64,000 nucleotides of DNA from a bacterium (lineage in GTDB: Bacteria > Acidobacteriota > HRBIN11 > JAKEFK01). The stretch covers positions 14,164-78,163 of the forward strand of contig JAKEFK010000211.1 of the NCBI GenBank assembly GCA_022616075.1. The letters run 5' to 3'. Shown piece after piece: positions 1 through 64,000 of this stretch. The position numbers were made by a program, and so were the translations under genes. The first letter of the stretch is position 1. The number at the start of each line of letters is the position of its first letter. Below the pieces are notes generated by a model that saw only the letters and a list, made by a program, of their open reading frames with translations, had not been told where the DNA came from and ran no database searches.

Positions 1-366
1 AGACTCCAGCTGGAATTCCAGCGCGAAAAAAGCCGGTTCGTTAAAATGGCCATCAGTTTCAGTCTGTTTACGCTTGGTGAATCTGCTTACATCGACACCC
101 TTGTGTTGAACCTAAAGGAACGCGATTACCAGACCCAGGCCGAGACTTATCTCGTTGAGCTGGGGTCGCGCGCTGTACCTGCGGTTGCTGCATACCTGAA
201 AGGGGCTGACAACGATTTCAGAGTTTTATTGATTGACCTTCTGGGGAATATGCAACAGCCTTCGGCGATTCCTTACATCGAACCGTATCTAAAAGCAAAA
301 GAGATCAAAGTCGCACAAGCCGCAACGCATGCGGTAGGAAAGCTGCGGAGGATTCAAAACAGCTAG
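1..366 (+). CDS. HEAT-repeat protein, C-terminal part (5' end lies outside the window)
   Basis: Frame is open from base 1. Helical HEAT-like repeats (AVPAVAAYL, LIDLLGNM, AIPYIEPYL, VAQAATHAVG). Confidence 0.7.
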   Translation, partial: RLQLEFQREKSRFVKMAISFSLFTLGESAYIDTLVLNLKERDYQTQAETYLVELGSRAVPAVAAYLKGADNDFRVLLIDLLGNMQQPSAIPYIEPYLKAKEIKVAQAATHAVGKLRRIQNS

Positions 367-377
367 CCCAAGCTCTT

Positions 378-430
378 CGCAGGCGGGACGCCCGCGCTAC
401 TTTGACGCAGGCGGGACGCCCGCGCTACTT
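378..430. repeat. Two tandem 25-bp REP-like units (reverse complement AAGTAGCGCGGGCGTCCCGCCTGCG)
   Basis: Identical CGCAGGCGGGACGCCCGCGCTACTT at 378-402 and 406-430. Same arm as the elements at 55975 and 62107. Confidence 0.9.
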
Positions 431-449
431 CGCTTATAATAGTCTACCT

Positions 450-1889
450 ATGCCTTATCGCGATCTCCGGCAATTTATCGAAACGCTCGAAGAAATGGGG
501 GAGTTGAAGCGCATTCAAGCTCCGGTGGATGTGGAGCTTGAAATCGCGGAAATCACCGATCGTGTTTCCAAGCAGAATGGCCCTGCCCTGCTCTTTGAAA
601 ATCCCAAGGGCTACAATATTCCGGTGCTCATCAATGCGCTGGGCAGTAAAGCAAGAATGCTTGCTGCACTGGGATTGAGCTCGTACGAGACTTTCTTTGA
701 AAAGTATTTCGAGCTGCTGGAAAAACCGGAGAGCGTGATGGATAAGCTCAAGCTCATCCCGCGCTTGACTGAAATCGCGCAGATGGCTCCGAAGATCGTC
801 AAGTCTGGTTCCTGCAAGGAGGTCATTTTAAACGACAATCCCTCGGTGAAGTTTCTGCCGATTCTAAAATGCTGGCCCAAAGATGGCGGCCGCTACATCA
901 CTTTGCCACTCGTTTTTACGGTGAACCAGCGAACCGGCAAACACAATTGTGGCTGCTACCGTTTGCAGGTAGTGGACGATCGCACGCTCTTAATGCACTG
1001 GCAGTTGCACAAACACGGGGCGGCGCACCATCAAGAATATCTGGCTGAAAAAAAACGGATGGAAGTTGCGATCGCGATCGGATGCGATCCCGTTCTTACA
1101 TTCAGCGCGATTGCTCCGCTTCCGGACAATATTTACGAGATGCTTTTCGCCGGATTGCTTCGCGAAAAAGCGGTAGAGCTGGTCCAATGCGAAACGGTGG
1201 ATCTGCAGGTGCCCGCGCATGCTGAAATCGTGCTGGAAGGCTACGTAGACCCGGCTGAAGATCTAAGAGTAGAAGGCCCTTTTGGCGATCATACCGGCTA
1301 CTACTCGCTCGAAGATTTGTATCCCGCATTCCATTTGACGTGCATCACTCATCGAAATAATCCCATCTATCAAACCATCATTGTAGGGCCGCCTCCGCAA
1401 GAAGATGACTACATGGGCCAGGCCGTCGAGCGTTTGTTTTTGCCTGTGATCCAGAAACAGTTTCCGGAAATTGTAGACATGCACATGCCCTTTGAAGGAA
1501 TTTTTCACAACTTGATGTTTGTAAGCATCAAAAAACGCTACGCAGGACACGCGCGCAAAATCATGCATGGAATCTGGGGACTCGGCCAGGCGATGTTCAC
1601 AAAAGTGATTGTGGTGGTGGATGACGATGTGGATGTGCAGAACGTCCGCGAAGTCACATGGAAAGCGCTGAATCACATCGATCCCGAACGAGACATTGAA
1701 TTCGTGATGGGACCAATCGATGTACTGGATCATTCCTCACGTTTGATGGGCTACGGCTCCCACATGGGCGTTGACGCAACGCGCAAATGGAAAGAGGAAG
1801 GATTCACGCGCCCCTGGCCTGAAGAGATTATGATGAGTCCCGAAATCAAAGACCTCGTCACCAAACGCTGGAAAGAGTACGGATTCTAA
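450..1889 (+). CDS. ubiD: UbiD-family decarboxylase (menaquinone/futalosine pathway, MqnL-like)
   Basis: MPYRDLRQFIE start, EGPFGDHTGYY motif, WKEYGF end. ATG 450 is preferred because the track's start at 402 lies inside a repeat. Confidence 0.92.
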   Translation: MPYRDLRQFIETLEEMGELKRIQAPVDVELEIAEITDRVSKQNGPALLFENPKGYNIPVLINALGSKARMLAALGLSSYETFFEKYFELLEKPESVMDKLKLIPRLTEIAQMAPKIVKSGSCKEVILNDNPSVKFLPILKCWPKDGGRYITLPLVFTVNQRTGKHNCGCYRLQVVDDRTLLMHWQLHKHGAAHHQEYLAEKKRMEVAIAIGCDPVLTFSAIAPLPDNIYEMLFAGLLREKAVELVQCETVDLQVPAHAEIVLEGYVDPAEDLRVEGPFGDHTGYYSLEDLYPAFHLTCITHRNNPIYQTIIVGPPPQEDDYMGQAVERLFLPVIQKQFPEIVDMHMPFEGIFHNLMFVSIKKRYAGHARKIMHGIWGLGQAMFTKVIVVVDDDVDVQNVREVTWKALNHIDPERDIEFVMGPIDVLDHSSRLMGYGSHMGVDATRKWKEEGFTRPWPEEIMMSPEIKDLVTKRWKEYGF

Positions 1890-2441
1890 CTAAAGACCGC
1901 GGAATACAGCAGACACCGTTAAATTCAGATTGGGCAGCAATGGAGTCGATAGCGTGTCTGATTCCGAAAAGATGCCAACCAGCTCGTATTTGCTTTCAGC
2001 AAGTTTGAAAACTTCTATGCACCTTTTTTGCAGATCGAGCAGCCAGTACTCTCGAACACCGTAGCGAGCGTACAAATCTTTCTTAACAAAATAATCTCTT
2101 TCCCTGTGGGTGGGGGAAACAACCTCCACTGCCAGGTCGGGCGGGCCTTGGATGTTCTTTTCGCCAATAATGTTCATTCGCTCTTTCGAAATAAAAAGAA
2201 GATCCGGCTGAACGACATCATGATCGGACAGTAATACATCAAGCGGGGCGAAAAAGACTTCACCAAGATCACTTTTAGTGATGTATTCGCGAAGCAAAGA
2301 AAATAAGTTGCCAGATGCTCTTTGATGCGGCGTTGTAGGGGCTGGTGTCATCAGCAATTCTCCATCGATGAGCTCATAGCGCTGATCGTCCGGCAGCATT
2401 GCGTAGTCGTGATAAGTCATCTTAATGCGGGTTGTTAACAT
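1890..2441 (-). CDS. Uma2-family (DUF820) PD-(D/E)XK endonuclease
   Basis: YELIDGEL..MTPAP..HQ, VVQPDLLF, PDLAVEVVSP, KxxLYARYGVREYWLLD motifs. Confidence 0.92.
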   Translation of the reverse strand: MLTTRIKMTYHDYAMLPDDQRYELIDGELLMTPAPTTPHQRASGNLFSLLREYITKSDLGEVFFAPLDVLLSDHDVVQPDLLFISKERMNIIGEKNIQGPPDLAVEVVSPTHRERDYFVKKDLYARYGVREYWLLDLQKRCIEVFKLAESKYELVGIFSESDTLSTPLLPNLNLTVSAVFRGL

Positions 2442-2539
2442 ATCTTACATCTAAATTATAATTCATCCTGAAGTAAACAAACACAATACTGTAATGCCAA
2501 TAGAAGGTGGAAGGAAAATTTTCATGAAAATCGGCACCT

Positions 2540-2614
2540 GCGGGCAAGATGCCCGCGGCGTGTGATGCAGGCTGGAAGCCTTCGCTCCGTTGGCAGGCTG
2601 GAAGCCTGCGTTCC
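2540..2614. repeat. Cluster of three REP-like palindromes
   Basis: GCGGGC-AAGAT-GCCCGC at 2540-2556, and GCAGGCTGGAAGCCT(T/G)CG(C/T)TCC at 2567-2588 and 2593-2614. Confidence 0.8.
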
Positions 2615-2692
2615 GTTGACATGTTAAAATGAAGGGCATGCATGTGGTTTACGCCCGGACGCGATTTCTATCCCTACCAAGCTGAGTAGCAC

Positions 2693-5600
2693 ATGTCCGA
2701 TTACTTGAAGGAAGCACGAAAGGCGAGGCGTCAAAAGGACTTCTCTAAGGCGGGTGATTTTTTTTATCTCGCCGGGGATGAAAAGGGCGCCATGGAGATG
2801 TACTTAAAGGGCGGACACTACTCTCTCGCGGCGCGCATGCTTGAAAAAAGCGGGGAGTGGAAAGAAGCGGCCAAGTACTACGTTCAAGCCGGAAAAATTT
2901 CCGATGCTGCCGAAATTTACAGCAGCCGGTTGAAGGATTACCGCACAGCATCAGCGATGTTTGAAAAAAATGGCGATGTTTTGCGGGCATCCGAAATGGC
3001 TGAGAAAGCGGGGGACATCCCCCGTGCGGCCTTTCTGGCGGAAAAAGCTGATCTGCTCGACCGCGCGGCCCATCTTTTTGTGCAGGCGCAAAAATATGAG
3101 CGCGCCGCCGATGTTTACTTCCGGCGATTTAAACAACTCTATGCAGAAAGAGAGGAGAAGGGCTTCATTCAGAGTCACCGCACGAGGATGCAGAGAGTGG
3201 GTCATGCGGCGGGCACTCTCTACCTTCGGTACAAGAAGTACGAAAAAGCGGCTGAGGCTTTCGAGCTAAACGAAAACTACACGAAGGCGGCTGAGTGTTA
3301 TTCCCTGGCGAATCAATGGGAAAAAGCAGCGGAGCTTTACTACCGGATTCATGATTATGAGTCAGCATACCAGCTGCTGTCCCGTCTGGAAGACCGTCTC
3401 ACGAACAAAGAACTACTGGCGGATATCTGTTTTCAAAAACACGATTTCCTGCAAGCCGGCGAACTTTACTTGCAGATCGACCGCAAGCCGCGAGCCGCCG
3501 AAGCATTTGAACGGGCCGAGGATTATCAACGTGCTGCCTACTACTATGAAATGCTCGAGGATTATCCGAAAGCGGCCGAACTTAATTTAAAACAACAGGA
3601 TTTCAAAAAGGCAGCTCAATTATTCGAAAAATCAAAGAACTTCGAACAAGCGGCTCATTATTATGAAGAGGCGGATATGGTGGATCAGGCGATCCAGTGT
3701 CTGATCCGCTCGGGTGGCAGCATTCGTGCCGCAAAACTCTTAATAGAAAGAAAAAATATTCAGCCCGCGATTTCGATTCTTCAGCAGATTCATCCCGAAG
3801 ACGATGACTATTCGGAAGCCTGCATTCTGCTGGGACAACTCTTCACACAAATGGAGATGTATTCGGTGGCCCAGCAGAAATTCAAGGAAGCGATTCGGGA
3901 CCAACCTTTATCTAAAAAAAATATTGAAACTTATTACGGTCTGGCCTTTGCGTATGAAAAGGCGGCGCAATACTCCAAGGCACGCGAGATATACGAAAAA
4001 ATCATTTCAGTCGATCTGGATTTCAGCGATACGTTGAAGCGGCTTCAGCGGATCAAGACTTCGAATTTATTAGATGGCGTTCAGAGCGCTGAGTTCACAC
4101 CAACAGGTATGAAACGAATGCTGGCATCCCGATATGAGCTGATGGAAAAGCTTGGAAAGGATCCCTTCGGGAAACTATACAGGGCCATGGATACAGTTCT
4201 GGCAAGGCCCTGTCTGATCCGTCGATTCCCGGAACAGGACAAAAACATCACGCGCAATATTCTTGAGCAAACTCGCATTGTCTCCGGTCTCATCCACAGC
4301 AATATTCTGACGATCTATGACAGCGGAAAGGATGAGGACTACTACTTTGTTTGCATGGAGTATGTGGAGGGTCCGACGCTCCGGCAGCGGCTTTCTCACG
4401 GGCCGATTGAAGTTTCAGAAGTTTGCGAGCTGGTCTCCCAAATCTGTCTCGGTCTTGCTTTCGCTCACAAAAGGGGAATCGTTCATAAGAATCTTTGTCC
4501 CGAAAACATTTACTGCGCTGCAGGCAATCAAATAAAAATTTCCAATTTTGGAATCGATGCGAAATGGGAAAAAGGAAGCACTTTGATTTCAAAGCAATAT
4601 TCAAGTCCGGAACAAATTCTGGGACAGAAAGTGGATTTGCGCACGGACTTCTATTCGCTGGGAATTGTGCTATACGAAATGCTCTACGGAAAAGCACCTT
4701 TCAACGGCCAGGACGTCGAACTGCAGCACATTAAGCAAGCGCCGGCTTTTCCGGATACTTATCCGCTGCCGGTTCCTGTTTTCCTGTTGAAGATCATGCA
4801 GAAGTGCTTACATAAAGATCCCAAACGTCGTTATGCAGACGCCGAGATGATCCTGGATGAACTGGAAGTGGCTGATATTGTCGCCGGGATGATTCTGAAC
4901 CAGAGGTACGAAATCATTAAAGAGATTGGACTGGGTGGAATGGGGCACGTGTACAAAGCGCGCGATCGCGACCTAGATGAGATCGTGGCCCTCAAAGTTT
5001 TGCGCGCCGAAATCAGCACAGATCCGGTCATTCAAAAAAGATTTCTTCGCGAGATCAAAGTCACACGAATGATCGCCCATCCTTGTGTTGTAAAGGTTTT
5101 CGACACCGGCAAATACAAAGGGAATCGCTACATATCCATGGAATACATTGAAGGGATCAGTCTGGATGACTGGTTGAAGAAAGGAAAGCCTGACTTCAAA
5201 TCGATGCTGGCCGTAATCGTCAAAATCCTGCAAGGCGTTCAGGCGGCCCACACGCAAGGAATCATTCATCGTGATCTAAAACCGCAAAACGTGTTGATTG
5301 ATAAATCATTGAATCCTCATGTTCTTGATTTTGGAATTGCTCGATCGATGGACAACGTGGATGCCACAAGCGGCCAGATCATGGGTTCTCCGAAATACAT
5401 GTCGCCAGAGCAAATTCAAGGCAAGGATCTAGATGGCCGGTCGGATCAATATGCCACGGGTGTCCTGATGTTTCTCATGTTTACCGGTGAAGAACCATTC
5501 ACCGGTGAAGATCCCAGGACCATTGTTTTGAAGCACTTAAGCCAGCCGCCACCCGATATGTTGAAGCTGAATCCGGACATTCCGGATTGGATCCACAAAA

Positions 5601-5710
5601 TCATTTTGAAAACATTGGAAAAGGATCGAAATCAGCGTTATTCTTCGTTAAAAGAACTATTGGACGATTTAAAAAAAGGTTACGAATCGCACAAACACTC
5701 AGGAGAATAA
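2693..5710 (+). CDS. TPR/alpha-solenoid protein with a degenerate kinase domain followed by an intact Ser/Thr kinase domain
   Basis: About 470 aa of KAAExY-type repeats. First domain has CLIR/HKN/NFG. Second domain has GLGGMG, VALK, HRDLKPQN, DFG. Confidence 0.9.
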   Translation: MSDYLKEARKARRQKDFSKAGDFFYLAGDEKGAMEMYLKGGHYSLAARMLEKSGEWKEAAKYYVQAGKISDAAEIYSSRLKDYRTASAMFEKNGDVLRASEMAEKAGDIPRAAFLAEKADLLDRAAHLFVQAQKYERAADVYFRRFKQLYAEREEKGFIQSHRTRMQRVGHAAGTLYLRYKKYEKAAEAFELNENYTKAAECYSLANQWEKAAELYYRIHDYESAYQLLSRLEDRLTNKELLADICFQKHDFLQAGELYLQIDRKPRAAEAFERAEDYQRAAYYYEMLEDYPKAAELNLKQQDFKKAAQLFEKSKNFEQAAHYYEEADMVDQAIQCLIRSGGSIRAAKLLIERKNIQPAISILQQIHPEDDDYSEACILLGQLFTQMEMYSVAQQKFKEAIRDQPLSKKNIETYYGLAFAYEKAAQYSKAREIYEKIISVDLDFSDTLKRLQRIKTSNLLDGVQSAEFTPTGMKRMLASRYELMEKLGKDPFGKLYRAMDTVLARPCLIRRFPEQDKNITRNILEQTRIVSGLIHSNILTIYDSGKDEDYYFVCMEYVEGPTLRQRLSHGPIEVSEVCELVSQICLGLAFAHKRGIVHKNLCPENIYCAAGNQIKISNFGIDAKWEKGSTLISKQYSSPEQILGQKVDLRTDFYSLGIVLYEMLYGKAPFNGQDVELQHIKQAPAFPDTYPLPVPVFLLKIMQKCLHKDPKRRYADAEMILDELEVADIVAGMILNQRYEIIKEIGLGGMGHVYKARDRDLDEIVALKVLRAEISTDPVIQKRFLREIKVTRMIAHPCVVKVFDTGKYKGNRYISMEYIEGISLDDWLKKGKPDFKSMLAVIVKILQGVQAAHTQGIIHRDLKPQNVLIDKSLNPHVLDFGIARSMDNVDATSGQIMGSPKYMSPEQIQGKDLDGRSDQYATGVLMFLMFTGEEPFTGEDPRTIVLKHLSQPPPDMLKLNPDIPDWIHKIILKTLEKDRNQRYSSLKELLDDLKKGYESHKHSGE

Positions 5711-5712
5711 GA

Positions 5713-6393
5713 ATGAAACACTTTTTCATAGTTTTGGCATTCTTGGGGATGGCCACTCTTTGTTTTGCAGACACCACCATCATTCAGAAAGTGGCATCAG
5801 GACCGGTTATGGGACAATCAGGCACAAATGCAATCCAAACGATGAAGATCAAAGGGACCAAAGCACGAATTGATCATGACAACGTAAAGCAGTACCAAAT
5901 ACTCGACCTTGCTGCGAAGAAAGTGTACACCATCGATAACGAAAAGAAACAAGCGATGGTGATGAGTCTGGATATGATGAATGCTGCGGGAGCGATGTTC
6001 AAGCAGATGAATAAAGATGCGAAGTTGAACATTCAAAATACAGGCAACACCCGGACGGTGAACGGTTTTAAGTGCACCGACTATGTCATTTCCATGACAG
6101 GCGGAATGGGATTGACATCCAAACAATGTTTGACCAAAGACATCGATTCTTCAGATTTTGAAGCGTTCCGGCCTTACGCGGAAGGAATGGTCAAAATGTT
6201 TTTGGGAGATAATGCTGCCCAATTACCGGAAGGAATGGCCGTTGTGACAGAGACGCAAATGACCATGCTGGGACAGAAGGTAGACTCAAAAACCGAGCTT
6301 CAAAGCGTGAAAAAAGAAGAGATCCCCGGTTCCGTTTTTGAAATCCCGGCCGGCTACGCAGTGACGGAAATGCCTGGCATGCCAAAGCAGTAG
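5713..6393 (+). CDS. Secreted DUF4412-like protein
   Basis: Signal peptide MKHFFIVLAFLGMATLCFA; TGNTRTVNGFKC and FEIPAGY motifs. ATG 5713 is preferred to the track start at 5587. Confidence 0.75.
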   Translation: MKHFFIVLAFLGMATLCFADTTIIQKVASGPVMGQSGTNAIQTMKIKGTKARIDHDNVKQYQILDLAAKKVYTIDNEKKQAMVMSLDMMNAAGAMFKQMNKDAKLNIQNTGNTRTVNGFKCTDYVISMTGGMGLTSKQCLTKDIDSSDFEAFRPYAEGMVKMFLGDNAAQLPEGMAVVTETQMTMLGQKVDSKTELQSVKKEEIPGSVFEIPAGYAVTEMPGMPKQ

Positions 6394-6430
6394 CTCAGCA
6401 AAGTTTAAAGTGCTGAGCAATGAGTGCTGA

Positions 6431-7615
6431 GTGATGACGGAAAAGCTATTTTGGATTGATCCCTACCAGAAGGAGTTTTCAGCGAGTGTTCTGCGCCAAT
6501 TTCCGGTGCAGGATGGTCATGCCGTGATTCTGGACCGGACCTGTTTTTACGCCACTTCCGGCGGACAGCCAAATGATCTTGGAATCCTGAACCTTCAGCC
6601 TGTCAAGGACGTTCGTTTTGAGCATGACAGCATCCTTCACATCGTTTCTACTCCATTAGAAGGAATCAGTGCGCAGGGAATGATTGATTGGTCCCGCAGA
6701 TTTGACCATATGCAGCAACACACGGGACAGCATATTCTATCCGCTGCTTTTTTCCGGTTATTTCAAGCGGAGACATCTTCGTTTCATCTGGGGGATGAGT
6801 ACTGCAGCATTGAGTTAAACCGGCCGAACCTGAGCCGGGAGGATGTCCGGAAAGCGGAAGCTCTGGCAAACAACGTCATTTTCGGAACAGAGCCGGTTCA
6901 ATCCTTTTTTGTCGAGCCTGAAAAGGCGGCAGATTACCAGTTGCGAAAGCAGTCCGACCTTCAGGAATCTTTGCGCATTGTCCAGATCGCAGACTTCGAT
7001 CTTTCGCCCTGCAGTGGAACGCATGTCAGAAACTCCGGCGAAGTCGGAATCGTTTTTATTACAGGCGCCGAAAAGCTTTCGCAAACTTTGAAGGTTTCCT
7101 TCCTTTGCGGCAATCGAGTCGCAAAACAGTATCACGTAGACCTGGAGATTCTAAAAACTCTCTCCAGGAACATGACCACTTCGGTTGAGCTGCTTCCGGA
7201 ATCGATTCAAAAGCTACAGGATCAATTGAAGGAATTGCGGAAAGAACTATCTCATCTGAAAGAGGAACGCTGGAAGGAAGAAGCGGATCACCTTTATCAG
7301 AACGCAGAAGACTGGAATGGATTGCGAAGAACTCTCTGCATCTGGAAGCGTCCCTATGCGGAAGTGCGTTTTCTTGCGCAAAGACTCTCAGAGAAGCAAT
7401 TTGCAGCGGGCGCGCTTGTCAGTATTCCTGAACGCCGGGCCGTTTTTTTCAAGAATCCTCAAGTAGCTTACGATTTGCGTCCGATCTTCCAGGGGTTTTT
7501 GCAAGGATATTCTGCAAAAGGGGGCGGGCCGCCTCATTTCATGGAAGCAGGCGCATTTGAAGCTGGTCCGGAATTTGAAGCAAAGATGAAACTATTATGG
7601 GAGCAACAACTTTAA
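6431..7615 (+). CDS. alaX: Alanyl-tRNA editing protein (AlaX family, long form)
   Basis: FYATSGGQPND, HMQQHTGQH and CSGTH zinc motifs; C-terminal KGGG. Confidence 0.88.
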   Translation: MMTEKLFWIDPYQKEFSASVLRQFPVQDGHAVILDRTCFYATSGGQPNDLGILNLQPVKDVRFEHDSILHIVSTPLEGISAQGMIDWSRRFDHMQQHTGQHILSAAFFRLFQAETSSFHLGDEYCSIELNRPNLSREDVRKAEALANNVIFGTEPVQSFFVEPEKAADYQLRKQSDLQESLRIVQIADFDLSPCSGTHVRNSGEVGIVFITGAEKLSQTLKVSFLCGNRVAKQYHVDLEILKTLSRNMTTSVELLPESIQKLQDQLKELRKELSHLKEERWKEEADHLYQNAEDWNGLRRTLCIWKRPYAEVRFLAQRLSEKQFAAGALVSIPERRAVFFKNPQVAYDLRPIFQGFLQGYSAKGGGPPHFMEAGAFEAGPEFEAKMKLLWEQQL

Positions 7616-8772
7616 AGGCGAAACTGTTTCTGATTTTATTTCTTTTACCGGCAGTGACTGCCCTATCGGAAGAGGAAATGAATTACGAGCAAATGGCGGA
7701 AAGGATTCTGGCATCGCTTCATCTTCAACCGGGCGAGCGAGTGTTCATCCGTTATGATCCAACATATTTTGCCGAACTTGTGGCTCCTTTGCGCAAAGGA
7801 ATTCGTTCCGTTGCAGCAATCGACCTTGCAGCAATGGAATATGTGGGAGGGACCGAGCGTTTGCAGGGAATTCCCGTCGACCCGATGATCCGCAAGATGC
7901 AAAGAGAGGCGCATCTCAAAGCTTTTACGGGCTTACTCGATGTTGTGGATGTTTATCTCTGGTTGCCGGCTGCAAAAGGAAGCGACCTTTACGATGTTGA
8001 AGAGGAAGCGCTGCGGAACTGGTTAAAGAAAGGAGGCACGCGGAGGCAAATTCATTTTCACTGGCAAACCGGAAGCATGATGGCCGACGGTCTATCCGGC
8101 GAGCATAGCGAAGATTTGGACCGGATGTATCAGGATGCACTGAATATTTCTTACGAACAACTTTCCGCGGCTCAGGACCGCGCGATCGAGCTGCTCCGTT
8201 CCGGTAAAGTGAAAGTAACAACACCGGAAGGAACAGACCTTACTTTCACCATAGGCGCAAGACCGTTCAACAAACAGAATGGAGATGCGACTGCCGAACG
8301 CGCGCAAGGAGCGCGCATGTTGATCGACCGGGAAATTGAATTGCCTGCCGGAGTCCTCCGAACCGCCCCCATTGAAGATTCGGTCAACGGAACCATGGTG
8401 ATCCCGGTTGTGCGATTTGCGGATGTCACTGTAAAAAACTTAAACCTCCAGATCCGGCAAGGACGCGTGATCTCGATCACGGCTTCTGAAAATGGCGATG
8501 TCGCGGAAAAAGCCTTAAAAGAAGCAGGTGATGTCGCATTGCGATTTCGCGAGTTCGGTCTGGGATTCAATCCAAAACTGGTGATCGAGTCCGGAAACGA
8601 AATTTTACCGTACTACGGATACGGTGCAGGCGTCGTCCGACTCAGTCTGGGCGACAATCAGGAGCTCGGCGGCAATGTTCGCGGGGGCTTCGTCCGGTGG
8701 TTCTTTTTCCCAAATGCGACGGTCCAGGCGAGCAATAAGATTCTCGTGCGTGACGGCAAACTGGTCGAGTGA
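7597..8772 (+). CDS. Secreted metallo-aminopeptidase (M29/thermophilic-metalloprotease-like)
   Basis: Signal peptide; TPEGTDLTF, ELPAG, EFGLGFNP and LSLGDN motifs. Confidence 0.65.
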   Translation: MGATTLKAKLFLILFLLPAVTALSEEEMNYEQMAERILASLHLQPGERVFIRYDPTYFAELVAPLRKGIRSVAAIDLAAMEYVGGTERLQGIPVDPMIRKMQREAHLKAFTGLLDVVDVYLWLPAAKGSDLYDVEEEALRNWLKKGGTRRQIHFHWQTGSMMADGLSGEHSEDLDRMYQDALNISYEQLSAAQDRAIELLRSGKVKVTTPEGTDLTFTIGARPFNKQNGDATAERAQGARMLIDREIELPAGVLRTAPIEDSVNGTMVIPVVRFADVTVKNLNLQIRQGRVISITASENGDVAEKALKEAGDVALRFREFGLGFNPKLVIESGNEILPYYGYGAGVVRLSLGDNQELGGNVRGGFVRWFFFPNATVQASNKILVRDGKLVE

Positions 8773-8773
8773 C

Positions 8774-9121
8774 ATGAATATCGTTGAGGAGCTGCGTGCG
8801 CGGCTCCCCGGACTGGAAAAAGTAAATTCGCTCGAGGACATTGTGCTTTTTCTTATCGAGCAGGTTCAGCGAAAGGAAACGGATTCTTTTGAAACTTTTT
8901 TTCAATACGTTGAGCAACAACTGATTTTCGCAAACCGGGAGGTTGCCGACAGGTTAATTGTGGAGCTTCTGGAAGCTTTGAAAAACCAGTCCTCGCTGCG
9001 TGACATGGATTATGCTATCTTTGAAAACTGGATCGGACCAGAAACGCACGTCGCCTGGCGTTGGCTCGAAAAAAAATGGAAAGGAAAAACAAGTCTCAGA
9101 GATACGGCATCAGGGTTATAA
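8774..9121 (+). CDS. Hypothetical helical protein
   Basis: ATG 2 nt after the upstream stop; fills the gap in a co-oriented run. Function unknown. Confidence 0.55.
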   Translation: MNIVEELRARLPGLEKVNSLEDIVLFLIEQVQRKETDSFETFFQYVEQQLIFANREVADRLIVELLEALKNQSSLRDMDYAIFENWIGPETHVAWRWLEKKWKGKTSLRDTASGL

Positions 9122-9639
9122 CCATACTCGCTGTCTTTCTACTCGCTTCATTGACTTCTTGCAAAAAAGATTCTGTTGACGACATCAGCATGAAATCACT
9201 GGCAGAACTGCCCTCGAAACATTCGATTGTTGTGATCAATTTCTGGGCAACCTGGTGTCCACCTTGCCTGGTTGAGATTCCCTATTTGAATCGGTTGCAC
9301 AAACAGCGTCCTGATGTCCATATTTATGGGATCTCCACGGATGATCCGGCTCTTGGGCGAGAAGTATTTAAGGTTGTTGAGAGATATAGGATCCGCTATC
9401 CGGTTTATATGAAAGAGCGAAGCAGCAAAGACGAGTCGAACCGCGAATGGTACCAGACCGTAGACATGATTCCGGTTACGTTCATATTCAAAGATGGAAA
9501 ACTACACAACACGATTCTGGGTGGCATAGAAAAGGAGAATGAGCTCACGGATGCGATTGATGGTCCTTCAGAAGAGGAGCTGTACGCGCAAGAAGAATCC
9601 GAAGAGGATGAAGATTGGTCCGAAGATGAGGAAGAGTAG
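9061..9639 (+). CDS. TlpA-family thioredoxin-like lipoprotein with acidic C-terminal tail
   Basis: Lipobox [12 protein letters not shown] active site, IPVT cis-Pro motif. Confidence 0.88.
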
Positions 9640-10004
9640 TGGAACTTGCAAGAATAAAATGTGAAGCCTGCCGCAGGGATGCTCCCCAGGTTACGGAAGC
9701 GGAACTGGCGGAATACAAGCCGCAAATCCCTGATTGGAAGCTTGTGGAACGAAATGGAATTCGCCAGCTGGAACGGAGCTTTTCTTTCAAGGATTTCGCT
9801 GAGGCTCTTGCGTTTACGAATCAAGTAGGCGCGCTGGCGGAATCAGAGAATCATCATCCGGCAATTCTCACGGAGTGGGGCCGCGTCACGATATCGTGGT
9901 GGACTCATAAGATCAAAGGCCTTCACCGCAATGACTTCATTCTAGCAGCCAGAACCGATATTGTTTTTAACCGCCAAGACGCCAAGACCGCCAAGTCACG
10001 ATAG
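9639..10004 (+). CDS. phhB: Pterin-4-alpha-carbinolamine dehydratase
   Basis: [35 protein letters not shown]. Confidence 0.93.
9969..9995 (+). repeat. Solo triplet-repeat arm AACCGCCAAGACGCCAAGACCGCCAAG inside the phhB 3' end
   Basis: Three GCCAAG units at 8-9 nt period; same arm at 21467, 60122 and 63556. Confidence 0.85.
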
Positions 10005-10005
10005 T

Positions 10006-10434
10006 ATGGGCGGAAGTAATCCTTACATCAAAACAGGTGACATTGTCTTACCGAAGACAAAGTACTCAATTCGTTTTGAGCCGGAAGACCCATCGATGGG
10101 AGAAGCTGTGACCATTGAGGTGGATCCCGAGAGAATTCCTTATCACGAGACCGGCCAGCCGGGGAGCATACTCAGCACTGCTCTCGCATCGGGAATTGAT
10201 ATTGAGCATTCCTGCGGTGGTGTTTGCGCATGTTCGACCTGCCACATCATAGTCAAAGAAGGATTGGATACTTGCAATGAAGCAACCGATGACGAGCTGG
10301 ATCAGCTGGAGGAGGCGCGCGGCTTAACGATGCAATCGCGATTGTCGTGTCAAACTGTACCGGATGGAACCAAAGATGTGCGCATTGTGATTCCGGCCTG
10401 GAATGTGAACCTCGTCAAAGAAACCCCGCACTAA
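10006..10434 (+). CDS. fdx: 2Fe-2S ferredoxin (adrenodoxin/ISC type)
   Basis: HSCGGVCACSTCH and SRLSCQ motifs. ATG 10006 (MGGSNPY) preferred. Confidence 0.92.
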   Translation: MGGSNPYIKTGDIVLPKTKYSIRFEPEDPSMGEAVTIEVDPERIPYHETGQPGSILSTALASGIDIEHSCGGVCACSTCHIIVKEGLDTCNEATDDELDQLEEARGLTMQSRLSCQTVPDGTKDVRIVIPAWNVNLVKETPH

Positions 10435-10516
10435 TTTCACCGCAGAGAACGCAGAGGCCGCGGAGATAAAACAAAATCTTTTTTTCTCTGCGATCTCAGC
10501 GCTCTCGGCGGTGAAA
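10435..10516. repeat. Inverted-repeat element with 32-bp triplet-repeat arms
   Basis: TTTCACCGCAGAGAACGCAGAGGCCGCGGAGA versus reverse complement of 10485-10516: 26/32 identical, 18-nt AT-rich spacer. Confidence 0.88.
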
Positions 10517-12493
10517 AATTGAAAGGATTTTGTCGCCGACTTCCGTGCGATCCACGACATCCATTCCGGAAATTACTTCACCGTAAATCGTGTAGTTCCC
10601 GTCTAGATGGGGTTGGCGCGATTGCGTTATGAAGAATTGCGATCCGCCTGTATCCTTGCCTGCAATGGGCATTCCCACCGTTCCGCGTTTGTAAATCAGA
10701 AGATTCACCTGATCATGGATCACCTTTCCTGCTCCGCCCCAGCCATCTCCCCGCGGGTCGCCGCCCTGTATCACGAAATTCGGCACGACGCGATGAATGC
10801 GAAGTCCATTGTAAAAACCGCCGTCAGCTAGTTTCCTGATATTCTCGGCGTGCAACGGCGCATCGCAACCTGACAAACGGATCACGACATCCCCTTTCTC
10901 CAGTTTCATCGTGATCTCAATGGAATCTTGCGGCCGGCCGAAGTCCGGTGAATATTCATTCATTTTTTTTGCCGGCACTTTTCCTTGCTGATAAAGAAAA
11001 TCTTCCGGATCCTTCGGATCGCCCTTCCAGTGGTATTGTGTTCCGACAAGTTTTTTGATTCCATCGATCGCATGGCGGCGAATTGTGTATTCGGGATCCA
11101 GCAGCGCCCGCTCAAAAATCGGCATAGCTTCAGATGTATTGAAGTCAGCCAGAACATCGAGAAGCGCCACTCGGCCTTCCACTTCAGAAGGATCACTGGA
11201 AGCATCATAAGTTTTGATCAATGCAGCGAAAAACCTGCGTTCTTTTGTTTTGCCCAGCGCATCGACCGCTGTGGCCCGTAACGCAAAATCCTTATGACCG
11301 AGCAACGGCAGGAAAACCTCAGCAGTATCAGGCAAGTATTTCGTTAAAGAATCGAACGCAGCCAGCCTGACAGCGGAATCGGAATCCTGACTCAGAACTT
11401 TCAACATAGGAATTGCCGAACCGGCGGGCAGTTCAACAAGCGCCTGTGCGGTCCTCCAGCGCACCGTCCAGGATTCGTGTTTGGCTCCTTCCTGCAACAA
11501 CGACAGCGCATTCTCTTTTTGTGTCTTTGCTTGAGCCATAATCCAGCCACCGAGCAAACCCGCAGTAGCCGGACGTTCGTCAATTACACATCCCAATAGG
11601 CCCATTGCTTCCAGAGCTTTCATTCTGGTCAGATGGTTCATTGTGCTGTAGTGTTTTTGAATAGCCACACACGCAGTTTTATCATTAGAAGCGCCGATTA
11701 CATCCAGTGTATTTTGTTGAACTCGCGCATCTTTATGTTGAAGCAGACGTTCAACTTCTTCCTCTGTCAGCGGTTTTTTCATAGACCACAATGCTTTTAA
11801 AGCAAACAACAACGCGGAAGGATCTTCTGTAGACGGACTGGGTAACGGATTTGCAAGAACCTTGTGCAAAACGGCAAGGGAACGTTCGTCTGCCAAACGA
11901 TACAGAGCGTACACGTAACTCCATTGCGCCGGATCCTCTTCATTGGCCAATTCGATCAGAACATCCACGGTGCCTTTGTCTTTGATCAAAGCAAGAGCAA
12001 GCGCCGATTGTTCACGGAGAAACGCATTTTTGTCGCGAAGGAATGGGACCACCAAAACTGTCGTATCCAATCCTCCGATCCGGCCGATCGCCTCAATCGC
12101 AAGCCTTCGAACTTCCGCATCCTCATCTTTCAATAGACGCGCTGCAAACAATAAGCCGTTCTTGGACCGAATCTGTCCAATCGCAAACGCAACGTATTTT
12201 CTCACGTTAGCATTCTTGTCTTCCAACAACGGTTCCAAAAATGGCAGAATCGCTTGATTGCCGATTCGCGCTGCGGCCAGCAATGCTCTAATGCGAATCT
12301 GTTCTGATGGAAAACGAAAATAATCGGCAAGTTTGATGTCCGGCTCTGCTTCCAACATCCGCTCATTTTCGAGAATTGCGATGATTCGCAACGAATCGTT
12401 AGAAAACGCGCTCGAAGCAAGAAACATTAGAAGGATCAACGCCAGGATTCTCCCCCTTATGAAGGGGGAGACTAAGAGGGGGTTGGCATGCAT
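10496..12493 (-). CDS. Exported HEAT-repeat protein with C-terminal cyclophilin-type peptidyl-prolyl isomerase
   Basis: Multiple HEAT repeats; FYNGLRIHRVVPNFVIQGGDP, DTGGSQFFIT, HLDGNYT. Confidence 0.9.
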   Translation of the reverse strand: MHANPLLVSPFIRGRILALILLMFLASSAFSNDSLRIIAILENERMLEAEPDIKLADYFRFPSEQIRIRALLAAARIGNQAILPFLEPLLEDKNANVRKYVAFAIGQIRSKNGLLFAARLLKDEDAEVRRLAIEAIGRIGGLDTTVLVVPFLRDKNAFLREQSALALALIKDKGTVDVLIELANEEDPAQWSYVYALYRLADERSLAVLHKVLANPLPSPSTEDPSALLFALKALWSMKKPLTEEEVERLLQHKDARVQQNTLDVIGASNDKTACVAIQKHYSTMNHLTRMKALEAMGLLGCVIDERPATAGLLGGWIMAQAKTQKENALSLLQEGAKHESWTVRWRTAQALVELPAGSAIPMLKVLSQDSDSAVRLAAFDSLTKYLPDTAEVFLPLLGHKDFALRATAVDALGKTKERRFFAALIKTYDASSDPSEVEGRVALLDVLADFNTSEAMPIFERALLDPEYTIRRHAIDGIKKLVGTQYHWKGDPKDPEDFLYQQGKVPAKKMNEYSPDFGRPQDSIEITMKLEKGDVVIRLSGCDAPLHAENIRKLADGGFYNGLRIHRVVPNFVIQGGDPRGDGWGGAGKVIHDQVNLLIYKRGTVGMPIAGKDTGGSQFFITQSRQPHLDGNYTIYGEVISGMDVVDRTEVGDKILSIFHRRER

Positions 12494-12535
12494 TCCAACC
12501 TCCCCCTAACCCCCCTCCTTCATAAGGAGGGGGAA
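12449..12535. repeat. 87-bp nested palindromic element (CCCCCTT..AAGGGGG type) inserted in a gene 5' end
   Basis: Two internal hairpins (CCCCCTTATGAAGGGGG; CCCCTCCTTCATAAGGAGGGG) in inverted arrangement around GGTTGG..CCAACC. Confidence 0.8.
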
Positions 12536-12555
12536 TCGATGCCTGATCTCTTCCA

Positions 12556-14664
12556 TCATTTATTGTTTTGGAGACGCGAAAGCGCAGTTTCGACAAATGC
12601 TTGATCATCGGGAGTGAGGGAGTAGTTACCGAATCGTGCCTTGTAAAACAGATCCGTCAAAGACGCAACATCCTCATTCGAAGGAGCCGGCAAGACCTGC
12701 GTCACTTGCTCGGCAAATTCGAAAGGAGTGGCAGCCACCGGCTTGACGAACCCCTTTTGTTGCAACAACGCCAGCATCTCCTGATAAAACAGAATCGGTG
12801 ACCGGATTAACTCCAATTTTCGCTTACGCGCTTTGTAAAAGCGAACCGCGTAATAGATGAGGCCCGGCAGCAATCCAATTAGAACCAGGAGAAGGCGATT
12901 CTGCTTCCACATCATACGCCACCAGGCATGGGGACTTGTTGCATTGCTGGATTTTTCCCGCAGAGTCTCATTCAGTTTCCTGTATCGTTCACGTACAGAC
13001 GTAAGCACGTTGATCTGATCCTGCGCAGAGAAAATCAGGATATATCTGTCCCAGAAGAAACTGATCGAATCGAAAATCTTTCGCGGGTTGATGATTTCCC
13101 AGATCGAACGGCTTCCTCCGGGACCTGCCACAGTACGAGGAGAAGGATCAAACTGAACCCAGAGACCGTTTCCAAAATAAACTTCTACCCAGGAATGGGC
13201 ATCACTCTGACGAATGGTATAAAATTCTCCGATTTCATTGTACTCACCTTCCAAAAATCCATTCACCAGTCGGGATGGTATTCTAATGTGTCTTAACAAA
13301 AGAACCATCGCGGTAGCAAAGTATTCACAATGGCCCATTTTCTTTTTGAAAAGAAACTCGGAAACCGGATCCGTTGCTGATCGCGGCAAATCGGTTGTCG
13401 TGTACTGGTAATTCTTCTCAAGATAGGCCTGAACCAGCGCAGCGCGATCGTACTGATTGGTGGCACTACCTGTGATTTGTTGAGCCAGTGTCTCAATCTC
13501 CGGATTTCGTGATGGCAGTCTTACGAAATGGCGGATACTTTCTGTAGAATCAACCTGCCGTGATCTCAACTGTTCCGGAGAATAGACATTGATTTGACTG
13601 TAAACAACGTAATGTTCCGGTCTCCCCATACCGGTCAATGTTCCATTTACATCCCGGCTCACTGCAAAGAAATTGCCGTCGACTCTTGCGACTCGATACT
13701 GGCCAAAAATTACGCCCGAATCAATCGGAGTCAAGTAGACTTCTTGTTTCACAAGAGAAGCAGGATTATTGCCCTCTGGAGATACAACAAAAGTACTCAA
13801 AGAATCTTGAAACACAAAGTCGGATCCATGTCTGGAGACACCCCAGGACTTGCCGTCATACCTATTGAAAGCCACGCCGCGCCAATAAAAGCGATGACCC
13901 GCAGGGATTCGCTCGCCGTTTACACGGATACGCATTACTTCGCCCGTGTTTTCCTGAATCTTGGCAATATCTCCCAGCTCCACCTTCTTTGAAAAGCCGG
14001 AAACATGCTGTGTCTGATCCAGTTTCAGTCCACCAAAATATCCGAGCTGCGCGCGAGGCAAAACAAAGAAAATGCCAAGCGCAAACACCACCATTGTTAC
14101 GGTTGCAATTACGATAAATCCCCAGTAACGCGCGTGAAATAAGGAAAAAGGAAAGGGCTCGGTGGGATCTGATCTGATCCACATTTTGATCATAGTGATC
14201 GACAGGATGTTCCAGACAAAGAACAGCGAAAAAAGAAGGATCATGTAGAGCATTTCAATTTCAACGCTGAGGGCGGTAGCTGCCAGCATGCTCAGGAAAG
14301 TCAAAAGATACAGCTGGTAATAGTCTCGATGCGTTTGGAGATTAAAGAGCTTGTTGATGATGATGAAAATGAATAGATGAACCAGCGAAGGAGCAAGACT
14401 TCTTGTGAGCCAGAACCAATCTGCGAAAAAGAAAATCAGGTAGAGGAAGGAAACAATCTCCCAAAATGAGCCTCCGCGAGGACGATGCACGAAACCCAGC
14501 GTGAACAGGCTGAAGACCAATAAAATCGCAGAGGAAATCCACAATTTTTGGGTGAGCATCAGTGAGACGCCGCTCACAAAAACAAGCAAGTGAGCTCCAA
14601 ATCGCAGGGCAGAAGTTACCCTTTCGTGATTTGGATCAACAGGTTTGTTCACAGTTTGATTCAT
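12556..14664 (-). CDS. TgpA-family transglutaminase-like membrane protein (DUF3488 + TGase + DUF4129)
   Basis: N-terminal TM helices, FYWRGVAF, GHCEYFATAM (catalytic Cys), DAHSWVEVY, FDPSP. Confidence 0.9.
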   Translation of the reverse strand: MNQTVNKPVDPNHERVTSALRFGAHLLVFVSGVSLMLTQKLWISSAILLVFSLFTLGFVHRPRGGSFWEIVSFLYLIFFFADWFWLTRSLAPSLVHLFIFIIINKLFNLQTHRDYYQLYLLTFLSMLAATALSVEIEMLYMILLFSLFFVWNILSITMIKMWIRSDPTEPFPFSLFHARYWGFIVIATVTMVVFALGIFFVLPRAQLGYFGGLKLDQTQHVSGFSKKVELGDIAKIQENTGEVMRIRVNGERIPAGHRFYWRGVAFNRYDGKSWGVSRHGSDFVFQDSLSTFVVSPEGNNPASLVKQEVYLTPIDSGVIFGQYRVARVDGNFFAVSRDVNGTLTGMGRPEHYVVYSQINVYSPEQLRSRQVDSTESIRHFVRLPSRNPEIETLAQQITGSATNQYDRAALVQAYLEKNYQYTTTDLPRSATDPVSEFLFKKKMGHCEYFATAMVLLLRHIRIPSRLVNGFLEGEYNEIGEFYTIRQSDAHSWVEVYFGNGLWVQFDPSPRTVAGPGGSRSIWEIINPRKIFDSISFFWDRYILIFSAQDQINVLTSVRERYRKLNETLREKSSNATSPHAWWRMMWKQNRLLLVLIGLLPGLIYYAVRFYKARKRKLELIRSPILFYQEMLALLQQKGFVKPVAATPFEFAEQVTQVLPAPSNEDVASLTDLFYKARFGNYSLTPDDQAFVETALSRLQNNK

Positions 14665-15755
14665 ATTTCGATAATGGAGTCTTGACGCATCAGGTGTTGC
14701 CAGTCTTCCACATACAAATTGCGAGCGCCCGAACTAACAAGCCCGAGCCGTGAAGGAAACCGGCGCGAACGCAACTGAAGCACAAGCGTTTCCGGCGATC
14801 CCGGGAGCTCCAGTTTTTCACTCGAATAATCTTTTCCGTCCCATTCCGCGAGATAGGAAAGGAGCGGAATTATGGAAATTGCCGTATCAAATACCTTTCC
14901 GGGCAGTACGATTCGAGCATCAATCTCTTGTTCCCTGAAGAGAAATGCAAGAGAGGCGAGGAAACTGATCGCGGTTTCAAATACAGGATCGCGGGGCTTA
15001 TCCGGAAAGGAATCGAAGTACAAATAGAGATCGCGGCCCTGCTCCCGCTGGTACTCTTTTACGAGAAGTTTCTCCGCCTTTGCGGAGGCTTTCCAGTGAA
15101 TCTTTTTGCTCGAATCAAAGCTGTTATAGTCCCTCAAATGCAATAATTGCTGGCTATCGCCCCGATAGGGAGATTCTCGGAGAATCCCTTCTGAAAATCG
15201 AGAAAGAATGTCTTCAGAAAAACGATAGAGGTGAGGATACACCCGAACCGGTTGCTCCAGGAAATATCTGCGGATTTTCAAAAAGAAGGAGAATGGAAAT
15301 TGTGTTTGCAATTCCATTTCCTTGAGAGTAAAAACTCCGCGGCGCGAAAAAAGAAATCGCGCGTAACCGCTTGCATGATTCTGGGCAGGGATGTAGAAAA
15401 AATGACGGCTGATACTTGTGAATTTTGGATCGCGCACCGCAAAACGGATGGCAAGAGAAGGCAATTTCTTTTTTCGATTGGAAACAGAAATGTAGCAAAG
15501 CGATTGAACTCCCGCAAATAGATGATCAGGGAACTGCAACGTGGGATGCAAACCCTGCAGGATCCGGCGGCTGGCCATCCCCGATACAACGATCATTCCC
15601 AGCATCAATGAAAAAATCAGGTACAGAACATTGTTGCCGGTGTTCACCGCAGCCGCGCCGATCGCCAGCGAAAGAAGCATGAAGATCACTCCTTCCCGCG
15701 TGAATTCAACCGCAATGGGCATACGCGGCAACCGGAGCTTTATTGCAGATTGCAT
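14661..15755 (-). CDS. DUF58 domain protein
   Basis: AAVNTGNNVLYL, LRDYxxxDxxKKIHWKASAK, LLVKEY. Start may be ATG 15722. Confidence 0.88.
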   Translation of the reverse strand: MQSAIKLRLPRMPIAVEFTREGVIFMLLSLAIGAAAVNTGNNVLYLIFSLMLGMIVVSGMASRRILQGLHPTLQFPDHLFAGVQSLCYISVSNRKKKLPSLAIRFAVRDPKFTSISRHFFYIPAQNHASGYARFLFSRRGVFTLKEMELQTQFPFSFFLKIRRYFLEQPVRVYPHLYRFSEDILSRFSEGILRESPYRGDSQQLLHLRDYNSFDSSKKIHWKASAKAEKLLVKEYQREQGRDLYLYFDSFPDKPRDPVFETAISFLASLAFLFREQEIDARIVLPGKVFDTAISIIPLLSYLAEWDGKDYSSEKLELPGSPETLVLQLRSRRFPSRLGLVSSGARNLYVEDWQHLMRQDSIIEI

Positions 15756-15797
15756 ATTGAAGGGTCCCCTTTACTTTTGCAATATGCAATTTGCAAT
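15742..15797. repeat. Inverted heptamer-repeat pair (ATTGCAG/ATTGCAT)
   Basis: ATTGCAGATTGCATATTG at 15742-15759 versus reverse complement of 15780-15797: 17/18 identical. Confidence 0.7.
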
Positions 15798-15801
15798 GGC
15801 A

Positions 15802-17565
15802 TTAGGTCCACGTCAATTCGAGCTGTTTGGGAGATTTATTGTATTTAATACGCAAACTATGTTGACCGTTTTCTTTTACGTTAACAGTTATTCTTTTGGA
15901 AGCGGAAACACCTTTTTCTCTGCATACCACATGAACAAGAACATTGGTCTGTCCCACCGGAACCTGCAAGGAACCGGTGAGCTTTCCTTTATAATTACGA
16001 AAGATAAGCACTTTCTTTTTTTCTCCGGATAAACTTCCTTCAAAAGCAAGCTTATCGTTTGTAAAAATATAAAAAGATCCCGATGGAAATCCATGCTCGA
16101 ATTCGAAATCTAAAGAAGCCAGTTTGATTTCCGGAAGTGGTTGCAGCGTTACAGGAGTGACCTGCTGTATTTTTGGTTTCGGCGGCGCAGGTTTCGGAGT
16201 TTGAACGATATCGACTGGTGTTGGAGGGAGTGGCTCCAATTTTTTCTTTTCTTCCAGTGCTTTTTTCTCTACCACAAGTTCCAGGAATTTTTTTGCATCC
16301 TGATTCTGTGGATCGAGCCGCACGATATCGTTTAACTCTTTGATTGCTTTATCAAGCATGCTGTTCTCCACATACTTCATGGCAAGATCCCATTTAATTC
16401 TGATTGCATTCTGTCTGGATAATTCGGCGACAGGATCCGGCCGGTTCGATGCTACCGGTGTTTTTGGCATCCCTTCTTTATTCTCACTGGTAGATCGAAT
16501 TAAGAAAATGGAACCGAACGTTAAAGCAAGAACCAGCACGATCAGGATACCGAGGGAAGCCAATTTCCGTCTGCTTCCGATACCCGAGAGGGTCAGGTTA
16601 TGGGAGGCGGCAATGCTTTCGCGTGGCGCGCGAACTTCCCGATGTTCCGGCAACGGAGGTGGTGGTGAAGCGATGCCGGATGCAGTCGATTCCGGATCGA
16701 TTTCGCGGAGTTCTTCAATATCGCCGGTGATAGAGATTAAGTTTCTAATGTCACGGATCAGCTCAGATCCTGTTTGATACCGGTCCAGGGGATTCTTTGC
16801 AAGAAGCTTGATCAGGATTGCGTTATACGGCTCCGGAACATTGGGATTCAACGTGCGCGGCGGCACATGCAGGACATTCACAATGCGATAGGAAACGGTA
16901 TTGAAGCTGTCTCCTTGAAAAGGCCGTTCACCTGTCAGAAGCATGTAGAAAATAACACCAAGAGAAAAAAGATCACTGCGGCCATCGACCTGGGATTTCC
17001 CATCGATTTGTTCGGGTGACATATAATTCGGTGTGCCGATGAATTGTCCGCTTTGCGTCAGATCGGAGCTGGGAAGCCGGGCAATACCGAAATCCATGAT
17101 TTTCACTTTCATTCCGGGAAGGACGAGAATGTTGGCGGCTTTGATATCGCGATGGACGACCCCTTCGTTGTGAGCGTAGTTCAGCGCATCAGCCAGCTGG
17201 ATGATCATATTGTTGACGTCTTCCAGTGGCAGCAAAATCCCGCTGGCAGCAACTTCAGAGATGGTGGTTCCTTCGAGAAACTCCATTACTATGAAAGGAG
17301 TGCCTGTCTCCTTATCTTCATCAACATCAAAAATGGTGACAATATTGGGATGGCTGAGTTTGCCTGCCGCTTTTGCCTCTCTGTAAAAACGATTCAAATA
17401 GACATTCTTTTCTTCAGGCGTGACTTCAAAGGTGATCTGTATGGCTTTGATCGCGACTTCCCTTTCAATTACCGGGTCGTGAGCCTTGTATACAACACCC
17501 ATTGCTCCGCGGCCGATTTCGCGAATCACCACGTAGCGTCCCAATTTTCTGGGAATTGTGTTCAT
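15802..17565 (-). CDS. Membrane Ser/Thr protein kinase (PknB-like) with extracytoplasmic TPR-like and beta-sandwich region
   Basis: GRGAMG, VAIK, HRDIKAAN, DFG, GTPNYMSPEQ; one TM helix; Pro-rich linker. Confidence 0.92.
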   Translation of the reverse strand: MNTIPRKLGRYVVIREIGRGAMGVVYKAHDPVIEREVAIKAIQITFEVTPEEKNVYLNRFYREAKAAGKLSHPNIVTIFDVDEDKETGTPFIVMEFLEGTTISEVAASGILLPLEDVNNMIIQLADALNYAHNEGVVHRDIKAANILVLPGMKVKIMDFGIARLPSSDLTQSGQFIGTPNYMSPEQIDGKSQVDGRSDLFSLGVIFYMLLTGERPFQGDSFNTVSYRIVNVLHVPPRTLNPNVPEPYNAILIKLLAKNPLDRYQTGSELIRDIRNLISITGDIEELREIDPESTASGIASPPPPLPEHREVRAPRESIAASHNLTLSGIGSRRKLASLGILIVLVLALTFGSIFLIRSTSENKEGMPKTPVASNRPDPVAELSRQNAIRIKWDLAMKYVENSMLDKAIKELNDIVRLDPQNQDAKKFLELVVEKKALEEKKKLEPLPPTPVDIVQTPKPAPPKPKIQQVTPVTLQPLPEIKLASLDFEFEHGFPSGSFYIFTNDKLAFEGSLSGEKKKVLIFRNYKGKLTGSLQVPVGQTNVLVHVVCREKGVSASKRITVNVKENGQHSLRIKYNKSPKQLELTWT

Positions 17566-17621
17566 GGTATGATCAAATTATATATTTGTTTTAGGTCTGC
17601 GTCTTTCAGGAACAGTTTAGA

Positions 17622-18368
17622 TTGACCGAACCGGTATTTCCATCCAAATTTCTTTCCCTTCTCAAACGAGCTGAACGCGTGATGATCTCTACAGGAGCAG
17701 GAATTTCGACAGAAAGCGGAATTCCCGCATTCCGCGGGCAGGATGGCCTTTGGGAGAACTTCAAACCGGAAGAGCTTGCAACACCGGAAGCTTTTCAACG
17801 CAATCCGAAGAAGGTGTGGGAATGGTATGACTGGCGCAGGCAGAAGATCAGTCAAGTAGAACCGAACGATGGACATCGCGCTCTGGTTGAGATGGAATCG
17901 ATCTTTCCCAGAATGTTTCTGTTTACGCAAAACATAGATGGTTTGCATCAACGCGCGGGGAGTAAAAACGTTCAGGAGCTTCATGGAAGTATCTGGAGGG
18001 TTCGGTGTTTGAAAGAACGGAAAACGTTTGAGACTTTTCAAACGCCATTCGAACAATTGCCTCCGCATTGCGAGTGCGGGAGTCTGGTCCGTCCGGATGT
18101 TGTCTGGTTCGGAGAAGCTCTTCCACCGGACATCTTAGCGACAGCCTGGCAGGTTGCGGCGAATTGCGACATCTTCTTTCTCATTGGATCATCGGCAACT
18201 GTAGAACCGGCAGCGTCTTTCGGGTGGATTGCAAGGGAAAATGGCGCAGTTGTGGTCGAAATCAACGCAGAGATTACACCGGTTACTGAAATTGCAAATG
18301 AATGTTTTCTGGGGAAATCCGGTATCCTTTTGCCGAAGCTTGTGAGAGCGCTAAAGAATCATGGCTGA
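17622..18368 (+). CDS. cobB: NAD-dependent deacylase (class III sirtuin)
   Basis: GAGISTESGIPAFRG, YxxR, TQNIDGLH, HGS, RPDVVWFGE. Confidence 0.94.
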   Translation: MTEPVFPSKFLSLLKRAERVMISTGAGISTESGIPAFRGQDGLWENFKPEELATPEAFQRNPKKVWEWYDWRRQKISQVEPNDGHRALVEMESIFPRMFLFTQNIDGLHQRAGSKNVQELHGSIWRVRCLKERKTFETFQTPFEQLPPHCECGSLVRPDVVWFGEALPPDILATAWQVAANCDIFFLIGSSATVEPAASFGWIARENGAVVVEINAEITPVTEIANECFLGKSGILLPKLVRALKNHG

Positions 18369-19527
18369 GAAAATTCTATACATCGAAGCAACTTCCGGAG
18401 TTTCCGGCGACATGCTGCTCGGTGCCCTTTTGGACGCAGGCGTTCCGGTCGAAGTGCTCTCCGAAGCATGGACCGCGCTTGACATCGATAACTACGAAGT
18501 GGAAGTATTTCAAACGCAAAAAAGCGGGATGAATGCGCTACGATGCCGCGTCTCCACTCAGGAAACAAAAGGAGCGAAAACGTGGAAACAGTACCAATTG
18601 CTGCTGGAGAACTCAAAACTGCCGGAAAAGATCCGCCAACAAACGCTTTCTCTCGTGAAACGTCTCTTTGAAATTGAAGCTTCCATCCACGGATCCAGCC
18701 TTCAGAAACTACACCTCCACGAAATGGGTGGAACGGACCTGCTGCTGGACGTCACCGGAACGCTCTCTGCTCTGGATTATCTACAGCCTTCTTTGATCAA
18801 GTCTTCCCCAGTAAATACAGGCTGCGGCTTCCTCACCTTTTCTCACGGTCGCTTTCCGATTCCAGCTCCCGCAACTACTAAGCTATTAGAAGGAATATCA
18901 GTGTTTCAGAATGAAGTGGAAGGAGAATTGACGACACCTACGGGAGCGCTCTTGATCGGCTCGATTGCGAAATCATTCGGTGTGATGCCTGAAATGAAGC
19001 TGGAAAATACCGGAGTGGGAGCAGGTGAAATGGAAATTGCGGGCCATCCAAATGTATTGAGGATTTTTGTTGGAACAGGCGCAGCTCCGGAAGAAGAAAT
19101 TTACATGGTGGAAACGAATCTGGATGATTCTTCTCCTCAAGTTCTCGCTTATTTCATGGAAAAAGCATTTGAACTAGGAGCGCTGGACGTATTCTTTACT
19201 CCCATTTTTATGAAAAAGAACCGGCCGGCGGTTCGTTTAACTCTGCTCGTTTCCTCCGGCTTGCTGGAATCAATGTTGAAACTGTTGTTTTCGGAAACAA
19301 CGGCAATTGGACTTCGCTACTGGAAAGTGGATCGAAAGACTCTGGACCGGCGGTGGAGCAAAATTCAGCTGGGAAAGCAGGAGATCCGCATCAAAGAAAG
19401 TTATCTCAACGGCACTCTCGCAAATTATCAGCCCGAATATGAAGACTGCAAGAAAGCCGCCGAAAGGTTGAATACCCCGGTAAAAGAAGTGATCGCGCAA
19501 GCGATTCACAAATACTTGTCGAAGTAG
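18361..19527 (+). CDS. larC: Nickel pincer cofactor biosynthesis protein LarC
   Basis: SGVSGDMLLGALLD, PAPAT, ELTTPTGA, ETNLDD, MKKNRP, PEYEDC. Confidence 0.9.
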   Translation: MAEKILYIEATSGVSGDMLLGALLDAGVPVEVLSEAWTALDIDNYEVEVFQTQKSGMNALRCRVSTQETKGAKTWKQYQLLLENSKLPEKIRQQTLSLVKRLFEIEASIHGSSLQKLHLHEMGGTDLLLDVTGTLSALDYLQPSLIKSSPVNTGCGFLTFSHGRFPIPAPATTKLLEGISVFQNEVEGELTTPTGALLIGSIAKSFGVMPEMKLENTGVGAGEMEIAGHPNVLRIFVGTGAAPEEEIYMVETNLDDSSPQVLAYFMEKAFELGALDVFFTPIFMKKNRPAVRLTLLVSSGLLESMLKLLFSETTAIGLRYWKVDRKTLDRRWSKIQLGKQEIRIKESYLNGTLANYQPEYEDCKKAAERLNTPVKEVIAQAIHKYLSK

Positions 19528-19733
19528 TGGCAGAGCATTTACTACGCCAAGGGAACAAGCCTCAAGCTCCGCAGGGTTTTGCCCCGCACACCCACTTTCT
19601 AAGAGTAAATGCTCTGCAGCCATTCCGCGGCAAGCAGAGCATTTTCACACCGATAGTGATTTCGAGGAAAAATCAGAGTTTGTTCAACTGGGAATGTGCA
19701 TAACAGGCCGTATGGAAAATGCTCTGCCACTAC
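19524..19733. mobile_element. 210-bp MITE/REPIN-like double-hairpin element, copy 1
   Basis: 17-bp perfect terminal inverted repeat GTAGTGGCAGAGCATTT, plus an internal AAATGCTCTGC / GCAGAGCATTT pair. Homologue at 49630. Confidence 0.8.
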
Positions 19734-20665
19734 AAAGCTGTCCAGATTTCCGGAAGCGGCGCTTCGAGATAGAGATGTTTGCCGGTCATCGGATGATCAA
19801 ACTCAAGTGAAAAAGCGTGAAGACCGAAGAACGCAGTCTGCTTCAAACGATTGCGCAGGGCCGCATCCTGAATCCGGTTCCAGTTTCCTCCACCATATTT
19901 TGCATCTCCAAGAATCGGATGTTTTTCGGAAGAAAGATGCACGCGAATCTGGTGCGTTCGTCCCGTTAGAATTTCAACATCCAGGAGCGAGCCAAAATCA
20001 TAGTTTTGCAGCACCGAGTACAACGTCACGGCCGGTCGCGCTCTTCTTGCACGTACGGATATTTTCTTCCGGTTGGATGGATCTCTTCCTAACGCCTTTT
20101 CAATGCGGCCCTGCTTCCTTTCCATCTGCCCAAAAACTGCCGCTCTGTAATGTTTTCGGATCAACCGATCTTTAAAGAGAGACGTCATTCTCAGGTATGC
20201 TTCCTGCGTTTTTGCAAGCAATAGAATGCCAGAGGTTTCTTTATCCAGGCGATGTACGATTCCCGGCCGGAGTGGATGTCCAACGGTGTGGATACCAGGA
20301 AAGTGATGAAGGGCGGCGTGTACAACCGTGTGATGCCCAACTCCGGCGCCGGGATGCACGACCATATGGGCAGGTTTGTTGATCGCCAGCAGCGCCTGGT
20401 CCTCAAAAAGAATCTCCAACGGAAAATTCCACGGACTCAGCGCTACATCAGCATCTTCTGTGGGTAGATCCAAAACTTCGATCCGGTCCTGATCACGGAG
20501 TCTATAAGAAGCTTTTACCGTTTGATCATTCACATGAACCAAACCGGTCTCAAACCATTTCTGGATTGCTGAGCGACTCTGCTGCGAATATTGTTGCGTC
20601 AGGAAACGATCGATCCTGATTCCCGCGTTCTCAACGGAAATCACGAAAGAGCGGACAGATTTCAC
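19730..20665 (-). CDS. rluD: RluA-family 23S rRNA pseudouridine synthase (RluD-like, S4 domain)
   Basis: RIDRFL, INKPAHMVVHP, HRLDKETSG, TGRTHQIRVH. Confidence 0.92.
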   Translation of the reverse strand: MKSVRSFVISVENAGIRIDRFLTQQYSQQSRSAIQKWFETGLVHVNDQTVKASYRLRDQDRIEVLDLPTEDADVALSPWNFPLEILFEDQALLAINKPAHMVVHPGAGVGHHTVVHAALHHFPGIHTVGHPLRPGIVHRLDKETSGILLLAKTQEAYLRMTSLFKDRLIRKHYRAAVFGQMERKQGRIEKALGRDPSNRKKISVRARRARPAVTLYSVLQNYDFGSLLDVEILTGRTHQIRVHLSSEKHPILGDAKYGGGNWNRIQDAALRNRLKQTAFFGLHAFSLEFDHPMTGKHLYLEAPLPEIWTAL

Positions 20666-21453
20666 TTCGTGACAGCCACTTCCACTTTTTTAACATCTCT
20701 TCGTATCAGGTAAATAACGAAACCGGCCACAAAAGCGAGAATGCTGATCACTTGAGACGTGGAGAGCGGTCCAATAGCGCCCCGGGGATCGCCACGGAAG
20801 AATTCAACGTTGAAGCGAAGAAGGGAATAAATTACGAGATACAAGCTCAACTGCTGACCGGCGAATTTTTTACGATTGTAGAAATATACAAGGAGTCCAA
20901 AGACCAGAATCATCGGTAAAGCTTCGTATAATTGCGCCGCGTGCAAGGGAACGTTTAAAGGTGTTCCTACCTGTTCTGCCGCTTCCGGACGCGTGAAGAT
21001 AACAGCCAGCGGAAATCCAGGAGCTGGTTTTCCCCAGCAACAGCCTGCAAAAAAGCATCCGAACCGTCCAAAAATCTGGCCGAACGCAATTCCCATGACA
21101 AGAACATCGGCGGTTTGCCAAAAATTCATCTTCTTCCGCCGGATATACCAGAGGCTCACCAAAAACGCGAGTATAAAACCGCCATAATAGACGCCACCCA
21201 CCTGGTAAATGGAAAGAAGACGGCTCCAATCCTGGCTGTAATAATCGAAATCAACGATTACCAGAAGCAGTTTGGCTCCCACCAGCGCAGACAAGAAAAT
21301 GTAAACGACCAAATCGGTGATTGCAGAAGTTTCCATCTGCTCACGCTTTGCGTAATGAACCGCGACTCGCATTCCCAACAGAAATGCGATTGCAAGAAAC
21401 AATCCATAAGAATGAATTGTCAGTGGACCAATCTTAAATAAATTCGGATACAT
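20662..21453 (-). CDS. lgt: Prolipoprotein diacylglyceryl transferase
   Basis: HSYGL, GGVYYGG, GRFGCFFAGCCWG, H..QLYE, EFFRGD. ATG 21453 preferred. Confidence 0.94.
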   Translation of the reverse strand: MYPNLFKIGPLTIHSYGLFLAIAFLLGMRVAVHYAKREQMETSAITDLVVYIFLSALVGAKLLLVIVDFDYYSQDWSRLLSIYQVGGVYYGGFILAFLVSLWYIRRKKMNFWQTADVLVMGIAFGQIFGRFGCFFAGCCWGKPAPGFPLAVIFTRPEAAEQVGTPLNVPLHAAQLYEALPMILVFGLLVYFYNRKKFAGQQLSLYLVIYSLLRFNVEFFRGDPRGAIGPLSTSQVISILAFVAGFVIYLIRRDVKKVEVAVTK

Positions 21454-21466
21454 AAACTCTAATTTA

Positions 21467-21537
21467 AACCGCCAAGGTGCCAAGGCGCCAAGAAAACCCA
21501 TAATATAAGAATTTGGCTTCTTGGCGTCTTGGCGGTT
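21467..21537. repeat. Inverted-repeat element with GCCAAG triplet arms
   Basis: AACCGCCAAGGTGCCAAGGCGCCAAG ... TTGGCTTCTTGGCGTCTTGGCGGTT between truB and lgt. Confidence 0.88.
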
Positions 21538-21544
21538 AAGAAAT

Positions 21545-22420
21545 TCATTCGTGGAAGACGATTTTTGGCTTTAATTCTGTTTTCTCTCCGCTTTTTGTCT
21601 GCGCAATGGCGAGCAGTGTGTTGTTTTCATCAAATACTTTTACCCAGTCCTGATCATACTTTTCTTCTACTGCAATCGCGGAACCATTCAAAATCTTTTT
21701 CCCTTGCGAAGCATCTACGGTAAATTGCGGAAAGTCAGACAACATCTGCGCAATCGGGACAAACGAAGCTTTCAATTTTTCGATTGGCGCTTCGGGCGGC
21801 GCGCATTCCTCCAGTGTAAAATTCTTAAATTTCGTGCGCGCTAGCTCATTGACATGCGCACCGCAACGGAGCCTCATTCCCAGTTCCCGAGCCAAGGAAC
21901 GTACGTACGTCCCGGATCCGCAGTGCATGTAGATGACCGCGACATCCTTCTCAAAATGCATCAATCGGATCTCATGAATCTTCACTTTTTGCAAAGGAAG
22001 ATCAGGTTTGATCCCTTTTCGCGCCAGATCATATGCTTTTTTTCCCTGAATTTTTTTCGCTGAAAAAATCGGAGGCTTCTGCTGAATTTCTCCCTGAAAG
22101 GAAGAAATCACTTTTTCGAGCTGTTCTCTGGAAAAACGGATCCTAGTGTAGGGACCTTCCTGTTTTCCCTCCCGGTCGTCTGTTGTTGTAAAAATACCGA
22201 AACGGATTGCCGCAAGATAGCATTTATCAGCGCGCATATAAAAAGGACTGAGTCTTGTCGCTTTTCCAAGACAAACAGGAAAGACACCGGTAGCGATCGG
22301 ATCCAATGTGCCCAGATGCCCTGCTTTATCCACCTGCAACCGTTCCTTCACTCTTTGAACCACGGTGTGAGAAGTGTCCCCTTCCGGCTTGTTGATCAGT
22401 ATTAAACCGTCCCAGTTCAC
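21545..22420 (-). CDS. truB: tRNA pseudouridine(55) synthase
   Basis: NKPEGDTSH, GHLGTLDP.ATG, CGSGTYVRSL. GTG 22420 overlaps the rbfA stop (GTGA). Confidence 0.95.
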   Translation of the reverse strand: MNWDGLILINKPEGDTSHTVVQRVKERLQVDKAGHLGTLDPIATGVFPVCLGKATRLSPFYMRADKCYLAAIRFGIFTTTDDREGKQEGPYTRIRFSREQLEKVISSFQGEIQQKPPIFSAKKIQGKKAYDLARKGIKPDLPLQKVKIHEIRLMHFEKDVAVIYMHCGSGTYVRSLARELGMRLRCGAHVNELARTKFKNFTLEECAPPEAPIEKLKASFVPIAQMLSDFPQFTVDASQGKKILNGSAIAVEEKYDQDWVKVFDENNTLLAIAQTKSGEKTELKPKIVFHE

Positions 22421-22770
22421 GATTCCGGTTCCTCTTTTTTCACACTCTTCAAAAGTTCTTCGATGTGTTGCGAATACTCTGCCCCGACATCCGCTTGAAA
22501 TTGCAACGAGGGAATGTATTTCAAATTGAGCTTGCCGAGTTCCCGCCGGAAAAATCCACCGGCTGAATTGAGAGCTTTGACGCATTGCTCTTTGTGCTCC
22601 GGCGTACCCAGCACACTTACGTAGACGCGGGCATGTCTGTAATCCGGACTCAACGATACATTGGTGATATTACACAAAGAGAGCCGTGGGTCCTGCATTT
22701 TTTGAAAAAGAATGGAGGAGATTTCTTCTTTCAAAAGGTCGGAAAGCCTTTCTTGACGGCGGCGTGTCAT
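22417..22770 (-). CDS. rbfA: Ribosome-binding factor A
   Basis: DPRL, VSLSPDYRHARVYVS; position after infB. Confidence 0.95.
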   Translation of the reverse strand: MTRRRQERLSDLLKEEISSILFQKMQDPRLSLCNITNVSLSPDYRHARVYVSVLGTPEHKEQCVKALNSAGGFFRRELGKLNLKYIPSLQFQADVGAEYSQHIEELLKSVKKEEPES

Positions 22771-22785
22771 CGCCTTGATCCTTTC

Positions 22786-25110
22786 CTATTCCAGATGGCG
22801 CGCTATTCTTTCAATCGTGAAAGCCTCGATGTAGTCGCCGATCTTAATATCGTTATAATTCTCAAGACCAACACCGCATTCAAATCCTTCTTTCACTTCG
22901 CTGGCATCTTCCTTAAATCGCCTCAAAGAGCTAATTTTACCTTCGTAGATTACGACGTTATCCCGGACCAAACGGACCTGCGCGTTCCGGTTTAATTTTC
23001 CTGAAACAATGTAACTCCCGGCGACTGTTCCCACTTTTGGTATCCTGAAAGTATCACGCACTTCGGCGGTTCCCAGAAATACTTCCTTGATTGTGGGTCG
23101 CAACAATCCCGATAGCGCGCTCTTAATTTCATCGACGACGGAATAAATCACGGTGTAGGTACGGATGTCGACTTTTTCCTTTTCCGCAAGTTCGCGCGCT
23201 TTCGGTTCAGGACGAACGTTATAAGCGACAATAATTGCGTTGGATGCGGATGCGAGCAACACATCACTGGAAGTGACGGCGCCTGTCCCGCTGTGAATCA
23301 TTCTAATTTTTACTTCTTCTGTGCCAAGCTTTGTCAAAGTGTCCTTCATGACTTCAATCGAACCCTGCACATCAGCTTTCACAATCACCGGAAGCTCCCG
23401 GATTTCACCCTGCTGGATTTTGCTGAAGAGTTGATCGAGTGATAAACGGGAAGTTGAGGCGGCTGCAAGTTCTTTCGCTCTGGCCTGTCGGAAAGCGACA
23501 ATACTTCGTGCTTTAAATTCGTCCTTGAAGACCTGAAAAGCGTCCCCTGCTTGTGGAACACCTTGCGAGCCCAGGACTTCCACGGGATTGCCGGGCGTTG
23601 CTTCCTTCATTTTTGCGCCGCGATCGTCAAACATCGCGCGGACACGTCCCATCACTGCTCCCACGACATAAACGTCTCCGGCTTTTAAAGTTCCATTCTG
23701 CACAAGCACTGTTGCGGCAGGGCCGCGACTCTTGTCCAAACGCGCTTCAAGAACTGTTCCTGCAGCAAGACGATTCGGACTCGATTTCAAATCCAGGATG
23801 TCGGCAACCAGTAAAATCATTTCGAGGAGTGTCGGAATGTTCGTTCTCTTGCGCGCTGAAATCTCCACACAAACTGTATCGCCGCCATATTCTTCGATCA
23901 GTATCTCGTGATCAGCCAGTTGCCGTTTGATCCGGTCCGGATTCGCATCAGGCTTGTCAATTTTGTTGATCGCTACAATGATGGGAACCTTGGCGGCCTT
24001 TGCGTGATCGATGGCTTCGAGAGTTTGCGGCATCACTCCATCGTCAGCCGCAACCACGAGCACTACGATGTCGGTGACCTGCGCGCCCCGCGCGCGCATC
24101 CGCGTAAACGCCTCATGGCCCGGTGTGTCGATGAAGGTGATTCCGCGCTGTCCGACCCTTACCTGATAGGCGCCAATATGCTGCGTAATTCCTCCCGACT
24201 CGCCTCCCGCCACGTTGGTCTCACGAATCGCATCCAGCAAAGATGTTTTCCCATGATCGACGTGGCCCATGATCGTCACAACGGGAGGACGAGTTACTAA
24301 TACAGTAGAAGCTTCGTCGGTTTCCTGTTCCTTCGCGACGGCTTCTTCATAGCTCGTAACGTTCACATCGAATCCAAAATCGGACGCAAGCTGTTCGGCA
24401 AGTTTTAAATCGATGTTTTGATTTATGTTTGCAAGGATGCCACGGTCCAGCAATTTTTTGAGCACCAGCTTTGACATGATGCCCATCTTCTGGGCAAGAT
24501 CCTTTACGGCAATATTTTCGCTGATCTGGATTTTCGGACGCTCCACAACCGGCGCAGACACAACAGCCACCGCTGCTGGAGCGGGTGGCGGTGGCGCCGT
24601 AAGTTGCTCCAGCTCTTCATCGCTTATGGTGGGAGGAGCAGGCGGGAGCGGCTCGCGAAGAGATGGTTCGGAAGGCCTGTCCGCCACAGCCACCACCGCC
24701 TCGGCGGATGGCTTTGCAACTTTCGGATGATCTGCTGTGCTTCTTCGTTTTGCTTCTTTTACCGGTTGCCGCGGCACCTCGCGCACTGGCTCTTTCGGAG
24801 CAGCCTCCTTCGCAACTTTTTTCTTGCCTTTCTCAACAACCGGCGCTTCTACCTTCGGAGCAGGAACAACCGCCACCGGTTTGGGAGTCTCTTCTTCCAA
24901 TTCCGGCTCTTCTACAACTTCCTCATCCTTATGCGCAACTTCTGCGCGCTTCGCATAAGGCTCCAGATAACGCCGGATTTTGGGAACCAACTCGTCTTCA
25001 ATGCTGCTCGTATGATGTTTCCCTTCAATCCCGAGTTTTTCCAGAACCGCTATGATTTCATGAGCGGACCGGTTCATTTCTTTTGCGATCTGATAAACGC
25101 GTAATTTCAT
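22786..25110 (-). CDS. infB: Translation initiation factor IF-2
   Basis: [32 protein letters not shown]. Confidence 0.98.
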
Positions 25111-25116
25111 GCTTGA

Positions 25117-26385
25117 CTACTTTGCTGCCACCTGTGAATTTACGAAATCCTGAATCTCCTGATACAAACGCTCCGCCGTTTCCGGCTCAAGAGATGGAAT
25201 TTCTGAAGCAGCCTGGATCTGCTTCATCTTTTCAAGATTGTTCCAGCCTCCCGATTCTAGTGCTTGAAGAGCCTTTTCCCCAAGTTCGGGATGCTGTGTG
25301 ATTTTACTTCGAAACGCTTCCAAACGGGCGTTATTCTCCGCCAGCTCTTTTTTCTTTTCATCCTGGCTCTTGATATCGATTTTCCAACCGGTCAGTTTGG
25401 ATGCAAGCCGTACGTTCTGCCCTTTTTTCCCGATCGCGAGTGAAAGCTGATCGTTATCAACAACGATTTCCAGTCTTTTCTCTTTATCATCGACCATTCC
25501 CACCTGAGCCACTTTTGCCGGTTTGAGGGCATTGGAAGCAAGCTTGATAATATCATCGGACCATTCAATGATATCGATCCTTTCTCCATGCAGTTCGTTG
25601 ATCACGGATTGGACTCGCGTTCCCTTGATACCGACGCAAGCGCCTACCGGATCAATCTCTTTGTGTGTTGTCGCCACAGCTATCTTCGAACGATCACCGG
25701 CTTCGCGCACGGCAGCTTTGATGGTAATCGTGCCTTCGTAGATTTCAGGAATTTCTGATTCGAACACTCGAGTCAGTAACCGTATGTCCGTGCGTGACAG
25801 AACGATTTGCGGATCATTGGAAAAACGATGCACGCGGACAATCACTGCACGAATCCGATCTCCCCGTGAATACTGTTCGACACCAGACTGCTGGGACTTA
25901 GGCAGAATCGCTTCAACGGTGCCCAGATCAACGATGAGATCCCCTTTCTCCGAATTCTTAACGATACCGTTGAGGAGTTCTCCGACACGATTGGAGTATT
26001 CATCGTAGACTTTCTTCCGCTCCGCTTCCTTCACTCGCTGAAAAATGATCTGCTTGGCTGTTTGAGCATCAATTCTTCCCAGCGGACGGCTGGATAAAAG
26101 AAGATTGACGCGATCTCCCGGTTTTGCTTCCGGATTCAACGCAAGCGCTTTCTCCATTTCGATTTCTGTTTCCGGATCACCGACCACTTCCACAACGAGC
26201 TTTTGAAGCAAGAGTTCGACTTGACCTGTCGCGCGATTCAAACGCGCGATCAGGTTCTCCTGATTCTTGTAATGCTTTCTCGCAGTCGTCAGAATTGCAT
26301 CTTCAATCGCGTGAACGATTTCATCAGGATTGATCCCTTTTTCGCGACTGATCTGCTCAATTTGATAGATGAGTTCGTTACTCAT
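25117..26385 (-). CDS. nusA: Transcription termination/antitermination factor NusA
   Basis: REAGDRSKIAV, IDPVGACVG, LSLAIGKKGQNVRLA. Confidence 0.98.
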   Translation of the reverse strand: MSNELIYQIEQISREKGINPDEIVHAIEDAILTTARKHYKNQENLIARLNRATGQVELLLQKLVVEVVGDPETEIEMEKALALNPEAKPGDRVNLLLSSRPLGRIDAQTAKQIIFQRVKEAERKKVYDEYSNRVGELLNGIVKNSEKGDLIVDLGTVEAILPKSQQSGVEQYSRGDRIRAVIVRVHRFSNDPQIVLSRTDIRLLTRVFESEIPEIYEGTITIKAAVREAGDRSKIAVATTHKEIDPVGACVGIKGTRVQSVINELHGERIDIIEWSDDIIKLASNALKPAKVAQVGMVDDKEKRLEIVVDNDQLSLAIGKKGQNVRLASKLTGWKIDIKSQDEKKKELAENNARLEAFRSKITQHPELGEKALQALESGGWNNLEKMKQIQAASEIPSLEPETAERLYQEIQDFVNSQVAAK

Positions 26386-26387
26386 TG

Positions 26388-26870
26388 TTATTTCCGTTTC
26401 CTGTTCTTTTTCGGCTGACCAAGAATTACGTCCTGAACAGCTCGTTTGACCATGCTCCGGGGAATATTTCTCGGCCTTCCACCTTCCTCAAGAATCACTT
26501 CCTCTTCGGTCGTCTCAAGCAATTTCCCGGTTACGCTTTCCATCTTTCCCTGCTCATCCATCAGACTCAACTTCAGTATTCTGCCAATCGCTCGTCGATA
26601 ATCGCGGTCGGTTTGCAACGGCCGATCCAGCCCGGGTGAACTCACTTCCAGCACATAAGCGCTCTTCAGCAAGTCTTTTACGTCTAGAACCGCGCCGAGT
26701 TGCCGGCTAACATTCTCACAGTCGTTTAAAGTAACTCCACCTTCCTTGTCAATATAAATGCGTAACAAACTACGGTTTCTCCCCGGTTTAAACTCGATAT
26801 CCACAAGATCTATGCCCTCCGACTCAACGATCCGTGTCGCAATTTCTTGAATTTCATTGAGGGAAGTCAA
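26388..26870 (-). CDS. rimP: Ribosome maturation factor RimP
   Basis: LRIYIDKEGGVTLNDC, YVLEVSSPGLDRPL. TTG 26870 chosen (GAGGA upstream); start is uncertain. Confidence 0.93.
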   Translation of the reverse strand: MTSLNEIQEIATRIVESEGIDLVDIEFKPGRNRSLLRIYIDKEGGVTLNDCENVSRQLGAVLDVKDLLKSAYVLEVSSPGLDRPLQTDRDYRRAIGRILKLSLMDEQGKMESVTGKLLETTEEEVILEEGGRPRNIPRSMVKRAVQDVILGQPKKNRKRK

Positions 26871-26883
26871 AAAATCCTCGCAA

Positions 26884-26913
26884 CAAAAAATAAAGTGGGC
26901 ATGTAGCCCACTT
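26884..26913 (-). terminator. Intrinsic-terminator-like attenuator hairpin in the rimP leader
   Basis: AAGTGGGC-TACAT-GCCCACTT followed by TATTTTTT on the minus strand, between the promoter and rimP. Confidence 0.7.
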
Positions 26914-26937
26914 ACAGGCATTCTGATTGGAAGTGTA

Positions 26938-26966
26938 ATTATACTTTTGCATTCCCTAAAAAGCAA
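26938..26966 (-). promoter_or_regulatory. Sigma70-type promoter of the rimP-nusA-infB operon
   Basis: TTGCTT-N17-TATAAT on the minus strand. Confidence 0.7.
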
Positions 26967-27126
26967 ACCATCGCAGGCATTTTGCCAACGCAACTTGACA
27001 CAGCTAAGTTCCTGAAATGGAAGCAGAAACGGATCGCTGGCAATCTTTGCTTTGGCGTTCCCTTGTCTGTAAGACGAGCGCGTGCTGGCTCTCCCTTTGC
27101 AGTGCCGAAGAGCAGGAGGAAAGCAA

Positions 27127-27510
27127 ATGTCGTTGAACAAAATACTTTTGCTCGGTCATTTAGGATCAGATCCCGAAGTGCGCTATCTGCCATCCGGAAA
27201 GCAAACCGCTCAGTTCCGCATGGCAACCAATAGAAGGTACAAGTTAGAAGGACAAATCCGCGATGAAACGGAATGGTTTCAAGTCGTTGCATTTGGACGA
27301 CTCGCGGAAATCTGTGGCGAATTCCTGAAGAAAGGGAGACAGGTTTTCATTGAGGGAAGAATGCATACACGTAACTGGACTGATGGGACTGGCCAGAAAC
27401 ATTACCGGACGGAGGTGGTGGCGGAAGGGATGCGTCTGATCGGCAAATTGAATGGATCAGAGCGACCCAAGGAGGTTCAAGGAGAAGACTCGGATCCTGA
27501 GCCATTCTGA
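27127..27510 (+). CDS. ssb: Single-stranded DNA-binding protein (short form)
   Basis: LNKILLLGHLGSDPEVRY, TEW, KKGRQVFIEGR, acidic tail ending DPEPF; AGGAGG RBS. Confidence 0.95.
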   Translation: MSLNKILLLGHLGSDPEVRYLPSGKQTAQFRMATNRRYKLEGQIRDETEWFQVVAFGRLAEICGEFLKKGRQVFIEGRMHTRNWTDGTGQKHYRTEVVAEGMRLIGKLNGSERPKEVQGEDSDPEPF

Positions 27511-27659
27511 CTATTGAAGATTGCCAAGTCAATTATTACGGCGAAAGCACGGGCTTGAAATACCGCAGATTGCAAATTTGCTTGTTGCATGCCTCTTAAA
27601 GCGATCCACGACAAACACTTTGAAGTTTGCAATTTAGATTTTGCAATACACTATGCAAT

Positions 27660-28391
27660 ATGCAAGCTGCAATATTCAATAGATTTCTGGCGGGCGCGCG
27701 CATGATCTTTGCCTGCTCCTTCATCGCTGTTTACTTGATCATCGTGGGGATACCGGTTCTCAGCTACTGCCGGATCATGGGGAATCCGCGACTGGCTCTT
27801 TATTTGACAAAAGTGCTGGACCAAATGGTTCTCTTTCTGGGCGGAATTCGATTGAAAGTGCGCGGACTGGAGAAACTGGATCACAATCGTGGCTATGTCT
27901 ATGTGGGGAATCATAGAAGTCATGTGGACGGCGCAGCGGTTTTCCGGACCGTGCCCGGAGATGTCAGGTTCCTGATTAAGAAGGAAGCTTTCCGTATTCC
28001 TCTGGTATCTTTTGCGTTAAGCACAATGGGAATGATCGAAGTAGACCGGTCCAATCCGGAAGCTTCTTCGCGAAGCATTGACCGCGCTGTTTCAGAAATC
28101 CGATCAGGCCATTCGGTGATTCTTTTTCCGGAGGGCACACGGAGCCGGCAATCGAACATGCTTCCATTCAAAAAGGGAGCATTTGTCCTGGCAATCAAAT
28201 CTCAAGCGCCGGTAGTTCCCTTTACTTTGATTGGCGCGGAGCAGGCATTACCGCCGGACACAATTCTCCTATATGGAGGAGAGGTCGAGTTAATTTTTCA
28301 CGATCCTATTGAAACAACCGGACTCAGTCTGGAAAACCGTGAGCAGTTGTTGCAACAAGCCCAAACCCGCGTAAATTCGGCTCTTTTTTGA
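27660..28391 (+). CDS. plsC: 1-acyl-sn-glycerol-3-phosphate acyltransferase
   Basis: NHRSHVD (HX4D) and FPEGTRS motifs; start uncertain. Confidence 0.9.
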   Translation: MQAAIFNRFLAGARMIFACSFIAVYLIIVGIPVLSYCRIMGNPRLALYLTKVLDQMVLFLGGIRLKVRGLEKLDHNRGYVYVGNHRSHVDGAAVFRTVPGDVRFLIKKEAFRIPLVSFALSTMGMIEVDRSNPEASSRSIDRAVSEIRSGHSVILFPEGTRSRQSNMLPFKKGAFVLAIKSQAPVVPFTLIGAEQALPPDTILLYGGEVELIFHDPIETTGLSLENREQLLQQAQTRVNSALF

Positions 28392-28879
28392 ACAGAAGCA
28401 CGCAAAGATCGCAAAGGAAACAATATTTTATGCATCAGAAATTTAAGAAAGCTGATCGCCTAAGCAAAAGAGTCATCGGTGCGGCGATCGAAGTTCACCG
28501 AGTAATGGGACCAGGTCTTATCGAATCGATTTATCAAAAATGTTTAATACGTGAACTGCAATTATCCGGAATCCATTGCGCTTCGGAAGTAAGGATTCCG
28601 CTCGAATACAAAGGTGCAATCTTTGATGAACAACTCAAGATGGACGTTTATGTTGACGACTGTCTTATCCTGGAACTTAAAGCTGTTGAAAGTATCCTTC
28701 CGATTCATAAAGCACAGATTTTGACCTACATGAAGTTACTAGACGTTCCTGTAGGGCTTCTAATCAACTTTCACAGTACGCTACTAAAGCATGGCATCAG
28801 CCGTTTAATTCTTGCGGGTGCTGACAAATCAACGTAAGAAATCTGTCTTTGCGTCCTTCGCGACCTTCTGTTCAAAAAA
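28384..28879. mobile_element. Putative 496-bp element: GxxExxY gene bounded by 33-bp imperfect inverted repeats
   Basis: 28384-28416 versus reverse complement of 28847-28879: 28/33 identical, outermost 15 nt perfect. Confidence 0.65.
28430..28837 (+). CDS. GxxExxY protein (PD-(D/E)XK nuclease superfamily)
   Basis: VIGAAIEVH..GPGLIESIY (GxxExxY), D..V....ILELKAV, AQILTY, GLLINF. Confidence 0.93.
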   Translation: MHQKFKKADRLSKRVIGAAIEVHRVMGPGLIESIYQKCLIRELQLSGIHCASEVRIPLEYKGAIFDEQLKMDVYVDDCLILELKAVESILPIHKAQILTYMKLLDVPVGLLINFHSTLLKHGISRLILAGADKST

Positions 28880-28891
28880 GAGGTTCGTTAT

Positions 28892-29965
28892 TTAGACGGG
28901 ACGGTAGATGGTGTCCCGCTTGAAAGGAGCGTAACCCGCATCTCGGATCAGACGGCGCAAATCTTCTTCGGTAGCCTGAAAATGAGCTCCAGCAGCGGAA
29001 ACAACATTCTCCTCAATCATGACGCTACCCATATCGTTGGCGCCAAATTGAAGAGCAACCTGGCCGAGTTTTAATCCTTGAGTGAGCCAGGAACTCTGCA
29101 CGTTTTCTATGTTATCCAGAAAGATTCTTGAGATTGCGAGAGTTTTCAAGAAATCTGTTGCAGTAGAAGTGGGACAAGTCAACAATGTGTTCTCCTGTTG
29201 AAACGTCCAACAGATAAAGGACATGAATCCACCAGTGCGATCCTGCAAGTCTCGAATTCGTTGTAAATGTTCCGCTCGTTCTTCCAGTTTCTCAACGTGA
29301 CCAAACATCATGGTAGCGCTGGAACGTAGATTCAACCGGTGTGCTTCCTCGTGAACGGCGAGCCATTCGTCCGTCATGCATTTGCGCGGAGAAATAATTT
29401 TTCGCACGCGATCCACCAATATTTCGCCGCCACCACCCGGCAAGGAATCCAGTCCGGCAGCACCCAGGCGTTCCATCACAACGGGAAGAGGGAGTTTTGA
29501 AACTTTGCAAATGTTTGTGATTTCCGGGGGCGAAAAACCATGAATCCACACGGAGGGAAACTTCGTTTTAAAATGGCGCAGAAGCCCTTCGTACCATTCC
29601 AATTTGAGTTCAGGATGGAGCCCGCCTTGAAGCAAAATACCAGTGCCCCCAAGCGCAATTGTCTCTTCGATTTTCTTGTCCAGTAGATCCAGTCCATGCA
29701 AGTAGGAATCCGATTCTAGAGAAGAGCGATAGAACGCGCAAAAAGAACACTCCACATAGCAAACATTCGTGTAATTAATATTGCGGTCCACAATGTAACT
29801 AACCCGGGGACCGGAATGAAATTTGTGCCGTACGTAATCTGCCGCCATGCCGATTTCCAAAAGTTCACTGGAAAAAAACAATTGAACGGCATCCTCCTGT
29901 GATAACCGCTCATTCCTGTACACTTTGTCCAGAATAGATGTTTTGTTTTCTACGACTACATCCAT
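28892..29965 (-). CDS. mqnC: Cyclic dehypoxanthinyl futalosine synthase (radical SAM)
   Basis: IVDRNINYTNVCYVECSFC (CxxxCxxC), FGANDMGSVMIEENVV. Confidence 0.92.
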   Translation of the reverse strand: MDVVVENKTSILDKVYRNERLSQEDAVQLFFSSELLEIGMAADYVRHKFHSGPRVSYIVDRNINYTNVCYVECSFCAFYRSSLESDSYLHGLDLLDKKIEETIALGGTGILLQGGLHPELKLEWYEGLLRHFKTKFPSVWIHGFSPPEITNICKVSKLPLPVVMERLGAAGLDSLPGGGGEILVDRVRKIISPRKCMTDEWLAVHEEAHRLNLRSSATMMFGHVEKLEERAEHLQRIRDLQDRTGGFMSFICWTFQQENTLLTCPTSTATDFLKTLAISRIFLDNIENVQSSWLTQGLKLGQVALQFGANDMGSVMIEENVVSAAGAHFQATEEDLRRLIRDAGYAPFKRDTIYRPV

Positions 29966-30735
29966 ATGTCTTTTCTCACTTTTTGCAGATACCCGAAATC
30001 GGCCGCAAGAACAAGGAACCGGAGCAATCCTTCGTAATCACTGCGCGCCAAATGATAGCGCAAATTCTCATTATAATACCTCTTCAAAAAAGGGACATCC
30101 ACTGCGAGCATACTGGCTGCCCGATAAATGATGCCTTCCCAATTTTGCGTCGCCTGCTGGTAAGCATTGTGAAATATTTCCTTCTCTTCATGAGACAGAA
30201 TCCTTTTGCTTGCCCATACAGCAAAAACGAAAGGAAATCCGGTAATGGAATACCATTCCGTCGCCAGATCATAGTGGTCGTAGTCGCTCTTATCGGTCAG
30301 AATAGCCTCGTCACCTATAATCAGAGCCGCATCATATTGCCTTAAAACTTCATGAATGTTATCGATCGAGCCGGAGAGAAATCTTGGCTTATTTTTGTAT
30401 TTTTCATTCAGAATGATTTTTGACAACAGCACCGAAGTCAAAGAGGAAGGATCCCCAATCACGGTCCTTAACCGATCTAACGGTTTGGTTGCAAATAAAT
30501 AAACAGACTCCGTCCGGTTAGTTGCAGCAATCCCTAGACCTTTGATGGCGCGGATTTCTGTACTGAGCTGTGTGCCGATAATCGGAATCAGGGCAACGTC
30601 CACTTCGTCTTGCAGAAGCATTTCGTAACACCGCGAAGGAGTTTCGAATGTCAGCTCCAAATCAGGATTAAACTCCAGGCCATAAACCAGGGGAAGAGTA
30701 TTGATGTAGCGTATGGCCGCAATTCGTATCGTCAT
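29956..30735 (-). CDS. mqnA: Chorismate dehydratase (futalosine pathway)
   Basis: IRYINTLPL, SVYLF, SSLTSV, LIIGDEA, PFVFAVW; adjacent to mqnC. Confidence 0.9.
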   Translation of the reverse strand: MTIRIAAIRYINTLPLVYGLEFNPDLELTFETPSRCYEMLLQDEVDVALIPIIGTQLSTEIRAIKGLGIAATNRTESVYLFATKPLDRLRTVIGDPSSLTSVLLSKIILNEKYKNKPRFLSGSIDNIHEVLRQYDAALIIGDEAILTDKSDYDHYDLATEWYSITGFPFVFAVWASKRILSHEEKEIFHNAYQQATQNWEGIIYRAASMLAVDVPFLKRYYNENLRYHLARSDYEGLLRFLVLAADFGYLQKVRKDIWM

Positions 30736-30736
30736 C

Positions 30737-30804
30737 GCGTTTGCGCGTCTTTGCGTCACCGCGTAATGACGCGAAGACCCGGAAACGCGCTGACGCGAAG
30801 ACGC
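30737..30804. repeat. GACGCGAAGACGCG-type short repeat / hairpin
   Basis: 30737-30758 and 30767-30789 form a near-perfect inverted pair (3 mismatches), with an extra partial unit at 30791-30804. Confidence 0.6.
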
Positions 30805-31436
30805 TATTTACCGGCCACGACTTCGAAAACTTCGGATTTTACTTGCAAACTCTCAAAATACACAAGACTTGTGCCGGCGGTAACCAGGCCGACTTTGCCA
30901 CCGGTGCTAACCTCATCTTCCGCATCTATGATCAGTTGACCATCCACGTACGCTTTCAGTCTGTCGAGGTAACACACCGCTTTCAATTCATACCAGCGAT
31001 CCGGTGTAAACGCATGATTGACCCGCTCAAGCACTTTAATACCCCCTCGACTTGCCCGAGTTAAAGTCAATCGCTGATCCTTTGAATTCAGAAACAGCAT
31101 ATAGAAACTGTAGAGATTTCTGTAGCGAAGGATGAGTCCTCCTGCTTGCGTGTCCTGGTTTTCGCTGCTGATATAGATTTTTGTCGAAACTTCAAAATCG
31201 AAGTAATCCCGGTCTTTCATCAAAACCTTCGGATAGTCGGCATATTTCACAGACTGACTGAGAACCGGTTGATTGATTTTAGGTGGTGTCACAACCTCCC
31301 ACGCTCCCGAAATTGGACTCAGTAGATCCGTTACCGCTGGATTATCAAATTTCAAAGTGTGGTTCACAAAGCGCGATTGATAAGTAGCAGCAACGAATAG
31401 AAGTGGTACAAGAGCAATCCAGAAGCGTTTCTTCAT
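30804..31436 (-). CDS. Secreted concanavalin-like / DUF1080-type beta-sandwich protein
   Basis: Signal peptide; AGGLILRY, WYELKAV, GKVGLVT pattern. Confidence 0.6.
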   Translation of the reverse strand: MKKRFWIALVPLLFVAATYQSRFVNHTLKFDNPAVTDLLSPISGAWEVVTPPKINQPVLSQSVKYADYPKVLMKDRDYFDFEVSTKIYISSENQDTQAGGLILRYRNLYSFYMLFLNSKDQRLTLTRASRGGIKVLERVNHAFTPDRWYELKAVCYLDRLKAYVDGQLIIDAEDEVSTGGKVGLVTAGTSLVYFESLQVKSEVFEVVAGK

Positions 31437-31444
31437 TCAACCGC

Positions 31445-34400
31445 CTAGAAGTCGTATGCTATCGAGAAATCAAACTGTATTCCATCAGTGAATTTTCTTT
31501 CTCTCGGTTTTGAAAGATCAATCGTACGATCCGCATTGAAAAATATGCCCTGACCGTAGACTTTTGAAAAATCAAAATTAAATGGGAGCCCGCCTGCAAA
31601 AATGGTGAATCCAGCCCCGATGGATCCGGCTCCCTCTTCCAGATCCAATGCAAACAGACGTCCGTCAACAAGATCTACAATAAGGTTGTCTTGAGGCAAA
31701 GCAAGCAGCGAGTCTTCATGTGTACTAAAAGAAGCTCTAAAGTAATCGACAAAGACTTTGCCACGCAATTGTCCAAGGATGGGAACGCGTGGATTCGGCC
31801 AGAGCGCAAAACGGAATTCCGCATTTCCGATACCACCGCTGGTTCCGATGATCTCACGGAAATCAAATCCACGGATGTCCTGTCCGCCACCAAAACTAAA
31901 AATCACAGGATCGTCCCCGTTTGTATGGAAACCGCGTCCGCGAAAAGCAAGAACAGATCTTCCATGAACGCGGAAGTACTTCCGCACATCCAATTCATAG
32001 ATCGTACGGGAGACCCAATCGTCCGATATCGAAGGAGCATATCCGAATGACAGCCGGAATGTGAATCCGCTGAGCGGTCCAAATTCTCGGAAACGAGTTG
32101 TTTCACCCACAAGAGCAACACCCAGAGGTATGTATCCACCACGCGCAAGAGCATCTGCCTGGCCTGTTTCTGCAAGATGTCGTTCGTACGCATCCTGGAC
32201 CGCGGGATTATAGAACTTCTGCGAAAGATCAAAAATCCCCGCGCTAAATTCGGCGCGATAAAAACGGCTGAATGGATACTGTGAAATGATTCGTCCACCG
32301 TAAATGCGGGAGCGAACAATATCAACGCCGAAACCTACATCCTCCGCTACCGGACCCGGCAAGGGAGCAAAGAAAAAGTCGTCATCGAAAATGAAATCGG
32401 ACAGATACTGAAAACGATGCCGAAGATCGAGATACCCTACGTTATAAGATTGGAATCCACGAATACGGCTCGTGAAAAAACGAAATTCCTGATCTCCCAG
32501 AATGTCCTGCAACACTATCCCAGAAGCCACAGCAAACGTATCGCCTGAAACACCGGTGATTACGCTGGGACGACCCGCGATCAAGACCCGGAACTTCTTA
32601 TCGGCAATCTTGCTTTGGTCGATGGCAAGCTGTTTTGTCGGACGGAAATCGGTGTCCTGGGAAAAACTTCCCTGCACAGTCTCGCCCTTGGGAACACCCA
32701 GTGCCGCCGAAAGCTGCTCGGCGGTTGTTTTTGTACTTCCCTCATCGGTTTCTGTCCCTTTAGGAATCACCGCCACTGCCGTGGGAAGATCCATTACAAA
32801 AAACCGGTATTGACCCTTAAAGAAGGAGGTGAAGGCGATCCGATCCTTTCCCTGATCCTTCAAGGAAACTGGACTGAAATTTCCACCGATCACATCCGTA
32901 TATTGAACTTTATCGCCGGTATTCAAATCCAGCCGGTATAGATTGTAAACGCCATTCCGGTTGGCAGAGTAATAAACGCTGTTTGTTGTCTGATCGTAGT
33001 AAGGGCTCGTAGAATCATATTCGTTGAACGTAAGTTGTTCGACCTGATTCGGATTTGCTGGATTCATCCTCATGATCTGATCCCTGGATCGGATACGGGA
33101 TGTATAGAAAATCCATTTTCCATCAGCAGACCACATGGGAGTTTTTTCAAACAGTGAATTGTTGGTCAGATTTTTGATGGCTTCGGTCTCAACATCCACA
33201 ACAAAAAGATCCGGTTGACCGTTTACCAAACCGGTGATTAACACCGTGCGGCCATCAGGAGATAGCGAAGGCGAGCCGGCCTGATCAATGGATAGCTTGA
33301 TTTTTTTGAGACGGTCTCCATCCGACGCATCGATTACGATCAAAGAACGTCGTTTTCCGGTTCGAGCAAAAAACGCAATCCGCTGGCCGGTCCATGACAG
33401 ATTGCGACCATCAAATCTGTAAGAATCCGTTGTCAGATAGTCATAACTGGAAGTGAACCCGCCCGTGAGATTATCAAGAACCTTCCCGGTGGCGTCGATC
33501 TTCAGTATGTCAAACTCGTAATCCTCCCGGTTTGCCGTCATGATAACGAATTCACGTCCGTCCGGAGAAGGAGCTTGCGAAAAGATTTGATGATACTTGC
33601 TTGGAAGAGTGATCTCCTTCCCATAATCAATCGGAGACTGGCGATCTCTGTAGTCTTTAAAACGCTCTCTTAAGTAATTAGCGAATTGTTCATTGAACGT
33701 TTCTTCTTTCACTCCCAGAGCGGAATAGATCACATCTTCGGATCCGAGTAGCGTGGCTTTCTTTAAATAAAACCAGAACTGGCGGACAGCAGCATCTCCG
33801 TATTTTTCCTCCATAAATTCAAACGCAGCATGGCCGACGTTGTAAGGAGCGCGCCCTAACTCAACTCCGCCTGGAGCAATCAGGTCTTCTTCTACGCTTA
33901 GAAACGGCAACCGCTCCGTCATCACAGCGTCACGAACAATCATCAAATCGGTTGGATCCCAAACTCCCGTTTGATACTCGGCAAAACCTTCCATAACCCA
34001 GAGTGGAGGAGATTGCTTTAGAACGGGTGAAATCATTCCTCCAAATAACATAGAGAATTCAAAAACGTGAGCGAGCTCATGGATGATCAGTTCCTGCAAT
34101 TGATCGGAGGGCTGATCAATCGCGAAAGCCATCCTGTTATATACCGGTTCAGCCGCGCCCAGGATTCCTTCGGAAATCTGGAGATAATTCACCTGTTCGA
34201 ATTCACTTTGAGTTTTGAAAAAGATCAGGGGAATTTTGAATTCAATGTCGTGCTGTAGATCGGCGCTGATTTTGTCATACGCGGATTCAGCCATGCTTGC
34301 CACTCGCTGCAAATGAGCTTCTGACTGTGGGTAAAAGAAAATTTCGAAGTGTGGCGTTTTGTAAGTCTTCCAATCGAAATTGTCGTATTTGACGTTGTTT

Positions 34401-34483
34401 TTTCCGTAGTAAGGAACAAGTTGCGCCTGAACTGCGGAAGCTGTAAATAGAATCAGGAGGGTTATTGCAATTTTCTGAACCAT
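31445..34483 (-). CDS. Omp85/BamA-family outer-membrane protein with N-terminal peptidase-MA (zincin) and PD40 beta-propeller domains
   Basis: Signal peptide; HELAH plus WVMEGFAEY; SPDG/PD40 repeats; barrel motif DIRGF; terminal Phe. Confidence 0.85.
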   Translation of the reverse strand: MVQKIAITLLILFTASAVQAQLVPYYGKNNVKYDNFDWKTYKTPHFEIFFYPQSEAHLQRVASMAESAYDKISADLQHDIEFKIPLIFFKTQSEFEQVNYLQISEGILGAAEPVYNRMAFAIDQPSDQLQELIIHELAHVFEFSMLFGGMISPVLKQSPPLWVMEGFAEYQTGVWDPTDLMIVRDAVMTERLPFLSVEEDLIAPGGVELGRAPYNVGHAAFEFMEEKYGDAAVRQFWFYLKKATLLGSEDVIYSALGVKEETFNEQFANYLRERFKDYRDRQSPIDYGKEITLPSKYHQIFSQAPSPDGREFVIMTANREDYEFDILKIDATGKVLDNLTGGFTSSYDYLTTDSYRFDGRNLSWTGQRIAFFARTGKRRSLIVIDASDGDRLKKIKLSIDQAGSPSLSPDGRTVLITGLVNGQPDLFVVDVETEAIKNLTNNSLFEKTPMWSADGKWIFYTSRIRSRDQIMRMNPANPNQVEQLTFNEYDSTSPYYDQTTNSVYYSANRNGVYNLYRLDLNTGDKVQYTDVIGGNFSPVSLKDQGKDRIAFTSFFKGQYRFFVMDLPTAVAVIPKGTETDEGSTKTTAEQLSAALGVPKGETVQGSFSQDTDFRPTKQLAIDQSKIADKKFRVLIAGRPSVITGVSGDTFAVASGIVLQDILGDQEFRFFTSRIRGFQSYNVGYLDLRHRFQYLSDFIFDDDFFFAPLPGPVAEDVGFGVDIVRSRIYGGRIISQYPFSRFYRAEFSAGIFDLSQKFYNPAVQDAYERHLAETGQADALARGGYIPLGVALVGETTRFREFGPLSGFTFRLSFGYAPSISDDWVSRTIYELDVRKYFRVHGRSVLAFRGRGFHTNGDDPVIFSFGGGQDIRGFDFREIIGTSGGIGNAEFRFALWPNPRVPILGQLRGKVFVDYFRASFSTHEDSLLALPQDNLIVDLVDGRLFALDLEEGAGSIGAGFTIFAGGLPFNFDFSKVYGQGIFFNADRTIDLSKPRERKFTDGIQFDFSIAYDF

Positions 34484-34495
34484 GATTCACCTCAT

Positions 34496-35191
34496 CTAAG
34501 GTTCTAACAAGGTGCGGGACCCGGCCACCCGGTAGGGCACCAGAACTCCGACAATCTTGGGAGCGATTCTTTCAAAGAGGTCGTAGAAGAGCGGTAAGCT
34601 CACATTACTGATGTCATCGTAGATCTCTTCTTCCTTAAAAGTCTCTTCGAATAGTTTTTGTCCGGTCTTTGCCTCGATCAAAACGAGGTTAATTCCTAAA
34701 ACAAGCTGAAGGCGTTCGCGAGAGGAAGTAACGATTCTTTGAGTTCCCGTGCGGGGATTGGTCACACGTTCCGTTACCAGTCCTCCTTTCTCGTGGTTGG
34801 AGAACTCCACGGCTCCAGCAACGATGAGACTCGTATCACGATCTTTGATATCCATCGCTTGCCAGAAAGAGGGATCCTTCAAAACGTCTTCCGGTTTTCG
34901 ATCGGGAGGAATTTCGATTTTTAATTCTTCGATCTCGTATGAACTACGGTCCGCAAACTCGGACTTGAGTGTTTCTTTAATTTCTTTGTTTACATTGATC
35001 GGGATCTCATGATCGACGTCACGCTGTCCGGATACGACAAAGTCGGCAATGTAAATCTTGCGGTAACCTTTGGCTACATACTTCGGTCGAAGCGGAGCCA
35101 TGATCTGGACTTCTGAGGTTCCGGCAGGACAATCGATTGAGTTAAAGAACAGGAAGGAAAACAAGAAAAGTACCACTATGATCTGTCGCAT
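34496..35191 (-). CDS. Secreted hypothetical protein (possibly CsgG/TolB-N-like fold)
   Basis: Signal peptide; in an operon with the TPR and Omp85 genes. Fold guess only. Confidence 0.55.
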   Translation of the reverse strand: MRQIIVVLFLFSFLFFNSIDCPAGTSEVQIMAPLRPKYVAKGYRKIYIADFVVSGQRDVDHEIPINVNKEIKETLKSEFADRSSYEIEELKIEIPPDRKPEDVLKDPSFWQAMDIKDRDTSLIVAGAVEFSNHEKGGLVTERVTNPRTGTQRIVTSSRERLQLVLGINLVLIEAKTGQKLFEETFKEEEIYDDISNVSLPLFYDLFERIAPKIVGVLVPYRVAGSRTLLEP

Positions 35192-35248
35192 ATTCTTCGG
35201 GGGGATTCCTTATTCCTATAGGAACTACAGGAAAATGCTGCAGTCCAG

Positions 35249-35608
35249 TTATTCTTTTTGACGCTGATACTTCCGGTAAAAATCTCGAAATCGATCCAGA
35301 TTGTTTTTGACGTTCTGGTTCTGACTGTCCAACCGGTAAGCTATCTGGTATTCCTCCAACGCCAGTTCGTATTCTCCCAATTGTTCATAAGCAACTGCCA
35401 GATTGTTATGTGCCATCAGATTGTTAGGATCGAGTTGTAAGGCTTTTCGCCATCGATATATTGCTTCGTCCCAATGATCTTCCTTTGCGGCTCGAACACC
35501 ATACTTGATTTGTCCTTTAACTTCTTCACTGACTTCTGCAAAGCTGAAAGAAGAGCAAAGTAATAGAATGGAAAGAAAAACTGTGGTAGGAACTTTGGTT
35601 TTTTGCAT
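35249..35608 (-). CDS. Secreted tetratricopeptide repeat protein
   Basis: WDEAIYRWRKALQLDPNNLMAHNNLAVAYEQLG TPR; signal peptide. Confidence 0.85.
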   Translation of the reverse strand: MQKTKVPTTVFLSILLLCSSFSFAEVSEEVKGQIKYGVRAAKEDHWDEAIYRWRKALQLDPNNLMAHNNLAVAYEQLGEYELALEEYQIAYRLDSQNQNVKNNLDRFRDFYRKYQRQKE

Positions 35609-35675
35609 CCGTCCCACTATCTGGAAAAAAATTATAGGTATTTTGTGAGAGGCGTGCAAGAAAGCAAACTTTCAG

Positions 35676-35727
35676 GTTCAACGTTCAAGACGTTCAAAAG
35701 TTTAAAAAGGTTCAAACAATTCAAACC
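35676..35727. repeat. GTTCAA-based short tandem repeat
   Basis: Six degenerate GTTCAA units at 7-10 nt spacing in the divergent promoter region. Confidence 0.6.
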
Positions 35728-35881
35728 GGGCAATCCTATTGACCGATTGGGACGGCGGTAACAAAAAACGTCACTGCCCGGTTGACACTAATTTGATTTT
35801 CGCAGTTGCCTATGATAACCTCGAAACCGTTAACCTATTGATATGGAAAGGGTTTCTACAAATGTGCTGGCCGCTGAATTA

Positions 35882-35897
35882 TGGCACTAAACTTGCA
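35882..35897 (+). promoter_or_regulatory. Sigma54 (-24/-12) promoter of the pilin gene
   Basis: TGGCAC-TAAAC-TTGCA matches TGGCAC-N5-TTGC; 39 nt upstream of the pilin ATG. Confidence 0.82.
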
Positions 35898-35935
35898 GGA
35901 AAGAAGGAAACAAGCTTAAGTCTAAAGGAGGTAGA

Positions 35936-36397
35936 ATGAAGATTAGGCTAAAAAAGGAAGGATTCACCTTGATCGAGTTGCTGATCGTGGTGGCCATTAT
36001 CGGTATCATTGCCGCGATCGCCATCCCTAACCTTCTGAATGCTATTCAGCGTGGCAGACAGAAGAGAACAATGGCGGATATGCGCGCAGTCGGCACAGCG
36101 GTAGAATCTTACGCGGTTGATAATAACAAATATCCGGCGGGAGGATCTGCGTTATCAACAATTCAAACTAACGTTGAACCAAGGTACATACAACAGGTGC
36201 CATTGGTGGATGCTTGGAACCAGAATTACGACTACCTGTCATCCCCAACAAGCTCTCCGCAGGCATACTCTGTGGAAAGTTACGGTAAGGATTTGGCGGA
36301 CCATGGCTACTTTGTTGGTTCGACAACAAACTTCAACAACGACATAGTTTTCTCGCAAGGTCTTTTCACTGGGTATCCTGAAGGAAGCCAGCAATAA
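35936..36397 (+). CDS. Type IV pilin / GspG-like major (pseudo)pilin
   Basis: Prepilin cleavage site G|FTLIE (E5), hydrophobic helix, DAW..Y, SYGKD; AAGGAGG RBS. Confidence 0.92.
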   Translation: MKIRLKKEGFTLIELLIVVAIIGIIAAIAIPNLLNAIQRGRQKRTMADMRAVGTAVESYAVDNNKYPAGGSALSTIQTNVEPRYIQQVPLVDAWNQNYDYLSSPTSSPQAYSVESYGKDLADHGYFVGSTTNFNNDIVFSQGLFTGYPEGSQQ

Positions 36398-36416
36398 GGT
36401 CTTTTCAACGGTTTTG

Positions 36417-36454
36417 TGGTCCCTCCGAGTGGAGGGACTACCTGTTTTTTTTTT
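36417..36454 (+). terminator. Intrinsic terminator after the major pilin
   Basis: GTCCCTCC-GAGT-GGAGGGAC stem followed by a T10 run. Confidence 0.75.
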
Positions 36455-36468
36455 AGGGGGAGAAGTGA

Positions 36469-36948
36469 ATGAGGAAAGGAAATCTAGGACATCAACTTAG
36501 AAAAAACGGCTTCAGTTTGGTCGAATTGATGATCGTTCTCGTCATCATTGGTATACTGATGGCGATACTCATTCCTAACATGCTGGATGCAACGCATCGT
36601 GCCAAACAACGCGCCACTGTTGGCGAACTTCGCGCGTGGGGAAATGCACTTGGTGCTTATGTCGCTGAGATAGGAACGTTTCCGGCCGGAACCGGCGCCC
36701 CCGGGGTTCTTGTATCAACCATTCATAACCAGCTTGTTCCTTATGCCGTTTCGGCGCTACATGACCAGGATTCCTGGAAATTTGATATGCGCTATGTTGC
36801 ACCGCCTCTTCCCACTCCAACGAGCTATACAGTGATTTCTTATGCTAAGAATGGAATACTCGATGTCTGTCTAACTCCCGCAACCTGGTTCAACTACAAT
36901 GAAGATATAGCTATTTCTGACGGATTATTCGTTTGTTCGCCTAGCTAG
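36469..36948 (+). CDS. Second type IV pilin-like protein (paralogue)
   Basis: G|FSLVE cleavage motif; DSWK, SYAKNG and DIAISDGLF parallel the first pilin. Confidence 0.88.
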   Translation: MRKGNLGHQLRKNGFSLVELMIVLVIIGILMAILIPNMLDATHRAKQRATVGELRAWGNALGAYVAEIGTFPAGTGAPGVLVSTIHNQLVPYAVSALHDQDSWKFDMRYVAPPLPTPTSYTVISYAKNGILDVCLTPATWFNYNEDIAISDGLFVCSPS

Positions 36949-38807
36949 TGATTGTATCCAGAACAATTTCCCTTCTTCCTGTTCTTGCAATCTTTGTTCT
37001 ATTTCCTTTTTTTGAAGGTGGAAAGACTTCCACAGGGCTCTTTTGTTTTCATTCGATCACCTTATTTGGATTAGCGGCCGCTGCGCTATTCTATTCACGC
37101 ATTTGGGTATCCCGCTTCTTAATCTACTTCTTTCCTTTTCTCATCCTTCTCGTGATCAGCACGGTTTTTAGCCCGTACAAATACGCAGCATTTTTAAAAT
37201 TATGGGACTTCATAGCTGCCGCATCCTGGGCAACACTTCTTTCTACACTGATCCAAGAGGAGAAGGAGAGTTTTGAATCCTATTCTGTTCATATTTTTGT
37301 CGCCGGGGCAATCAGCACCATTGTGGCAATTCTCATACATTACCCGACGGATCCTGGCCGCGTCAGCGCTTCCTTTCTGAACCCTAATGAATATGGCACC
37401 TTCGGATTGATGCTGCTTTGCTTTGGGATTTTTTGTTTTGAACATGCCATTAGTCGCAGACGTAAGATTCTTGTCGCCACTTTGTTGAGCCTTCTGCTTC
37501 TGAGCGTTGCATTGACCTTTTCACGCGGAATCTTTGTTGCAAGCTTGTCGGTTGCTATCGTTGCGTTTTTTCATCAAAAACCGGGCAAAACGGTCAAAAC
37601 CTTCCTGATTTCCCTTCTGGTGATCAGCGGAATTCTCGTAGCCTTGAGATTTCGTTACCAGGACGATCCGTTGAAATACTACCGCTGGAAGATATGGAAA
37701 AGTTCTTTGAAGGGTGTCGCCGCAGACCCGTATTTTGGGATTGGACTAGGAATGTTGGAATACCGTGCTCGCATTTACAACTTTCCTACAGATGCGGAGG
37801 TCGGGCGTTATGGACGAATCGCACGATCCGCAGATAGCCAGTACGTTGAAATTCTCGCTGAAACAGGTTTCCTTGGACTTGTCTCGTTTCTATTCGGCTG
37901 GTTCAGTTTGTACTTTTCTTTACGAAAGATTTCGGCGCGATTTTTCTATCCCGGCCTTGCCTGGTTGATCATCACATTGACCTGTCTTTTTTCTGTTCCA
38001 TTGGAAAATACATCAGTCATCTATCTTCTGATGTTTTTGCTGGTATTCTGTCTTTCGGAAAACAAAAACGAATTCAAGCTCATCTCTTTTGAGCGGCCAG
38101 GGAGAATTCTGATACCACTAGGATGCTTTCTGGTATACGTTTTCGGAGTCTTCCTTCCCTTTCAGGCGGACAGGGAATTCTATCGTGCACTGAAATCAAG
38201 CACTCCGCAAGAAACGGACAAGCATCTTGCAAGTGCGGTCCAGTATAACCCTTATCAACCGTATTACAAGTTCGTTTTTATTCGCAAGATTGTCGATTCA
38301 AGACCGAATTTGGACACGCATAAATGGTTGAATCTTCTCAAACTGATAGAGGAAGCCATTCAACTGAACCCTCTCGAATATGAGTTCTATCTTTACAGGG
38401 CCCGGATATACAGGGTGCTGCTGGAAAAAGATTTGAATCTTGGCTTTTACTCGGGCGTGGTTTCTTCGTATCAAACTGCCCTGGATTGGAATCCACACAA
38501 TGTATTTCTGAGGCTTGAATATGCTTCCTTTTTGTATCGTTTCAACCGGCAAGGGCTTGCTGAAATAGAACTGAGAAAGACATTGGAAAGGGAGCCTGCA
38601 TTCCTGAATGCCCGCCTGTTTCTTGCGGAGGTTCTATTATCCAGGAATAGTTCAGAAGAAGCCCGGAAAGAGTATTTGGCATTTTTGAATTACAATAAAC
38701 GCTTCCGGAACGAGGCCGCCAATACCTCATCTTCTTATATACGTTCACTTCTGGAAGTGAACGAGCAAAAGAAAAAGAGAGTTGAAGATCTACTAAAAGC
38801 CGGTTAA
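36948..38807 (+). CDS. O-antigen-ligase-family membrane protein with C-terminal TPR (candidate pilin O-oligosaccharyltransferase)
   Basis: SFLNPNEYG, TFSRG, RWKIW...PYFGIGLG Wzy_C motifs; located directly after the pilins. Confidence 0.8.
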   Translation: MIVSRTISLLPVLAIFVLFPFFEGGKTSTGLFCFHSITLFGLAAAALFYSRIWVSRFLIYFFPFLILLVISTVFSPYKYAAFLKLWDFIAAASWATLLSTLIQEEKESFESYSVHIFVAGAISTIVAILIHYPTDPGRVSASFLNPNEYGTFGLMLLCFGIFCFEHAISRRRKILVATLLSLLLLSVALTFSRGIFVASLSVAIVAFFHQKPGKTVKTFLISLLVISGILVALRFRYQDDPLKYYRWKIWKSSLKGVAADPYFGIGLGMLEYRARIYNFPTDAEVGRYGRIARSADSQYVEILAETGFLGLVSFLFGWFSLYFSLRKISARFFYPGLAWLIITLTCLFSVPLENTSVIYLLMFLLVFCLSENKNEFKLISFERPGRILIPLGCFLVYVFGVFLPFQADREFYRALKSSTPQETDKHLASAVQYNPYQPYYKFVFIRKIVDSRPNLDTHKWLNLLKLIEEAIQLNPLEYEFYLYRARIYRVLLEKDLNLGFYSGVVSSYQTALDWNPHNVFLRLEYASFLYRFNRQGLAEIELRKTLEREPAFLNARLFLAEVLLSRNSSEEARKEYLAFLNYNKRFRNEAANTSSSYIRSLLEVNEQKKKRVEDLLKAG

Positions 38808-38831
38808 TCGGCAAATGAACCGCGCAACATT

Positions 38832-41354
38832 ATGCAGCTTTCCACAGCTCTGATTTACTTATTCTTCTTCAGCTCCGGTTTTGCCGCCCTCCTGTATCAA
38901 GTTGTCTGGCTGAAGTATTTGAACCTGCTCTTTGGCAGTACGACCTATGCAACCGCCGCTGTCGTGGCAGCTTTCATGTTCGGACTCTCTTTTGGAAGCA
39001 GGATTTCCACGAAATTTCCACGGCTCTACATAACATCCTTGAAAACCTACGGGCTGATAGAAATTGGAATCGGACTGTTTGCCATTTCATTTCCATACAT
39101 GTATTCCGGATTCAAGATTCCCTTCGCATGGATTTTCAATCTTGTTGGCCCACAAACATTTATATACAATCTGGTGACCTTCGCTCTCGCTTTTCTGGTG
39201 TTATTGATTCCGACTTCATTGATGGGAGCGACTCTGCCGTTGCTCAGTCATCATTTGATATCCGAAAAAAATGTGACGACCGGAAGCGGTTTACTCTATG
39301 CAGTCAACACCACAGGCGCGGTTTTCGGAATTTTAGTTTCTGCATTCATCCTGATTCCCAATCTTGGACTCCAGGCAACCGTTCATGTTGGCGTTATGTT
39401 GAACGTGATAGTGGGCCTGGTTTGTTATCTCGCTGGGAAAACGCGCGGTCATGGAGTCGTACAGGTGGCGCCAAATTCAAAGGAGAAAAATCGACTGCTC
39501 TGGCTATATGGGATTTCCGGATTGCTGGCAATCGGCTATGAAGTGTTATGGACACGGTTGCTGGTTCTGCATCTGGGAAGCAGCGTCTATGCATATGCAA
39601 TCATGCTTGCTGTTTTCCTAATCGGGATCAGCTCAGGTAGCTTTGTATCCGGAAAATGGCTGGCGTCGAGCGCCAGATCGCCTGTATCGCATTTTGCCAT
39701 CATTCAAACAGCCTGGGCCTTCTCCATTCTTTTACAGATGGTGCAGTTTGCAAATCTCCCCAATACTCTTCTGAGACTTGCTCAGCCTTTTGGAGGGTTA
39801 ACCGTCACAACGCAGTTCACCATCCTGTTTATCGCGGCGGTACAACTGCTGTTCTTGCCGACATTTCTATCCGGAGCTTTGTTTCCTCTTGTGGTCACTT
39901 GGATGTGGAAACAAGGAAAGACGATCCAGGAAGCGGTTGGACTTAGCTATAGCTACAACACAATAGGGGGTATCTTTGGTTCCATTCTTGCAGGATTTGT
40001 ATTACTCCCTTTGTTCGGCACTCAGCTTTCTCTTCTGGTTTTGGCGGGAGGAAATCTTCTCCTGGGATTCATTGCGATCTTTCTGTATTCCGGAGAAATC
40101 AGGATCGCCGGCCACCACAAGTGGCTCGCCACAGCAGCTCTGATTCTGTTTCTCGCCATTTCGATAACTTTGCAAAGTCGCTTGAATGTTATCAGGAGCG
40201 CGGGCATTTTTCACTCCGATACAACTCCTGAACTCTTGCATGTGGAAGAGGATCCTACAGCCACGATAACAGTGGAAACGCGAATCCATTTGGGAACACG
40301 TTACCGTTCTCTATCCGTGAACGGCGTAAATGTGGCCGGAACTTCTCCCAACCTGATCACAATTCAAAAAATGCAGGCTCATGTTCCGATCATTTTATTC
40401 GGACCGTCAAAAAAGAAAGAGATCTTACATATCGGATTTGGGAGTGGCGGGACGGCTTATTCGGCGTCTCTTTACCCAAACAGCAAGATCACTGTTGTTG
40501 AGATTTCACCGGGTGTCGTTCGCAATGCGGACAACTACTTCGAGTCGGTAAATCATCGTGTAGCCAGATCCGGCCGATTGAATGTGATTTACTTCGATGG
40601 GCGAAGCTATCTGCAAAACACTACCAAAACCTATGATGTGATTCTTTCAGATTCCATCCATCCTCGCTATTCCGGCAACGGTTCTTTATACACAAAAGAT
40701 TATTATGAGCTCGTCTACCAACAACTGAATCCGGGCGGAGTGCATTCTCAATGGATTCCGATCTATTCGGTTGCGCAACAAAATCTGCAGGAGATTCTGA
40801 AGGCCTTTTCCGATGTCTTTGAAGATTCCTGCGTCTGGTATGTGAATTCCACAATCAATCCTTACATCATCGTTACAGGCCGGAAACAAGCCCGCGGGAT
40901 TTCTATCGCAGATATTCAAGATGCTTTCGGCATCCCTTCCGTCTCTCAGGATTTGAGAAGTGTCACCTTATTTAATGAATTGTATTTCCTGGATCATTTC
41001 CTGTTTGGAATGAAGGGATTGAAGCTTTATACGGGCGACGCCGAGCCTCACATAGATGATCGCCTGTCCGTTGAGTATGAAAGTTCACGCATTGTTAATA
41101 GACAACTTTCCTGGTGGTTCAATTTCCGCGATTTATTGAAAGCCAGGGAGCCTGTCTATGCCTATCTCTCTTCCCCCGATCTCCTGAACCATGTAAACTA
41201 TGAGCGCTTTTATCAGGCTACTGAAGCAAATCTGGTTGGCCAGTTATACTTTGTCGGCGGTAAGCCTGCAGAAGCCAGAAAGGCGTTTGCGGATGCCATA
41301 CAGAAAAATGGGATAGACCGGGAGCCTGTTGAATATTATCAGAAACAGTTCTAA
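38832..41354 (+). CDS. Fused MFS-like membrane domain / spermidine-synthase-like SAM-binding protein
   Basis: SGFAALLYQVVW, LYAVNTTGA repeats; IGFGSGGT, VVEIS, DGRSYL, YDVILSD. Confidence 0.88.
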   Translation: MQLSTALIYLFFFSSGFAALLYQVVWLKYLNLLFGSTTYATAAVVAAFMFGLSFGSRISTKFPRLYITSLKTYGLIEIGIGLFAISFPYMYSGFKIPFAWIFNLVGPQTFIYNLVTFALAFLVLLIPTSLMGATLPLLSHHLISEKNVTTGSGLLYAVNTTGAVFGILVSAFILIPNLGLQATVHVGVMLNVIVGLVCYLAGKTRGHGVVQVAPNSKEKNRLLWLYGISGLLAIGYEVLWTRLLVLHLGSSVYAYAIMLAVFLIGISSGSFVSGKWLASSARSPVSHFAIIQTAWAFSILLQMVQFANLPNTLLRLAQPFGGLTVTTQFTILFIAAVQLLFLPTFLSGALFPLVVTWMWKQGKTIQEAVGLSYSYNTIGGIFGSILAGFVLLPLFGTQLSLLVLAGGNLLLGFIAIFLYSGEIRIAGHHKWLATAALILFLAISITLQSRLNVIRSAGIFHSDTTPELLHVEEDPTATITVETRIHLGTRYRSLSVNGVNVAGTSPNLITIQKMQAHVPIILFGPSKKKEILHIGFGSGGTAYSASLYPNSKITVVEISPGVVRNADNYFESVNHRVARSGRLNVIYFDGRSYLQNTTKTYDVILSDSIHPRYSGNGSLYTKDYYELVYQQLNPGGVHSQWIPIYSVAQQNLQEILKAFSDVFEDSCVWYVNSTINPYIIVTGRKQARGISIADIQDAFGIPSVSQDLRSVTLFNELYFLDHFLFGMKGLKLYTGDAEPHIDDRLSVEYESSRIVNRQLSWWFNFRDLLKAREPVYAYLSSPDLLNHVNYERFYQATEANLVGQLYFVGGKPAEARKAFADAIQKNGIDREPVEYYQKQF

Positions 41355-41376
41355 TCTCCGGTCAAATGAACCGCAT

Positions 41377-42114
41377 ATGGATCGTCCGGACAAGGTTGCC
41401 AGCACGCTCTCGCTTGTGATTCCCGCGTACAATGAAGAAAAGCGTCTGGACTCTCATGGTCACGCTTTCGAATATATTAGAAGTATCTTCCGAACCGTAG
41501 AAATCCTCTACGTAGACGATGGCAGCACAGATGGAACGTTTCTTCGGCTGCTTGACTATGAGAAGCAAAATCCGCATGTAAGGATTTTGCGGCACGAACG
41601 GAATCTTGGGAAAGGCAGAGCTGTACGGACAGGGATGGAGGCAGCAACGGGAGATCTGGTGCTTTTCTCCGATGTTGATTTTTCAACGCCGATCGAAGAA
41701 GTTCAAAAATTGCTTCACTGTATTCACAATGGTTTTGATGTTGCGTTTGGCAGCAGGGGCGTTCCTGGTTCGAATGTAGAGATTCGCCAATCCTTATTGC
41801 GCCAGGTAACGGGAAAGATTGGAAATGCGATTGTTCAAAGCCTCTTGCTTCTTCCTTATACAGATACTCAATGCGGATTTAAACTGTACAAGGCGGAAGC
41901 GCTTAAAATAATTCTACCCAGACTCACCGTGGATGGGTTTGCGTTTGATATGGAAATGCTTGCTGTCGCCCTTGCTCATGGTTTGAAAGTAGCGGAAGTT
42001 CCCGTGACGTGGAGGAATGTTTTAGACAGCAGAGTGCGAGCCATCCACAACCTGGAAGTATTACAAGATGTTCTCAGGATCCGTTACCGGATGGCAATGG
42101 GTTACTATTCCTGA
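41377..42114 (+). CDS. GT2 polyprenyl-phosphate glycosyltransferase (Dol-P-Glc/Man synthase-like)
   Basis: VIPAYNEE, VDDGSTD, NLGKGRAV, FSDVD, DTQCGFKLY, GFAFDME. Confidence 0.9.
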   Translation: MDRPDKVASTLSLVIPAYNEEKRLDSHGHAFEYIRSIFRTVEILYVDDGSTDGTFLRLLDYEKQNPHVRILRHERNLGKGRAVRTGMEAATGDLVLFSDVDFSTPIEEVQKLLHCIHNGFDVAFGSRGVPGSNVEIRQSLLRQVTGKIGNAIVQSLLLLPYTDTQCGFKLYKAEALKIILPRLTVDGFAFDMEMLAVALAHGLKVAEVPVTWRNVLDSRVRAIHNLEVLQDVLRIRYRMAMGYYS

Positions 42115-42121
42115 CACGTAT

Positions 42122-44371
42122 ATGAGCCGGCGCGGCCAGATGCTCCTTGTTGGAATCTCCAGCATTTTGATTCACTCTTTTGTTCTTTCTCAGATTCAGT
42201 CCATCCCATTCGTAAAATACTGGCATGCTGCTGAGCTTTTCCTTCAAAACAAATTGATTGGCGAAAGGATCCTGGATTTCAGCCCTCTGTATTTGTATTT
42301 CCATGTGCTTCTGGTCAAGCTCAAGGTGCCACAGGCTTTCCTCTTGTGGATTCAGATCTTTTGTGTTGCAGCATCAGCTGCTCTCCTGTATCAACTCTTA
42401 TGTCGATACGTCCGCACCACTATTGCAGTCGCGGGAATAGGCGCTTTCATTCTGGATCGCAGTTTAATGGTTTACACACACACTTCCGAGCCGGAACCGG
42501 TTGTTCTGCTCTGGATCGTTGCAGCAACTTATCTCATTTCTCTTCAGACCGCCAGAGCAGCACTGTGGGGCGGACTCTGTTTCGGAATGGGCATTCTTAC
42601 CAGACCAAATTTTGTTCCTGTGCTTCTTGCTGTTCCCTTTTTCTACAAAGTAAACTCCATCGACACAAGCTGGCGCAAAAAAACTCTCCTTTTTTTTGTG
42701 TCTTCGCTTTGCTGCCTTGTTGGTCTCTGGATTCGTAACGCGGCAGTCGTTGGATACTTCTCCCCGTTTGTTATGAACCCGGGAACCGCGCTGTATGAAG
42801 GAAATAACCCAAATTCCTGGGGAATGAGCTCGGTTTATCCACCCGTTTTGAACCAGCTGTCCGATCAATACGCGCGCCAACCTGATTATCACCATCAGCT
42901 ATACCGTGATTTCGCAAGGCGCATCACCGGCAGAGATCTTACTTTACCTGAAGTAAACTCTTACTGGACCAGCAAGTCTATCCATTTCCTGATAGACCAT
43001 CCCTCACGAACAATTTCCTTGCTTGCAACGAAAATCTTACATTTTTTTCATGCTTTTCAATGGCACGATCTCGCGAACGCTTATTTAGCAGAAATAGAAA
43101 TCAAGCGAACATGGGTACTCGCAACTCCCTTTGCATTCGTGTCCGCTCTCGCGTTACTCGGGATGATCGTTTTGAGCGCACAATGGAAACGATATCTCAT
43201 TTTTTATGCGGTATTTTTTAGCCAGTTCTTCTTTATGCTTTCCATCTACGTATCGGCGCGGCAGAGAATCTCCATCCTCTTTCTATTCATTCTCTTTGCC
43301 TGCGGAATGCTTGAATCTATCATTGCAAAGAAAAAGCTGTGGCTTGTGATTCCAGCGGCACTGCTTTTCCTGCCTTTATCCTTACCTACCGATTTGATGA
43401 GAGAAGAGAAGCATCTATGGGACAACATTAGACAATCCAATCGCCGGTTGGTTGACGCTTACAGTTTACGCAATCAAGGGAAACTCCTGGACGCCGCGCG
43501 GAGTTCGTCGCTTGCGCTTGCTATAGCTCCGTGGTTTTTGGATTCGCGACGGCCCGCGAATCTTCCATTCGGAGAGAATGGCTACGAACAAACAGCCTTG
43601 ACCTTTTCCCGCCAAGACGATCCTGCCCTGCTCATGGATAAAGCTGTATTGCTGATTGAAGCGAACAAAATCGGTGATGCCAGAAAGATTCTTAACGAAC
43701 TTTACAGGGCGGGTTACCGGCTCAAAAGAGACGATTATCAATCCTCCGAGTTACGCTTTTATATTGCCAGATGCGAGATCAAGAATAATCAACGCCGGCA
43801 AGCCATAACAACATTGCTGGAAGCCATTCAGAATTCGCCGGGAGATCCTTCCTCACTCGCCTATCTTGCCGCTTTAACGGGACAGAACAAATACAAACAG
43901 CAATTATTACGATATTTTGATGACATCGATGCTGCATTTTTTCTCGGGAAGGCATATCTTGAGACTTCGAATCCGGCCGCTGCAGTTCAGCAATTCCGCT
44001 ATGTGACAGCGATGCTTCCGGAATTTCGGAAAGGATTTATTTACCTGGCTGCGGCATTAAGTGAGTCAGGAGAATACTCCGAAGCAGCAAAACACTACAG
44101 AAGAGCGATGTCTGTGCGCGCGGATCCTGTATTCATGGAAAAAGAGATTCTCAAACTGTTTGGAGAGCTTGCGCGACAAGAGCAGTCCGCGATTTCCTAT
44201 TACTCTTACGGGTTTGTCTTGCGACAGTTTGGACATTTTCGAGAAGCGCTGGAGATGCAACAAAAAGCAATCACATTGGGTCAGGCCAATCAAAGCATCC
44301 AGGAAGAGATACGTAACCTCCAGAAAGTCATCGCAACCATTGAGAATAAAGCTGCAAATACTGCGCGGTGA
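42122..44371 (+). CDS. GT-C (ArnT/PMT, GT39-like) membrane glycosyltransferase with C-terminal TPRs
   Basis: Multi-TM N-terminus, SPLY, LTRPN, LWIRN, LYEGNNP; TPR tail. Start at ATG 42122. Confidence 0.78.
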   Translation: MSRRGQMLLVGISSILIHSFVLSQIQSIPFVKYWHAAELFLQNKLIGERILDFSPLYLYFHVLLVKLKVPQAFLLWIQIFCVAASAALLYQLLCRYVRTTIAVAGIGAFILDRSLMVYTHTSEPEPVVLLWIVAATYLISLQTARAALWGGLCFGMGILTRPNFVPVLLAVPFFYKVNSIDTSWRKKTLLFFVSSLCCLVGLWIRNAAVVGYFSPFVMNPGTALYEGNNPNSWGMSSVYPPVLNQLSDQYARQPDYHHQLYRDFARRITGRDLTLPEVNSYWTSKSIHFLIDHPSRTISLLATKILHFFHAFQWHDLANAYLAEIEIKRTWVLATPFAFVSALALLGMIVLSAQWKRYLIFYAVFFSQFFFMLSIYVSARQRISILFLFILFACGMLESIIAKKKLWLVIPAALLFLPLSLPTDLMREEKHLWDNIRQSNRRLVDAYSLRNQGKLLDAARSSSLALAIAPWFLDSRRPANLPFGENGYEQTALTFSRQDDPALLMDKAVLLIEANKIGDARKILNELYRAGYRLKRDDYQSSELRFYIARCEIKNNQRRQAITTLLEAIQNSPGDPSSLAYLAALTGQNKYKQQLLRYFDDIDAAFFLGKAYLETSNPAAAVQQFRYVTAMLPEFRKGFIYLAAALSESGEYSEAAKHYRRAMSVRADPVFMEKEILKLFGELARQEQSAISYYSYGFVLRQFGHFREALEMQQKAITLGQANQSIQEEIRNLQKVIATIENKAANTAR

Positions 44372-45542
44372 CTTGCGACCGGTCATACTTGTCACGCACA
44401 GTCTGCATCGCACTCATGCTCCATCGCATCCGGTCCGCCCGCGAATCCGCAGCCCTGCGCAATGCTTTACTCAAAGGTTCAATCGCCGCAGTTTCCACAA
44501 GCAGGCCCTGTTGATCCTGTTGGAGCAAATCGACCACTCCGCCGATTTCAGTTGCGATGCACGGAAGGCCGCAGCTCATAGCTTCCAGCAAAACATTCGG
44601 AAACCCTTCTTTTATGGAAGGGAGTACAAACACATTTGCTGCCTGATAGTAATCCAGGGGCTTTAGAGTGCTGCCATGAAATTGAATGTTAGGCAGCCCC
44701 TGACTCTCAGCCTGTTTTTTCAGACGCTCCTCTTCAGATCCCGAACCCACGATCCACAAAATCCCGCAAGGATCCATTCTCCACGCTTCCAGGAGGTAAT
44801 CGACTCCTTTTCGTTTTTCAAGTCTTCCCAAAAAAAGAAAAACGACCTGATTTGAGGGAATGGAGAATCGTTTCCTGAGAACTTCTCTCCTTTCGGGCGA
44901 GGCTTTCGTAAATTTCACACTGTTCACAAAATTGGGGACGCAATGAATTTTGCTTTCGGGAACATTACAGGACGCAAGCTCCTCCTTCAGTTCCCTGCTG
45001 ATTACGATCCAATGATCAATCCTTTTCAACCATCGTTTATAAAAACGATGCTTCAACGAGGATTTCGAAACAATTGTGTTCAAATCATCGCGCGTTGCGG
45101 GCTTTAAACACACTGGCCGGCCCAGAAGCGCAGCCAATCTCGCAGCGATCAACGAAAAACCCGTGACACCGTGTGCATGAAGCATGTCAAAGCGTTTTCT
45201 CTTCGCAAATAGAAACAAAGCCAGTCGAAAAAACAGGGTTATGCCTGAGCCTTCCAAACGATGAACAAGAAAACCGTTTCGAAATTCGCGTTTAGGGAAA
45301 CTTCCGGCGGGATGGCTCACGATGCTCACAAGATTTCCTGTTTCTGTTAAAGACTGGGAAAGCTCAAGCGCCTGGCGCTCGTATCCACCTACTCGATCGA
45401 CGGAAGGGACCACCATCATTAGAGCAAAACATTTTTGAGTGACCGGTGTTGCGGGTGATAAGTCTTTCAAGAAAAGAATTTTGTATAGCCTGAAAACTTT
45501 CTGAATTTTTTGCCCGAAGGAGGTGGGTTGATAGTAGTCCAT
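44328..45542 (-). CDS. GT4-family glycosyltransferase
   Basis: GGYERQ, GRLEKRKG, EGFPNVLLEAMSCG (EX7E). Confidence 0.9.
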   Translation of the reverse strand: MDYYQPTSFGQKIQKVFRLYKILFLKDLSPATPVTQKCFALMMVVPSVDRVGGYERQALELSQSLTETGNLVSIVSHPAGSFPKREFRNGFLVHRLEGSGITLFFRLALFLFAKRKRFDMLHAHGVTGFSLIAARLAALLGRPVCLKPATRDDLNTIVSKSSLKHRFYKRWLKRIDHWIVISRELKEELASCNVPESKIHCVPNFVNSVKFTKASPERREVLRKRFSIPSNQVVFLFLGRLEKRKGVDYLLEAWRMDPCGILWIVGSGSEEERLKKQAESQGLPNIQFHGSTLKPLDYYQAANVFVLPSIKEGFPNVLLEAMSCGLPCIATEIGGVVDLLQQDQQGLLVETAAIEPLSKALRRAADSRADRMRWSMSAMQTVRDKYDRSQVTAQYLQLYSQWLR

Positions 45543-45556
45543 CCCTTTTCACTGAC

Positions 45557-46489
45557 TTATAACTGCGATAGATACCAGCGGATCGTTTTTGTGATCCCAT
45601 CGCGGAAGGAGGTTTTGGAGCGCCAGCCGAATTCTTCAAATGCCCGGCTTGTATCTAAACAACGCCGCGGTTGCCCATCCGGTTTGGTATCATCCCATTG
45701 CACCGATCCTTCAAAGCCAACTGCTTCCTTAATCAAATCAACCAGCTCCCGAATGCTGATTTCTCCGCCTGAACCCAGATTGACCGGTTCAGTTTTCGAA
45801 TAGGCCTCTGTAGCAGCAATGATTCCTTGAGCGGCATCTTCAACATACAGGAATTCGCGTGTTGCTCTTCCTGTTCCCCAGACGGTGACACTCGGCAAGG
45901 ATTGAGTTTTGGCCTCTGCGCATTTACGAATCAAAGCGGGAATTACATGGGAAGTTTCGAGATCAAAATTGTCACGAGGCCCATAGAGATTTACGGGAAT
46001 TAGATAAATGCCGGGAAATTCGAATTCCCGCCGGTAAGCTTGCAGCTGAACCAAAAGCATCTTTTTCGCCAGACCATAGGGAGCATTGGTCTCTTCGGGA
46101 TAGCCGGCCCATAAATTTTGTTCCTGGAACGGAACCGGCGTGAATTTGGGATAGGAACAGACCGTGCCGATGCAAACCATCTTTTCGACCTGATACCGGC
46201 GCGCATATTCAATGATTTGAATTCCCATAATCGCACTATCGTAAAAAAACCGAGCCGGGTGCGCGCGATTCGCGCCAATGCCTCCCACCACACCTGCAAG
46301 ATGAATTAACACATCCGGTTTGGCATCTTCAAATAATCGAATTAAGGAACTCGCTTCTCGGAGGTCGTACTCTTTGCTGCGTGGCACGAAAACATTTGCA
46401 CAGCCTTTTTTTTGAAGCTGTTCCACTACAAAAGACCCAAGAAAACCTCCCCCACCTGTGACAGTTACCCGCTTGCCAGCCAGGTTCAT
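45557..46489 (-). CDS. fcl: GDP-L-fucose synthase
   Basis: [47 protein letters not shown]...REFLYV. Confidence 0.93.
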
Positions 46490-46511
46490 GGCATTATTAT
46501 ATCTGCAATTC

Positions 46512-48533
46512 TCATCGACCACTTCTGGAATCAAGAACTGAAACTGCTTGCTGAAGGTATTCTTTCGATTTCAGGAACGCCTCGTGAAGCCGGTCCATTT
46601 CGTGATGCAATCGCTCCTTGCTGTTTTGGCGAAGCGCACGATTCAATCCAGGTAATTCAATTCCCGCGCATTCATTGTCAGGGGAGGGTCCCGCAACAAC
46701 ATTCCTGTAACGGAAAGGAACCGTTGTTTTACCTGGCTCTTCCGTAAAACTCAAACTCGCCTGGAGCAAAAAAGTGTTCATTCTTTTTCGATTCTCGGCG
46801 GAAATCCTGCGGATATCATCTGTCTCCAATTTTGCGCCAAGTGCGCCAACTTCTTTCACTGTTGCAATCAATTCGTTGATTTGTGCGGTCTGTTCCTTTC
46901 CTTGCATATTTTCCAGAAGTACCTTGGATAGTTGTTTCTCATAGTGAGTTGCAAATTCTGAAAAACGGAAGGGAAGGCGATCTTCATTGGTCAGCCTGAT
47001 TGCATACAAAGCTAAGATACGTGAAAGATTGGCTGCGTAAGAATATCCAGGATCGCCGAATCGTTCCATCCACGTAAGGTTGTCGTAGATCGAATGGTAC
47101 ATCGGATAGTGGATTCCGTAATTGAGCTGTCCCAGTGGCACTCCTGCCAGATTAGAAAAAGGTATGGTGTCATCGCTGAAACCCGGCATGTCGTACTGTG
47201 TATGGAATTCGAGAACCGATTTCCCTGTATTGGGATCCGTGCAGTATTTCAAGACGTCGTCCAGCAATCCGCGGAGCCCGGGAAGAAGAGTTGCCGAAAA
47301 AACCGGTCCGCGAACGGAGTCCACAAAAAGCAGATTGGCAATTCCACCGCGGGCTTGTGGCAAGTGATGGTGAACCCAATTTGTAGAGCCGATCATTCCA
47401 TATTCTTCGGCATCCCAAAAAGCGAACAGGATGTCCCGTTTTGGTTTCCAGCCGTTCTTTCGCAACTGCAACAACGCTTTCGCCGTTTCGAGCACCGCGG
47501 CCGTACCGGACCCAGGGTCAGAGGCGCCATAGATCCATGCATCATAATGACAACTCACCATCAGCGCTGGTTCTAACGTATTAGTACCTTCTATCCTTCC
47601 GAAAATATTCCGTATCTTTTTCGATTCACGGCGGCTTTGATACTGAATTCTCACACGAGCCGGTCCGGGCCCGATCGGGTAGGAATTGGACAACCAGCCT
47701 TTCCAGGCAGAGTTCGAGATTCCGTCCAGTCTTTGAAAAAGAAGCTCCGCCGCCTCGGTCGTAACCGGCAGTGCCGCTACAGTCGGTAATGTTGGTTCTC
47801 TTTCATCTTTTACTGCCGTAAATGGGTCGCCTGGATATACAAAGAATTTGAGCATGGAACCTCGCTGAGCTACCAGCGAATGAAGGCCGGGGCCACCCGG
47901 ATAGGGTTGTTTTCTAAAACCGTGATCTTTCGGTTCCGGAAATAACAAAAGCCCTGATAATCCCTCTTCCTCCGCAATCATCTGTTTCATCCCACGGCAG
48001 CTCCCCTGCGCCCGCACAAGCGCAATCTTCCCGGCAACAGAAATGCCTTGTTGTTTCAGATATTCATAATCCGCTCGGTCTCCGTAGTTTGCGTAGATAA
48101 TTTCTCCTTCGATATCGCTGTCCGGAATGTAAGCAAAATACGGCTTTTCCTGACCTGAAAGTGTTGTATAGGGGTCTTGCTGAAAAACCTTTTCCGAATA
48201 CGGAATTTCCTGCGCGTCTGGAGCAGTCAGGAAAAGGGAACCGCTTCCTGGTTCCGGGAGTTCAACGGAATATTCGGTGGTTGAAACTGTAGCGCCACTC
48301 GATTGCAACTCTTTCATTATCCTATGGCCTACTGCGTGATTTTCAGGTGTGCCGGCCCGATGCGGTTTTGCCGCAAAAACCTTCATATTTGCTGCAATAC
48401 TCTCACGAATGATCAGGTCTTCGAGATCATTCGCGTAGTTATCCAGAGCATTGCTTTTCCGGAAAAAAAAGAAGTAGACGCAGGCAGAGATCACGCAGAG
48501 AATCAGGAAGGAAAGAATTCTGGATCGCGTCAC
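46512..48533 (-). CDS. M28-family peptidase (glutamate carboxypeptidase II / transferrin-receptor-like)
   Basis: PA domain YANYG; [26 protein letters not shown]. Confidence 0.9.
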
Positions 48534-49615
48534 TGATGCTGAAAAGAACCCGAACGCCCGACAATTCCGAACGGTTCAATGGTAATGGTGCGAGCCGGAT
48601 CAGCGATTACATATCCCAGTTTGTGCGCAGCGTAACCCGCGCGGCCTGCGATTTCAGTGATCCTGTTATATTGCGCTGAATCATCAGAAGTAACAACAGC
48701 AAAACCAATGCCCATGTTGAATACGCGGAACATTTCCTCGTTCGAGATGCGGCCCGCTTGCTGTAGAAAACGGAAGATGGGAGGGGGATCAGGAAATTTT
48801 TCGATGCGGTAACCCACGGGCGCCGCCGTGCGAATCAAATTAAATAAACCATCGCCAGTGATATGGAAGAGTCCTTTTATCTCCGCCTTCTTCATCATCT
48901 CCAGGATTTCTTTCACGTAGATTCTTGTGGGCCGAAGCAATTCCTCACCAAGCGTTTTTCCGAACTCTTCGACATACTGATGAACAGAAAAATGATTCGC
49001 TTCGAAACAGATCTTGCGGGCAAGAGTATATCCATTGCTGTGAAGGCCATTGCTTTCCAGGCCGATTAGAATATCTCCATCGTTCAAGTGCTGCCCGATT
49101 ACAATTTTGTCCGGATCAACAGTGCCGATTGCTGTTCCAACAATGTCAAAACTGATTTTTCCCGGTTTTTGCGCAAGCAATCCAGCCACTTGAGCAATTT
49201 CACCACCGGAAAGATTGACGCCGGCCATTTCGCATCCCGCGTACAGTCCCCGGGCGACCTGCTCTAACAGTTTGGCGTTTGCTTCACTGACCGCGATGTA
49301 ATCGACCATGGAAACAGGGGTCGCCCCCACGCACAGGATGTCGTTGACGTTCATCGCGACACAATCAATTCCGACAGTGTCGTACTTATCCATGGCTTCA
49401 GCAACCAGCAATTTGGTTCCTACACCATCTGTGGAAAAGGCAATGCCGAGAGGGTAACCCAGAGGGCGAAGATCAATTACGTTTGCAAAATAGCCGATCG
49501 GAAGCAGAGGACGGCACAGATTCAAGGAAAACGTTCGGGTTACATGCTCTAAAAGGCGACTTAAACTGTCTTCCTTTTTTTGCGCGTCAACGCCCGCGGA
49601 TTTGTAATCCAGCAT
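48530..49615 (-). CDS. purM: Phosphoribosylformylglycinamidine cyclo-ligase
   Basis: YKSAGVD, TDGVGTKL, GIDCVAMNVND, SNGLHSNGYTL, HITGDG, FNMGIG. Confidence 0.93.
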   Translation of the reverse strand: MLDYKSAGVDAQKKEDSLSRLLEHVTRTFSLNLCRPLLPIGYFANVIDLRPLGYPLGIAFSTDGVGTKLLVAEAMDKYDTVGIDCVAMNVNDILCVGATPVSMVDYIAVSEANAKLLEQVARGLYAGCEMAGVNLSGGEIAQVAGLLAQKPGKISFDIVGTAIGTVDPDKIVIGQHLNDGDILIGLESNGLHSNGYTLARKICFEANHFSVHQYVEEFGKTLGEELLRPTRIYVKEILEMMKKAEIKGLFHITGDGLFNLIRTAAPVGYRIEKFPDPPPIFRFLQQAGRISNEEMFRVFNMGIGFAVVTSDDSAQYNRITEIAGRAGYAAHKLGYVIADPARTITIEPFGIVGRSGSFQHQ

Positions 49616-49629
49616 CCAGTCATTTTAGC

Positions 49630-49841
49630 GTAGTGGCAGAGCATTTGCTATTCTGCTCGAACAGATTCACTACTTCCAAGACACATCGACTAGCATGAAC
49701 AAATCATCATTACAGCAAATGCTCTGCAGCAGTTTTGAAATATAAGCAGAGCATTTTGTGCCGATACAGAATTTCAAGCAAAATTCTAGTTTAGACTCCA
49801 AACTATTCATGTGCGCTGGATGGAAAATGCTCTGCCACTAC
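49630..49841. mobile_element. 212-bp MITE/REPIN-like double-hairpin element, copy 2
   Basis: Same 17-bp terminal repeat GTAGTGGCAGAGCATTT and internal repeat pair as 19524-19733. Confidence 0.8.
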
Positions 49842-49858
49842 GTTGAATCTGTGAAGAA

Positions 49859-50836
49859 TTAAGCGTACCCATTCGGATGCGCTACCATCCACTTCCACGC
49901 GGAATCAATAATCGAGTTCAAATCCTGAAATTGCGGTTTCCATCCAAGCTCTTTTTGAATTCGGTCCGAAGAGGCAATGAGCACCGAAGGATCTCCGGGC
50001 CGGCGTTCGGTAATCCGCGATGGAATTGGATGGCCTGTGATTTTGCGCGCCGTATCCAGAACTTCTTTTACGCTGTAACCTTCTCCACCGCAACCCAGAT
50101 TAAAAATGGAATTCTTCGTATGCTCAGCATCCAAAGCCAGAATGTGAGCTCTTGCCAGATCAATTACATGAATATAATCGCGAACACAGGTGCCATCCCG
50201 CGTGGGATAATCATCCCCAAAAACATCCACAGAGGATTTCTTTCCCTGGGCAACTTGCAAGACTGCAGGGATGAGATGCGTTTCGGGAACGTGAACTTCC
50301 CCATTCAGTTCTGTGGCTCCCGCGGCATTAAAATAGCGAAGGCTCGTGTATTTAAACCCATACAATTCACTGTACCATTGCAGCATCTTTTCAAAGGTTA
50401 GTTTCGTTTCCCCGTAAGGGTTTGTCGGCTGTGCAGGATCGTTTTCCTCAATTGGTTGTTTCGAAGGCTCCCCGTACACCGCAGCGGTTGAAGAAAAAAC
50501 AAGATTGTTAACGCCGCAATCGCACATGGTATTCAACAAAGCCACGCTCGCTTCAACATTGTTCCCGTAATAATCTCGTGGCTTTTGCATCGATTCTCCC
50601 ACCAGGGAGAAAGCAGCCATATGAATCACCGCTTCGATTTTGCGATCTTGTAACGTTTTTCGCACAACATTCCGGTCGAGCAATTCACCTTGCACAAAGT
50701 ACGCACCCGAACACACCGCATTTCGATGCCCTTTGCTAAGATTATCAAGAACCGTCACTTCGTGGCCGGCATTCAGCAATTCTTCCGTGATAACGCTTCC
50801 TATATATCCAGCCCCTCCGGTTACCAGCACACGCAT
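49859..50836 (-). CDS. galE: UDP-glucose 4-epimerase
   Basis: VTGGAGYIGS, FSSTAAVYG, NPYGETK, LRYFNAAGA, PETHLIP, DGTCVRDYIHV. Confidence 0.95.
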   Translation of the reverse strand: MRVLVTGGAGYIGSVITEELLNAGHEVTVLDNLSKGHRNAVCSGAYFVQGELLDRNVVRKTLQDRKIEAVIHMAAFSLVGESMQKPRDYYGNNVEASVALLNTMCDCGVNNLVFSSTAAVYGEPSKQPIEENDPAQPTNPYGETKLTFEKMLQWYSELYGFKYTSLRYFNAAGATELNGEVHVPETHLIPAVLQVAQGKKSSVDVFGDDYPTRDGTCVRDYIHVIDLARAHILALDAEHTKNSIFNLGCGGEGYSVKEVLDTARKITGHPIPSRITERRPGDPSVLIASSDRIQKELGWKPQFQDLNSIIDSAWKWMVAHPNGYA

Positions 50837-50856
50837 CGCACTCCCCCTTAATTTCT

Positions 50857-51765
50857 TCACTCTATCGCGGGTTCATATTGAAGATTTACGTTTACAAAAA
50901 CAGGATCGGACGATTTTAAATCCGGATTGTAATAAAGAGATTGTGGAGCAGGATCTGTATGCTTTAGCAGTCGACTTCCCTCACCGGCCTGTTGTTCGAC
51001 AGAGGTCAATGTTGAACCAGCTCCGCCTTCCAGCTCCAAGCGCCCGACCGCCTTTCCCCATTGCTTCTCCCACGTGGCAACTTGCGCGGCAGAAATTCGC
51101 GCTGGCTGATTGCCGATATTCAATTCTTGCAGCGGCTCTGGTGTGATAAAGACGCTGAGTATTTCGGCAATCTGATCGGGTCGGCCCGGAGTTAATGTAA
51201 AGTAGGGCGGCTTGTCACTTTCACCGGGAATCACAATCATTCGGCCAAGCGTCGTGCGGTTATATCCACTGGTGAGACGAGCGGTTGGAAATATCAAGTA
51301 AGGTTCACCGGTTGTGCCATCCCTGTATTGCTCACGATTCAACACGTAAAGATATCCGTCCCGCGCTGCTTCGATTGCGATTCGCACACGATCTCCTTTC
51401 GAGAGTATCCTGTTCCCTTCCACCCGTTCCGCGGAGAGCCGCTCGTTGCCGATCAAAATGCCGGCTTCATCCTCTTCAGCAGGACGAAAACGCCAGATCG
51501 TAATTCCGACAACACTTTCTTGCGCAACATTCTCTGTCACTACTTCCGGAGTTGTAACTTTGTATTCAGGCTTTTTGTTCGGCTTCGAAGCTGGAGCCGG
51601 TTTCGTCTTTTTGGCCGGAGCAGCTTGCTCCTCTTTTTTGACCGGTGGCTTCTCCTCTTTTTTGATAAAAGCTTCGGCCCAGATTCTGCGCGTTTCATCT
51701 TCCGCTGCCGCAATCGAAATAGAAAAAAGAATAAAAACAATCAAGAACAATAAGTTCTGTTTCAT
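50857..51765 (-). CDS. Secreted DUF4384-domain protein
   Basis: Signal peptide, Pro/Lys linker, GDRVRI.IE..RDGYLYVLN...LIFP motif. Confidence 0.75.
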   Translation of the reverse strand: MKQNLLFLIVFILFSISIAAAEDETRRIWAEAFIKKEEKPPVKKEEQAAPAKKTKPAPASKPNKKPEYKVTTPEVVTENVAQESVVGITIWRFRPAEEDEAGILIGNERLSAERVEGNRILSKGDRVRIAIEAARDGYLYVLNREQYRDGTTGEPYLIFPTARLTSGYNRTTLGRMIVIPGESDKPPYFTLTPGRPDQIAEILSVFITPEPLQELNIGNQPARISAAQVATWEKQWGKAVGRLELEGGAGSTLTSVEQQAGEGSRLLKHTDPAPQSLYYNPDLKSSDPVFVNVNLQYEPAIE

Positions 51766-53370
51766 TTAATGATGCTCCAGCAACAATTGGTAAAGTAATA
51801 GATCTCCTTTAGCTTTCAATAGAGTTTGATTTTTTTCGAAGTCTCTTTTCGATTCTGTTTTGTCCGGTGAATGATTTTGGAAGAAGGTCGTAACCGTCCG
51901 GATCATTGCAAGATCCGTGATGGATCCGAATTTTTCAGGATTGGCGACACTTTTGACGGATTCCAGTTCGGGAACCAGCTTCGGAGAGAACACCATCCAG
52001 ATTTTCTCTGTTCCCTGTTCTTCATCAAATATGAACCAGTCTTTCCCGGGAATCTTGATTTCCTGGTTCTGCATCAGATGCGCAGACCCATTGTTGTTCA
52101 ATGTGGATGGAAAAAGGACAATAAATCCTCCTGGTCCCTCATTCATCAAGTACAGATACCCGGATTTCGGGGCCGTCACGAACAACTGGATACGATGACC
52201 TTTTTTGAAGAGAACCTCTTTTGGCAGGCGAAAAGGTTTAGCATCATCCGTTTCCTGTAACATCATGTGATAGTTCAAAGTGATTTCAGGCAATGGAGCA
52301 GGAGAAGGAATTATGGGAGCCGGCTTATCTGAGGAACGAAATGCCCAAAATGCAATCAGAACTGCCACTACGACCAGCAATAAATTTAATGCAATTCCAA
52401 CTCTGGAAATTTTTCTGCCGGGAATTCCAGTGTCTTTTGTCTTCGCTCCCGAAACCCGCTCTTCTAATCGCGCAGTCGGCGCTACGTTTGAGTCCTGACG
52501 CAAAGCCCTTTGCAATTGTTCACCAAAATCGCGGGCACGTTTATATCTCTTGTCGGGATCAAAGGAAAGAGCTTTTAAAATCACGGCCTGTGCGGTTTCC
52601 GGGAGCTCCGGGCGCAGATTCTTTGGCGGTTCCTTGACTCCTGTGCGATGCATTTCCACTAACTGAAAAAGATTCTGAGCTGGAAAAGGTTTTTTTCCGG
52701 TAAGCATTTCATAAGCGACTATACCCAGAGAAAAAATATCGCTCGCTGTCGTGGGTGTGCCGGTCAACTGCTCGGGCGCCATGTATTCCATCGTTCCGGC
52801 TATTTTGGTTGGCTCAGCAGAAGTAACGTTGGAGTCACGAATTTTCGCTATTCCAAAATCAATGAGCTTCACAATCTCCTCACCCGGATGCGGCATTTGC
52901 AGCATAATATTCTCCGGTTTTAGATCGCAGTGAAGCACGCCCTTGTCGTGCGCCGCTGTCAGCGCCCGCCCCACCTGATCAATGATGCGAGCAGCCTCAT
53001 CGAAATTGAGATGATTCTCCTGGCGGGTGAGTACCGATCGCAGATTCACACCTTCTACAAACTGCATGACCACGAATAACTGGCCATTGGGCATCTCGCC
53101 TGTATCAAAAATTCCCACAACTCCAGGGTGTTCGATGCGGACAAGCGCTTCAATCTCCTGCCGGAATTTTTTCGTGAGCCAATCTTCGGCCGCTGCATCC
53201 CTCAGTACTTTGATTACAACAGGCCGGTTGTGCAGCTGTGTGTCATGAGCCAGATACACTACGCCCATTCCACCCTTGCCCAGTTCTTGCTGCAGCTTGT
53301 ACCGGTTCTTGATCAGCTGGCCATATTTGGGCGTTTCCGAAAACGCAAACGTCTGCTCCGAATCTGTCAT
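51766..53370 (-). CDS. Membrane Ser/Thr kinase with extracytoplasmic DUF4384 domain
   Basis: GKGGMG, HCDLKPEN, DFG, GTMEYMAPE; one TM helix; GHRIQL....SGYLYLMN...VLFP. Confidence 0.88.
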   Translation of the reverse strand: MTDSEQTFAFSETPKYGQLIKNRYKLQQELGKGGMGVVYLAHDTQLHNRPVVIKVLRDAAAEDWLTKKFRQEIEALVRIEHPGVVGIFDTGEMPNGQLFVVMQFVEGVNLRSVLTRQENHLNFDEAARIIDQVGRALTAAHDKGVLHCDLKPENIMLQMPHPGEEIVKLIDFGIAKIRDSNVTSAEPTKIAGTMEYMAPEQLTGTPTTASDIFSLGIVAYEMLTGKKPFPAQNLFQLVEMHRTGVKEPPKNLRPELPETAQAVILKALSFDPDKRYKRARDFGEQLQRALRQDSNVAPTARLEERVSGAKTKDTGIPGRKISRVGIALNLLLVVVAVLIAFWAFRSSDKPAPIIPSPAPLPEITLNYHMMLQETDDAKPFRLPKEVLFKKGHRIQLFVTAPKSGYLYLMNEGPGGFIVLFPSTLNNNGSAHLMQNQEIKIPGKDWFIFDEEQGTEKIWMVFSPKLVPELESVKSVANPEKFGSITDLAMIRTVTTFFQNHSPDKTESKRDFEKNQTLLKAKGDLLLYQLLLEHH

Positions 53371-53373
53371 TTC

Positions 53374-55952
53374 TTATTGCTTTAATATAAGGAAGGGATC
53401 ATATTCCAATCCGCGGCGGTAGAACACTCGCGGTTGCTGCACCGTTCGAAGCCGGAAGTTTTGAATGCTTTCTTCGCCATCCACAAACGCAATTTCATGC
53501 TTGAGCAATCTTGCCTCTTGCATCTTTTCCGATTGCATTTCCGGAACACGTTGAGCAGCATAGTTCAACCATTCCTGAGCGAATACCTGGCCATCCTGCG
53601 GAGAATTGTCAGCGGACAAAGTCTTGATTCCTTCTTCGATCAGCGCATAAGTAAGATAGCCATGGCCCAGCCTTGCAGCTTCGAGAGCTGCCTGATAACC
53701 CTGCGACGCAGCAAGAATGTACATTCCTTTTTCATACGCAAGTTGAGCAAGACCTTTCGCGTTCATCGGACCGCGCCTTTTTTCCTGCGATTCCAGCGCC
53801 TGTCCGGAATTGCACGCATCAATGACCAGCAAAGTCTGGCTTGCGCCCACGGTTTCCAGAATCTCTTCCAGTTCTTCATCTGAGATTGCCTGCTGAATCA
53901 TGCTTTGAAAAGCGATATCATCCATTTGAGCCCGTGATCCAGTATACCCAAGGTCATGCGGAACCATATAGAAATGCGCCTTGTCAGCGGTTCCATGGCC
54001 GGCATAATAGACGATCAGAGCGTCCTCCGGTTCCGCGCGCCGAACTCCTTCTCCAAAAGCTTTCAGCGCGGAAAGAATGTTGGATTTAGTCGCTTGTTGA
54101 TCGAACAATGAAATCACTTCCACTTTTTCAAATTCCGCCAGCCGTGTTTGAGACTGTTTAAGGTTCTCACTGAATACCTGCGCATCCGCAACAGCAAATT
54201 TAAGATTAAAATCCGCATTCGCGTACTCATTGATACCGATTGCCACAATGTATACAACGCCTTTTCGCTTCAGATTTTCACCGCCCTTTATCTTAAGATA
54301 GCCGTCCATACTCTTCACATCATCGTGATTAAAAGCGTAAGCCACGAGTCGATTTTCACCGGCAACTAACGGCAATGTTGTTTCCAGTGTTTTTCCAGGT
54401 TGCCCTTGCAAAACATCTCCGCGCCACGCCTTCACGAGAGATCCGTTTCGAAAAAGCCGAACGTCCTGCGCCCCGCTTCCTTTGGGATTTTGCGCATCTG
54501 CCGCCGCTTCCTTTACCTCAATTTGAACGATGGCATTGCGGGAATCCCCCTTCGATTGAGAGCTGATCTTAACAACCGGTTGCCTCCGGTCCAGTTTCGA
54601 AATGTCACGGGGCGCTTGTGGCGGGGTGGCCGCAAAAACTTCAGAAAACAGGCCCGGATAGTAAAACTCATTAAAGAAGGTTTCCACCGGCGCTAAATCG
54701 AAAGTGTTTTGGGAAAATCTCCAAAGGATTTGATTCCAGGCCCCCGGCGAGCCGTCAAAAAGGCCGTCCGGTGTTGCAACCAGCCATTCGGTCGTGTAAT
54801 GCAAACCGGGGAACTCCATCAAGGTCGCACGCAAAGTTCCATTGGATAAATCGCAGATCGACCGGCTTCCATCCCGAATCAAGCTGATAAGAAACTTTCC
54901 GTCCACTGTAAAGGCCAGCGCATCAATGCGATTATTGTGCGGCAATGTTCTCAAATGTTTTTCCTGTATTCGTTTCATAAAAATGCACCATATAACCCGG
55001 GTCCTGCGAGCTGATCGCGATCAGAGAACGATCCGGACTAAAAGCAAAAACAGGGTGGACACGATTGGGGGACCCGAACATTGACATCGGACTGGTATTA
55101 TCGGTTTGAACCGGATCATTGCTGACCCTGATCGTTGAAATTCGACGGCCTGTTGCTATCTCGTAAATCTTTACGGAAGGAAACATCTGATCCGTATCTT
55201 CAATTGCCATCAGAGTTCCATCTTTGCTGAAAATCATTCGGTGCGTTTCCTCATCCCCAAAACCCGCAATATGAACTTCACCTTCTTTTTGTTCAACCTG
55301 ACGCTTTTCCGTTGCAATGGTTTGGATCTGATTTCCGTTCTGCAGGTCGAAAATCTTAATCTCATACGGAGATTGCTGTGGCATGGCCTTCTCCCCACTC
55401 AAGCTCTTGGCCATTTCTTTTTGCATCTTCTCCATTTGCTTCTGCAGCTCTTTCATTTGTTTCTTATCCATCTTTCCGCCTGACATTTGCGGCATCTGCA
55501 TACCTCCAGGCATCGCTATGACGTCAAACATTGAGGGTGTTGCAGAAGCTGCCCTCCCACCCATCGCAAAATACCGGCCGGACACATCAAAGAGACTCGC
55601 ATCAATTGCCGCGATTTCTCCAATCGTGAAACTTCGCAGGATCGTTCCAGTTTTCACTTCTATGATTCTGATTTCGTTTTTGATCTTCATTGCCAACCAG
55701 GAACCATCCAGTCCAAATGCAAGCTCCTTCGGAAAAGATCCCTTGAAGGAAGATTTGCTGAGAACGCTCCATTTTGACTGTGGAATCCTGTCCACCCGAA
55801 ACGAGCCAACGTCCATCAGGACTGATGGTAAGAGTCAAAATGGAACCGGTATGGCCGGTCTGTAAAACGAGCTCGGGTCTTGTATCTGCAGCTTCTAAAA
55901 GCGTACCAATCAAAAGAAAGAGTGCTATCCAATGGAATTTAGAAGGTCGCAT
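53374..55952 (-). pseudogene. Secreted WD40-repeat + caspase (peptidase C14) gene split by two frameshifts
   Basis: Three consecutive ORFs join at an A4 run (55772-55775) and an A5 run (54958-54962). His (YAGHG) and Cys (IDACNSG) dyad intact. Confidence 0.8.
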
Positions 55953-55974
55953 GTTACCCACCCCTCAGCTCAAC

Positions 55975-56026
55975 GTAGCGCGGGCGTCCCGCCTGCGGAA
56001 CTGCGCAGACGAAACGTACGCGCTAC
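55975..56026. repeat. REPIN-like doublet GTAGCGCGGGCGTCCCGCCTGCG...CGCAGACGAAACGTACGCGCTAC
   Basis: Inverted arms starting with GTAG; same family as 378 and 62107. Confidence 0.88.
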
Positions 56027-56068
56027 ATTCTCTATTGTACTGAAAAAGAGTACTTGTGCCGCAGGAAT

Positions 56069-56107
56069 AAAAAAAAATAAAGGGGCGATGCAATGCATCG
56101 CCCCTTT
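56069..56107 (-). terminator. Intrinsic terminator of the TonB-dependent receptor gene
   Basis: 13-bp stem AAAGGGGCGATGC / GCATCGCCCCTTT followed by a U-run on the minus strand. Confidence 0.88.
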
Positions 56108-56121
56108 GTGTGGAAGAGGTT

Positions 56122-59079
56122 TTAGAAACTGTACTTGAACCCTAAACGGACCGCGCGTGGAGAAAGATTCTCCTGCAGGTCGTTGAAGGTTGCAGTAGTA
56201 ACGCGTCGTTGTCTTTGGACAACTGTGTTCGAATTGGTAACGTTAAACACGTCCAAAGCCAATGTAACGCGACCGTAATTGGAAAGTTCAAACACCTTCT
56301 GAACATTAAGATCGAGTGTGAAGAGGTTGTCGTAACGACGTTCTCCGATGGGTTCGAGCAGGATCAACCTTGCATCACCGTAGAAGTTCAACAGATTTCC
56401 GGAAGAAATCTGTGCAAACAACGGTTGGGGGAAGCCCTGCTGATAACGGACGAACCCGCCTGCGCTGAGGTCCCACGGGAACTGATAGATACCGCTTGCG
56501 CGGAAAGTCCATTCAGCGAACGGGAACACACCAGTCTTACCGCTGCCGCCGCTTGCAAATGCATACGGCTGCTCGTCGTAGAAGCTGACGAGTGTCGGAT
56601 CGGCATAGACTGCGCGCGAAGCAATTCCATCACCGGTCACAACGAAGAAAGAATCGCCACCATCATAGTGCGCCTTCTGGCGTTGCAACGTGACGAAAGC
56701 GTTCAACATGAAATTGTTGCTCATACGCTTCCTGATTCCAAGGTCAACACCATTGTAGGTTTGCGTATAGCCATCAATTGTTTTCAGCAGTTGGGAGCCA
56801 TCGTGTTCGAAGGTGATATCGCTGAAAGGAATGGAAACTTGCCCGGTCACCGGATGATTGAAAGTAAATACTCCGGCTGGAGCGTAATCCTCAGCAGTTA
56901 CACCAAACGGAACTACCTGAGTGAAGTTATCATACGTGCGATGTGTAAAGGAAACGTACGCAGCAAGATCCTTGACAACTTCACGTTCGAAACCGACAAC
57001 AAATTCGTCGGTAACAGCAGATTCAATATTACCGATTTTGGTGAACTCATCGAATCCTTCCTGAGTGAATGGGCCAGGACGTGCGCCACCATAATACCCA
57101 CCAACTGAGTCGATCTCGTTAGGATCAATCAGACGGTCGCCGTTCAGGTTCGTGTAATAAAGAATCACACCGTTATAAACATAGGTTGGATTGGCGTACT
57201 GATCGTAGAACGGGACATAACCATCGTAATAGCGGGCATAGTTGCCGCGAACAATGGTCCTGCCATCGCCGCTAATATCGTACGTTGCTCCTAACCGCGG
57301 AGAAATGTCTGTGTATACATCACTCCGGTCATTTCCTGCAAAATCTACGCCGGAAATGAACTGTTCGAATCCGCCGGGTGCCGGAATGGATGACGCCTGG
57401 TTTTCACCGGACGCGCTATCCACACGGAAGCCGAGGTTCAGCGTCAACCGATCCATGCGCCATGTATCAGTCACGTATCCACTGGCACGGTAATAATTCA
57501 TCGTGCCATTAAGGAAGCGCTGAGCATAGATAGCTCCGTAGGTCAATGGACCATTCGCTACGGTCTGGCCGTAATCAACAATCAACGCGCCATTTCCATA
57601 GCTGCTGAATGTATGACCTTCGGAAGCCTTGTATTCGAATCCAAACTTGAACTCGTGATCGCCACCCAACCAGCTCTCTCTGAACCAGTTCACGTCAGCA
57701 TTGAAATCATGGGACGGACGATCAATCGGGCTCACGTTAAAAGATGTATCTTCCCAATGCGGAATGCTGGCTAGATAGATCATCGGAATTTCGCAAGGTG
57801 TACTGGGTGCACAGTTTCCACCATTGGGAGCGAGTTCAAAGCTTAATCCAATGTAGCCATAGCGGCCATTGATGATCGTGTGATCATTGGGAATGAAGGT
57901 ATGCTGAGCGGTCCAGATCCCTTCCAGGATCGTTCCGGGGCTTCCCTGTTGCCACAATGTTTCTTCCGCTTGAGTCGGCGGATCGAAACCACGACCATCT
58001 TTTTCCTTGGCTCCGTCAAAGTATCCAAATTGAGATTCGTTTGCGGAGTTTGCATTGAAATTCACTTTGAAATTCAGATCCGTTAACTTCGTTTTGTCAC
58101 TGAGTGATTGTCCGGTAAAAGGATTCGTCACTCTTGTGAACAAATCGATCTGGTTTCTACGCCAGGCGCCCCATGCAAAGAGTCTGTCTTTTACAACAGG
58201 ACCGCCGATATCGAAACCCACGTCATAAACCTGATCGATTCTGTTCGAACGAAGCACACCAAGTTCGATCAACTCATCAGGTGTGTTATCACTCTGAAGA
58301 GAATCGTTTACAAAATAGTAAGAAGCGTTTGCTTCCCACTTATTTCCAGCACGTTTTGTAACGAGGTTAACAACAACACCTTTCGATCCCACGGAAGCAT
58401 CCATGCCGCCACTTTGAATCTGGATTTCTTCAAAGGCGTCGAAATCATAGTAAGTGGGGGAAGCTCCCAGGGATAAAGGATCTGTTGCGTTGACACCGTC
58501 ATAGTTCCAGCCGTTATCTGTATCGGCTGCGCCGCGCGCAAAGAAGCCGGTCTGCTGACCGGATTCGGAACCGGCAATGTTTACGCGATCATTGTCGACT
58601 CCGGGAGTCTGCTCAATAATGACCCAGGGATCGCGTCCCGAAGGTACTTTGTCCAGATACTCACGATTGAAAGTAGATTCATTACCCGTTTTCTTTGTAT
58701 CGACAACGGGTGTTTCCGCCACAACCACGAACTCTTCGGTTAAGGTTGGTCTCAATGTGATGTCCAATTGGACTCCACCGCCAACACTTACCCGAATTTC
58801 CTCCTGTCTAACTTCCGTAAATCCTTCGATACCGAAGGTTGCAGAGTAGATACCGGGAGGAAGGTTCGCAAAACGAAAACCACCGGTTGGACCGGTCGTC
58901 GCAGTTTGCGGCTGAATCTCATTTGATTCCAATGTAACAGTCACGCCGGGCAGAGGGGCCCCCTTTTCATCTATTACTTTGCCGTAAATCGATCCTGCTC
59001 TGGTAGAAACTTGTGCCATCACAGGAGCTACAGCAAGTGCTAGAAGCGCAATTGCTACGAGGAATATTTTAAGCTTCAT
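56122..59079 (-). CDS. Oar-like TonB-dependent receptor with carboxypeptidase-regulatory-like N-terminal domain
   Basis: Signal peptide, GAPLPGVTVTL, PSGRDPW..I..TPGV, VNLVTKRAGN, beta-barrel, terminal YSF. Confidence 0.92.
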   Translation of the reverse strand: MKLKIFLVAIALLALAVAPVMAQVSTRAGSIYGKVIDEKGAPLPGVTVTLESNEIQPQTATTGPTGGFRFANLPPGIYSATFGIEGFTEVRQEEIRVSVGGGVQLDITLRPTLTEEFVVVAETPVVDTKKTGNESTFNREYLDKVPSGRDPWVIIEQTPGVDNDRVNIAGSESGQQTGFFARGAADTDNGWNYDGVNATDPLSLGASPTYYDFDAFEEIQIQSGGMDASVGSKGVVVNLVTKRAGNKWEANASYYFVNDSLQSDNTPDELIELGVLRSNRIDQVYDVGFDIGGPVVKDRLFAWGAWRRNQIDLFTRVTNPFTGQSLSDKTKLTDLNFKVNFNANSANESQFGYFDGAKEKDGRGFDPPTQAEETLWQQGSPGTILEGIWTAQHTFIPNDHTIINGRYGYIGLSFELAPNGGNCAPSTPCEIPMIYLASIPHWEDTSFNVSPIDRPSHDFNADVNWFRESWLGGDHEFKFGFEYKASEGHTFSSYGNGALIVDYGQTVANGPLTYGAIYAQRFLNGTMNYYRASGYVTDTWRMDRLTLNLGFRVDSASGENQASSIPAPGGFEQFISGVDFAGNDRSDVYTDISPRLGATYDISGDGRTIVRGNYARYYDGYVPFYDQYANPTYVYNGVILYYTNLNGDRLIDPNEIDSVGGYYGGARPGPFTQEGFDEFTKIGNIESAVTDEFVVGFEREVVKDLAAYVSFTHRTYDNFTQVVPFGVTAEDYAPAGVFTFNHPVTGQVSIPFSDITFEHDGSQLLKTIDGYTQTYNGVDLGIRKRMSNNFMLNAFVTLQRQKAHYDGGDSFFVVTGDGIASRAVYADPTLVSFYDEQPYAFASGGSGKTGVFPFAEWTFRASGIYQFPWDLSAGGFVRYQQGFPQPLFAQISSGNLLNFYGDARLILLEPIGERRYDNLFTLDLNVQKVFELSNYGRVTLALDVFNVTNSNTVVQRQRRVTTATFNDLQENLSPRAVRLGFKYSF

Positions 59080-59128
59080 ACGCTCCTCCTAATGAGAGTT
59101 AATGTGTGTTCAAGAACGACCTCCTTTT

Positions 59129-59144
59129 CGCAAGAGTCGTGCCA
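59129..59144 (-). promoter_or_regulatory. Sigma54 (-24/-12) promoter of the TonB-dependent receptor
   Basis: TGGCAC-GACTC-TTGCG on the minus strand, 50 nt upstream of the ATG. Confidence 0.8.
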
Positions 59145-59324
59145 TCAATTTCTCGTCGGTCTCGTTGGCACATTCATTTCCAAACAGGAGTGAGTGGTTC
59201 TTCAATTGGAACCGTGTAAAGTACCTTTCGTATCCGATTGTGGAACTGTGGAGCCTTGTTTCGTACGGTTCAATCCCGGATTCGCCACAACGAGCGATAA
59301 TTCAGCTTATTGGAGTTTTAACTT

Positions 59325-59391
59325 AACACAGAGGCGCAGAGACACAGAGAAAAACATTTTTCTAATCTCTGTGCCTCTGTGTCTCTGTGTT
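59325..59391. repeat. Inverted-repeat element with (A/G)CAGAG triplet arms
   Basis: AACACAGAGGCGCAGAGACACAGAGA versus reverse complement of 59366-59391: 23/26 identical. Confidence 0.88.
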
Positions 59392-59394
59392 GAA

Positions 59395-59763
59395 TTAATC
59401 TACTTTATTAGATTTGCGGGCGGGGAGTGTGAGTGCGAGCTTGTCAACAAACTCGTAGAAGCGGTCTTTGTAATTCCGGCTCCAGGTCAGTTCTGTGCCG
59501 TCACTAAGGATCACGTGATATTCACCTTTCAACCATGGTTTCAATTCCCGAATCGAATCGACGTTCACGATATAGGAGCGATGGATCCGAATAAACGATT
59601 CAGGATCCAATTCCCCCTCCAGAGTCTGGATACCGGCGCGCACCGGATAATAATTCCCTTCACAATGAAGATGACTGTATTTTCCTTTGGCCTCAATCCA
59701 GTGAATTTCTTCCTGATTCACAAACAACAAGCTTCCACTAGAGCGAATCAAGAGTCTTTTCAT
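59395..59763 (-). CDS. Stand-alone LytTR DNA-binding domain protein
   Basis: EIHWIEAKGKY, FIRIHRSYIVN, G.ELTWSRNY; no receiver domain. ATG 59763 or TTG 59811. Confidence 0.85.
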   Translation of the reverse strand: MKRLLIRSSGSLLFVNQEEIHWIEAKGKYSHLHCEGNYYPVRAGIQTLEGELDPESFIRIHRSYIVNVDSIRELKPWLKGEYHVILSDGTELTWSRNYKDRFYEFVDKLALTLPARKSNKVD

Positions 59764-59831
59764 TTTCTTCTTCTTATTGTCCCCTCTTGATTTCAAATCC
59801 ACATCCTCCAAAAGAATGAGGCGACTGCCAC

Positions 59832-59891
59832 AAAAAAGGGCGACTCCATTTCAGAAGCCGCCCTTCTCCTTCGTAATGAAGGAGCCATGAG
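59832..59891 (-). ncRNA. Candidate small structured RNA A (conserved CUCAUGG + hairpin + terminator)
   Basis: CTCATGGCTCCTTCATTACGAAGGAGAAG, then a GGGCGGC/GTCGCCC stem and U-run. 5' end unknown. Confidence 0.45.
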
Positions 59892-60052
59892 GACTAAACA
59901 TTAAGACGAAAATGAAAAGCAAAAGGTTGTGTAAATTTGAAAAATTTTTTGGGAGGAAGAAAAGATAGTTCTAAAGAATGAAAACTTTATCCCTCCTTTT
60001 CAGCTTGTGCGGAAATGAACACCTGGTGTCTGATAGAGTCGTTAACTCCTCT

Positions 60053-60115
60053 CTCATGGCTCTTTCATTGTGAAAGAGAAGATGGCGATCTTCCCCACAG
60101 ATCGCCATTTTTTTT
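60053..60115 (+). ncRNA. Candidate small structured RNA B (paralogue of A, opposite strand)
   Basis: CTCATGGCTCTTTCATTGTGAAAGAGAAG (25/29 identical to A), then an ATGGCGATC/GATCGCCAT stem and T8. Confidence 0.45.
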
Positions 60116-60121
60116 AAGCTC

Positions 60122-60196
60122 AACCGCCAAGGCGCCAAGAACGTCAAGAAAAAACTAAAAATATTTTGACGTTGGTGCCATAGCGTCTTGGCGGTT
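60122..60196. repeat. Inverted-repeat element with GCCAAG triplet arms (degenerate right arm)
   Basis: AACCGCCAAGGCGCCAAGAACGTCAAG ... AGCGTCTTGGCGGTT. Confidence 0.8.
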
Positions 60197-60200
60197 TGAA

Positions 60201-60731
60201 TTATTTACAAACCTGTTCTTCACCTGTAACAAAGAATTTCGTACGCACCACTTTCGCAATCCCATTTCCGAACACTGTTACGACATACAGGTTGTCATAA
60301 TCCGAATCGTCAATCTCCTGGACCTCGCCGCCTCCCAGCGCCTCAATAATCTCGGGCAAAGTATTGCTGTGACCCACCACGAGAACGGTTCCGCCAGAAT
60401 GCTTCGACAAAATCGATGCTACTAACTTATTCGTAGTTCCCGCATCTACCGTTTCCAGGGAAATGCGCAAGCGTTTCGCAAGCGGTTCACCGGTCAATCT
60501 CGTTCGTGCGAATTGCGACGTGTAGATTGCATTCAAGCCTGAGTTTTCGAACATGCGCACCAGAAGCTCCGCTCTTGCGACGCCTTGAGGCGACAGTGGA
60601 GGATCGTCTCCGGAGGTTACGACCTTTTCGGCATGTCGAACGAGAAGGACGGTTGTGAGTTTTTGTTTCCCGAATGCAGCGCCACTCAAAAGAAAATAAA
60701 AAAGAACAATCAGTAATGTAATTCGTTTCAC
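60201..60731 (-). CDS. Secreted histidine-phosphatase-family protein (SixA/phosphoglycerate-mutase-like)
   Basis: LLVRHAEK, PPLS..G..RA, VLVVGHSNT. GTG 60731 has a GGAGAG RBS. Confidence 0.88.
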   Translation of the reverse strand: MKRITLLIVLFYFLLSGAAFGKQKLTTVLLVRHAEKVVTSGDDPPLSPQGVARAELLVRMFENSGLNAIYTSQFARTRLTGEPLAKRLRISLETVDAGTTNKLVASILSKHSGGTVLVVGHSNTLPEIIEALGGGEVQEIDDSDYDNLYVVTVFGNGIAKVVRTKFFVTGEEQVCK

Positions 60732-60741
60732 GTGACTCTCC

Positions 60742-62079
60742 TTATTTATAGCGCGTCCCATGCTTAAGGACGATATCCACATCTTGCAACAGATTGATGT
60801 GACGCAGTACGTCTCCGCGTACCGCAATGATGTCCGCATATTTGCCTTCAGAAATGGTTCCGAAATCTTTTTCGACTTTCATGGCAAGAGAAGGCCAATA
60901 TGTTGCGGCGCGAATGGCATACATAGGATCCACTTTGAATGTGTTCACCCATGCGTCCAGTTCTTTCCAGGTTGATTGACTGTGAAAATTCATGGGAATG
61001 CCACTGTCCGTGCCGATCAGTAGCACAACACCCGATTCCATAAGCTGATGGAATTTTCGTGAAAGAGTTGGTCGCCGGTTCGGTGTTATTTGAAAATAGG
61101 GCAGACGCTCAGGGTGCAGGATGGAATCGCGAATATCCTGAATGATTTCCTGCGGCAATCCTTCCTGCCAGGAAGGATCGTCTAATTCTTCCGGATTATC
61201 CCGAATCGATTCGTAGTTCAATAAGCCTTCGACTGTGGGAGTCCAGAACAAAGGACCAAGATTCATTTTTGCCGTTCGTTCGCGAATCATCGATATGATA
61301 TCGGAGGGATATTCGGGCGCGGAAGCCAGTCCGGTGTGTTCGAAACAATCCACACCCACTTGCAGGCCTCTGCGAATTTCTTCCGGCCGGTGTGAATGAG
61401 CAACCACGGGAAGCGAATGTTTGTGCGCTTCATCAACAACGGCATTCACTTCTTCCATGGTCATCTGATCCTGATCGATCAGCTTAATCATGTCCACACC
61501 GGCTACGGCCAGCTGCCTGATTTTTGCGCGCGCATCGGACACACCTTTAACTCCCCAGCGAAAGAATTCAGTTCCAGGATAGGGTTCGTGTTGAATAAAG
61601 GGACCGGACACGTACAAATTAGGTCCGGGAATTTTGCCCGATTTGATTGCCTCCCGCACGACAATACTCTCACGCAAAGGCGCGCCGAGATCACGCACAC
61701 TGGTCACGCCGGCCAGTAGCAATTGTTTCGCGGAAGCAGGCATGATTACGGATTCATATTGTGGTGGATACGTTTTGTCCCAGTGTTCGTAATTCGCGTG
61801 ACCGTTGATGTCCAGATGGACATGCATGTCCCACAAACCCGGCAAAACGGACATACCTTCCGTAGAAATAATTTCAGCGCCCTCTGGCACAGGCAACGTA
61901 CCAACCTGTCCGATTGCTTTGATTCGTTCCCCTTCGATAAGGATTACGCTATTCCGGATCGGTTTGCCGCCATAACCGTCAATTAACGTTCCGCCCACCA
62001 GCGCTTTGAATTGTTGCGCGGATGCGGTTGCTAGAAAAAGAAAAGTAAGAAGAAGACAGAGGAGTGGTTTCAATTTCAA
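60742..62079 (-). CDS. Secreted amidohydrolase-family protein
   Basis: LPGLWDMHVH, GVTSVRDLG, carboxylated-Lys region IKL, GTDSG, G.I..GKYADIIAV. Confidence 0.88.
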   Translation of the reverse strand: MKLKPLLCLLLTFLFLATASAQQFKALVGGTLIDGYGGKPIRNSVILIEGERIKAIGQVGTLPVPEGAEIISTEGMSVLPGLWDMHVHLDINGHANYEHWDKTYPPQYESVIMPASAKQLLLAGVTSVRDLGAPLRESIVVREAIKSGKIPGPNLYVSGPFIQHEPYPGTEFFRWGVKGVSDARAKIRQLAVAGVDMIKLIDQDQMTMEEVNAVVDEAHKHSLPVVAHSHRPEEIRRGLQVGVDCFEHTGLASAPEYPSDIISMIRERTAKMNLGPLFWTPTVEGLLNYESIRDNPEELDDPSWQEGLPQEIIQDIRDSILHPERLPYFQITPNRRPTLSRKFHQLMESGVVLLIGTDSGIPMNFHSQSTWKELDAWVNTFKVDPMYAIRAATYWPSLAMKVEKDFGTISEGKYADIIAVRGDVLRHINLLQDVDIVLKHGTRYK

Positions 62080-62106
62080 TTACCTCCTGTGCCATTTTAG
62101 AACAAA

Positions 62107-62160
62107 GTAGCGCGGGCGTCTCGCCTGCGGAGCTTAGCGCAGACGAGACGTCCGCGCTAC
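62107..62160. repeat. REPIN-like doublet GTAGCGCGGGCGTCTCGCCTGCG...CGCAGACGAGACGTCCGCGCTAC
   Basis: Inverted GTAG arms; overlaps the last codons and stop of the upstream membrane gene. Confidence 0.88.
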
Positions 62161-63480
62161 GAGCGAGAAGACAATCATACCGCCGGTGAGAAGCAGGTAC
62201 ATCATTTGCACCGAAAGAGTAGCCGTGCCATACCAGCCGGCAAAATCGAAGCCCGGAGTTTTCCCGCTGTCATTCATGACCAGATACAAAAACATCAGAA
62301 AGCTAACCATGAACGCTTTTGGGTTACCGCTTGCGATTCCAAGCGCAATCGCGCTCGATGCTAGGAATGCTGATCCGATGATGAGAGAGATGGATGCGGA
62401 TGGTTTGAAGAGAATCAGCCGCAACACCGGGATGCATACAAGAAACAGAACAAATGCAAATGCGGTGCCCAGCTTCCACCAGACAAAGTGAGGTTTTAAC
62501 AAAGGCATCGATTCCAGCATGGTGCTTGTTCCCGCACTCTTTTCGCGGGTTGGCAAATCTGCCAGAATCATTGCCACTCCAACGAAGAGTGCCGGTAAAA
62601 TTTTTTGCTGTAGCGAGTCCATTCCGGAAAACAAGGATGCTGTCAATGAACCGAAGAGAAATAATCCTGTGAGCGGCTTTAACTGTAGAGTCAGCAGCAC
62701 TTCAGAAAGGATCGCGTTGAAGAATCCCGGTCTTGCCGAAATTCTTATAGAAAAGAGAGGAGCAATAAGCGGCTTGATCAGGGCGTTCAACCTTCCCACA
62801 AGACTTCTGCGAGAACCGACCTGTGAGGACTTGATTCTTGTGGGATTAAACCGGTGAAATGCGAACATCGCGCCGATCACAAATATCAAAGGAAACAGTG
62901 TTGATACGATTCGAGACAGAATCCAGGACCGTGAGAGCGTTAAACCGGGAAACAGAAAAGGAGGTTGTGATGCATCAAAACTACTGCTTCCGATGGATAA
63001 AGAGTCTGACCCTGTAATTTGTTTTACCTGCTCCAGCATGAATGCAAAACTGAATGTATCAAAATAAGAGCTCCAGTTCGTTCCCCCGAGTTTTTCAGCT
63101 GAAACAGCGACCATGCCGAAAGCAAACATCCATACGAGAAAATAACAGAGGTCTCCAAACCGGCCGGAGAGCCAGCGAATAGATTCAAACAACAAAGCAA
63201 TTCCAGACACAAAGATGATCATGGGCGGTAACAGAAGCGCGTAGTGCCATAGAAAAGAAGAAAACCGGACTGCGGCTTCTCCGCGTACAAGTTGCATCAC
63301 CATACTGCTCAGCATGAATCCGAAGATGACGACCGACAAAAAAAGTACATTACTCAGAAAAATGCCAATCAAGTATTCGTGATTGCGGACTGTCGTGGAG
63401 GCGATGACGAATCCTGTACGCGTCCGCGTGTCCCTTCCGATTGAGTTACTAACAAGGTAGTAGCCCACCAACCCGAGCAA
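62134..63480 (-). CDS. ABC-2-type multi-pass membrane protein, apparently 5'-truncated
   Basis: Many TM helices; GYYLVSNSIGRDTRTRTG..IAST motif. No good start in frame. Confidence 0.6.
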   Translation of the reverse strand: MLGLVGYYLVSNSIGRDTRTRTGFVIASTTVRNHEYLIGIFLSNVLFLSVVIFGFMLSSMVMQLVRGEAAVRFSSFLWHYALLLPPMIIFVSGIALLFESIRWLSGRFGDLCYFLVWMFAFGMVAVSAEKLGGTNWSSYFDTFSFAFMLEQVKQITGSDSLSIGSSSFDASQPPFLFPGLTLSRSWILSRIVSTLFPLIFVIGAMFAFHRFNPTRIKSSQVGSRRSLVGRLNALIKPLIAPLFSIRISARPGFFNAILSEVLLTLQLKPLTGLFLFGSLTASLFSGMDSLQQKILPALFVGVAMILADLPTREKSAGTSTMLESMPLLKPHFVWWKLGTAFAFVLFLVCIPVLRLILFKPSASISLIIGSAFLASSAIALGIASGNPKAFMVSFLMFLYLVMNDSGKTPGFDFAGWYGTATLSVQMMYLLLTGGMIVFSLVARTSRLR

Positions 63481-63482
63481 AA

Positions 63483-63536
63483 TAGCGCAAACACGCCGGA
63501 TCGATATTTTTTGGATACGTTTTCAATTCGAATCAT
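63483..63536 (-). pseudogene. 18-codon N-terminal remnant of an ABC transporter ATP-binding gene
   Basis: GAGGGG RBS plus MIRIENVSKKYRSGVFAL, a typical ABC ATPase start; then joins out of frame to the permease. Confidence 0.6.
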
Positions 63537-63555
63537 CGGTATTCCCCTCTAGATC

Positions 63556-63581
63556 AACCGCCAAGGCGCCAACACGCCAAG
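63556..63581 (+). repeat. Solo GCCAAG triplet arm
   Basis: AACCGCCAAGGCGCCAACACGCCAAG. Confidence 0.75.
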
Positions 63582-63633
63582 CCAGTCAAAACAGAATTTC
63601 AAGGAGATATACGGATGAAGAGTGACTGTAGTT

Positions 63634-64000
63634 CTACTTAACTACATCAAGATTGGCTTTTGTCCAGGCGGTCATACCGCCCACGACGTTTGTAATACGA
63701 AGGAACCCCTCTTGTTCCAGCACGCTGGTCGCGGCAGAAGAACGATAACCGCCGGCACAAATCGCTGTGACTTCTTTCTCAGGATCGAGCCGGTTCACAT
63801 TATCACGCAGTTTATTCAGAGGAATATGCACGGCTTGCTTGATATGCCCGGACGTCCATTCACCGGGCCTGCGCACATCCAGGAGCTGTTTCGTCGCGCC
63901 TTCTTTGATTCGACGTTCCAGTTCATCAACGCTGATTTGTTCGGTTGTGGCAAGGGGCAAATCCGCTTGATACCAGGTCAGGATTCCACCGCCAAGAAAA
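63634..64000 (-). CDS. Rhodanese-domain protein, C-terminal part (probably MBL-fold hydrolase/rhodanese fusion)
   Basis: LDVRRPGEW..GHI, CAGGYRSS, GGMTAW; frame open to the window edge. Confidence 0.85.
   Translation of the reverse strand, partial: FLGGGILTWYQADLPLATTEQISVDELERRIKEGATKQLLDVRRPGEWTSGHIKQAVHIPLNKLRDNVNRLDPEKEVTAICAGGYRSSAATSVLEQEGFLRITNVVGGMTAWTKANLDVVK

Follow-up and report, generated by a model that had tools for sequence, protein, structure and literature searches.

Why should two near-identical hairpins, each running into a terminator, lie back to back in a gene-free gap of an Acidobacteriota metagenome-assembled genome (MAG), and what would they do there? An earlier note on the 64-kb stretch of DNA analysed here (the window) had proposed that the two elements are sibling small RNAs or, alternatively, a duplicated attenuator.

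Acidobacteriota are among the most abundant bacteria of soils and sediments, and their genomes carry very many CarboxypepD_reg/TonB-receptor-like genes. To our knowledge, no regulatory RNA has been characterised in the phylum. A literature search on regulatory RNAs of Acidobacteriota found none, and searches on the motif described below, or on LytTR, sigma-54, TonB receptors and Acidobacteria together, found nothing relevant.

Here we argue that the two elements, copies A and B, are sibling base-pairing sRNAs and that copy A doubles as the terminated leader of a LytTR gene, a reading suggested by sequence analysis to which we give a probability of about one half. The locus offers a testable circuit of LytTR regulators, sigma-54-type receptor promoters and putative sRNAs with seeds matching the ribosome-binding sites of receptor and kinase genes. 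Confirmation would provide a handle on nutrient-receptor choice in uncultured Acidobacteriota, as well as a new RNA family for the databases; if A and B are not expressed, a well-conserved terminator pair with an unexplained invariant motif remains.

Results

Two copies of one structured element

An exact search for the degenerate 29-mer on which the proposal was built returned, as claimed, two matches in the window, at 59863-59891 on the minus strand (copy A) and 60053-60081 on the plus strand (copy B); none is expected by chance (100 shuffles). The copies are identical at 25/29 positions, and their comparison confirms that the four differing bases comprise a C-G to U-A exchange in the stem and two bases of the loop. 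They stand 161 bp apart, diverge and have a common layout. In the RNAfold structures of both, an unpaired CUCAUGG is followed by a hairpin of 7-8 bp and then by a G+C-rich hairpin of 10-13 bp with a U-tract (U6 in copy A, U8 in copy B), in keeping with the strong U-tailed terminator that had been described for each. Fold Z-scores were -3.7 and -4.3 for the two copies, and 0/200 shuffles were equally stable.

Copy A as a whole occupies 59831..59897 on the minus strand (80.1 bits with a covariance model), where a short 5' tail precedes the seed CUCAUGG (59885-59891), followed by hairpin 1 (CUCCUUC/GAAGGAG, 59866-59884) and the terminator hairpin (GGGCGGCUUC/GGAGUCGCCC plus U6, 59832-59863). Copy B occupies 60047..60115 on the plus strand (78.7 bits), with the seed CUCAUGG at 60053-60059, hairpin 1 (CUCUUUCA/UGAAAGAG) at 60060-60078 and the terminator (AUGGCGAUCU/AGAUCGCCAU plus U8) at 60082-60115. 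Covariance model and descriptor scan detected only these two copies within the window, and the element is thus not a local high-copy repeat.

Copy A forms the leader of a LytTR-only regulator gene (59395..59809, minus strand; Pfam LytTR E = 1.7e-25), the product of which has no receiver domain. The Shine-Dalgarno (SD) sequence of this gene, GGAGGA, lies at 59804-59809 and its start is TTG 59796 (133 aa) or ATG 59763 (122 aa), with the stop at 59395; most homologues are called at 133 aa, and the SD, the 7-nt gap and the TTG are kept in most orthologues. From the end of the U-run of copy A at 59832 it is 22 nt to the SD, 35 nt to the TTG and 68 nt to the ATG, which agrees with the 20-70 nt estimated earlier between termination and the LytTR start. 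Downstream of the LytTR gene follows a TonB-receptor-like gene (56122-59079, minus strand). By way of context, outside the RNA element, the receptor gene has a sigma-54-type -24/-12 promoter, TGGCACGACTCTTGCG (59129..59144, minus strand), and TGGCA(C/T)-N5-TTGCG is kept upstream of it in all orthologues and in paralogues.

Copy B is an orphan: no gene lies downstream on its own strand, as had been noticed, and it converges on the 3' end of a His_Phos_1 gene (60201-60731, minus strand; Pfam and gene calls). Its hairpin was called by the terminator scan for the minus strand too, where the tail, CUUCUCUUUC, is weak, and it may also end the His_Phos_1 transcript as a bidirectional terminator. A genuine REP-like palindrome is inserted beside copy B at 60117-60197.

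Conservation, covariation and coding potential

A further 12 orthologous loci carry both copies at corresponding positions; there, the order is His_Phos_1, copy B, copy A pointing away from it, the LytTR-only gene and the TonB-receptor-like gene, and the LytTR proteins are 78-92% identical. Conserved copies score 58-80 bits with the covariance model, and all else scores at most 31 bits. Across the alignment, pairing holds in 93% of cells, and in 6 pairs both sides have changed. Column shuffling never gave as high a pairing percentage, covariation score or number of double-change cells as the alignment itself (0/500), and it produced 6 double-change pairs in 17/500 cases; controls with slid partners lowered pairing to 44-63%, and RNAalifold recovered both hairpins unaided.

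The sense strand is the stabler one in 20/24 copies, with U-G/G-U pairs plus A-U replacing a conserved G-U, and in copy A it exceeds the antisense strand by ~7 kcal/mol because of the conserved G-U pairs. Among the orthologues of copy B, one has the C-G version (L005), and others have U-G intermediates, in the hairpin at L034 and in the terminator at L008 and L025, that pair on the plus strand only. The covariation first read from two copies is hence borne out by compensatory changes and strand-specific G-U intermediates, and homologues with conserved structure, on which the proposal depended, exist at all 12 further loci. CUCAUGGCUC is unpaired and invariant in 24/24 copies; loops, linkers and terminator tips are variable. 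All 26 distinct copies have an intrinsic terminator, with G+C-rich stems of 10-13 bp and then U6-U9. This in silico evidence supports the view that A and B are true paralogues of one RNA-like element.

Could they instead be ordinary terminators accompanied by conserved DNA signals, copy B ending the amidohydrolase/His_Phos_1 operon bidirectionally, copy A insulating the LytTR gene and the motif being a DNA site akin to a regulator box? The copy B terminator does stand directly after the His_Phos_1 stop in orthologues and is also called on the minus strand, and the control region between the copies holds a conserved palindrome and promoter-like blocks. However, the U7-U9 tract of copy B is on the plus strand, opposite to that of His_Phos_1; T-G wobble intermediates and compensatory changes keep RNA pairing of the sense strand; and a DNA box needs no 3' hairpin of variable sequence but kept pairing. 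The promoter contexts in which the motif stands at copies C, D and L011/L019 (described below) are unrelated, so that it is not tied to one promoter, and we consider this explanation distinctly unlikely.

It is far less probable still that the pair represents a mobile or dispersed repeat of MITE or REP type, with inverted arms around 160 bp. Copies A and B do form an inverted repeat, and the REP-like palindrome adjoins copy B at 60117-60197, but the high copy number that the earlier note named as fatal to its idea is not what we find: the 64 kb contain two copies, three are known from the MAG, and the strict pattern has matches in only 2/185,579 species genomes. Synteny is stable across loci of the protein identity given above, target-site duplications are absent, and comparison with orthologues does not place the arms at the ends of an insertion.

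Six-frame ORFs and a frame-by-frame comparison of orthologues revealed no conserved reading frame through either copy. A small protein or leader peptide beginning at the AUG inside CUCAUGG (MAPS.../MALS...) might be suspected from the presence of this AUG in 26/27 family members and from short ORFs such as 59793-59888 (31 aa) and 59978-60073 (31 aa). We hold such a gene to be very improbable: ORF length and frame are unconserved, from 4 aa to >30 aa with indel frameshifts, conservation is at the nucleotide level and includes third codon positions, copy D has AUA instead of AUG, and the AUG has no preceding SD.

Relatives elsewhere

Three copies are known in the source MAG. Copy C, on another contig of this MAG, stands before a second LytTR-only gene (L040), and a good sigma-54-type promoter of its own comes after it. 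Copy D lies between two receptor genes (L043) and keeps CAU where its AUG is replaced by AUA, and single copies occur between REC-LytTR regulators and receptor genes at L011 and L019 in another Acidobacteriota MAG. There is no element near the paralogous LytTR and receptor pair L036 or at the distant locus L045, and the element is therefore not an obligatory part of the module. A further 8 genome and 10 metagenome pattern matches were rejected as chance, given their long gaps, lack of a terminator and scores of at most 26 bits with the model. The sequencing runs that contain the locus are DNA-type metagenomes; three runs filed under 'rna' hold fragmentary short contigs with element-like sequence in other contexts and are uninformative on transcription.

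The seed and its predicted targets

The earlier seed idea, that CUCAUGG is complementary to start-codon contexts, holds and can be sharpened to the invariant core 5'-UCAUGGCUCCUUC, an anti-AUG followed by an anti-Shine-Dalgarno sequence that matches the initiation regions of receptor and LytS-like kinase genes; one start-codon context of the foreseen CCAUGAG type was found, GGGAGCCAUGAG. The complementarity is non-random. In a post hoc analysis of 63 initiation regions, several of them related by descent, 12-15 contiguous bp were available in 5/13 receptor or kinase module genes versus 0/50 others. Five such matches arose with shuffled cores in 0/1000 trials and with generic anti-SD/anti-AUG designs (CAU+CUCC) in 1/1000 (0.1%), and receptor genes differed from the rest in complementarity (Mann-Whitney p = 4e-4). 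A long-seed target search within the window was noisy and not significant on its own; the search gained meaning only once the 15-nt core was set against called gene starts.

Within the window, the predicted site in the initiation region of the TonB-receptor-like gene (GGAGGAGCGUAUGA, 59076..59089, minus strand) pairs with the core over 8+5 bp with a 1-nt bulge (-18.9 kcal/mol) and is among the ~9 best sites in 128 kb. Orthologues and the paralogue L036 have GGAGGAGCUAUGA as receptor initiation region, which offers 13 contiguous bp to both A and B; AUGGAGAAGCUAUGA (L045) is a perfect 15-nt complement of the copy D seed, and 12 bp can form with two kinase initiation regions, GGGAGCCAUGAG (L043) and AGAAGUCAUGAG (L042). 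For the receptor genes closest to copies C and D and to those at L011/L019, the match is only partial, with a longest run of 5-8 bp to any core. One half of the seed, the anti-SD part, is locked in hairpin 1 (-8 to -10 kcal/mol).

Control region and candidate promoters

In orthologue alignments, conservation across the ~150 bp that separate A from B is highest at a near-invariant palindrome, 59966..59981 (orthologue consensus TCGTTCTAAAGAACGA; window TAGTTCTAAAGAATGA), a candidate operator for a dimeric regulator. A candidate promoter for copy A (59902..59932, minus strand) consists of ACACAACC (59925-59932), a 16-nt spacer and CGTCTTA (59902-59908), the -10-like block ending 10 nt before CUCAUGG. 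Both blocks and their spacing are invariant in 12/12 distinct orthologues; spacer and flanks vary. Reading AAC-N17-CGTC, it looks like a promoter of the ECF-sigma type, an assignment for which we take the known ECF consensus to apply.

No promoters were identified for copies B, C and D. A weak candidate extended -10 for copy B, TGATAGAGT (60031..60039, plus strand), lies 13 nt before CUCAUGG; orthologues keep its T(G/T)ATA(G/A) block, but place it either 6 or 13-14 nt from the seed and do not keep the final T of the hexamer. A sigma-54 promoter for copy B was rejected, since the TGGCAC-like boxes of some orthologues have the -12 GC one base too far and the window lacks such a box. A sigma-70 promoter scan of the gap yielded nothing, and no separate LytTR promoter is visible in the window between the copy A terminator and the SD. 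The anti-SD-like CCCTCCTTTT that had been pointed out upstream, at 59991-60000, is indeed present; it is not conserved in the orthologue alignment, its SD-like reverse complement has no following start codon, and we rejected it as a functional anti-SD.

A proposed path from sRNA pair to regulated genes

The picture that follows is inferred as regards the transcription of A and B, their promoters, sigma factor and 5' ends, the direction in which they regulate, and whether they act in trans or in cis. The two sRNAs, of ~60-75 nt and each ending at its own intrinsic terminator, would be transcribed away from each other out of the common ~150 bp control region. Their invariant 5' segment, 5'-(C)UCAU-GG-CUCCUUC, would present an anti-start-codon and then an anti-Shine-Dalgarno stretch, of which the unpaired CUCAUGG part could act as a toehold, and the anti-SD part forms the 5' arm of hairpin 1, which strand invasion would have to open. 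Pairing is predicted with the translation-initiation regions of genes in LytS/LytTR and TonB-receptor-like modules, the best-matching targets being the receptor gene that directly follows the LytTR gene, paralogues of this receptor gene and some, at least, of the LytS-like kinase genes, and would most likely block ribosome binding. As copy A serves the LytTR gene as 5' leader too, a single ECF-sigma-type promoter would yield mostly the terminated sRNA and, in a minority of cases, a read-through LytTR mRNA.

A leader location upstream of a regulated gene, true of copies A, C and L011/L019 but not of copy B, raises another explanation, namely regulated terminators in which CUCAUGGCU plus the hairpin binds a protein or RNA factor that sets read-through into the LytTR or receptor gene, copy B being a decoy or relic. 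Copies A, C, D and L011/L019 are all directly upstream of a LytTR or receptor gene, the U-tract is only 20-35 nt from the SD in A and L011/L019, and the absence of a visible separate LytTR promoter in the window fits as well. On the other hand, no upstream sequence is able to pair with the terminator 5' arm and there is no conserved alternative fold, minimum-energy and centroid folds of longer leaders keeping both hairpins; the hairpin loops are unconserved, making a ligand pocket unlikely; after copy C comes a good sigma-54-type promoter; and the 12-15 nt complementarity to initiation regions is left unexplained. Copy B, although there is nothing for it to attenuate, persists with compensatory changes at 12/12 orthologous loci, so that the duplicated attenuator of the earlier proposal, for which no antiterminator was found, cannot explain it. 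Regulated terminators thus appear to us rather unlikely.

Discussion

If A and B are sibling sRNAs, do they belong to a known class? A cmscan of 59300-60700 with E up to 10 found no Rfam 15 family at gathering threshold over the element, OmrA-B, csRNA and RsaE/RoxS among those covered, and the Acido-1 and Acido-Lenti-1 motifs, suggested earlier as possible relatives, were absent even from the permissive list. Sub-threshold matches over the element are due to chance (ar7, 28/60 bits; ar14; CC2171; RsaE, 18.5/79 bits), and strong-looking miRNA matches at 59314-59402 were rejected as a long hairpin, not a homologue.

The CiaR-dependent csRNAs of Streptococcus are sibling sRNAs with anti-SD and anti-AUG sequences (PMC3091779). 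Our elements resemble them in being several near-identical putative small RNAs per genome, each with a terminator and a CAU plus anti-SD stretch able to cover an initiation region, and in their tie to a two-component/response-regulator system. They differ in having no sequence or covariance-model similarity (no Rfam match), and in layout: both sequences lie between two stem-loops in csRNAs, which also have a CiaR-box promoter, whereas here the anti-AUG is at the unpaired 5' end and the anti-SD in the first stem. The regulator family here is LytTR and not OmpR-type CiaR, the phylum is another, and A and B are known from sequence alone. We conclude that A and B may work in a csRNA-like manner, outside the csRNA family, of which on sequence grounds they are not members.

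OmrA and OmrB are adjacent enterobacterial sibling sRNAs that repress TonB-dependent receptor and other outer-membrane protein mRNAs. They share with A and B the arrangement of neighbouring paralogues with a conserved 5' seed and a terminator that differ in between, and TonB-dependent receptor mRNAs are among the targets, known for OmrA/OmrB and predicted here. OmrA/OmrB are, however, tandem, OmpR-controlled and Hfq-dependent, whereas A and B are divergent, give no Rfam OmrA-B match and include one copy that doubles as a regulator-gene leader. MicA and RybB are sigma-E-dependent sRNAs with ECF-sigma promoters that repress outer-membrane protein mRNAs; should the copy A promoter be ECF-dependent, an envelope-type sigma would likewise drive a short sRNA with a 5' seed against outer-membrane protein mRNAs, although there is no homology and the targets here are predicted.

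Terminator attenuators and small riboswitches such as preQ1-I also have a short hairpin and then an intrinsic terminator in a 5' leader, as do A, C and L011/L019. Unlike them, the element has no antiterminator, its loops are variable, its orphan copy is conserved, and its conserved part is an unpaired antisense-like stretch. Taken further, A and B could define a new sRNA family of sibling anti-initiation-region RNAs, the first described for Acidobacteriota, built into LytS/LytTR modules and setting or switching translation of sigma-54-transcribed TonB-receptor-like outer-membrane proteins and of the modules' kinases, a broader claim that we put forward only tentatively. If it is true, the much-expanded receptor set of the phylum would have a post-transcriptional layer dedicated to it.

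The Staphylococcus agr P2/P3 locus combines a LytTR regulator with divergent promoters, one of which drives the regulatory RNA RNAIII. The present locus is similar in that back-to-back units ~150-180 bp apart lead, one into a LytTR gene, the other into what would be an SD-targeting RNA. It differs in that RNAIII has 514 nt and is unrelated in sequence, and in that the LytTR protein here lacks a receiver domain. An agr-like arrangement would have, ahead of each divergent promoter, LytTR direct repeats of 9 bp spaced by ~12 bp; the window shows no clear AgrA-type direct-repeat boxes, and what is conserved there is a palindrome. Only at L011 and L019 do imperfect ACCGT repeats appear, with a distance of 20 nt.

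Two divergent units between His_Phos_1 and LytTR-only genes

The best-supported reading of the elements described here is that they would form a family of small base-pairing RNAs. In the window they occupy the gap that separates two minus-strand genes, His_Phos_1 (60201-60731) and a LytTR-only gene (59395-59796; Pfam LytTR, E = 1.7e-25), where a 29-nt motif occurs as copy A at 59863-59891 (minus strand) and copy B at 60053-60081 (plus strand), identical at 25 of 29 positions. A search of the window that tolerated up to three mismatches gave no further match, and the chance expectation was zero. Both copies fold into one layout: an unpaired CUCAUGG, a 7-8 bp hairpin 1 (CUCCUUC/GAAGGAG in A, CUCUUUCA/UGAAAGAG in B), a linker of 2-3 nt, and a long G+C-rich terminator hairpin running into a U-tract (U6 ending at 59832 in A, U8 ending at 60115 in B). 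Fold Z-scores for the two units are -3.7 and -4.3. Motif scanning and folding thus confirm the paired 29-mers with hairpin and terminator noticed in the earlier note.

The units are divergent and separated by 161 bp, the order along the minus strand being amidohydrolase, His_Phos_1, copy B (on the opposite strand), control region, copy A, LytTR-only and a TonB-receptor-like gene of 985 aa (CarboxypepD_reg/Plug), hereafter the receptor.

Conservation and wider distribution of the family

The window sequence belongs to contig CDKODR010000011.1 of MAG GCA_975752425.1 and is present in sediment, cave and soil metagenomes. On contigs whose LytTR proteins are 78-92% identical to this one, gene order is kept and neither copy has moved or been inverted. 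Scanning 185,579 species genomes and the JGI metagenomes for the pattern added paired loci (L010, L021, L025/L027, L026, L032 and L034) and two single copies, L011 and L019, in the Acidobacteriota MAG swi_bin.31; other matches lacked terminators and were rejected as chance. Element-bearing relatives carry the Acidobacteriota label, as do more distant receptor homologues. With a covariance model trained on 24 distinct copies, true copies score 58-80 bits and everything else 31 bits or less. All 24 carry the 10-mer CUCAUGGCUC unchanged, in contrast to their variable loops and linkers. A high-copy dispersed repeat had been named as a possible refutation; the model picks out no copy besides A and B in the 64 kb of the window, and a mobile repeat is contradicted by specific tests.

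Homologues of the receptor gene led to two diverged copies. Copy C (2864-2932 of L040, on contig CDKODR010000025.1, also from the window's MAG) has a receptor gene on one side and a second LytTR-only gene on the other, in a cluster ordered LytS-like kinase, REC-LytTR regulator, receptor, C, LytTR-only, receptor; it retains CUCAUGGCU with a different stem (UCUCCGUU/AGCGGAGA) and terminator. Copy D (6600-6665 of L043; AUCAUAGCUUCUCC) lies between two receptor genes beside a kinase/regulator pair. The swi_bin.31 copies sit between a REC-LytTR regulator and a receptor gene, ~35 nt upstream of the receptor Shine-Dalgarno (SD) sequence, the L011 regulator being accompanied by a LytS-like kinase. From these contexts, the element is associated with a LytTR-family regulator and a receptor in at least four architectures. 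It is not obligatory, since it is absent near the paralogous LytTR and receptor pair L036 (same MAG) and at the distant locus L045.

In a run of unknown type (X10-X12), contigs of 160-180 nt are copy-A-like over window 59831-59936 and diverge in their flanks just outside the element, one retaining the upstream CGTCTTAAT; they hint at more family members in other genomic contexts.

Constraint acts at the RNA level

In a MAFFT alignment, 93% of cells in the named structure are paired, and six pairs show two-sided change. None of 500 column shuffles matched the observed pairing percentage, double-change cells or covariation score, and 17 of 500 matched the six double-change pairs; sliding the 3' partners lowered pairing to 44-63%. 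RNAalifold recovers both hairpins unaided. The covariation claimed from the window's two copies is borne out by these two-sided changes and by an informative position in hairpin 1, which is C-G in A-type copies, L005_B, L011 and L019, U-A in most B-type copies, and U-G in the intermediates L004_A and L034_B. Terminator tips also covary (for example CUUC/GGAG, CCUC/GAGG, CUCU/AGAG and CCCUGC/GCGGG).

Conserved G-U pairs occur in copy A, with A-U in place of one of them in L034, and copy B has U-G in L008 and L025. The sense strand is the more stable, by ~7 kcal/mol (A) and ~2 kcal/mol (B), because such pairs would be C-A mismatches on the opposite strand. Plain terminators beside a DNA motif are contradicted by specific tests. 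So is a leader peptide; no reading frame stays open through the copies across orthologues, and indels change the frame.

The core is complementary to initiation regions of several receptor and kinase genes

In the 5' to 3' direction, UCAU-GG-CUCCUUC places an anti-start codon ahead of an anti-SD sequence, the order required to cover an initiation region. All receptor orthologues and the L036 paralogue carry AGGAGGAGCUAUGAAG, which pairs over 13 contiguous positions with A (11 Watson-Crick, two G-U) and 13 with B. The window's own receptor site has one extra G, giving 8+5 bp at -18.9 kcal/mol, and ranks in the top ~9 sites of 128 kb. At L045 the receptor site AUGGAGAAGCUAUGA is a perfect 15-nt complement of the D seed and forms 14 bp with C; the G-to-A change in D converts a G-U to an A-U pair there. 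The start-codon context predicted in the earlier note as complementary to the seed is present as GGGAGCCAUGAG in the LytS-like kinase gene of L043 (12 bp with the invariant core), and the kinase site AGAAGUCAUGAG of L042 forms 12 bp with C, in the same cluster. Receptors nearest C, D and the L011/L019 copies show partial matches only, and the anti-SD half of the core needs release from hairpin 1 (-8 to -10 kcal/mol).

Among 63 called gene starts from eight loci, in a post hoc test in which several initiation regions are kin by descent, runs of at least 12 bp occurred in 5 of 13 receptor/kinase genes versus 0 of 50 others. Duplex energies were lower for receptor initiation regions than for the rest (Mann-Whitney p = 4e-4). 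Shuffled cores gave five matches in 0 of 1000 trials, and cores keeping only CAU and CUCC, with other positions randomised, in 0.1%. These two controls argue against chance as the source of the complementarity.

Control region and proposed mode of action

Upstream of A, ACACAACCTTT and TTCGTCTTA lie at a fixed distance in 12 of 12 distinct orthologues, with spacer and flanks varying, indels included. Read as AAC-N17-CGTC, this candidate promoter matches the general ECF-sigma pattern; it would place the 5' end of A a few nucleotides upstream of CUCAUGG. Upstream of B, the blocks AAATGC(A/G)AT and T(G/T)ATA(G/A) are conserved at variable spacing, as a candidate promoter only. A sigma-70 promoter scan of the gap gave no match. 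The best-conserved block of the control region is an almost invariant palindrome, TCGTTCTAAAGAACGA (59966-59981), halfway from A to B. Direct repeats, rather than palindromes, are the usual binding sites of LytTR domains.

The A terminator is followed by 22 nt, a conserved SD (GGAGGA), a 7-nt gap and the LytTR TTG start. As no room was seen for a separate promoter, LytTR expression probably depends on read-through of this terminator. Copy C, unlike A, has a good sigma-54-type box (TGGAAC-N5-TTGCA) downstream of it. At the LytTR start, the conserved CUCAUUCUUUYGGAGGAUG (59788-59812, minus strand) could form a hairpin, CAUUCU/AGGAUG, that partly hides the SD and may add translational control on the regulator.

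A and B may therefore be pictured as sibling sRNAs divergently transcribed from a shared control region, with A doubling as a leader, terminated for the most part, of the LytTR gene; what we infer covers transcription, the RNA ends, the sigma factors involved, whether regulation is positive or negative, and which genes are true targets. The main rival, a factor-dependent attenuator, accords with A, C and the L011/L019 copies lying in leaders, but it leaves the conserved orphan B unexplained, has no antiterminator and does not account for the initiation-region complementarity.

The closest functional parallels of such a base-pairing family are not homologous to it. OmrA and OmrB are adjacent sibling sRNAs that repress TonB-dependent receptor mRNAs, as A and B might, and at agr P2/P3 a LytTR regulator operon adjoins a divergent regulatory RNA, a likeness of layout without homology. 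Streptococcal csRNAs, also siblings and controlled by a response regulator, carry anti-SD and anti-AUG sequences (PMC3091779), again a non-homologous counterpart of A and B. No Rfam model matched the element, and literature searches turned up neither the motif nor any LytTR / sigma-54 / TonB-receptor circuit in Acidobacteria; we rate the family as putatively novel and of conventional design.

Other features of the neighbourhood

Every receptor gene examined has a conserved sigma-54-type -24/-12 box (TGGCAC-N5-TTGC and variants) 40-80 nt upstream of its ATG: at 59129-59144 (minus strand) in the window, and at ~4520 (L036), ~3440 (L040), ~3422 (L042), ~3446 (L043) and ~9944 (L045). No enhancer-binding protein was found near these boxes, the adjoining regulators being LytTR-type.

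Directly after the LytTR stop, 59314-59402 forms a long near-perfect hairpin (~35 bp stem, CACAGAG/CTCTGTG-rich, no U-tract); Rfam miRNA-precursor matches there (E down to 1e-5) all fall under the gathering score and are spurious. Orthologues also have long hairpins at this position, diverged in sequence.

Inserted between the B terminator and the His_Phos_1 stop is an imperfect ~80 bp palindrome (60117-60197; AACCGCCAAGGCGCCAAGAACGTCAAG...CTTGACGTT..GGCGTCTTGGCGGTT), which most orthologous loci lack. Matches to its core (60122-60154) in metagenome contigs have unrelated flanks, which gives the palindrome the look of a dispersed REP/MITE-like element.

The same MAG (GCA_975752425.1) holds at least three LytTR-only and receptor gene pairs (the window, L036 on CDKODR010000104.1 and L040 on CDKODR010000025.1), one within a kinase/regulator/receptor/LytTR-only/receptor cluster. 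The window receptor is 86% identical to its L036 paralogue versus 72% to the syntenic L006 orthologue, and the LytTR proteins paired with the window and L036 receptors are only 56% identical, which points to a recent duplication of the receptor or to gene conversion.
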